Below are positions 1-32,000 of a stretch of 32,000 bases of DNA, in pieces. Position 1 is the stretch's first letter; each line of letters opens with the position of its first letter. The position numbers and the translations under genes are program-made. This DNA comes from Ruminococcus albus 7 = DSM 20455. GTDB lineage: Bacteria; Bacillota; Clostridia; Oscillospirales; Ruminococcaceae. The stretch covers positions 2,940,001 through 2,972,000 of the forward strand of contig NC_014833.1 of NCBI RefSeq assembly GCF_000179635.2. The letters are read 5' to 3'. Under the pieces are notes generated by a model. That model was not told the origin of the DNA, did no database searches, and saw nothing but the letters and a program-made list of their open reading frames with translations.

Positions 1-1
1 G

Positions 2-553
2 GTGACCTACAAGACTGCATGGTACATCCTTCATCGCATCAGAAAAGCTATGAAATGCCGTGAAGAACGCTATTTGCTTGACGGGATCGTTGAACTTGAT
101 GACACGTATCTCGGTGCTCCGACTCACGGTAAAAAGCGTGGCAGAGGAACTGAAAAAGTCAAGATGATAGTAGCTTTGTCAAAGAACGCAGCAGGAAATC
201 CCGAGTACGTTAAAATGAGCGATGTGCCGAATTTAAAGGGTATAACTGTTGGTAGATTTGCCAGGGATAATATCCGCGCAGGCTCGAAGATCGAGAGTGA
301 TAATGCTCGAAGTTACAAGAAACCGTTGGCACAGAAATACTTCCATGTTTTTGAAACATATGATCCGACAAGCGGTCAGCTGAACTGGATGCATAAAGTT
401 ATATCAAACTTCAAAGCAATGATCATGGGAACTTACCACGGAAACGAAAAGATCCACACAGCGTTATATGCTGCCGAATACTGCTACAAATTCAACCGTC
501 GTAAGCTGGGAAACAGTGCGTATTTAAGGCTTTTGGCTGCTTTGGTGCAGTGA
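2..553 (+). CDS. IS1595-family (ISXO2-like DDE) transposase, C-terminal fragment truncated by the window start
   Basis: Motifs YKTAWYILHRIRKAM and IVELDDTYLG..KRGRGT.K are typical of IS1595/ISXO2-like transposases. The frame is open at position 2; stop TGA at 551-553. Confidence 0.8.
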   Translation: MTYKTAWYILHRIRKAMKCREERYLLDGIVELDDTYLGAPTHGKKRGRGTEKVKMIVALSKNAAGNPEYVKMSDVPNLKGITVGRFARDNIRAGSKIESDNARSYKKPLAQKYFHVFETYDPTSGQLNWMHKVISNFKAMIMGTYHGNEKIHTALYAAEYCYKFNRRKLGNSAYLRLLAALVQ

Positions 554-563
554 TCTTACTTGT

Positions 564-585
564 GGTGTGTTAAAGGGATAACCAT
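564..585 (+). repeat. IS-end-like 22-nt repeat, copy A (GGTGTGTTAAAGGGATAACCAT)
   Basis: 21 of 22 nt identical to 1272-1293 in the same orientation. Similarity extends about 10 nt upstream (ACTTGT..GG). Confidence 0.8.
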
Positions 586-593
586 ATTTTTTA

Positions 594-1117
594 TTATCCT
601 TCCTTTTCTTCAATACAAAATCTGCACCCGTACATTGAGAGCAGTATACCATGATGTTTTTCGCAGGCAGGGTATTCCTTGATGATATTCTCTTTATTAA
701 GCTTGCCGAACCATGACAGCCATTCGGTGCGTTCTTCCTCATTTACAAGGTCTGCCGTCATCTTTTCAACAAGTTTCCCGAAGCTTTCCAGCCACGGTAT
801 AACAAGCTCTTCATCAAGCGTATACCTGAGCCTGTCCCACCAAAGCTTTCAAAACCGTCCTTAGTCCAGGGCATTTCAACGATATCAAAACCAACATTGC
901 CCATACCGCATATATCTGTATGCTGAACTCCCAGCCAGACTATCAGCTGCTTTTCACGCTCGGTCTCAGCCAGAGCAGAACCTGCTGCCACCAATGCGTG
1001 TATCATTTCATCAGACGCAGCATTGCTTAAACGGAAATATTCTTTATCCCCCAATTCACGGGTCAATCCGAATGTATTGCTCATATCATACTCATCTCCG
1101 TTCAAACCCCTGCTCAT
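594..1117 (-). pseudogene. Frameshifted gene for a conserved-looking hypothetical protein of about 170 aa
   Basis: The frame from ATG 1115-1117 (MSRGLNGDEYDMSN...EMPWTKDGFESF) runs into junk and stops at 758. Another frame is open from 848 down to a TAA at 594-596 and reads WWDRLRYTLDEELVIPWLESFGKLVEKMTADLVNEEERTEWLSWFGKLNKENIIKEYPACEKHHGILLSMYGCRFCIEEKEG. The shift lies near 840-848. Confidence 0.65.
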
Positions 1118-1142
1118 AATTATGAATTGAGAATTATAAATT

Positions 1143-1177
1143 CTGATATTACACCAATTAATTTGGTGTAATATCAG
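1143..1177. repeat. AT-rich perfect palindrome (15-bp arms)
   Basis: CTGATATTACACCA(A)...(T)TGGTGTAATATCAG, read directly from the sequence. Confidence 0.85.
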
Positions 1178-1196
1178 AACTAGAAATAATCGGCGG

Positions 1197-1232
1197 TTAT
1201 CCTCCCCCCGCCGAAGGCGGGGGGAGGATAAC
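1197..1232. repeat. GC-rich perfect hairpin with 16-bp stem and GAAG loop; possible terminator of the glnA-ANTAR operon or abutting IS-end sequences
   Basis: TTATCCTCCCCCCGCC-GAAG-GGCGGGGGGAGGATAA. The arm GGTTATCC resembles the IS-end core (revcomp ATGGTTATCCC). Confidence 0.7.
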
Positions 1233-1271
1233 ATCGACACGATGATTCATTGTTATATAGCACTTTGTAAT

Positions 1272-1293
1272 GGTGTGCTAAAGGGATAACCAT
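1272..1293 (+). repeat. IS-end-like 22-nt repeat, copy B (GGTGTGCTAAAGGGATAACCAT), solo
   Basis: One mismatch to 564-585. No transposase gene is adjacent. Confidence 0.8.
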
Positions 1294-1314
1294 GTTATAA
1301 ATTATGAATTGAGA

Positions 1315-1887
1315 TCACACCTCATACATCTTGATGACCTTTCGTGCCACCTCAAGCTTTGTGCAGCGCATATCCATAGCCTCTTTCTCGATATACCTGT
1401 GCGCCTGCTGCTCAGTAAAGCCGAGGTACTGCATCAGCGCCAGCTTTGCGCGGTTTACGGAGCGTATCTCCTCCAGCTTCTTCTGCAATTTGATATTCTC
1501 CGAACGTATACCAAGCATACGCTTTCTTGCCGCCGCAGTGAATCGCATCGCACGGTAGAAGATCTCACGGTTGAGGGGCTTGGATATTACCATCGCACCG
1601 AAATCCTCTACCCTGTCAGCCACATCATCGGATATATCGCCCTTTACCAGAAGTACACACATGGCATCAGATGATGAGTAAACGAACTCCGCCAGATCTA
1701 TCCCGTTCTCGTCGGGCAGCGGACAGCTTACCACCATCATATCAAAATCCTGCTCCGACACAGCACGCCGAGCCTCACGTCCCGTTGAAGCACTTGAGAA
1801 TCTTACCCCGGGAAAAATCTCTTTCAACTGACCCACAAGCGCTGATACGTGCTTGTCAGACCCTGCAGCTATCAGTATCCTGTCCAA
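1315..1887 (-). CDS. ANTAR-domain RNA-binding regulator with a degenerate (pseudo-)receiver domain
   Basis: The C-terminus VNRAKLALMQYLGFTEQQAHRYIEKEAMDMRCTKLEVARKVI is a typical ANTAR domain. The N-terminus has a CheY-like fold but lacks the acidic pocket (see finding). TTG start with GGGGGAAG RBS. Confidence 0.85.
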   Translation of the reverse strand: MDRILIAAGSDKHVSALVGQLKEIFPGVRFSSASTGREARRAVSEQDFDMMVVSCPLPDENGIDLAEFVYSSSDAMCVLLVKGDISDDVADRVEDFGAMVISKPLNREIFYRAMRFTAAARKRMLGIRSENIKLQKKLEEIRSVNRAKLALMQYLGFTEQQAHRYIEKEAMDMRCTKLEVARKVIKMYEV

Positions 1888-1908
1888 AATTCTTCCCCCT
1901 TTCTACGA

Positions 1909-2124
1909 TCATACGGGCTCCTTCTCAGGATAATGCTTATCGATCAGCGCCCGCACTGCCGCCGATGTAACACTTTCCTCTGTGTCACGAAACGGCGAAC
2001 ATATCCTTATCTTCTTATCCTCCGAGATAACGTGTATACGATGTCGCCCCTCCGTTACCCTGACGTACCAGTAAAACACTTTGTCACCATATACAAGTTT
2101 TCGCTTTCCCTTTTTCGATACCAT
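1909..2124 (-). CDS. Small basic hypothetical protein (71 aa), translationally coupled to glnA
   Basis: Its ATG shares one nucleotide with the glnA stop (TAATG at 2122-2126). No recognisable motif. Confidence 0.55.
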   Translation of the reverse strand: MVSKKGKRKLVYGDKVFYWYVRVTEGRHRIHVISEDKKIRICSPFRDTEESVTSAAVRALIDKHYPEKEPV

Positions 2125-3431
2125 TACAGTGTATAGAAATATCTCACGGTCTCAAACATTTCCTTGTCCTCGCAGGCTGCATACTCCTTTGCCTCCTGTT
2201 CTTTTTCATTAAGGACATGGGCAATAAGGTTCTCAGGCAACCTCTCTGCCAGGAATTCACTGTTTCTGGCTGCTTCAATTGCTTCATCCAGTGTTGCGGG
2301 AAGTTTTTCAGTAAGCTCCTCGATATTATCCGGTGAAAGATCGGTAGCCGAACAGAGTTCCTCACCATTCAGCGCACCCTCCAGTGCCGCATATATCACC
2401 AGACCCAGTGCAAAATACGGATTGCAGGTATTATCAGGCGAACGAAGTATCATAGCATTCTCATCGGTATTTATCATCGGCACCCTTATAAGCTGTGCAA
2501 AGTTCTCATGGGACCAGGTGATATACTTGGGTGCTCTTGAAGTACCGAGCCTGCTGTAAGAGCTTGCAGTGGAGTCAAGGAACAAAGTTATCTCCCTTAC
2601 TCTTTTGAGTATACCCGCGATCATGGACTTTGCTTCATTTCCCAGGTCATCCAGTCTTGGCTTGAAGATATTTTCAAGTCCCTTCATGCAAAGAAGCATT
2701 ATATGCAGACCGGAGCCGGGTCTGTCGCAAAGCGGCTTCGGCATGAATGTCGCATATAGGCCATTCCTGTCCGCAACAGATTTTACAACGTTCTTGAACG
2801 TAACAAGATTGTCAGCCGCATTCAGTGCGTTTGAATACTGGAAATCTATCTCGTTCTGTCCCGGGCCGCTCTCATGGCGCGAACTTTCGGGATATATGTC
2901 CATCTGTTCTAGTGTCAGGCATATATCACGCCTTAGGTTCTCGCCCTTGTCAGCAGGTGCTATATCGCAGTAGCCTGCATAATCGTGGGGTATCTTGGTT
3001 ATATGTCCGTTGTCGTTCTTCTCAAATACGTAGAATTCGCAGGAAGTACCTATCTGGAAATTATATCCCTTGCTTCTTGCATATTCCACCGCATTTTTCA
3101 GGAACGTTCTGCCGTCGCCTTCAAAGACCGTACCGTCTGCATATTTTATAGTACAGAAAAATCTTACTACCCTGCCCTGCTGAGGTCTCCACGGCAGCAG
3201 AGCAAGCGTATCCGGATCAGGGAACAGCAGCAGATCGGTATTTGAAAAATTCATAAATCCGCTGAGCTTTGAAGCATCAAACAGCAGACCCTTATTGAAT
3301 ATCTTAGGCAGTTCCGATGCAGGAACAGAAATACTCTTCAAAGCGCCAAAAATATCACAGAACATCAACTTTATAAATTTTACGTCATTTTCTTCTACAA
3401 ACTGAAGTACTTCCTTTTCGGTATATCTCAT
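2124..3431 (-). CDS. glnA: Glutamine synthetase, type I (short clostridial form, 435 aa)
   Basis: N-terminal beta-grasp (VKFIKLMFCDIFG) and a catalytic region with NEIDFQY, GSGLH and RxP motifs typical of GS. AAGGAGGT RBS 6 nt upstream of the ATG. Confidence 0.9.
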   Translation of the reverse strand: MRYTEKEVLQFVEENDVKFIKLMFCDIFGALKSISVPASELPKIFNKGLLFDASKLSGFMNFSNTDLLLFPDPDTLALLPWRPQQGRVVRFFCTIKYADGTVFEGDGRTFLKNAVEYARSKGYNFQIGTSCEFYVFEKNDNGHITKIPHDYAGYCDIAPADKGENLRRDICLTLEQMDIYPESSRHESGPGQNEIDFQYSNALNAADNLVTFKNVVKSVADRNGLYATFMPKPLCDRPGSGLHIMLLCMKGLENIFKPRLDDLGNEAKSMIAGILKRVREITLFLDSTASSYSRLGTSRAPKYITWSHENFAQLIRVPMINTDENAMILRSPDNTCNPYFALGLVIYAALEGALNGEELCSATDLSPDNIEELTEKLPATLDEAIEAARNSEFLAERLPENLIAHVLNEKEQEAKEYAACEDKEMFETVRYFYTL

Positions 3432-3443
3432 TTTATGACCTCC

Positions 3444-4064
3444 TTATATATAAGCCTTCAGATATATCCATATCGCTGCTGTCACGAACGGCACTGCACA
3501 GAACACTATCTCTGTCGGTGTCCTAAAACGGTTGTCAGCAGCTATCTTGTTTTTTATCATCAAAGCCGCGAGCACTATATCAAGCACGATCAGCACTCCC
3601 GAGGCTATAAGCAGCAGATCGGTACGCAGCCACGTCATATCAAGAAAATACTCATCACTGTGAGCGAACTTGTCACGAAGATACTCTCTCTCATCATCGC
3701 TGAACTTTCTCACTCTGCCCTCGATCTTCCTGCCGCCTGCGAACTCATCATTCTTGCCCGCACGCACGTATATCCACGCTCCGTCATCGGTGCATACCCT
3801 GTAATAATACTCACTTCCCGTAGGTATGAACCTGCAGAAGCTGTTTCTTATGCCTATATCCTCCGCACTGTCATGTTCAGATACTTCCCCTTCCGCATGA
3901 CCGAAATAGGGTGCATTTTCCATATCACCGACAGTAACATCGGGTCTTATCACTATCCCCGATAGTCCACCCAGGATACACATTATCGCCAGCAGTGCAG
4001 CAGCTGCCAACCATATCCTCGGATGTTTTTCTATCTTCTCGATAAGTGTGCCATTTTCTACCAT
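3444..4064 (-). CDS. Hypothetical membrane protein, first gene of the glnA operon
   Basis: Start placed at MVENGTLIEK (ATG 4062-4064) behind an AGGAGGA RBS. Hydrophobic segments at both ends. The stop lies 13 nt before the glnA ATG. Confidence 0.65.
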   Translation of the reverse strand: MVENGTLIEKIEKHPRIWLAAAALLAIMCILGGLSGIVIRPDVTVGDMENAPYFGHAEGEVSEHDSAEDIGIRNSFCRFIPTGSEYYYRVCTDDGAWIYVRAGKNDEFAGGRKIEGRVRKFSDDEREYLRDKFAHSDEYFLDMTWLRTDLLLIASGVLIVLDIVLAALMIKNKIAADNRFRTPTEIVFCAVPFVTAAIWIYLKAYI

Positions 4065-4109
4065 ATATTCCTCCTGATGTATGCAGCTCTCACTGCAGCA
4101 TTCAAATAG

Positions 4110-4138
4110 ATTATACCACACTTTCCTTTTCAATTCAA
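4110..4138 (-). promoter_or_regulatory. Sigma-A-type promoter of the membrane protein-glnA operon
   Basis: On the minus strand: TTGAAT-17 nt-TGg-TATAAT. Confidence 0.6.
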
Positions 4139-4152
4139 GTGCCGGATATCAG

Positions 4153-4199
4153 CAAAAAAGCACAGGCTGTCCGCCGCTGTAGCGCCATTGCCTGTGCTT
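4153..4199 (-). terminator. Intrinsic terminator after the zinc-ribbon gene
   Basis: On the minus strand: AAGCACAGGC...GCCTGTGCTT stem followed by a T-run, 10 nt after the stop. Confidence 0.8.
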
Positions 4200-4209
4200 G
4201 TTTATTTAT

Positions 4210-5208
4210 TTAGTAGTTCTGCTCGCAGACATATGAGCCTGTGGACATATTGTAAGCAACACTGTAACCGTGTGCACCGTTGTCAGTAAAGAAGTAGTAG
4301 TAAGCATAGCCATCTAACTCTGTTCTGAACTGGCTGCCTGTGATATCGCCGTTGATCTCACCTGCAACTGCTGCACGTACTGTGTTTTCAAGATCCGATA
4401 TATCTACCTCAGCCTGGCTGCTGTCAGAAGCCTGTGACGAACTGCTGTCACCGTCAGCAGCTGACGAAGAAGAATCATTACCGGGTTCAGCAAAATTAAC
4501 AGCACTGCTGTCAGTATCGCTCTGTGATGAAGTATCTGCCGCACTGCTCTCTGTCTGCTGTGCGCCCGATTCTGTTTCTGCCGCACTCTCAACAGGCTGT
4601 GAAGCCACATCATCGACAGGAGTTGTGACCTCAGGCTCGGTGTTTTCATCATCCTCTGCCACATCGGTCTGCGGCTGCTTCTCTGCCGCACTGGTAGCCG
4701 CAGGTCTTGCTCCGCCGTTCTGGGCATTATTGTCGCTGCTGCCCTTTTTTCCGAAGAGCCTCATGCCTACGAATATAGCAGCTATCACGATTATCAGTAT
4801 ACCAATGGTGATGACCGCAGTTATTACGAACAGACGCTTTCTCGCAGCATCTTCCTCGCTGTCATCGCCATAGTTGTCATCATTGTAACGATCGCCGTAG
4901 TTGTCATCGTCGTAGCTGTCATCACCATAATCGTCGAAATCGTCAGGAAATACATCCTCAGCGTCCGAATCAGCGATCACTGCTTTTCCATTCTTCCCGC
5001 TGCCGCCATCATTTCTGGCATTTTCAGGAAGCACGAAACGCTTAGTCATATCATCGTCAGGCTTTTTGAACACCTTTGTTTCATCGTCCACTCCGCCCTC
5101 GGAAGTCATTTTGCCGTCCTCATCGATAAGCAGATTGTGGCAGAACTTACAAAGCACCGCCTCGCCCGAAAGCTCCTTACCGCAGTACGGACAAGTTTTA
5201 GTTTTCAT
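4210..5208 (-). CDS. Zinc-ribbon membrane protein with acidic and Ser-rich low-complexity regions
   Basis: N-terminal CPYCG...CKFCH zinc ribbon, DDNYGD repeats, one TM segment (LFVITAVITIGILIIVIAAIFVG), and an S/D/E-rich extracellular tail. Confidence 0.75.
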   Translation of the reverse strand: MKTKTCPYCGKELSGEAVLCKFCHNLLIDEDGKMTSEGGVDDETKVFKKPDDDMTKRFVLPENARNDGGSGKNGKAVIADSDAEDVFPDDFDDYGDDSYDDDNYGDRYNDDNYGDDSEEDAARKRLFVITAVITIGILIIVIAAIFVGMRLFGKKGSSDNNAQNGGARPAATSAAEKQPQTDVAEDDENTEPEVTTPVDDVASQPVESAAETESGAQQTESSAADTSSQSDTDSSAVNFAEPGNDSSSSAADGDSSSSQASDSSQAEVDISDLENTVRAAVAGEINGDITGSQFRTELDGYAYYYFFTDNGAHGYSVAYNMSTGSYVCEQNY

Positions 5209-5403
5209 TTATATACCATTCCCCTCAGTATTTGATTCCTTACATACGCTCCCCATTTCGGGGCATATAAATATGATAACATAAACGGCGGCAAAAATCA
5301 ACCGTTTTTAACAAAAAAATCGGAATTTTTTCACACTATGTCATGTTGAACAAAATACCCGGATTTTCGCAGGGGATTTCGCAAAAGGATTCATAAATAT
5401 CCT

Positions 5404-7686
5404 TTAGCTTTTTCTTCTTCTGACCTGTATTCCGCCAAGGTTCGAGCCTATGGACTCGATAGTTCTGTTATCCCTTTTATCGGACTGCTTTTTCTTCTTT
5501 CCGCCGCCCTGTCTGCGCTCTGGCTTGGGTGCTGCGGGCTTGGAGGGGTCTTTCATGGTAAGGGATACTCTTCCGCGCTGCATATCAACGTCAAGTACCC
5601 ATACCTTTACTACATCACCGACCTTGACCACTTCAAGCGGATGCTTGATGAACTTGTCGCACAGCTGGGATATATGCACCAGACCGTCCTCATGCACACC
5701 GATATCCACGAATGCACCGAAGTCGATAACGTTCCTTACTGTACCCATGAGCTCCATACCGGGAGTAAGGTCTTTCAGCTCCATAACGTCACCGCTTCTC
5801 ATCAGCGGAGGAGGCAGCTCATCACGGGGGTCACGTCCGGGCTTTTCAAGTTCCTTTACGATATCCGTAAGGGTAGGCAGACCTGTATCCAGTTCCTTTG
5901 CAAGTGCTGCAAGGTCACGTCCCTTCATAGCTTCGGAAAGCTTTTCTGTGTTGCCCACATCGCTCTCAGCTATACCGCATTTTTCAAGCAGAGCCTTAGC
6001 AGCAGCGTAGCTTTCGGGGTGTATGCCTGTATTGTCAAATGGATTCTTAGCCTCGGGCACACGCAGGAAGCCTGCACACTGCTCATAAGCCTTAGCGCCC
6101 AGCTTCTTGACTTTCAGCAGCTGCTTTCTGTCAGTAAATGCGCCGTTCTCCTCACGGTAGAGTACGATATTCTTAGCCACAGCGGAATTTATACCTGCTA
6201 TATACGAAAGCAGAGAGTAGGACGCTGTATTAACGTCAACACCAACGGAGTTAACGCAGTCCTCAACAACACCTTTCAGCGCATCGTCCATGCGTGCCTT
6301 GGGCATATCGTGCTGATACTGACCAACACCGACAGCCTTTGGGTCTATCTTAACAAGCTCTGCCAGAGGGTCCTGCAAACGTCTTGCTATGGATACCGCA
6401 GACCTCAGCGATACATCGTAATCGGGGAATTCCTCAGCTGCCAGCTTTGAAGCCGAGTATACAGAAGCGCCTGCCTCGGATACCACCATGTAGCTGACTT
6501 TGCTGTCTATACCGCGTATAAGCTCAGCTGTGAAATCCTCTGTTTCACGGGATGCTGTACCGTTACCGATAGCGATAGTTGTAACTCCGTACTTCTTTAT
6601 CATATCGGTCAGAACTTTTCTCGCTTCTTCCTTGCGGCGCTCGCTCTGTGTCAGATAAACGATAGCCGTATCCAGCACCTTGCCTGTTTCATCAACAGTA
6701 GCCACCTTGCAGCCGTGTGCATATCCCGGGTCAAGACCCAGTGTAACAGTATTCTTCACAGGGGGTGCCATGAGCAGCTGACGCAGATTTGACGAGAACA
6801 CCTTGATAGCGCCCTCCTGTGCATTTGCAGAAAGTTCAGCCCTTATCTCACGCTCAACGGAGGGCGCGATAAGTCTGCTGAAGCTGTCCTCACAGGCAGC
6901 AGCCACCAGTTTGCCGCAGGCGGAATCATTCTTCACGTACTGTCCGCGGCATATCTCTTCGCCCATACCCTCGGGTATATCTATGCTGACTTTCAGTGCG
7001 CCCTCTTTCTCGCCGCGGTCAAGGGCGAGAACACGGTGTCCTGCTGTCTTTGATACATTCTCGCTGTACTCGAAATAGTTCTGATATACAGCATCAGCAT
7101 CCTCCGATGCTGCGGACGAGGTTATCTTTCCCGAATTGTTGTAAGCCTCACGCAAAGCCTTTCTCAGTTCCGCATTGTCTGAAACATCTTCCGCGATTAT
7201 ATCCATAGCGCCCTGTACAGCAGCCGCTGCATCAGCAACGCCCTTTTCTTCACTTACAAAAGCAGCAGCCTCGGCAGTGGGATCGGTAGAGTCAGCCTGA
7301 GCCAGTATGATCTCAGCCAGTGGTTCAAGACCCTTCTCTCTTGCGATAGATGCACGGGTCTTTCTCTTGGGCTTGTAGGGACGGTATATGTCCTCCACCT
7401 CAACAAGAGTTACTGCCTTTTCGATAGCAGCAGCTATCTCGTCGGTCATCTTCTCCTGCTCGGTTATAGCGTTTACAACTTCTTCCTTGCGCTTTTCCAG
7501 ATTGCGCAGATAGGTCAGCCTGTCATAAAGTTCACGTATCACCTGATCGTCAAGCGAACCTGTTACCTCCTTACGGTAACGGGCAATAAAAGGTATAGTC
7601 TTGTCATCATCAAGCAGTGCAACGGTGTTGTCCACCTGTTCCTGTCTTAAATTAAATTCCTGTGCAAGGACCTTGTTTATATCCAT
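5404..7686 (-). CDS. tex: Tex-like transcription accessory protein (YqgF/HhH/S1 domains)
   Basis: N-terminus TIPFIARYRKE, a central YqgF-like region (LGLDPGYAHGCKVA), and a C-terminal S1 domain (GTVRNVIDFGAFVDIG..DGLVHISQL). Confidence 0.92.
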   Translation of the reverse strand: MDINKVLAQEFNLRQEQVDNTVALLDDDKTIPFIARYRKEVTGSLDDQVIRELYDRLTYLRNLEKRKEEVVNAITEQEKMTDEIAAAIEKAVTLVEVEDIYRPYKPKRKTRASIAREKGLEPLAEIILAQADSTDPTAEAAAFVSEEKGVADAAAAVQGAMDIIAEDVSDNAELRKALREAYNNSGKITSSAASEDADAVYQNYFEYSENVSKTAGHRVLALDRGEKEGALKVSIDIPEGMGEEICRGQYVKNDSACGKLVAAACEDSFSRLIAPSVEREIRAELSANAQEGAIKVFSSNLRQLLMAPPVKNTVTLGLDPGYAHGCKVATVDETGKVLDTAIVYLTQSERRKEEARKVLTDMIKKYGVTTIAIGNGTASRETEDFTAELIRGIDSKVSYMVVSEAGASVYSASKLAAEEFPDYDVSLRSAVSIARRLQDPLAELVKIDPKAVGVGQYQHDMPKARMDDALKGVVEDCVNSVGVDVNTASYSLLSYIAGINSAVAKNIVLYREENGAFTDRKQLLKVKKLGAKAYEQCAGFLRVPEAKNPFDNTGIHPESYAAAKALLEKCGIAESDVGNTEKLSEAMKGRDLAALAKELDTGLPTLTDIVKELEKPGRDPRDELPPPLMRSGDVMELKDLTPGMELMGTVRNVIDFGAFVDIGVHEDGLVHISQLCDKFIKHPLEVVKVGDVVKVWVLDVDMQRGRVSLTMKDPSKPAAPKPERRQGGGKKKKQSDKRDNRTIESIGSNLGGIQVRRRKS

Positions 7687-7987
7687 AATTACATTCCTTT
7701 CTCCGCTTATATTTTCGCGGCATTTTATAATTATAGCATATTTTGTCCAAAAAGTAAAGTCGTAACAAAAAACGCCCTGCCTGCGCCTTTTGCTCGCTCT
7801 CAGGCTGAAATACTTGTCATAAGTATGTTATCAATTTATGACGGAAAGTTCGCAATAAATGGATAGCATTGAACGCTGTGTTTGAAATATAATAAAACTG
7901 AACACATTATAATACCGCAATTATTATCATGCTTCATGTCTGCCGATATGCATACCGAAGCACAGCGAAAAAAGGAGGTCTAATAGT

Positions 7988-9937
7988 ATGGGATTTTCCA
8001 AATTGTGGCTCGATTACAGAAAGCTCGCGGATTCGCGCCGCAGGGTCATAATAAGCTGTGACCGCACTCTGTATGACTCTGCCGCTTTTGAAGAATTAAA
8101 GAACGCGATGACAACAATGGTGCCTGATGCTATAGTTATATGGAAGTCTGAAGTATTCGATGACGATTCATACCTGATACTGCTCACGCTCCACCCGGAG
8201 CTTTCCCACGAGGAATACGATATAGCGGCTTCTATGGATATAACAGAGATTTGCGGCGGCAGCGAAACAGGTCTTCTTTACGGAGTTTTCGCTTATCTCA
8301 GGCAAACAGCACTTGCAGGAGGCTTTTGCAGTTTCACTGCCCACGGCAAGCCATCTCAGCCGCTGCGTATGCTTAACCACTGGGACGAAGCCGACGGAGA
8401 TATCGAGCGCGGCTATTCCGGCCAGTCATTCTTCTTCGTGAACGGTGATCTGGAAATAAATGAGCGCACCCTGATGTATGCAAGACTTATGGCTTCCATA
8501 GGTATAAACGGTGTGGTGATAAATAATGTTAACGTCCGCAGAAGGGCTAAACTCCTCCTGACGGATGAGTTTTCCGACCGTCTTGCCGACCTTGGTGAGC
8601 TTTTCGGGAAATACGGCATAAAGCTTTTTATATGCCCTGATTTTGCAGCACCAAAGACCATAGGCGGAATGGACACCGCTGACCCGCTCAACAAAGAAGT
8701 TGTAAACTGGTGGGAGTCCACCTGTGCACACCTTTTTGAAAAAGTCGGGAACCTCGGAGGTTTTCTCGTGAAAGCAGATTCAGAGGGCGAACCGGGACCT
8801 ATGGCTTACGGAAGGACTCACGCAGACGGTGCTAATATGCTGGCAAGGGCTGTAAAGCCCTACGGCGGCATAGTTATATGGCGCTGCTTTGTTTATAACT
8901 GCACTCAGGACTGGCGCGACAAGAATACTGACAGAGCCTGCGCAAGCTACGAAAACTTCATCGGGCTTGACGGACAGTTTGATGACAATGTGTATCTTCA
9001 GGCAAAGAACGGTCCTGTGGATTTCCAGATACGAGAACCTGTTCATCCTCTCTTCGGTGCCATGAACAATACCAATCTTATAATAGAGTTCCAGCTGGCA
9101 CAGGAGTATACAGGTCAGCAGAAACACGTTTGCTGGCTGATACCGATGTTCAGGGAGATAATGGAGCATCATACCCGCCACGACCTGCCTGATGACCGCG
9201 TGAGCAGGATAGTTTGCGGAGTAGCTGCGGTGGCAAACACAGGCGACAGCTACTGCTGGACAGGCAGTGAGCTTGCAGCTGCCAACCTCTACGGCTACGG
9301 CAGACTTCTCTTTGATGAAAAACTTTCATGCACCGAGATAGCCGAGGAATGGGCTGAACTGACCTTCGGTGATGATGATAAGGTAATATCAGCAGTAAAG
9401 GAGATATTACTGGATTCAAAACAGGCTTACGAGGACTATACCGTACCACTGGGCATCGGCTGGATGTGTCACCCTAATGACCACTACGGACCATCTCCCT
9501 GGGGATATGAATTTGACAGATGGGGTACATACAACCGCGCCGACAGAGATGCCGTCGGAGTGGACAGGAGCGCCAAAGGAACAGGCTACAGCCTCCAGTA
9601 CGCACCTTCATGGGCTGAGATATACGGAGATACAGACAAATGCCCCGATGAACTGCTGCTGTTCTTCCACCGTGTTCCGTATACCCATATCCTTCACAGC
9701 GGAAAGACCGTGATACAGCATATATATGACACCCATTTTGAGGGATACGCAAAAGCTGAACATTTTGCTGAACTTTGGAAAAGTCTTGAAGGCAGGATAG
9801 ATGACAGTATATACCAAAACGGCTGCGAACGTTTTGCCGAACAGCTGAGATGCGCAAGAGAATGGCGCGATATTATAAACTGTTTCTTCCACAGACTTTC
9901 AGGTATTGATGACGAACAGGGACGAGTAATATATTAG
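7988..9937 (+). CDS. aguA: GH67 alpha-glucuronidase
   Basis: RMLNHWDEADGDIERGYSGQSFFF and the downstream (beta/alpha)8 pattern are typical of GH67. AAGGAGG RBS. Confidence 0.85.
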   Translation: MGFSKLWLDYRKLADSRRRVIISCDRTLYDSAAFEELKNAMTTMVPDAIVIWKSEVFDDDSYLILLTLHPELSHEEYDIAASMDITEICGGSETGLLYGVFAYLRQTALAGGFCSFTAHGKPSQPLRMLNHWDEADGDIERGYSGQSFFFVNGDLEINERTLMYARLMASIGINGVVINNVNVRRRAKLLLTDEFSDRLADLGELFGKYGIKLFICPDFAAPKTIGGMDTADPLNKEVVNWWESTCAHLFEKVGNLGGFLVKADSEGEPGPMAYGRTHADGANMLARAVKPYGGIVIWRCFVYNCTQDWRDKNTDRACASYENFIGLDGQFDDNVYLQAKNGPVDFQIREPVHPLFGAMNNTNLIIEFQLAQEYTGQQKHVCWLIPMFREIMEHHTRHDLPDDRVSRIVCGVAAVANTGDSYCWTGSELAAANLYGYGRLLFDEKLSCTEIAEEWAELTFGDDDKVISAVKEILLDSKQAYEDYTVPLGIGWMCHPNDHYGPSPWGYEFDRWGTYNRADRDAVGVDRSAKGTGYSLQYAPSWAEIYGDTDKCPDELLLFFHRVPYTHILHSGKTVIQHIYDTHFEGYAKAEHFAELWKSLEGRIDDSIYQNGCERFAEQLRCAREWRDIINCFFHRLSGIDDEQGRVIY

Positions 9938-9947
9938 GAGATTTGAT

Positions 9948-11783
9948 ATGATCGAATTTAAGGCAGATAACATCTTTTCCGACGGAATGATCCTTCAAAG
10001 AGATGCTGAGAATTTTATTACAGGCAGCGGTGAGGGCGAAATGACCCTGACACTTGAACGCGATGACAGGATATGCGGACGTTCCCGCATAGCAGCCGAC
10101 GGCAGATGGCGCATAGCTGTGCCCGCAGGCAAGGCAGACTGTATGCCATATACCATAAAGATACGCTGCGGCAACATGATGCAGGTCATAAGCGACGTGC
10201 TTTTCGGTGACGTATTCCATATAACAGGGCAATCGAACATGGAGCTGCCCCTGAACCGTACCTATGATCCCTTCAAGGGAGATGTACCCGTACCCGAAGA
10301 GGAGCTTATACGTGAATTCCGTGTACCCATTGAGCTTTGCTTTGAAGCAGGCAAGGAATCTACTACTTTTTCAGACGGCAGCTGGGTGCGTGCCTGCGAT
10401 GACAAGGATCTTAATATAAGCGCAGCAGGCTATTACTTCGCTAAAAAGCTGTTCAAGGAAACAGGCGTACCCATAGGTCTTGTGAATACATCGGCAGGCG
10501 GTTCAGCTATCGAGGGACGTATCCCTGCTGAGGTATGCCGAGAATTCCATGAGCTTGATCCCGTGACAGATATGGTCACAGCCAAGGGATATATGGAAAA
10601 TACTCTGGCTGAGGGTGAAAAGACAGAGCGCGAATGGAACGAATACGTTGAGAGCCGTGACAAGATCGGCAAGGATATAATCGCAGGCAGATATCCCGAA
10701 TGCAGCAAATGTACAGTGCCTTTATGGGTAAACGATCTGCCCGATGTGAATGATTTCAGCGGACGTATCTGGTTCTGGAAAGAGTTCGACATCCCCGAAG
10801 GATCTGACCTCACGGATGCCATACTGATACTCGGTACTCTGGTGGATGCCGATATGACCTATGTTAACGGTGTCAATGTAGGCGAAACTACATATCTTTA
10901 TCCCCCAAGGTATTACCGCATACCAAAAGGTTTACTTAAGACAGGTGTCAACCGTATAGCTGTGCGCCTTGATATAAACAGCGGAGCAGGCGGATTTACC
11001 GAAGGCAAACGCTTCTGTGTCAAGCTGGGCGAGCAGATCATAGGGCTTGAGGGCGAATGGTCATACAGTATAGCCGTAAAAGCTCCCCGCCGCGGCATAG
11101 TAGAATTTCTGCCTTCAAAGGAACTGGCTGTATATGCCCACATGACAGCACCTGCATACAGGCTGCCTTTCAAGGGTATGCTGGTATATCAGGGCGAGAC
11201 CAACTGCGGCAACGCAGATATCTATGACGGTCTTTTCAGACGTTTTGTTGAATATTACAGACAGCGCTGCGGTTATAATATCCCCGTCGTTTCTGTACAG
11301 CTGCCAAACTGGACACCCGGCGGTGAGGGCTGGGTAAAGATTCGCCAGAAACAGCTCGAATGCTGTAATATACCCGATACAACTATGGCTGTTACACTTG
11401 GTATGGGCGAAAATAACGATCTTCATCCCATAGACAAAGAAAGTGTCGGCGATGCTCTCTGCGATTGCGTGCTTCGCCTTATATATGGCAGAGGCGATCC
11501 CCGCCCCGTTGATCCCACTGATATCCGCCGTACCTCAGAAGGTATCCTCGTAGCATTCCGCGAGGAAGTCCGCCTGACAGATAAAAATACCAGGTATTTT
11601 GAGGTACACACCCCTGACGGCTGGGCACCAGTAAACGTCAGAGAAAGCCGCGGCGGTCTCCTGCTGGATTGCTCCGCCGAGAATGCAGATAAGGTGCGCT
11701 ATGCATGGCTGCCCGATGCAGACTCCCCTGCAGCAGAAGGCGTAAGCGGAAGACTCGTCCCCACCTTTGAATCAGCTATATAA
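9948..11783 (+). CDS. SASA/DUF303-type carbohydrate esterase (sialate O-acetylesterase family; probably a xylan side-chain esterase)
   Basis: LFSDGMILQR N-terminus and the nucleophile motif HITGQSNME. The start lies 10 nt after the aguA stop, with the RBS overlapping that stop. Confidence 0.8.
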   Translation: MIEFKADNIFSDGMILQRDAENFITGSGEGEMTLTLERDDRICGRSRIAADGRWRIAVPAGKADCMPYTIKIRCGNMMQVISDVLFGDVFHITGQSNMELPLNRTYDPFKGDVPVPEEELIREFRVPIELCFEAGKESTTFSDGSWVRACDDKDLNISAAGYYFAKKLFKETGVPIGLVNTSAGGSAIEGRIPAEVCREFHELDPVTDMVTAKGYMENTLAEGEKTEREWNEYVESRDKIGKDIIAGRYPECSKCTVPLWVNDLPDVNDFSGRIWFWKEFDIPEGSDLTDAILILGTLVDADMTYVNGVNVGETTYLYPPRYYRIPKGLLKTGVNRIAVRLDINSGAGGFTEGKRFCVKLGEQIIGLEGEWSYSIAVKAPRRGIVEFLPSKELAVYAHMTAPAYRLPFKGMLVYQGETNCGNADIYDGLFRRFVEYYRQRCGYNIPVVSVQLPNWTPGGEGWVKIRQKQLECCNIPDTTMAVTLGMGENNDLHPIDKESVGDALCDCVLRLIYGRGDPRPVDPTDIRRTSEGILVAFREEVRLTDKNTRYFEVHTPDGWAPVNVRESRGGLLLDCSAENADKVRYAWLPDADSPAAEGVSGRLVPTFESAI

Positions 11784-11790
11784 ATGCAAA

Positions 11791-12126
11791 ATATCCCGTC
11801 AGCGCAAGGCGGATACTCATACGGAAGTTTATGTTATCTATTTGGGAGATTCCTAAGCGTCAGCTTCGCTGATGCTGAACCCCTTTCCGAAAACTTCTAT
11901 TTATTTCGGGCAGGGGGTAGCTATGTTTGCAAACATAGCTACCCCCTGTCTTTTTCTGTCTTTATAAAAAAACTACCCCCTGCCCAAATGAGTTAAAAGT
12001 CTGTTTGGATCTACAAAGGCAAAGCCTTTGCAGACGGGTTCGGGGGATAACTTTTCTTCAGAAAAGTTTCCCCCGATAAATATTATAAACTTCTATATCG
12101 GTACCCGCCTTGCGCTGACGGGATAT
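11791..12126. mobile_element. MITE-like non-coding element with about 42-bp terminal inverted repeats (22 bp perfect)
   Basis: ATATCCCGTCAGCGCAAGGCGG (11791-11812) is the exact reverse complement of 12105-12126. The repeat continues imperfectly to 11832 and 12085. The interior is a string of hairpins with no credible ORF. Confidence 0.6.
11911..11963 (+). terminator. Intrinsic terminator for the aguA-esterase transcript, inside the MITE-like element
   Basis: 17-bp perfect stem CAGGGGGTAGCTATGTT/AACATAGCTACCCCCTG followed by TCTTTTTCTGTCTTT. Confidence 0.75.
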
Positions 12127-12142
12127 CTTTACGTCATAAAGC

Positions 12143-12175
12143 CAGAAAAGCCGAGGACAGACCTCGGCTTTTCTG
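12143..12175 (-). terminator. Intrinsic terminator after the solute-binding protein gene (could act in both directions)
   Basis: 14-bp stem CAGAAAAGCCGAGG/CCTCGGCTTTTCTG with T-rich flanks. Confidence 0.75.
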
Positions 12176-12249
12176 TAGGGTAAAAATGAAGGATATTTTG
12201 CGCATCAATTGCTTGCACACGATCAATGCGTTAAATCTGGAAAGCTTGA

Positions 12250-13692
12250 TTATTCAGCTGCCTTGTCTGCTGCGTCAGTATCGATATTATCGTTAGCTTC
12301 CTTCAGCAGATAATCAATGGTAGCCTTGTTTTCTTCAACGTTCTGAGTCCAAGTCTTAGCACCGCCGCCGGTGATAACAGTAGCCTGTTTAACTTCCTCC
12401 ATACTGTTCTTCAGCTCTTCGGAAACACCGTCCTGGAAATCATACAGAGGATGATCGTTGCAGAGTCTGATAACTTCATCTCTCATCTCGATCATATCGT
12501 CATTCCACTTGTAGTCGTTCTTCAGCTGATTGATACTGATCTCGTTAGCCTTGGACAGAGTGAGCATACGGCAGTTCATGTAAGCTGCAAAGCCCTCAGG
12601 GTTGGGAGCGTTCTTGCAAAGCAGATAGCCGTCAACTCTGGATGTTACATAGTAGGTATCACTGTCATCCATTCTGGGCATAGGAACGAACATGATCTCG
12701 CCTGCTTCTACGTCACCGAAAGCGGTAACATTCTCAGGTGAATTCTCGATGCCCCACAGGCCGCAGGGATAGAACAGTGTCTGGTAAGTACCAACACCAA
12801 GACCTGTAGTACCGTCGCCTCTGATAGACCAGTTATTTGAAGCTCTGTCGAAGAATACTTCGTTCTTGCCAAGGTTGTACATCAGTTCCTGTACCTTAGT
12901 GACCTTAGGATTATCCATATTATTTACGAGCTTACCGTTTTCAAGACCGATAAGAGGAACACCGCAGGTATCGTTCAGAGCAGCTGCATACCACCAGCCG
13001 TCCAGACCGACCTTTTCGTTATCCTGATCAGTAAACTCAGTACACATTTCAGTGAACTTGGACCATGTCCACTCGTCATTCTTATAAAGTTCTGCAGGAT
13101 TGTCCAGACCGTTATCCTCAATGGTCTTTGTATTGTAGATACATACATACTGAGGATATGACTGTATACCTGCTACATAGTGATCACCCTTGAATACGAA
13201 TGCATCGCAGGTAGCCTTTGCAGGTGCCCACAGATCGCTGTCCAGTTTTATATACGGATCAATTGGTTCAAACATTCCCTTGATAGCACCCTTGGGGAAG
13301 CCGTCCATATCCATAGCGGAGAAGAAGTCGGGGGAATCATCGGACATTACATACTTAGCCAGATCGGTGTAACGATCATCCCATGTTGTCTGTACGTATT
13401 TAAATGTACCGTCATAGGTATCTCTGAACATCTGTATATCGGGAGGTACTACCTGACCGTCGCCGGGGTTGATATCCCAGTGAGAAAGGAACTTAACTTC
13501 TTTGTTAGCAAGTTCGGTAGTATCGAGTTCCTTAGCAGCATCTTTGATAGCCTGCTTGTCCGCTTCATTCATCTCAATAGTCGAGGCATCATTCTTATTG
13601 CCTTTGTCTTCATCCTTGCTTCCGCATGAAGCAACGCCGAAACACATTGTAACAGCAAACAGACCTGCCAAAATCTTTTTAGTCATTTTCAT
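12250..13692 (-). CDS. ABC-transporter extracellular solute-binding lipoprotein (sugar-type, family 1)
   Basis: Lipoprotein signal MKMTKKILAGLFAVTMCFGVASCGS. Size and composition fit sugar SBPs. AGGAGGG RBS. No permease or ATPase genes are adjacent. Confidence 0.8.
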   Translation of the reverse strand: MKMTKKILAGLFAVTMCFGVASCGSKDEDKGNKNDASTIEMNEADKQAIKDAAKELDTTELANKEVKFLSHWDINPGDGQVVPPDIQMFRDTYDGTFKYVQTTWDDRYTDLAKYVMSDDSPDFFSAMDMDGFPKGAIKGMFEPIDPYIKLDSDLWAPAKATCDAFVFKGDHYVAGIQSYPQYVCIYNTKTIEDNGLDNPAELYKNDEWTWSKFTEMCTEFTDQDNEKVGLDGWWYAAALNDTCGVPLIGLENGKLVNNMDNPKVTKVQELMYNLGKNEVFFDRASNNWSIRGDGTTGLGVGTYQTLFYPCGLWGIENSPENVTAFGDVEAGEIMFVPMPRMDDSDTYYVTSRVDGYLLCKNAPNPEGFAAYMNCRMLTLSKANEISINQLKNDYKWNDDMIEMRDEVIRLCNDHPLYDFQDGVSEELKNSMEEVKQATVITGGGAKTWTQNVEENKATIDYLLKEANDNIDTDAADKAAE

Positions 13693-13774
13693 AAAAAACC
13701 CTCCTAATCAGGAATATAGTGCGTCAAAGTAACGGTTATAGTGTTGACGCCTGCCACTTTACTATGCAAGTATT

Positions 13775-13803
13775 ATTTTAACAGTTTGTTCATTCGTTGT
13801 CAA
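13775..13803 (-). promoter_or_regulatory. Sigma-A-type promoter for the solute-binding protein gene
   Basis: On the minus strand: TTGACA-17 nt-TAAAAT. Confidence 0.55.
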
Positions 13804-14103
13804 TTCGCTTTTGTAACATGATTTGGATGCAATTTTCGTTAATTTTGACTAATACCGCTTTATCATCAGCATAAACTTTAAGCAAACTCCCCGATAAATC
13901 TCGGTCACACCCGCATTTTGGCGATCTATAACTTTTCGGATAATTACATTATACATTCATCCATAACATATTTCCTATCAATAATTGCGTTTAAACGGTT
14001 ATTTTTTGCTGTAGATTTTCCATTTGGTGATATCATTTAGCTAATATTAGCTTTTTTTAGGCAAAATTTGCATAAAAAATGGACAAATTAGCAAATTATA
14101 TTA

Positions 14104-14132
14104 TTGACTTCACGTAATAAACGTGTTATAAT
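14104..14132 (+). promoter_or_regulatory. Sigma-A-type promoter for the PBP-GGDEF gene
   Basis: TTGACT-17 nt-TGt-TATAAT (extended -10). Confidence 0.6.
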
Positions 14133-14200
14133 TTTAGTAATATAGGACAATATATCCTTATATATGTCTGTACATATGCCAACAATGGGAGATGATAAAG

Positions 14201-16099
14201 ATGATAAACAGCAGAAAAAGCATAGCAATTTTTACCTGCCAGGTCACGACAGGCTACCGTATGCAGTTTTGTGAAACTGTAAATCAGGCTGCTACCGAGT
14301 TGGGATACAATGCTGTATTTTATAATTTTCTTGACGTTGTCGGCAACAATCACTCGGATTACGGTGACTACGAATATAAACTTATCGAAGTGATCCCATA
14401 TAGCAGATTCAGCGGTATAATCATAGATGAGGAGTCTTTCAAGATAAAGACTACCGTTGAAAAACTGGTCACACGGATAAGAGAAAGGGCGACTTGTCCT
14501 GTTATCAGTGCTTCAAGCATAATGGATGGGTTTTATAATCTCAGCTTTGATGACGATGCAGGCATAGAACTTATTGTCAGACATATCCATGAGCACCACG
14601 GCTGCAAGAGGATCGGCTTCATGTCAGGTCCGCTGAAGCATATGGACGGTGTAAAAAGGTACAATGCTTTCAAAGCAGCCATGACCAAGCTGGGGCTCCC
14701 CGAGGAAGGCGCAGGTATATTTGAGGGCGACTTCTGGTTCAACAAAGGCAGGGAGGCTGCCGATTTTTTCATAACCAAATGCAAAGAGATCCCCGAGGCT
14801 GTTATATGTGCAAATGACTATATGGCGATGGCGCTTATCAAGGGATTCAAAGACCGAGGTTTCCGTGTGCCCGAAGATATAATAGTCACCGGCTTCGACG
14901 GTGTAAAGGAAGGTCAGCTGTATATACCAAGACTTACATCCGTTGACCGCCGACGCGACGATACTGCTATACAGGCTGTTAACATGATAAATAATATCTC
15001 ACGCGGCGCGAAGTATCCGGGCATCACACTTATAACGCCAAAGCTGATATGCGGTGATTCCTGCGGCTGTACCAAAGCCGATCCTTCAAAAGAGATCGAA
15101 AGGATAAATCTCAACGCCAATCAGGACAGATCTGTGCGCTATTATCTCGGTGATATAATCGGTGCAACACTTAAAATGAATATCGTTGAGAGTATAGGTG
15201 AGCTTGAGCGTTCATTCGCTGATTATGCTGTCAACTTCGGAGGCTACAGAAGCTTCTGTGTTATGACTTATGTTGACGAGAACGGAAAAACATCTCTTGA
15301 GAGAGGTATGTCCTCACCCACAAATAAAGTATACCCCGCCATAATCGTTGACAGATACGGAGATTTTAAGGATATCGAACGCAAGGTGATATCTACCGAT
15401 GATTTCCTTCCTGCCGAATCCAGCGACGAACCGAGGATAGTTTATATAACAAGTATGCACTGCGGCGACAGATGCTTCGGCTACTGTTCTATATCCATGA
15501 CAGGCACCAAGACCTTCAATGAATTCTACAATGTATGGATAGCTACAATGGCTGTGGCTATGGAATCCCTGCTGCGAAGCAATAATATCCGCGGACTTAT
15601 AACAAGTCTGGAGGATACCAGCGTCAGGGACGGTCTTACCGGACTTTATAACCGCCGTGGTTTTGAACTTCGTTCTGCCGAAGCTGCACAAAGCATGAAC
15701 GGTACAGGCAAAGCCTGTGCCATGGTAATAGATATGGACGGCTTAAAAAAGATAAATGACCATTACGGTCATGCAGAGGGTGATGAAGCCATTAAATGTC
15801 TCGCAGGCATGATCTCCCATGTGCTTTGTGACAAAGCTATCGCAGGCAGAACAGGCGGTGACGAATTCTATGTGTTCGTACCCGATTGTGATGAAGATCT
15901 GGTAGCCGAGATAAAAACCAAGCTGCATTCAGCTATTGCTGATAATAACAGCAGATCGGATAAAGAATATATCCTCGATGCCAGCTTCGGTGCTTATGTC
16001 CATGATGCTTCAGTAAAATTCAAAGTCGAAGAACTCATACGCATAGCCGACGCGCGGATGTACGCCGAAAAGCAGAAAAAGCGCACACACCGCACATAA
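14201..16099 (+). CDS. Cytoplasmic LacI-type sugar-binding (PBP1) domain fused to a GGDEF diguanylate cyclase
   Basis: N-terminal half: RIGFMSGP...ANDYMAMALIKGFKDRGFRVPEDIIVTGFDG...PRLTSVD, a LacI/GalR ligand-binding core without an HTH. C-terminus: DGLTGLYNRRGF...GRTGGDEFYVF. No TM segment or signal peptide. Start chosen at the second ATG (14201), 9 nt after GGGAG. Confidence 0.85.
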   Translation: MINSRKSIAIFTCQVTTGYRMQFCETVNQAATELGYNAVFYNFLDVVGNNHSDYGDYEYKLIEVIPYSRFSGIIIDEESFKIKTTVEKLVTRIRERATCPVISASSIMDGFYNLSFDDDAGIELIVRHIHEHHGCKRIGFMSGPLKHMDGVKRYNAFKAAMTKLGLPEEGAGIFEGDFWFNKGREAADFFITKCKEIPEAVICANDYMAMALIKGFKDRGFRVPEDIIVTGFDGVKEGQLYIPRLTSVDRRRDDTAIQAVNMINNISRGAKYPGITLITPKLICGDSCGCTKADPSKEIERINLNANQDRSVRYYLGDIIGATLKMNIVESIGELERSFADYAVNFGGYRSFCVMTYVDENGKTSLERGMSSPTNKVYPAIIVDRYGDFKDIERKVISTDDFLPAESSDEPRIVYITSMHCGDRCFGYCSISMTGTKTFNEFYNVWIATMAVAMESLLRSNNIRGLITSLEDTSVRDGLTGLYNRRGFELRSAEAAQSMNGTGKACAMVIDMDGLKKINDHYGHAEGDEAIKCLAGMISHVLCDKAIAGRTGGDEFYVFVPDCDEDLVAEIKTKLHSAIADNNSRSDKEYILDASFGAYVHDASVKFKVEELIRIADARMYAEKQKKRTHRT

Positions 16100-16185
16100 T
16101 GCGGAACTGATACAGATGTTTATATTATTGACCGGGGGATGACCTTTCTGTAGAAAAGTCATCCCCCTAAGCCGTCCGTATCCAA

Positions 16186-16226
16186 CCGTTCCTCTAACTC
16201 TTCCGGAATTAGAGAACGGCTTTTTT
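16186..16226 (+). terminator. Intrinsic terminator after the PBP-GGDEF gene
   Basis: CCGTTC(C)TCTAA...TTAGAGAACGG stem followed by CTTTTTT. Confidence 0.75.
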
Positions 16227-16231
16227 CGCAC

Positions 16232-16259
16232 AAAAAAGGCTGTGCATTTCTGCACAGCC
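16232..16259 (-). terminator. Intrinsic terminator after the small acidic protein gene
   Basis: On the minus strand: GGCTGTGCA-GAAA-TGCACAGCC followed by TTTTTT. Confidence 0.8.
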
Positions 16260-16280
16260 CGTAATATCAATGATCATTCA

Positions 16281-16592
16281 TTAATCATCTGTCAGAGAAT
16301 CCTTGAAGTCCTCTACCTTGTCAGCCAGATCTTCAACTGCTTCCTCAGCCTTTTCAGCCAGATCCTCAGCAGCCTCACCGACCTTGTCAGCCAGATCTAC
16401 GTCATCAACAGGCTCTTCAACCTTATCAAGATCCTCTTCGGGTGTGGTGTCATCGATGCAGTCATCGAAATCGTCGTCAAGATCCTCGTAATCGTAATCT
16501 TCAAGCTCCTTGCGCTTCTTATATGCCATAACAGCAGCAGCGCCGCCTGCAACTACGCCGATAGCGAGTAATGCCTTAAAAATATTTCCCAT
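16281..16592 (-). CDS. Small membrane-anchored, highly acidic protein with EDLAxKxE repeats (YtxH-like in architecture)
   Basis: MGNIFKALLAIGVVAGGAAAVMAYKKRK anchor, then a D/E-rich tail with three EDLA(E/D)K(A/V)E units. GGAG RBS 8 nt before the second ATG. Confidence 0.65.
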   Translation of the reverse strand: MGNIFKALLAIGVVAGGAAAVMAYKKRKELEDYDYEDLDDDFDDCIDDTTPEEDLDKVEEPVDDVDLADKVGEAAEDLAEKAEEAVEDLADKVEDFKDSLTDD

Positions 16593-16648
16593 TTTGAACA
16601 CTCCATTTCTAAAAATTATCTCTCTAAATCAAAGTTCAGATTATTCAT

Positions 16649-16677
16649 AGTATACCACACATTGTAAAAAAAATCAA
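16649..16677 (-). promoter_or_regulatory. Sigma-A-type promoter for the small acidic protein gene
   Basis: On the minus strand: TTGATT-17 nt-TGg-TATACT. Confidence 0.5.
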
Positions 16678-16774
16678 GCGCGTAAGCTAACTCCTTGCAC
16701 ATTTCGTCATTTTGTGCAAATTTGGAAGACCGTTTTTTACATCACATTAGCACGATAATGCCCTGTTATCTGAT

Positions 16775-17500
16775 TTATCGGGTGTGCAGCGTAAGTGCCT
16801 CGAGGTCTTCCCTGCTTCCGCTGAATACGTTCATATCAATGAATTCCTCGTCACCGTCATAGCCGTCAAACTTCTCATGGTCACTGTACTGCCAGAAAGT
16901 CCAGTCATTGTTCAGCGGTCTGAAAAATACGTTGCGCTCCCACAGCATACAGCCATCAAATGCCTCTTTGTAGCGCTTGCGTGTTTTCATGGTGGTGTAT
17001 ATTATCGGCTTCGCACCATACCTTTCCTCCACCGCGGATATCATCGCCTTTATCTCAGGCACCGCTTCCTCCGCAGGTTTCGGATCGTTGGTATATTTCC
17101 CGTAAAGCTCAACATCTATAACAGGCGGCAGCATACCGTCGGTCTGACCCGTACTTTCGAGCGCACCGATGAAATTGTCTGCCTGAGTGCTGCCTGTGCT
17201 GTCAAAGCTGAAAAAGTGATACGCCCCCGTCACCAGTCCTGCTTCCTTCGCCCCCGTGAAATTGTCCATGAACATATCGTCCGTTGAACTGCTGCCCTCT
17301 GTTGCCTTGACAAATACAAAATCCATGTGCTTTGAAAGTTCAGCCCAGTCCGTCTGCCCCTGATAGGACGATATATCCGCACCCTTTATACCATCGGGAT
17401 GATTGAGGCTTATCACCCTGAACCACAATAGCGCCGCAAAAGCAGCCGCAGCTGCCGCCATGATCAGAAACACTATACCGTATCGTTTTTTTCTGCTCAA
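16775..17500 (-). CDS. GH25 muramidase (lysozyme) with an N-terminal Ala-rich signal-anchor
   Basis: GADISSYQG..DW...DFVFVKATEG...GAYHFF are GH25 hallmarks. N-terminus MSRKKRYGIVFLIMAAAAAAFAALLWF. TTG start 6 nt after GGAGGG. Confidence 0.85.
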   Translation of the reverse strand: MSRKKRYGIVFLIMAAAAAAFAALLWFRVISLNHPDGIKGADISSYQGQTDWAELSKHMDFVFVKATEGSSSTDDMFMDNFTGAKEAGLVTGAYHFFSFDSTGSTQADNFIGALESTGQTDGMLPPVIDVELYGKYTNDPKPAEEAVPEIKAMISAVEERYGAKPIIYTTMKTRKRYKEAFDGCMLWERNVFFRPLNNDWTFWQYSDHEKFDGYDGDEEFIDMNVFSGSREDLEALTLHTR

Positions 17501-17590
17501 ATATTATCCCTCCATGTCAAATGCGAACCTCGTCATTCTTTCAGACTTTTTCGCACAACAGTGCCAGTATAACACGGACGGGACTATTTG

Positions 17591-17914
17591 TCAAGCCGCT
17601 CTGCGCTTTCCCGCGCTCTTTGTCATTCTCAGACTTCCGCGCGCTCTGCGTGCCTTTCTTTCCGCATCACGTTCATCAAGCTCTCTGAGTCTTTCTGCCG
17701 CAGAGCTCCTTCTGTCATCTATACGCGCCAGTTCAACAGCCACAAGCGCACACATTATCATAATGCAGATCACTAATGTACGCGCAGGCGATACCGTTGC
17801 CGCCCATACCAGCCCGGCTGCTCCCAGCAGACCCTTTATCACCCCCTTGTACCAGCCCTCTCCCGATGAAGATTCGTTTATTACCAGTAATATCAGTATG
17901 CCTACAAGTACCAT
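17591..17914 (-). CDS. Small multi-TM protein with a highly charged C-terminus (holin-like)
   Basis: Two to three hydrophobic segments followed by DDRRSSAAERLRELDERDAERKARRARG. Lies 90 nt upstream of the GH25 gene on the same strand. Confidence 0.55.
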   Translation of the reverse strand: MVLVGILILLVINESSSGEGWYKGVIKGLLGAAGLVWAATVSPARTLVICIMIMCALVAVELARIDDRRSSAAERLRELDERDAERKARRARGSLRMTKSAGKRRAA

Positions 17915-18132
17915 TTTTTTCTTACTTCCTTTCCACGCCGTTTTCCCTTTGGCGTGAATCTATTATAGCACATACTTTCTCATTTGTGGTAACTTTTTTT
18001 GTACAGATACTCATTTTGACATTCAGGGCGTTTTTTTGTACGCAAAAAGGGCACAGCCAAAGAAAGATACCCATATAGAAATTTTGCCCCGAAGCACTTC
18101 AAAGTGCTAAGGGGGAATTGTACTTATTGCTG

Positions 18133-18468
18133 CTAAGATAAACCAGTATTTAACCAATCAAGTATTTTATAATAGATGTTTGCCCATTCAGGTAATTCAT
18201 TCTCTGTAAATACATGGATTACACTCTCAATTTGTTTTGTTAATTCCTTTTTTGTTATGTGCTTAAAATAACTTTCATCCTTAAAATACTCATCTTCACA
18301 CCATTGATATTCTTCATACGGTAAGCTGTTGTTATCTATGCCCCATTCATATACTTCACAAGGTCCGAATGATAGCCTCTTAATCAGAACAATATGTCCA
18401 TCCGAGTCAGCATTCGTATTAGGCATTAAATATGACCAGCTTCCAACAAAAACACTTTTTGAGGGCAT
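18133..18468 (-). CDS. Hypothetical protein (111 aa) in a visibly AT-rich gene
   Basis: Start at MPSKSVFVG behind a GGAGGA RBS. The longer track ORF would run through its own consensus promoter. No recognisable motif. Confidence 0.6.
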   Translation of the reverse strand: MPSKSVFVGSWSYLMPNTNADSDGHIVLIKRLSFGPCEVYEWGIDNNSLPYEEYQWCEDEYFKDESYFKHITKKELTKQIESVIHVFTENELPEWANIYYKILDWLNTGLS

Positions 18469-18511
18469 TATGATTCCTCCGAAAATTCCGATTTGGTTTA
18501 TGTTAGTAAAA

Positions 18512-18540
18512 ATTATATCACAACATCGAAGTGCTGTCAA
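18512..18540 (-). promoter_or_regulatory. Consensus sigma-A promoter for the AT-rich orphan gene
   Basis: On the minus strand: TTGACA-17 nt-TGa-TATAAT. Confidence 0.65.
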
Positions 18541-18587
18541 TAAAGACGCCATAGTACTTCCGACTGAACATCGGAAATACTATGGCG
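18541..18587 (-). terminator. Intrinsic terminator after rsmE
   Basis: On the minus strand: 17-bp stem CGCCATAGTATTTCCGA/TCGGAAGTACTATGGCG with one mismatch, followed by TCTTTATT. Confidence 0.75.
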
Positions 18588-18636
18588 AAAAAGCTTCTTT
18601 ATGGGTATCGTTCCAAAGCCGTACCCTGCATAATAT

Positions 18637-19362
18637 TCAGATATTTCCCGTAAGGCTCATGACCACAGCTATCGCAGCCAGAGGAGCCGTTTCGCAGCGC
18701 ATTATCCTGGGTCCCATACCGATGACCTTCGCACCCTCCGCGCGGCATTTATCGACTTCCGCTTCATCGAATCCGCCTTCACTGCCGATGAATATACCTA
18801 TGTCACGGCACTCCCGTCCGACAGTTTCCGATAAAGGCGCACCGCCCTTTTCATAGCATATCAGTCCCAGCTCATGTTCTCCAAGACGTTTCGCGCATTC
18901 CTCCGCAGATATGATATCTCCCACCGTGGGTACTATACTGCGGCCGCACTGTTTGGCAGCTTCAAGGGCTATCTTGTTAAGCCGCTCACGCTTTTTGCGG
19001 TAGCTTTTTTCATCGGGACGCGATACGCACCTTGAAGTCAGCACAGGCACTATCTCCGCCGCACCAAGTTCTACCGCCTTCTGCACTATCAGCTCCAGTT
19101 TGTCCGATTTAGGCACAGCCTGATAAAGTGTCACCCTCACCGTAGGCTCACCGCTGCCCTCGCTGACACTCAGCACCGCAAGCCCGCACTGTTCGTCCGA
19201 TACCGAATCAAGCCTGCAGGTATAGTCCTTTCCCTCACAGCAGACCGTCAGCTCGTCACCCAGCCTCATACGCAGGCTTCGCCCGATATGCACCGCATCA
19301 GCGCCGCGCACCACCGCACTGTCACCATTGATATCCTCTTTGTTAACAAAAAATCTTGGCAT
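18637..19362 (-). CDS. rsmE: 16S rRNA (uracil1498-N3)-methyltransferase
   Basis: MPRFFV N-terminus, a PUA-like region, and a C-terminal SPOUT knot (IFIGSEGGF...LGPRIMRCETA). GGAGG RBS 8 nt upstream. Confidence 0.88.
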   Translation of the reverse strand: MPRFFVNKEDINGDSAVVRGADAVHIGRSLRMRLGDELTVCCEGKDYTCRLDSVSDEQCGLAVLSVSEGSGEPTVRVTLYQAVPKSDKLELIVQKAVELGAAEIVPVLTSRCVSRPDEKSYRKKRERLNKIALEAAKQCGRSIVPTVGDIISAEECAKRLGEHELGLICYEKGGAPLSETVGRECRDIGIFIGSEGGFDEAEVDKCRAEGAKVIGMGPRIMRCETAPLAAIAVVMSLTGNI

Positions 19363-19698
19363 GATATATACCTCCGCTGACATTATAATTGATGATCATA
19401 TGGTCATCCTGCTGATGCACCACACTATACAGCATTCTTACAGGATACATCTCACTGATCATACCCCGAAATAACTGTATATCGGCATAACAACGGGATA
19501 ACTGTATATTTTTATTATCTTTCATGCTTATCACAAACCGTCTTCACAATATTAACACATTCTTAAAGTATATTATAACTGTCGGAAGGATCCGACGGCT
19601 TATGTTTCGGTATGTTGGCTTTTACCCCAAGCCTGCATATATACATAGTTGGCAGAGAGATCTGCCGGCTTCTCCCCTATAATTTTTTTATTTGTTTT

Positions 19699-19730
19699 CA
19701 CCCACAGCTAAAGTGGGTGTTTTTCTTTTG
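19699..19730 (+). terminator. Terminator-like hairpin with its T-run on the plus strand, abutting the 3' end of the minus-strand FkbM gene
   Basis: CACCCAC-AGCTAAA-GTGGGTG followed by TTTTTCTTTT on the plus strand. The minus-strand side lacks a U-tract. Confidence 0.5.
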
Positions 19731-19733
19731 CCT

Positions 19734-20795
19734 TTAAGGCACACAGATAAGCTCCGTCTCCCATGCGGGATAATAGCTTTCCTGCCGCATATAGAACGAG
19801 TATCCGCCGTATATGTCATTCACCGCAAGAGGTATGTCGATATAGTCGTAACAGCGGTGATACAGCGCACAGCACAGCTTCGGATGATATTTTGCGATAG
19901 TCTTCTCCGAACCCTTCAGCGCAGGGATATCTGCCCCCTCAACATCGTACTTGATGTAGGTACATTCCCTACCGTTCAGCACGCTGTCAAGGCTTCTTGC
20001 CATGATAAGTCCTCTGCCCTCACCGTCAAGCCTGGCCTGCCTGCCCGAACCTCCGTCGAATCCCATGACCGTATCATGTGACCACGCCGCCGCGTTTATA
20101 AGCTCTATCTCATCTATATCGTTACAGTTTTTTACACACTTCTGAAAGTTGCGCTTCTCGGGTTCGAGGGCGTATATTTTTTTGCATCCGCCCGTCGCCC
20201 TGACGGTCTGCAGGACGGTATCACCGTTATAAGCCCCGAGATCGCAGTATATCTCCCCTTTTTTCAGCCCCAGCAGAGGCGAGGGTTTGGTGCCGTCAGA
20301 AAATACCTCTTTCAGATATCCCAGCCTGCCTGTTATCTTGTAAGCCGTCAGCCCCAGGAACACCTGCCTTGACTCCTCATCAGCCAGCATACCGCACACC
20401 TTTTCTGCCCGTTTGATATCCGCAATAAATTCAGCCTTGTCAAAAGCCCTGTCCCCTGCCACGGGAACATCGGGTGCATACAGCGGATGCCTTTTTGCGA
20501 TATCGTCTATCCTCTCCATTATATCGGGCAGACAGGTACCGAAAGCCAGCAGTACCGTAAACTCCCCGACTTCAGCTTCGACCTGCGAAAGCTTCTTCAC
20601 CTCATATCCCATGAAGCTCTGCCCTCTTACAAAATCATCGCTGGCAAATACTCCATTCACTCCGATGCCTCTGTCTGCACACCACTTCAGCACCTTCTCG
20701 CCGCCGTTGCCCATACCATATATATATATAGGCAGACCGCTCCGCTTTATTTCCGCAGCACATTCAGGCAGTGCCGCAAGCTCCTCAAAGTTCAT
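19734..20795 (-). CDS. FkbM-family SAM-dependent methyltransferase
   Basis: YCDLGAYNGDT (SAM-binding loop), ALEPEKRNF, and IKYDVEGAD..AL.G are typical of FkbM. Start at ATG 20793-20795, 7 nt after GAGG. Confidence 0.8.
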   Translation of the reverse strand: MNFEELAALPECAAEIKRSGLPIYIYGMGNGGEKVLKWCADRGIGVNGVFASDDFVRGQSFMGYEVKKLSQVEAEVGEFTVLLAFGTCLPDIMERIDDIAKRHPLYAPDVPVAGDRAFDKAEFIADIKRAEKVCGMLADEESRQVFLGLTAYKITGRLGYLKEVFSDGTKPSPLLGLKKGEIYCDLGAYNGDTVLQTVRATGGCKKIYALEPEKRNFQKCVKNCNDIDEIELINAAAWSHDTVMGFDGGSGRQARLDGEGRGLIMARSLDSVLNGRECTYIKYDVEGADIPALKGSEKTIAKYHPKLCCALYHRCYDYIDIPLAVNDIYGGYSFYMRQESYYPAWETELICVP

Positions 20796-20808
20796 TTCCA
20801 AACCTCAC

Positions 20809-20836
20809 AAAAAAGGCGCAGAACACATCTGCGCCT
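20809..20836 (-). terminator. Intrinsic terminator between the PH-domain gene and the FkbM gene
   Basis: On the minus strand: AGGCGCAG-ATGTGTT-CTGCGCCT followed by TTTTTT, immediately ahead of the FkbM RBS. Confidence 0.65.
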
Positions 20837-20850
20837 ATGATTTTTTATGT

Positions 20851-21252
20851 TTATTCATCACCATCGGGTATGCCGTCATCGTCATGATCGTACCCGCTGT
20901 AAAGGTCCCTTCCTCTTGTACGGTACCTGTCACGGTTCATATCGATGTACTGATCAAGCAGCTTCATTACCTCACGAGGCTTCTTTACAGACTTTATCTC
21001 CTTGATGGGAGTATCCACATCACGCACATTCATAACGATAGTGCCGCAGCCTACCATCCTGTTGCCCATGGTGAGCACCAGCTTTTTATCAAGCACTCTG
21101 TAAAGTTCCAGTTCATCCTCCTGAACACTGAAAATACCCGTTCTGGTGATGAACTTGCTCTCTGTCAGGTAATATCTGGTAAAAGACCACGGAAGCCCAA
21201 GAAATGTGCGCTTCTTATCTGTCCATACATAATCAAAAACGTCTTTTTTCAT
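20851..21252 (-). CDS. Bacterial PH-domain (YdbS/bPH_2-like) protein with an acidic tail
   Basis: TRYYLTESKFITRTGIFSVQEDELELYRVLD...V.DV fits the bPH_2 pattern. Start at MKKDVF behind GAGGTG. Confidence 0.65.
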   Translation of the reverse strand: MKKDVFDYVWTDKKRTFLGLPWSFTRYYLTESKFITRTGIFSVQEDELELYRVLDKKLVLTMGNRMVGCGTIVMNVRDVDTPIKEIKSVKKPREVMKLLDQYIDMNRDRYRTRGRDLYSGYDHDDDGIPDGDE

Positions 21253-21286
21253 AAGGACGCACCTCACTCATTAACATTATATTTAC

Positions 21287-21315
21287 AATATACCACATTT
21301 ATATACTTTTGTCAA
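21287..21315 (-). promoter_or_regulatory. Sigma-A-type promoter for the PH-domain gene
   Basis: On the minus strand: TTGACA-17 nt-TGg-TATATT. Confidence 0.55.
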
Positions 21316-21330
21316 TATATAAAAGCCTTT

Positions 21331-22275
21331 CTATCCCTGTGATACGTCATCATATATCACCCAGTGCACCGCATCGGGAGCAACATCGGAAAGATATTCC
21401 CCGGGAACAGTGCAGGTAAGCTGCCATTTTGACACACCGCTCATATTCCCCGAACAATCTCGCTGTATATATATGGTCAGTTTTTTATCCGTTACTACCG
21501 CTCTCAGGAATTTGTACTTTGCATCTCCCACCGAACGGTCAGCGTACAGGAATACTACATTTGTGTTGAAACCGCCATCATCATCTAATTTTCTCATGGC
21601 ATTTTTCAGGCTGTCAAGTCCCAGAGTCTTGTGGTACATATCATAGTAATCCTCAAAATCTCCGTAGGATGAAAAATATTTCTGATACGGAAAAGTTGCC
21701 GCAGCTTTTGATGACACCCTGTAATCGGAATATTCAACAGGTACATTCACTGACCCGTCACCGCCCGAAGAAGGCACCTTGTTCAGGAGTATATCACTCA
21801 GATAATATTCCAGCTGCTTCTCCTCTTCATTGTATATACTGTATACCTCCACAGGGCTGACAAGCCTTTCAGCGTATTCGACCCCGTCATCTTTCTTTTC
21901 CTTTATTCGTACAAGCGCTGTACTGCCTGTGCCGCTTTCGGAGATATGCATCACTTTATCCTCGCTGCATACCGTTACCGAAGCTGTGCTTTCCGCGATT
22001 ATGTCAACAAGGAAATTCTGCCATATACCGCTGTCACTGCAGCCCATAAAAACACAGTTGTTCTCCGCTGCGGTGCCGGGAGTGACCTTTTCGCCCTGCC
22101 AGTTCAGAAAGAAGCTTTCATTGTCATCCTGCTGAACATTCGCAGCACTGTTTACTCCGTCGGGATCCTTGACGTAATGATCCGAAAATGCACAGCCCGA
22201 AAAAAATATCGCAGCCGAAAGCACAGCTGCCATCGGAAAAATTCTGATATCCAAGCTCACCCCTCCCTGCGACAT
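21331..22275 (-). CDS. Hypothetical lipoprotein
   Basis: Lipobox AAIFFSGC. A TTG at 22252-22254 behind GGGAGGGG would give a cleaner signal peptide (DIRIFPMAAVLSAAIFFSGC) than the ATG at 22275. Confidence 0.7.
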   Translation of the reverse strand: MSQGGVSLDIRIFPMAAVLSAAIFFSGCAFSDHYVKDPDGVNSAANVQQDDNESFFLNWQGEKVTPGTAAENNCVFMGCSDSGIWQNFLVDIIAESTASVTVCSEDKVMHISESGTGSTALVRIKEKKDDGVEYAERLVSPVEVYSIYNEEEKQLEYYLSDILLNKVPSSGGDGSVNVPVEYSDYRVSSKAAATFPYQKYFSSYGDFEDYYDMYHKTLGLDSLKNAMRKLDDDGGFNTNVVFLYADRSVGDAKYKFLRAVVTDKKLTIYIQRDCSGNMSGVSKWQLTCTVPGEYLSDVAPDAVHWVIYDDVSQG

Positions 22276-22416
22276 TATATACTTTTTTTATTATACCACA
22301 TCCGGGTTTTTTTGTTAATACGTGATTATCATCAAATCTTCCCCGATCATTTTGGGCATTCTGACTTATGGTCAGCATCAATAAAAAACACTTTCCTATT
22401 TTTTTCAAAAAAAGTA

Positions 22417-22445
22417 TTGACAAATGAAAAAAAATATGCTAAAAT
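22417..22445 (+). promoter_or_regulatory. Consensus sigma-A promoter for the tRNA-Ser pair
   Basis: TTGACA-17 nt-TAAAAT, about 30 nt upstream of the first tRNA. Confidence 0.65.
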
Positions 22446-22474
22446 AATTAAGTCGCTGAGAGATGTGACTATTT

Positions 22475-22563
22475 GGACAGGTGTCCGAGTGGTTTAAGGA
22501 GCCGGTCTTGAAAACCGGTGATACGGCAACGTACCGTGGGTTCGAATCCCACCCTGTCCGCCA
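22475..22563 (+). tRNA. tRNA-Ser (anticodon UGA), CCA encoded
   Basis: Acceptor GGACAGG/CCTGTCC, anticodon arm CCGGT-CTTGAAA-ACCGG, long variable arm, T-arm GTGGGTTCGAATCCCAC, then G-CCA. Confidence 0.9.
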
Positions 22564-22610
22564 CTTTTTTTCAAGGCATATATCCTTTGAGGATTATGCC
22601 GGAATACTTA

Positions 22611-22697
22611 TGCGGATTTACCCAAGTGGTGAAGGGGCTCCCCTGCTAAGGGAGTAGGTCTCGAAAGGGGCGCGAGGGTTCAAATCCCTCAATCCGC
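22611..22697 (+). tRNA. tRNA-Ser (anticodon GCU), no encoded CCA
   Basis: Acceptor GCGGATT/AATCCGC, anticodon arm CTCCC-CTGCTAA-GGGAG, long variable arm, T-arm GAGGGTTCAAATCCCTC. Confidence 0.85.
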
Positions 22698-22702
22698 GTA
22701 TG

Positions 22703-22733
22703 ACCTCCGTAAGCTTAGGCTTACGGAGGTTTT
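22703..22733 (+). terminator. Intrinsic terminator after the tRNA pair
   Basis: CCTCCGTAAGC-TTAG-GCTTACGGAGG followed by TTTTT. Confidence 0.85.
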
Positions 22734-22792
22734 TGTTATATTCTACACTCTTTGCACAATACACACCCTTCAAATTTGTTGAAAGCGTCCTG

Positions 22793-22821
22793 TTGACAAA
22801 AGCGGTATATCGTGCTATAAT
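22793..22821 (+). promoter_or_regulatory. Consensus sigma-A promoter for the pncA/Prs-like/NAMPT-like operon
   Basis: TTGACA-17 nt-TGc-TATAAT (extended -10). A 6-1-6 palindrome TAACTAtTAGTTA (22841-22853) lies in the leader. Confidence 0.7.
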
Positions 22822-22879
22822 GATAACAACAAAAAGATAATAACTATTAGTTACTATGAATCAAAAGGACGGTATCATT

Positions 22880-23428
22880 ATGAAGATCTTAGTTGCCATT
22901 GACCTGCAGAAAGACTTTACAAACGGCGTTCTCGGTAATGCCGAGTGCGATGCGGCTGCCGATAAGGCGGCAAAAAGGATAGCTGCCTTCCGCAAGGAAC
23001 AGCCCGATGTCCCCGTCGTGTTCACGCTTGATACTCACACCGAGGATTATATGAATACTCAGGAGGGAAAAAACTTACCTGTTGTACACTGTATCCGCGG
23101 CACCGATGGCTGGAAGCTTGACCCCCGTATCGAAGCTGTAAGAAAGGACAATGATATCCTAGTGGAAAAGCCTGCCTTCGGTTCTGCCGAACTTCCCGAA
23201 GTGCTGAAAAATCTGGCTGACGGAAAAGATATCGAGCAGATAGAATTCATCGGAGTATGCACCGATATCTGCGTCATCTCCAATGCCATGATAGTCAAGG
23301 CAGCCTTCCCCGAGGTACCCATAGTGATAACCGAGGAATGCTGCGCAGGTGTAACTCCCGAAAGCCACGAGAATGCACTCAGCGCTATGGCTGTATGCCA
23401 GATGAAGATAGAAAGGAATGATACCTGA
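22880..23428 (+). CDS. pncA: Isochorismatase-fold cysteine hydrolase, B. subtilis PncA-type nicotinamidase-like
   Basis: VAIDLQKDF (Asp), VEKPAFG (Lys) and GVCTDICV (Cys) form the triad. The DTHTEDY...HCIRGTDG metal-site region parallels B. subtilis PncA. Start at MKILVAID. Confidence 0.75.
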   Translation: MKILVAIDLQKDFTNGVLGNAECDAAADKAAKRIAAFRKEQPDVPVVFTLDTHTEDYMNTQEGKNLPVVHCIRGTDGWKLDPRIEAVRKDNDILVEKPAFGSAELPEVLKNLADGKDIEQIEFIGVCTDICVISNAMIVKAAFPEVPIVITEECCAGVTPESHENALSAMAVCQMKIERNDT

Positions 23429-24246
23429 TGCTCAGATACCGTATAGATGACGGAGAGTATATGGTGCCGAATATCGAAAACTACCCCGACGGCACCATGA
23501 AGATAGACCTTTCCCACGCTGATGTATGCAGCCGTGTGGACATAAGCTGGCACTATGAAAATGAACTTGAACAGATGCAGCTGTACTATATGGTAAGCAA
23601 CCTTAAAGAGCGTTTCCCGAAAGCAGTATTCACGCTGTTCATGCCCTATCTGCCAAACGCACGTATGGACAGGGTACACGCTGATACCGAAGTCTTCACA
23701 CTGAAATATTTCTGCCGTTTCCTAAATTCCATGGGCTTTGATAAGGTAACTGTACTCGATGTTCATTCAAGCGTGGGTGCGGCACTTATCGACAGGGTGG
23801 TGAACCTCTCCCCGAAGGAGTATATACTGAAAGCCTTGGAAATGGCAGGATTCAGCTTTGAAGATGACTGTCTGTTCTTCCCCGATGAGGGTTCTATGAA
23901 AAGGTATTCCTCCATGTTCGATGCCAGACACGTCAGCTTCGGCATAAAAAAGCGTGACTGGTCAACAGGAAAGATACTCGGCCTTGAAGTCGAAGGCGAC
24001 TCCCCTGCAGGCAAAAATATATTCATAATAGATGATATATGTGCTTACGGCGGAACTGTCTACTACTCCGCACAGAAGCTGAAAGAGCTGGGCTGTAAGG
24101 ATATAAATGTATTTTTCAGCCACTGTGAAGATTCAATAGCAAAGGGCAAGCTGTTTGAATGCGGCATGATAAAGAATATCTATACCACCGATTCTATATG
24201 CACCCTGCCCGATAACGATATACTCAAAAAAATCAGTCTTGACTGA
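23428..24246 (+). CDS. Short PRPP-synthetase-fold (ribose-phosphate pyrophosphokinase-like) protein, 272 aa; possible ADPR-pyrophosphate synthetase (Adps-like)
   Basis: FMPYLPNARMDR, VTVLDVHS, FFPDEGSMKRY and IFIIDDICAYGGT match Prs motifs. The protein is about 40 aa shorter than housekeeping Prs. Its ATG shares one nucleotide with the pncA stop (TGATG). Confidence 0.75.
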   Translation: MLRYRIDDGEYMVPNIENYPDGTMKIDLSHADVCSRVDISWHYENELEQMQLYYMVSNLKERFPKAVFTLFMPYLPNARMDRVHADTEVFTLKYFCRFLNSMGFDKVTVLDVHSSVGAALIDRVVNLSPKEYILKALEMAGFSFEDDCLFFPDEGSMKRYSSMFDARHVSFGIKKRDWSTGKILGLEVEGDSPAGKNIFIIDDICAYGGTVYYSAQKLKELGCKDINVFFSHCEDSIAKGKLFECGMIKNIYTTDSICTLPDNDILKKISLD

Positions 24247-24264
24247 ACTGAAAGAAGGATCACT

Positions 24265-25785
24265 ATGAAAGGTATAAACGCAGCACTGATGTGCGATTTC
24301 TATAAGATAGTCCACAGGGATATGATAAATCAGAAGATGACAAAGTCCATGTCTTACTACACCCCCCGTATGAGCCGTGTAAAGCGCTGGGATAAGGTGG
24401 TAATGTTCGGTTTGCAGATGTTCTGCAAGACCTGGCTCCTCGACTACTTCAACGAGAATTTCTTTGAAGTCCCCGAGGAGGAGATAGTTGCCGATTATCA
24501 GCGCGTACTGGATAATTCCTTCGGTAAGGGCATATACAATACATCTTCTATTCGCGAACTTCACAGACTGGGATATCTCCCACTGGAGATAATCGCACTC
24601 CCCGAGGGTACTCTTGTACCGATACACGTCCCCATGTTCGGAATAACCAATACCCACCCCGATTTCGCATGGCTGCCGCAGGCACTTGAAAGCCTTATCT
24701 CTGCTGAAATGTGGTATCCGCAGATAACTGCTACCGTGGGCAAGACCTACCGCGATATCGTTGACAAGTACTACGCACTCACCTGCGAGGACGATATCCC
24801 GCGTGCCAAGGCACTGGGTTCTTTCGATTTCCGCGGTGACCAGGGACTTGATGCCGCGCTTAAAGCTGCCGCAGGCTGGTGTATGTCTTTCGTGAATACC
24901 GCTACCGTACCTGCTATCCCCTACCTTGAAAAGATGTTCGGCGCAGACTGTACAAAGGAAGCTGTAGCATACGGCGCTGTCAGCACAGAGCACTTTGTTA
25001 TGTGCTCAAACTTCGCAGTTGACGGCGACGAGGAAACCTTCCTCAGAAAAATGCTTACAGAGCTCTACCCAAACACCAGCTTCTCCGCCGTTCTCGATTC
25101 CTATGACTACTGGAACGTCATCGATAACATACTGCCAAAACTCCACAATGAGATAATGGCGCACAACGGCTGTATGCTGATGAGAGGCGATTCGGGCGAC
25201 TGCGTTGAGGTAGTTACAAAAACAGTTTTCAAACTGTGGGAACAGTTCGGCGGAACAGTCAACAGCAAGGGCTACAAGGTGCTTGACCCTCACGTAAAGG
25301 CGATATACGGTGACAGCATAACTGTACAGCGCTGCGAGCAGATATACGAGATACTCATGCAGAACGGCTTTGCCTGCTCAAACGTTGCCCTCGGTGTAGG
25401 TTCCTTCTCTATGCACTGTATCGAGGAGACCGAGGATATCACCGTCACAGCCGATGACGGTCAGAAGTTCACAGGCAGACACACAGTCCTCAAGCCCTTC
25501 ACCCGCGATACCTTCTCCAGCTGCATAAAAGCCTGCTATGCCGAGATAGACGGCAAGGAGTATCCCATATTCAAAGACCCGAAAGAGGGCGGTTTCAAAA
25601 AGAGCCAGAAAGGTCTGTGCTATGTTTACCGCGATGACAACGGTGAACTCGCCTATAAAGACGGCTATGTAGGCAGCACTATCCCCGAAGGGAACCTGCT
25701 TGAAACAGTATTCAAAGACGGCAGACTTGTCAGGGAGTATACACTCAGTGATATCAGGAACAGACTTAACAACAACGCATTCTGA
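24265..25785 (+). CDS. NAMPT/NadV-family phosphoribosyltransferase-like protein with divergent motifs (506 aa)
   Basis: CDFYKIVH, LPLEIIALPEG, WYPQITAT, STEH, LDSYDYWN, LMRGDSGD, NSKGYKVL, IYGDS and LGVGS all parallel human NAMPT by eye. Confidence 0.8.
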   Translation: MKGINAALMCDFYKIVHRDMINQKMTKSMSYYTPRMSRVKRWDKVVMFGLQMFCKTWLLDYFNENFFEVPEEEIVADYQRVLDNSFGKGIYNTSSIRELHRLGYLPLEIIALPEGTLVPIHVPMFGITNTHPDFAWLPQALESLISAEMWYPQITATVGKTYRDIVDKYYALTCEDDIPRAKALGSFDFRGDQGLDAALKAAAGWCMSFVNTATVPAIPYLEKMFGADCTKEAVAYGAVSTEHFVMCSNFAVDGDEETFLRKMLTELYPNTSFSAVLDSYDYWNVIDNILPKLHNEIMAHNGCMLMRGDSGDCVEVVTKTVFKLWEQFGGTVNSKGYKVLDPHVKAIYGDSITVQRCEQIYEILMQNGFACSNVALGVGSFSMHCIEETEDITVTADDGQKFTGRHTVLKPFTRDTFSSCIKACYAEIDGKEYPIFKDPKEGGFKKSQKGLCYVYRDDNGELAYKDGYVGSTIPEGNLLETVFKDGRLVREYTLSDIRNRLNNNAF

Positions 25786-25793
25786 AATATAAT

Positions 25794-25832
25794 GGAGCAG
25801 CTGCGTCATCAAACGCAGCTGCTCCCTTTTTT
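25794..25832 (+). terminator. Intrinsic terminator after the NAMPT-like gene (could also serve the convergent PLD gene)
   Basis: 13-bp stem GGAGCAGCTGCGT/ACGCAGCTGCTCC followed by CTTTTTT. Confidence 0.85.
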
Positions 25833-25855
25833 CATAGCAGTCATCGTTCAGTCAT

Positions 25856-27193
25856 TTACATAGACCCTTCAAGATTCGCCATCATGGCAGCCCTTATCTC
25901 CTCAGCAGGAGAAAGTGGTATGATATTGTCCTCCGTCACAAGCACACACTCATCAAGGGTGTCAAGGATATCCGCCTTGATATCAGCTATACACTTAACA
26001 TCCGTCAGTACAGCACCGCATTCAAAGTCGCGGTAAAAGCTGCGGCTGTTGAGATTTATGCTGCCCACCGTAGCAACGCGGTCATCACTGACAAACACCT
26101 TTGAATGTATGAATCCGGGAGTATACCTGTACAGCTTCACCCCCGAAAGCACCAGCCTTTCATAATGGGTACGCGCCAGTATCTCCATGTACAGCTTATC
26201 GGGTATCCCGGGTACTATCAGTATCACCTCAACGCCCCGTTCAGCTGCCGAACATATAGCATCCTCCACCTCATCATCTATGTTCAGGTACGGTGCTGTT
26301 ATGTACAGATAGTCCTCCGCACCGTTCATTATCTCAAGGTATATGTCCCGCGCCGCATCCTCATTGTCAAAGGGAGATTCCCCGTAGGGCATAACATAGC
26401 CCTCCGCCGCTGCAGGCTCTGTCTTATCTAGATATTCACCGCATACATCAAGTTCAGCCCCACGGTCCCACTGCTCAAAGAAAAGCTCCGTACAGCTTCT
26501 CACAGCATCGCCGCGCATCTGTATCGCCGCATCCTTCCACCGTCCGTATGGCGATGTCACATTAATGTACTCGTCCGAGATATTCACTCCGCCCATGAAT
26601 GCTGTCTTTCCGTCTATAACAGTCAGCTTGCGGTGATCTCGCTCATTTATGCTCACACGGTCAGGCTCGCGGTAAAGGCGGCAGTCTATGCCATACGACC
26701 GCATTTCCTCGCAGAACGCATCGTTCTGCTGTAAGCCGTCACATATCATCCTTACCTCAACTCCTGCATCCATGCGTTCGCAAAGCACATCGAGTATACC
26801 ATCCAGCATCTCACCGTCCTTCACGATGAAGTACTCCATAAATATGAAGTCCTCCGCCGCGGCAAGCTCCCTGATAAGCGCCTCATAGAACCGCTCCCCC
26901 GTCGGATAATAGCTGACCTCGGTATTGGTATAAACAGGATAGCGGCTGTCGGTCAGAAGGTAGAATCTCTCACCCGCCTTTTCCAGTATCTCCTGTTCCT
27001 GCGTCAGATGTCTCGGCATATCCGCTCTGACGGACACCTCATTTGTCACGGTCACAGCCGGGCTTTCATCCCTCACCGATGATACCTCGCCGCCGCCAGA
27101 AGATATCTCCTCTTTTATACTGCTTTTACGGACCGTTCCGCAGGCGCACAGCGCTGCCGCCGCTGTTATCACTGCCGCCATTCTCTTTTTCAT
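25856..27193 (-). CDS. Phospholipase D / cardiolipin synthase-family protein (two HKD motifs) with a lipoprotein signal
   Basis: HRKLTVIDGKTAFMGGVNISDEY and HSKVFVSDDRVATVGSINLNSRS. N-terminus MKKRMAAVITAAAALCACG behind a GAGGAGG RBS. Confidence 0.8.
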   Translation of the reverse strand: MKKRMAAVITAAAALCACGTVRKSSIKEEISSGGGEVSSVRDESPAVTVTNEVSVRADMPRHLTQEQEILEKAGERFYLLTDSRYPVYTNTEVSYYPTGERFYEALIRELAAAEDFIFMEYFIVKDGEMLDGILDVLCERMDAGVEVRMICDGLQQNDAFCEEMRSYGIDCRLYREPDRVSINERDHRKLTVIDGKTAFMGGVNISDEYINVTSPYGRWKDAAIQMRGDAVRSCTELFFEQWDRGAELDVCGEYLDKTEPAAAEGYVMPYGESPFDNEDAARDIYLEIMNGAEDYLYITAPYLNIDDEVEDAICSAAERGVEVILIVPGIPDKLYMEILARTHYERLVLSGVKLYRYTPGFIHSKVFVSDDRVATVGSINLNSRSFYRDFECGAVLTDVKCIADIKADILDTLDECVLVTEDNIIPLSPAEEIRAAMMANLEGSM

Positions 27194-28013
27194 ATCCTGA
27201 CACCTCCTCAGCCCGATCATTCTCCGCTTTGTTCCTCACCCTTGTACGGTACTCAGTAGGTCTTTCCCCCGTCACCTTTCTAAACTGTCTTACAAAATGT
27301 ATATCCGATGAATACCCGCACATCTGCGCTATCCTGCTCACACTGTGTTCCGTGGATGCAAGCAGATACCCTGCCCTTTCGGTACGCGCATTTATAACAT
27401 CGTTCATGGGAGTTACCCCGAAAAGCTTTTTATAGCTGTGCTGGAAAGATGAACGGCTCATGTTCATTTCATGGGCAAGCCCCTCGATAGTCCAGTTGTA
27501 TGCAGGGTCATTGTATATTTTCGCCCTTACCACCGACATCTTCTCATAGCTGCTGCCCATACCCTTATCAGCCGTCCTGTGAAGCTTCTCGCTCAGCTTC
27601 ATAAAAAACAGCTTCACAAGCAGGTCGCAGGTATCTGTACAGTAAAGTCCCCCGGAATAATGCTCGTGGCACATCATGCTGACAAATACCGTCAGCTCCG
27701 AAAGACTGCCAAGCTTTACAGGCGTATCAAATGGTATGTCCAGTTCTCTCAGCAGCCGCTCATCCTCAGTATTTTCAGGCATAAAATGGAACCAGTCATT
27801 CCCGAACACTCCGCCGTCCGAACGGTAGTACTGAGGAGTTCCCCTGCTGTACAGCATTACGGTGCCCGCCTCTGTACCGATCTCGCCCTTATATGTCACA
27901 AACACCGCCGGAGTTTTGACCAGCAGCATCAGCCAGTCCCCCGAGCCCTCAGGTCGTTCTATCGAAAAATCCGCATCGTGCCGATGATCGCAGCCAACAT
28001 TTATTATGCGCAC
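27126..28013 (-). CDS. AraC-family transcriptional regulator
   Basis: C-terminal dual HTH (IEGLAHEMNMSRSSFQHSYKKLFG...ISRIAQMCGYSSDIHFVRQFRKVTGERPTEYR). Probable GTG start: the second GTG (28013) sits 7 nt after GGAGG, and the track start is 28019. The 3' tail overlaps the PLD gene start. Confidence 0.85.
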   Translation of the reverse strand: MRIINVGCDHRHDADFSIERPEGSGDWLMLLVKTPAVFVTYKGEIGTEAGTVMLYSRGTPQYYRSDGGVFGNDWFHFMPENTEDERLLRELDIPFDTPVKLGSLSELTVFVSMMCHEHYSGGLYCTDTCDLLVKLFFMKLSEKLHRTADKGMGSSYEKMSVVRAKIYNDPAYNWTIEGLAHEMNMSRSSFQHSYKKLFGVTPMNDVINARTERAGYLLASTEHSVSRIAQMCGYSSDIHFVRQFRKVTGERPTEYRTRVRNKAENDRAEEVSGYEKENGGSDNSGGSAVRLRNGP

Positions 28014-28093
28014 AGTCACCCCTCCCTCTTTTAAAACATATTATCATATCGTGCAAATTAAGTCAAGACGTATTTTCTGTAAACTTTCTGCAT

Positions 28094-28126
28094 TTGCATT
28101 ATATGTTAGTTTAATTGCATTATATG
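28094..28126 (+). promoter_or_regulatory. Two 12-nt direct repeats TTGCATTATATG spaced 21 bp; candidate AraC-type binding sites
   Basis: Exact copies at 28094-28105 and 28115-28126, in the AraC/GH5 divergent intergenic region. The second copy abuts the -35 of the GH5 promoter. Confidence 0.55.
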
Positions 28127-28129
28127 ATA

Positions 28130-28158
28130 TTGCACCAAATTCTCAAATGGGTTAAAAT
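28130..28158 (+). promoter_or_regulatory. Putative sigma-A promoter for the GH5 gene
   Basis: TTGCAC-17 nt-TAAAAT. Confidence 0.5.
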
Positions 28159-28206
28159 GTTTATAAAGACAACCACGTATACCGACGAACTACCGAGGTG
28201 ACAGCT

Positions 28207-29439
28207 ATGAACAAAAAGAATATCATCACACTTATTTCCGCACTAGCTGTATGTTCCGCAGTACTTTCCTCCTGCGGACAGGGAAACAGCAGTTCATCTT
28301 CCAAAGCCGAAAAAGCAGCATCTTCCGCTGCAGAAGAAAGTTCAGAAAATAATACCGACAACAATGATGATACCACCGTCCCGACAGATCTTGCACGCAG
28401 CGGTGAGGTCAGGGATATATCCGCCATGGAGCTTGTGGGCGAAATGAAAACAGGCTGGAATCTTGGAAACTCCCTTGATGCCACAGGCGGCTCAGGTGTG
28501 GAGTCCGAGGTCAGCTGGGGCAATCCAAAAACCACTCAGGAAATGATAGACGCAGTATACAACAAGGGCTTCGATGTTATACGTATGCCCGTTACCTGGG
28601 GCAACCACGTAGGTGAGGCTCCCGACTACAAGATAGACGAAGCATGGCTGGATCGTGTGCAGGAGGTAGTTAACTATGCCTATGACGACGGCGCTTTCGT
28701 TATAATCAACTCCCACCATGAGGAGGACTGGCGAATACCCGATAACGAGCATATCGACACTGTCGATGAAAAGACCGCTGCCATCTGGAAACAGATAGCT
28801 GAACGCTTCAGGGATTACGGCGACCACCTGATATTTGAAGGTCTGAACGAGCCCCGCGTAAAGGGTTCTCCCGAAGAATGGAACGGCGGCACCGAAGAAG
28901 GCAGACGCTGCATCGACAGGCTGAACAAGACCTTCCTTGATACCGTACGTGCAACAGGCGGCAATAACGAAAAGCGACTGCTGCTCATGACTACATACGC
29001 ATCATCCAGCATGGGCAAGGCTATAAGGGATGCAGCCATACCCGAAGACGAGCATATCGGTTTCTCGATACACGCATACACCCCCTATGCCTTCACCTAT
29101 AATGCCAATGCCGACTGGGAGCTTTTTGAATGGGATGAAAGTCACGAGGGCGAGATAATATCCCTTATGTCAGACCTCAAAGAAACATTTATCGACAAGA
29201 ACGTCCCCGTCATACTGACCGAGTACGGCGCTGTCAATAAGGACAACAACGATGAAGAACGTGCCGAGTGGGTATCCTGCTATCTGGACTATGCCGAAAA
29301 GCTGGGCGGCATCCCATGCGTATGGTGGGATAACGGCTACTACTCCTCAGGCAACGAGCTTTTCGGTATCTTTGACAGAAATAACTGCTCATGGTTCACC
29401 GATACCGTTACCGATGCTTTGATCGAACACTCAAAATAA
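28207..29439 (+). CDS. GH5 endoglucanase-type glycoside hydrolase, lipoprotein
   Basis: Signal with lipobox LSSCG. GWNLGNSLDA, IRMPVTW, INSHHE, FEGLNEPR (acid/base), HAYTPY, LTEYGA (nucleophile) and WWDNG. ATG 28207 lies 8 nt after GAGG. Confidence 0.88.
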   Translation: MNKKNIITLISALAVCSAVLSSCGQGNSSSSSKAEKAASSAAEESSENNTDNNDDTTVPTDLARSGEVRDISAMELVGEMKTGWNLGNSLDATGGSGVESEVSWGNPKTTQEMIDAVYNKGFDVIRMPVTWGNHVGEAPDYKIDEAWLDRVQEVVNYAYDDGAFVIINSHHEEDWRIPDNEHIDTVDEKTAAIWKQIAERFRDYGDHLIFEGLNEPRVKGSPEEWNGGTEEGRRCIDRLNKTFLDTVRATGGNNEKRLLLMTTYASSSMGKAIRDAAIPEDEHIGFSIHAYTPYAFTYNANADWELFEWDESHEGEIISLMSDLKETFIDKNVPVILTEYGAVNKDNNDEERAEWVSCYLDYAEKLGGIPCVWWDNGYYSSGNELFGIFDRNNCSWFTDTVTDALIEHSK

Positions 29440-29467
29440 TTCCTGGCTGATTCCATATACTACTACA

Positions 29468-29513
29468 ACGACAACGGCAGCGATGATATCCACCGCTGCC
29501 GCTGTCGTTTTTC
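29468..29513 (+). terminator. Intrinsic terminator after the GH5 gene
   Basis: ACGACAACGGCAGCG...CGCTGCCGCTGTCGT with one mismatch, followed by TTTTTC. Confidence 0.75.
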
Positions 29514-29524
29514 TTGAGGGTTTA

Positions 29525-30751
29525 TCAGTTAACTGCTTCGATATTCCAAAGCTGGTTACTAGCGCCTGTGTATCTCCACTGGAGAACATTTGCATTATCG
29601 TTTTTAGATCTTCCTTCAACATCCAGTGCCTTGCCGCTGTTTTTGTTTATAAGGGCGTAGCTGCTGCCTACCTTCCTGAGCTCCCATTTCTGAGCGTCAC
29701 TGCCGTTCACGCTGCACTGCTGAACGTTTGCGCCGTCATTCTTGTCACCCCAGCTTACGTCAAGAGCTTTGCCGCTGTTGGCACACTTGATGACATAGTA
29801 GCCGTCCCACTGCTTTTCAAGGTACCATTTCTGGTTCTCATAGCCGCTGTATCTGTACTGAAGTACATTAGCACCGTCATCCTTGCTGCCCCAGCTTACA
29901 TCAAGTGCCTTGCCGCTGTTTACAGACTTTATAGCGTACTTCTGTCTTGAATTGAAGGAGCCGCTGTTGTTATTGTTGTTCTGCTGGTTGTTATTGTTCT
30001 GCTTCTGCTGAGTATTGCTGCTGCCGTTGGGTGCAGTGTAGGATATCCAGTCGTACTGTGCAGTAAGGGGCGCTCTGCCATTGTAATGGTTCAGCCATTC
30101 ATCAACGCCCTTGCCGTTCCATACGTTCATCATTATCTTGCCGGGTGTCTGTGGGATATCCCTGTAAGCTGTGTATACAGGCTTCTTGTCAACATACCAG
30201 GTTATACTGCTTTTGTCCCAGTAGAATCCGTACTGGTGGAAACTCTGCGAAGCATCGAATCCGAGATTGTATACATACTCGTGATTGCCCTGTCCCCTGG
30301 TGTAATAGTTGAACTGTACCTGATTGGTGTTCTTTCCCAGGAATTCAATATCTATCTCGTCCCATACAGTGCCGTCCGAAGGTCCTGTGTAGGTGAAGAA
30401 CGAGCTTACTACGCCGTCATTCTTGATAGGCTTCATGCTTACATCGTACATACCAAAACCAAAGGTCTTTGTGGTACGGTACTCAGCACCCTTGTAGCCC
30501 TGCCAGCTGTTGCCCGTTATGGAAAGATTCATCTTTCCGCCCGAGAACTGTACATTGTTCCTGCTCCAGGTGCAGTCGAACATACCACCGTTTGACCAGC
30601 CGTCAGAAGCTTCCATAGTGCCCCACTCGTAGCTGTCAAATCCCGTTCCGAAATAACTTCCGTTGAAACGTTCCGCTGCGCTTGCACTGAGCATCATGCT
30701 CGCAGATATGGCTGCAGCTGTCAGAAAACTTACTATCCTCTTTACTTTCAT
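29525..30751 (-). CDS. Secreted GH16 beta-1,3-1,4-glucanase (lichenase-type) fused to a three-repeat ricin-B (CBM13) module
   Basis: Catalytic DEIDIEFLG. An N/Q-rich linker. Three repeats of about 46 aa with SGKALDV...GANV(L/Q)Q...(Q/N)(K/L)W. Start at MKVKRIV behind GGAGGT. Confidence 0.88.
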
Positions 30752-30920
30752 TTCAATTACCTCCATCTGTTAACTGTGCATTCAGCACATTTTTTTTAGT
30801 TGATGTTCGGTTTTTCTGTCCCTTATGACAGCTACATTATATCATCGTATTTCTGAAAAATATATTAAAAACATATAAGTTTTTATCAAAAATCGAATAT
30901 CCCACAAAAGTTACATTAAG

Positions 30921-30952
30921 TATTTGATATTTTTTCATTGTTATTTGATATT
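30921..30952. repeat. 11-nt direct repeats TATTTGATATT spaced 21 bp, in the GH16 / CitE-like intergenic region
   Basis: Exact copies at 30921-30931 and 30942-30952. Confidence 0.6.
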
Positions 30953-31056
30953 AAAAAACGAACAAATTCCTGTTAACTACAAATGAACCTCATATTTCCA
31001 AAGCATACATTTTAACTTTTGTAGTGCCATGTCAAACCGACTTTCCAGGTATTTTC

Positions 31057-31086
31057 ATTGACATATCATTCAGCAAATGATATAAT
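31057..31086 (+). promoter_or_regulatory. Sigma-A-type promoter for the CitE/HpcH-like gene
   Basis: TTGACA-18 nt-TATAAT, about 40 nt upstream of the ATG. Confidence 0.55.
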
Positions 31087-31123
31087 ATAACAGTAACAGT
31101 TTATTCTGAAAGGTCGTTATCCG

Positions 31124-32000
31124 ATGCGTCATCATCTGTATAATCCGGATTTCAAATTCATCTCTCCCCCGGAGGATTTCAACAAGTATACCGACAGGGA
31201 GCTTTTGCAGTACTGCCTTGGTGCCACCATGTATATGCCCGGTACTAAGGACTTCACCCCGAAGATACTCAGCGGTGCTATGCCGGGGCTTACCACCGTG
31301 GTGCTGTGCTTTGAAGATGCCTGTCCCGAGGATAGTGTCGAGGCTGCCGAAAAAAATGTCTACCGACTGCTGGATACAGTCGCATTCGCTACCGAACAGG
31401 GCACGCTTTCTCCGGATAAAGTTCCGCTGATATTCGTCAGGATCAGGAATCTTGAACAGTTCAGCCACTTCGCTCAGGGTCTGAACAAGCGCAGATCAAA
31501 AGTGCTGTGCGGCATTAATTTCCCGAAATTCAATTCCGTTAACGGCGAAGGCTACTTCTCACTTCTCAGAGAGCTTAACGAAAAACTCGGTGATATCCTC
31601 TACGGTATGCCCATTATCGAAAGCCCCGAGGTAGCCTATAAGGAAAGCCGCATGACCGAACTGCTCGGTATAAAGAATATCCTCGACAAATACCGCGATC
31701 TGGTACTGCAGGTGCGCGTCGGCGGTACGGATTTTTCGTCGGTATTCGGCGTAAGACGCGGCGTTGACCATTCAATATACGATATACTCACCGTCCGCGA
31801 ATGCCTGTGCGATATAATCAATGTGTGCGGCAGAAATAATGACTACGTCATATCGGGCCCCGTGTGGGAATACTTCCGCGCCCCGAAAGAGCTTATGTTC
31901 GGTGAATTACCTACCCACAGCCTCGATGATTGCCTGCTCAAAAGACAGACTATCGTCAACAGCGAGATCGACGGCCTTCTCCGCGAAGTCATACTCGATA
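31124..32000 (+). CDS. CitE/HpcH/HpaI-family (citrate-lyase beta / aldolase-like TIM barrel) protein, 3' end outside the window
   Basis: My translation from ATG 31124 gives 292 codons with no stop before the window end: MRHHLYNPDFKF...LGATMYMPGT...VVLCFEDAC...FVRIRN...GINFPKF...IIESPEV...RVGGTDFSS. This is the motif order of the CitE/HpcH family. The ORF is missing from the track because no stop lies inside the window. Confidence 0.65.
   Translation, partial: MRHHLYNPDFKFISPPEDFNKYTDRELLQYCLGATMYMPGTKDFTPKILSGAMPGLTTVVLCFEDACPEDSVEAAEKNVYRLLDTVAFATEQGTLSPDKVPLIFVRIRNLEQFSHFAQGLNKRRSKVLCGINFPKFNSVNGEGYFSLLRELNEKLGDILYGMPIIESPEVAYKESRMTELLGIKNILDKYRDLVLQVRVGGTDFSSVFGVRRGVDHSIYDILTVRECLCDIINVCGRNNDYVISGPVWEYFRAPKELMFGELPTHSLDDCLLKRQTIVNSEIDGLLREVILD

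Follow-up and report, generated by a model that had tools for sequence, protein, structure and literature searches.

We found that an operon of Ruminococcus albus 7 encodes a nicotinamidase-like protein (PncA-like) together with a pair of enzymes of the Adps/Namat (NARP1) lineage. The operon is probably a deamidated version of NARP1, in which NAD+ is rebuilt through nicotinic acid. In the proposed pathway, the PncA-like hydrolase would convert the nicotinamide freed by NAD+ cleavage to nicotinate, while the Adps-like enzyme would use ATP to turn ADP-ribose, the other cleavage product, into ADPR-PP. The Namat-like transferase, which keeps the catalytic core of Namat and part of the adenine clamp and has a rebuilt pyridine pocket, would then join nicotinate and ADPR-PP directly into NaAD, with no mononucleotide intermediate and no adenylyltransferase. 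Last, the NAD synthase NadE would amidate NaAD to NAD+; nadE is the next cassette gene in most relatives, and in the R. albus clade it would have to lie at another place in the genome. Our observations concern homology, residue patterns, clade structure, and gene linkage; from these we infer every enzymatic activity.

If this is true, the pathway would center on an enzymatic reaction that is new: nicotinate + ADPR-PP -> NaAD + PPi. We found no published description of a nicotinate-type route of NAD+ rebuilding. Bacterial chromosomal NARP1 itself is already known: it has been reported (bioRxiv 10.1101/2024.02.11.579819), and the system of Paenibacillus foliorum was shown to work (PMC12774641).

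Organization of the operon

The operon comprises three co-directional open reading frames on the + strand (22856-23428, 23428-24246, and 24265-25785; Table 1). Positions refer to the window, that is, the whole 32,000-nucleotide stretch analyzed. As the preliminary description had stated, the genes are tightly packed between a near-perfect promoter and a strong terminator, and the stop of the PncA-like gene shares one nucleotide, base 23428, with the start of the Prs-like gene; a gap of 18 nt separates the latter from the Namat-like gene. The start of the first gene had to be corrected from the mechanical 22856 to a conserved ATG at 22880 with a conserved Shine-Dalgarno sequence. Among the eight R. 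albus-clade loci aligned, both promoter hexamers show no variation (8/8). The leader carries an inverted repeat of 10+10 nt with 90% complementarity, whose core is kept across the R. albus clade; when compared with the published NrtR core GT-N7-AC, it did not match. Family searches of the operon proteins agreed with the earlier statement that no NMN adenylyltransferase gene is present.

Table 1. Positions in the window of the operon and of the protein segments discussed
Feature	Position	Strand	Remarks
Sigma-70-type promoter	22793..22821	+	TTGACA, 17-nt spacer with upstream TG, TATAAT; 12/12 consensus
Leader 21-bp imperfect palindrome ATAATAACTAtTAGTTACTAT, core TAACTnnnAGTTA	22837..22857	+	Candidate operator, between -10 box and Shine-Dalgarno
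PncA-like isochorismatase-family hydrolase, predicted nicotinamidase	22880..23428	+	182 aa; Pfam Isochorismatase, 100 bits
Adps-like PRPS-fold enzyme, predicted ADP-ribose pyrophosphokinase (product ADPR-PP)	23428..24246	+	272 aa; phrog_619, 220 bits
Namat-like type II phosphoribosyltransferase, predicted nicotinate:ADPR-PP transferase (product NaAD)	24265..25785	+	506 aa
Remodelled pyridine-pocket segment G185-T214	24817..24906	+	GSFDFRG...AGWCMSFVNTAT
S240-T241-E242-H243	24982..24993	+	Namat A242 is S240 here; catalytic H243 retained
Selectivity-clamp helix region G379-D415 (GSFSMHCIEE...KPFTRD)	25399..25509	+	26-residue insertion relative to Namat GSFTYQYNTRD
Intrinsic terminator	25794..25835	+	13-bp stem (9 G-C pairs), 6-nt loop, T-run

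The surroundings of the operon are ordinary chromosomal, with no prophage or defence genes in the neighbourhood, and the module is a chromosomal salvage operon rather than part of a prophage. The two tRNA-Ser genes upstream are indeed present (22475-22563 and 22611-22699). They had been taken to hint at an island insertion site; however, this adjacency is not kept in other R. albus-clade genomes, although the module itself does occur as a discrete unit in unrelated neighbourhoods. In eight genomes whose nucleotide identity has fallen to 72-85%, none of the three reading frames is disrupted, and the promoter, Shine-Dalgarno sequence, and start are kept.

The Prs-like protein groups with Adps

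The Prs-like protein had been described as 272 residues long, with the motifs PYLPNARMDR, LDVHS, and IIDDICAYGGT and a short N terminus. All of this was correct, the missing part being a helix found in E. coli Prs. The protein also ends soon after TTDSI and lacks the C-terminal alpha11-alpha12 module (about 285 to 315 in E. coli Prs). It falls into the same family, phrog_619, as both validated Adps enzymes. An HMM built from canonical Adps sequences only scored it at 233 bits, as compared to 290 for SPbetaL1 Adps, 256 for ICP1 Adps, and 131 for E. coli Prs. Like SPbetaL1 Adps, it passed none of the NCBIfam Prs models (92 bits versus a cut-off of 113 for TIGR01251), and it scored far under the cut-offs of all equivalog models.

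The acceptor and catalytic residues of Adps (R87, H121, D161, K185, D212, and D213 in ICP1 numbering; PMC13586617) are kept in the R. albus protein and are invariant in a four-sequence alignment. Its loop DDICAYGGT lacks the 'DT' of the PRPS ribose-5-phosphate loop (DDxxDTxGT) and resembles DDLSSFGGT of SPbetaL1. Judged by the curated models and by this loop, the protein is unlikely to be a housekeeping Prs; it displays the defining features of Adps and is predicted to synthesize ADPR-PP.

The NAMPT-like protein retains the catalytic core of Namat

Searched against PDB sequences, the NAMPT-like protein matched SPbetaL1 Namat (9W5X) with 374 bits, HdNadV with 280, and human NAMPT with 158. Its AF2 model (pLDDT 93.7) gave the same picture, with SPbetaL1 Namat (9W5X/9W5W) as the top Foldseek match (TM 0.90/0.93), ahead of HdNadV and human NAMPT. 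Thus, the profile and structure comparison proposed in the preliminary description, with Adps/Namat on one side and Prs/NadV on the other, places the pair in the Adps/Namat lineage.

The same description held that the catalytic His was missing, which resulted from a misalignment. H243, within STEHFVM, corresponds to H247 of human NAMPT (AAEHST) and to H245 of SPbetaL1 Namat (ATEHSVM). This autophosphorylated His is invariant in two alignments (A1 and A6); in a 157-sequence alignment, 154 rows have it and the other three are gaps in fragmentary sequences. R307 and D309 correspond to R306 and D308 of Namat, and in the 157-sequence alignment all three catalytic residues occur in every near-full-length sequence, while T398 (Ser in a minority), R399, and D400 occur in nearly all. 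It is another His, H207 of SPbetaL1, that is replaced by W205. The supposed shortening of HDFGYRG to FDFRG disappeared as well, as GSFDFRG aligns without gaps to HDFSMRG of Namat. Of the earlier reading, the Adps/Namat-lineage pair in a chromosome stands, while the argument for divergence from the loss of the catalytic His does not.

The predicted pyridine pocket and the adenine clamp are altered

As judged from the alignment, the actual departure in the active site is the loss of the nicotinamide-binding Asp (D215 in Namat, D219 in human NAMPT), with GTDT changed to NTAT, which had been overlooked. From Namat to R. albus, the pocket changes are H187 to G185, D188 to S186, S190 to D188, H207 to W205, G213 to N211, and D215 to A213. 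In Namat, D215 hydrogen-bonds nicotinamide, and its replacement by alanine in the SPbetaL1 enzyme lowered NAD+ production 8-fold. The human equivalents of Namat H187, G213, and D215 (H191-G217-D219) form one network, and the nicotinate-specific human NaPRTase has Ser at the position of D219. The combination expected for a nicotinamide pocket, D215 with A242, is replaced in R. albus by A213 and S240, and H187 and G213 are replaced too. The two positions are coupled in the aligned set: D215 goes with A242 in 99/99 sequences, and a residue other than Asp goes with S242 in 54/56. Within the latter class, position 213 is Asn, Lys, Ser, or Pro and position 207 is Trp or Phe.

The clamp region does contain the roughly 25 extra residues previously noted after GVGS; we counted about 26-29 between GVGSFSM and TRD. 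Seventeen residues of the insertion are specific to the R. albus clade. In the AF2 model, the insertion folds into an ordered beta-hairpin with strands at 385-395 and 401-411 (pLDDT about 91-93). The strict Namat clamp signature, GSX-phi-X-phi-X-phi-TRD, is interrupted: most of the class has at least 9 extra residues within it, and the R. albus protein has 26. Thus, recognition of adenine, and hence the use of ADPR-PP, could be altered. The R. albus clamp keeps GSF, TRD, R40, and the aromatic residue of position 3 (F381), while position 7 is not assignable. Most aligned sequences keep R40, and 53/56 of the class have an aromatic residue at 392. According to the alignment, the residues in contact with the AMP moiety (F392, R40, and TRD) appear to be retained.

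The altered transferases form a clade linked to PncA and NadE

Across 185,579 GTDB species-representative genomes, 391 stretches encode a relative. The A/S215+S242 subfamily is monophyletic and comprises 56 of the 156 sequences in the aligned set. Masking the pocket columns did not dissolve the class, which separated cleanly (48/48) and came back as exactly the same split in 82% of bootstraps. A215/S242 was present in 160/160 class loci; 155 of them had Adps close by, 151 PncA, and 149 NadE, whereas canonical D215/A242 control loci had Adps in 74/80 and PncA or NadE in none (0/80 each, by both BLAST and HMM); the loci behind these counts are not phylogenetically independent. The linkage to PncA and NadE extends to divergent members with an unmodified short clamp; one divergent member, P0238, has no partners on its 13-kb contig.

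In bacteria, the order PncA-Adps-transferase-NadE was found in 65/80 loci, with NadE a median of 18 bp downstream. The median distance between the Adps-like and Namat-like genes was 16 bp in bacterial and 99 bp in viral loci. The NadE of the cassettes passes the curated nadE model, and the six Adps residues are kept in 154-155 of the 155 Adps partners, the key residues being the same in the partners of both transferase classes. We found no adenylyltransferase (NadD-type) family among the recurrent neighbours of the class loci, phages included. NrtR, a repressor that ADP-ribose releases from DNA, is present in 52/80 bacterial cassettes, and a Macro domain gene in 41/80 viral ones. The R. albus clade is the only one without adjacent NadE and NrtR, the two neighbours on which the argument for the route is built in its relatives.

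In the preliminary description, the nicotinamidase looked out of place because it would compete for nicotinamide. The relation appears to be the reverse: with the nicotinamide-binding Asp gone from the transferase, and with PncA and NadE linked to the clade of this enzyme as a whole, PncA most likely supplies it with its substrate, nicotinate. The PncA-like protein itself is a predicted nicotinamidase on the basis of weak scores and aligned catalytic and metal-site residues. Among PDB entries, it came closest to P. horikoshii nicotinamidase (1ILW, a weak 43 bits), to which the triad Asp (AIDLQ), Lys (EKPAF), and Cys (TDICV) and the metal-site D-x-H...H columns (LDTH...HC) align. It fails the curated nicotinamidase model NF008623 (31 bits versus a cut-off of 174), and only the general Isochorismatase Pfam domain passes.

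We lean toward a wider reading, in which these loci are a large, so far unrecognized sister family of NARP1 in gut and rumen Clostridia and large gut phages, with a four-enzyme deamidated NAD+ route. In bacteria, it would be induced by ADP-ribose through NrtR, and in phages, Macro/NADAR domains could supply the ADP-ribose.

Alternative explanations

The pair could instead replace PncB in a pncA-pncB-nadE-type operon, in which the Prs-like protein would make PRPP, the NAMPT-like protein NaMN, and host NadD and NadE would complete a Preiss-Handler-type salvage. The pncA-pncB-nadE operons run by NrtR in Pseudomonas and C. acetobutylicum are a precedent for this architecture, and since canonical Namat retains activity with PRPP, formation of NaMN is possible. 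Moreover, the pocket switch predicts the use of nicotinate and is silent on the ribosyl donor, an insertion breaks the adenine clamp, and NCBIfam names the protein nicotinate phosphoribosyltransferase (405.9 bits, just above the cut-off of 405). We nevertheless consider this explanation unlikely, as the Prs-like protein clusters with the validated Adps enzymes rather than with PRPS, lacks the 'DT' loop and regulatory modules, and has the same residues as the Adps partners of canonical Namat. In addition, no NadD-type gene recurs in the phages that carry PncA, NadE, and often a Macro gene, and the AMP-contacting residues of the transferase appear to be retained. An ordinary NARP1, making NAD+ from nicotinamide and ADPR-PP, with PncA and NadE serving a parallel salvage branch or the removal of excess nicotinamide, would fit the lineage of the pair, the intact catalytic core, and the functional system of P. 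foliorum. It is very unlikely given that all of the clade has other residues in place of the nicotinamide-binding Asp and its network, the D215A mutation being costly in Namat, and that a co-transcribed nicotinamidase would destroy the transferase's own substrate. A generic parallel branch also leaves unexplained why the linkage of PncA and NadE is confined to this class (about 94% versus 0%).

The remodelling of the pocket at at least four positions, its variability at 213 and 207, and the weak PncA assignment would also suit a cassette that makes or recycles a non-canonical dinucleotide, with another pyridine or base as the substrate or another amide hydrolyzed by the isochorismatase-family enzyme. 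We find this highly improbable: NadE, which passes its curated model, is a highly specific partner and thus points to a defined end-point through NaAD, and the catalytic and metal-site columns of the hydrolase align with those of a nicotinamidase. The loss of nadE and nrtR and the additional 17-residue insertion, confined to this clade, might indicate decay, the R. albus operon being a remnant disrupted by the insertion. This is scarcely credible in view of the intact frames and expression signals in the eight diverged genomes, the retention of all catalytic residues, and the modelling of the insertion as an ordered hairpin in a high-confidence model. The deamidated NARP1 is our preferred reading.

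Relation to known systems

Among phage-borne systems of NAD+ restoration, NARP2 (NadV with NMNAT/Nudix) and NARP3 (PnuC with NadR) employ other enzymes and proceed through NMN and nicotinamide riboside, respectively; neither uses ADPR-PP, nicotinate, or NadE. The NrtR-regulated prs-nadV operons of Shewanella, Acinetobacter, and Chromobacterium (Rodionov et al. 2008, PMC2330246) are closer in layout, since a dedicated Prs paralog adjoins a NadV-like gene as it does here. They are chromosomal and controlled by an ADP-ribose-responsive repressor, and they carry neither pncA nor nadE.

Preiss-Handler operons (pncA-pncB-(nadD)-nadE, often controlled by NrtR) share with the predicted route its first step by PncA and its last by NadE, and their regulator belongs to the family found in most bacterial relatives of the R. 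albus operon. In contrast to these operons, the class to which R. albus belongs has an Adps-like/Namat-like pair in place of PncB and NadD, and the predicted route would skip NaMN and recycle ADP-ribose rather than spend PRPP and, for adenylylation, ATP.

NARP1, known from phages such as SPbetaL1, Bas63, and ICP1 and from some bacteria, P. foliorum among them, has adjacent Adps-like and Namat-like genes in the same order as R. albus. The two systems agree in folds, in catalytic residues, and in the truncations of Adps, and Namat is the closest solved structure. In both, the dinucleotide would be rebuilt from ADP-ribose through ADPR-PP. Unlike in NARP1, the R. albus transferase has the H187/G213/D215 network and A242 replaced and the clamp motif interrupted, and its class is linked to PncA and NadE, neither of which accompanies canonical Namat in the 80-locus control. 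Whereas NARP1 yields NAD+, the predicted substrate of the R. albus transferase is nicotinate and its predicted product NaAD.

The transferase belongs to the Namat lineage and has an altered nicotinamide pocket

The protein encoded by gene 3 was nearest, by both sequence and fold, to the Namat of SPbetaL1 (PDB 9W5X/9W5W), whose numbering is used below unless stated otherwise. It scored 374 bits against Namat 9W5X as compared to 280 bits against NadV of H. ducreyi and 158 bits against human NAMPT, and its AF2 model (pLDDT 93.7) returned 9W5X/9W5W as the top Foldseek matches (TM 0.90/0.93). The preliminary description had considered the catalytic His lost; however, multiple alignment placed it at H243 within STEHFVM, corresponding to SPbetaL1 H245 (ATEHSVM) and human H247. 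The His that had been misaligned corresponds to SPbetaL1 H207, which is Trp in the gene 3 protein. Likewise, the supposed shortening of HDFGYRG to FDFRG does not represent a deletion, as the stretch aligned without gaps as GSFDFRG. The extra residues past GVGS were indeed found, as a 26-residue insertion after GVGSFSM relative to Namat, predicted by the AF2 model to form an ordered beta-hairpin.

In Namat, D215 of the GTDT motif hydrogen-bonds nicotinamide (PMC12774641), and the D215A mutation causes an 8-fold drop in NAD+ production. In human NAMPT, H191, G217, and D219 (human numbering) the counterparts of Namat H187, G213, and D215, form one hydrogen-bonded network in the wall of the nicotinamide tunnel (PMC4186856); D219 binds the amide, and the nicotinate-specific human NaPRTase carries a Ser there (PMC4442680). 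In the gene 3 protein, the position of D215 is occupied by Ala (GTDT to NTAT), which, judged from sequence, is the real departure in the active site.

We aligned 157 sequences (150 representatives at 50% clustering, 3 closer homologs, the window protein, a gut-phage homolog, and 2 reference Namats), 156 of which were classed. All 99 canonical proteins carried D215 together with A242, while 54 of the 56 members of the window's class combined A, S, or V at 215 with S242. The canonical H187 (97/99) and G213 (98/99) were replaced by G, S, or C and by N or K, respectively; residue 207, mostly H in canonical Namat, was W or F; and the clamp spacing was 15 to 16 residues in most members as compared to 6 to 7. 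Both classes shared the catalytic residues, R40, an aromatic residue at 392, and the TRD motif. In a neighbor-joining tree (50 bootstraps) built with the class-defining columns masked, the window's class formed one clean split with 48/48 members and zero intruders, which was recovered exactly in 82% of the bootstraps. Many representatives were long (570 to 1114 aa). In three canonical proteins (P0157, P0190, and P0193), the selectivity clamp was split precisely between F392 and T398 by insertions of ~285 residues, possibly inteins or additional domains. In tblastn, several phage genes gave matches in two pieces.

Genes 1 and 2 encode nicotinamidase-like and Adps-like proteins

The gene 2 protein has a PRPS fold and, like the Adps of SPbetaL1, scored below the cut-off of every curated cellular Prs model. 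It scored 220 bits on phrog_619, a family that also contains the validated Adps enzymes of SPbetaL1 and ICP1. On an HMM built solely from the Adps partners of canonical Namat, it reached 233 bits, as compared to 290 bits for SPbetaL1 Adps, 256 bits for ICP1 Adps, and 131 bits for E. coli Prs. Judged against ICP1 Adps taken from the phage collection, all residues of importance for Adps (R87, H121, D161, K185, D212, and D213; PMC13586617) were found to be kept, and the key residues were identical to those of the Adps partners of canonical Namat. The 'DT' of PRPS is missing from the loop (DDICAYGGT), and the protein lacks the N-terminal helix as well as the C-terminal alpha11-alpha12 module, the absence of the latter being a defining signature of the Adps family (PMC13586617). 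Together, the phrog_619 membership, the Adps HMM, and the proximity of gene 3 to Namat by sequence and fold bear out the proposal that the two proteins belong to the Adps/Namat lineage.

Gene 1 encodes an isochorismatase-family hydrolase (Pfam, 100 bits). The nearest solved structure is the nicotinamidase of Pyrococcus horikoshii, with which it aligned at the Asp/Lys/Cys triad and at the D-x-H...H metal site; its score was below the curated nicotinamidase model.

The operon is a discrete module in differing neighborhoods

The three packed, codirectional genes lie behind a consensus promoter and end at a terminator, as originally described, with one base common to the stop of gene 1 and the start of gene 2. 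Upstream alignment of eight R. albus-clade genomes placed the true start of gene 1 at the second ATG, because this codon is conserved together with the promoter and a Shine-Dalgarno sequence, unlike the first ATG.

Features of the operon and its surroundings in the window
Feature	Position	Strand	Description
Promoter of the tRNA-Ser pair	22417-22445		near-consensus, 11/12
tRNA-Ser transcription unit	22417-22731		anticodons TGA and GCT
Terminator of the tRNA-Ser pair	22702-22731
Stretch similar at R. albus-clade loci	22740-25792		operon, promoter to stop
Sigma-70 promoter of the operon	22793-22821	+	12/12 consensus match
Leader palindrome	22837-22857		21 bp, imperfect, core TAACTnnnAGTTA
Gene 1 (PncA-like), as called	22856-23428	+	190 aa
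Gene 1, true start	22880	+	second ATG
Gene 2 (Adps-like)	23428-24246	+	272 aa
Gene 3 (Namat-like transferase)	24265-25785	+	506 aa
Terminator after gene 3	25794-25825	+	13-bp stem
Two-PLD-domain protein	25856-27220	-	454 aa

The genes around the operon are housekeeping and carbohydrate genes, encoding glutamine synthetase, Tex, GH67, GH5, GH16, GH25, a GGDEF protein, an RsmE-type methyltransferase, an AraC regulator, and a PLD-family protein; no prophage or NADase defense genes were found within the window. A prophage or defense-island setting was rejected on the basis of these neighbors and because the PADLOC matches involved only a generic PLD domain. It was through this domain that the two-PLD-domain protein, convergent on the operon terminator, matched the DrmC models; the window contained no further DISARM components. 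An Rfam search of the window returned just the two tRNAs and no riboswitch or other RNA.

These tRNA-Ser genes immediately precede the operon and make up a transcription unit of their own, with a promoter and a terminator. Their suggested role as an island integration site did not hold, as there was no tRNA within 10 kb at the other R. albus-clade loci (L084-L089 and L154) and no repeated tRNA end was seen. Nucleotide similarity between these loci and the window was limited to the operon, with none in the flanks within 10 kb on either side. Because the similarity ends at the operon borders and the flanks are unrelated, the three genes are, by sequence comparison, a discrete module that occupies different neighborhoods in the clade. 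The operon has the look of a module that changes its position; we saw no integrase or repeats by it.

The conserved leader palindrome, which follows the -10 box and precedes the Shine-Dalgarno sequence, is a candidate operator of some regulator. An assignment to NrtR was rejected, as it did not match the published NrtR core; the window contains no NrtR gene.

Window-class transferases are linked to PncA and NadE

We compared the gene context of 80 viral and 80 bacterial loci of the window's class (the bacterial set with one genome per species) with that of a control set of 80 viral canonical Namat loci. All 160 window-class loci were A215/S242, and all 80 control loci were D215/A242. Adps was found nearby in both (155/160 and 74/80). 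In contrast, a PncA-like gene accompanied 151 and NadE 149 of the 160 window-class loci, while none of the 80 control loci had either, by BLAST or by profile HMMs (Fisher p ~5e-54 for PncA and ~4e-52 for NadE, with related loci that are not independent trials). The order PncA-Adps-transferase-NadE was present in 65/80 bacterial loci, with NadE a median of 18 bp downstream, and the cassette NadE scored above the cut-off of the curated nadE model. The gut phage contig MT835544.1 (GenBank) likewise combines an Adps-like and a PncA-like gene with those for the transferase, Macro, and NadE. Contig look-ups showed the same partners for divergent members, including P0152 and P0212, which have an unmodified short clamp; the linkage thus goes with the switched pocket rather than with the insertion in the clamp. 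One exception was the divergent A215/S242 transferase P0238, with no Adps, PncA, or NadE detectable nearby on its 13-kb phage-like contig (L247).

Unbiased clustering of the neighbors of window-class loci revealed one further recurrent gene in bacteria, NrtR (52/80), and, among the viral loci, a Macro domain gene (41/80); no adenylyltransferase family was among the recurrent neighbors. ADP-ribose releases NrtR from DNA (PMC2330246). At eight loci that encode NrtR (L144, L159, L163, L150, L155, L101, L103, and L127), AT-rich 21-bp palindromes, such as TTATTATCAAAATGATAATAA or ATATAATCAAAATGATTATAT, lie 30 to 90 bp upstream of the cassette, 5' of pncA, and are candidate NrtR boxes. In phage cassettes (L004-L083), the Macro domain gene often sits between the transferase and NadE (e.g., L075:11362-11943), and some NadE proteins carry an N-terminal NADAR fusion (e.g., L083:11479-12663). 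Macro and NADAR both act on derivatives of ADP-ribose and might supply the pathway with ADP-ribose. The NadE ORF of Pseudoruminococcus massiliensis (L146:11491-13437) encodes 648 aa versus the usual ~250 aa, which may reflect a fusion or a dependence on glutamine. The R. albus clade is the sole bacterial clade clearly without adjacent NadE and NrtR, and the same clade has the longest clamp insertion.

A probable nicotinate-based route to NAD+

With a nicotinamidase first, an NaAD-specific amidating NadE last, and the nicotinamide network replaced, the simplest scheme is a four-step nicotinate route. PncA would turn nicotinamide into nicotinate, Adps would turn ADP-ribose into ADPR-PP, the transferase would join nicotinate and ADPR-PP into NaAD, and NadE would convert NaAD to NAD+. 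On balance, the operon probably encodes such a deamidated variant of NARP1, every activity of which is predicted from sequence. The nicotinamidase had been regarded as an odd partner competing for nicotinamide. This paradox would disappear with the nicotinate route, which would explain why a nicotinamidase accompanies a 'nicotinamide' transferase.

In the main rival reading, the pair would form PRPP and NaMN and thus act as an analogue of PncB. The interrupted adenine clamp of the window's transferase and the ability of canonical Namat to use PRPP are consistent with it; however, the Adps-type features of gene 2, its key residues shared with the partners of canonical Namat, and the fact that even phage cassettes lack NadD-type genes make it unlikely.

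If the nicotinate route is true, NAD+ reconstitution from ADP-ribose is not confined to nicotinamide, and there is a second, nicotinate-based branch, marked by an enzyme specificity of its own and by a reaction so far undescribed. It would tie the ADP-ribose-sensing regulator NrtR to an ADP-ribose-consuming pathway and, against NAD+-depleting immunity, would give a counter-defense route in hosts with fast nicotinamide deamidation. The two-residue marker (D215/A242 versus A/S215/S242) could then serve the annotation of thousands of gut bacterial and phage 'NadV/NAPRT' genes.

Chromosomal NARP1 in bacteria is already known (PMC12774641; bioRxiv 10.1101/2024.02.11.579819). Our nonexhaustive search found no literature linking NARP1 or Namat with nicotinamidase, PncA, NadE, or nicotinic acid; NARP3, considered as an earlier description, was rejected as an unrelated system of PnuC and NadR. 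As compared to NARP1, the window's transferase shares the lineage of Namat but has neither its nicotinamide pocket nor its clamp signature, and its predicted substrate and product differ.
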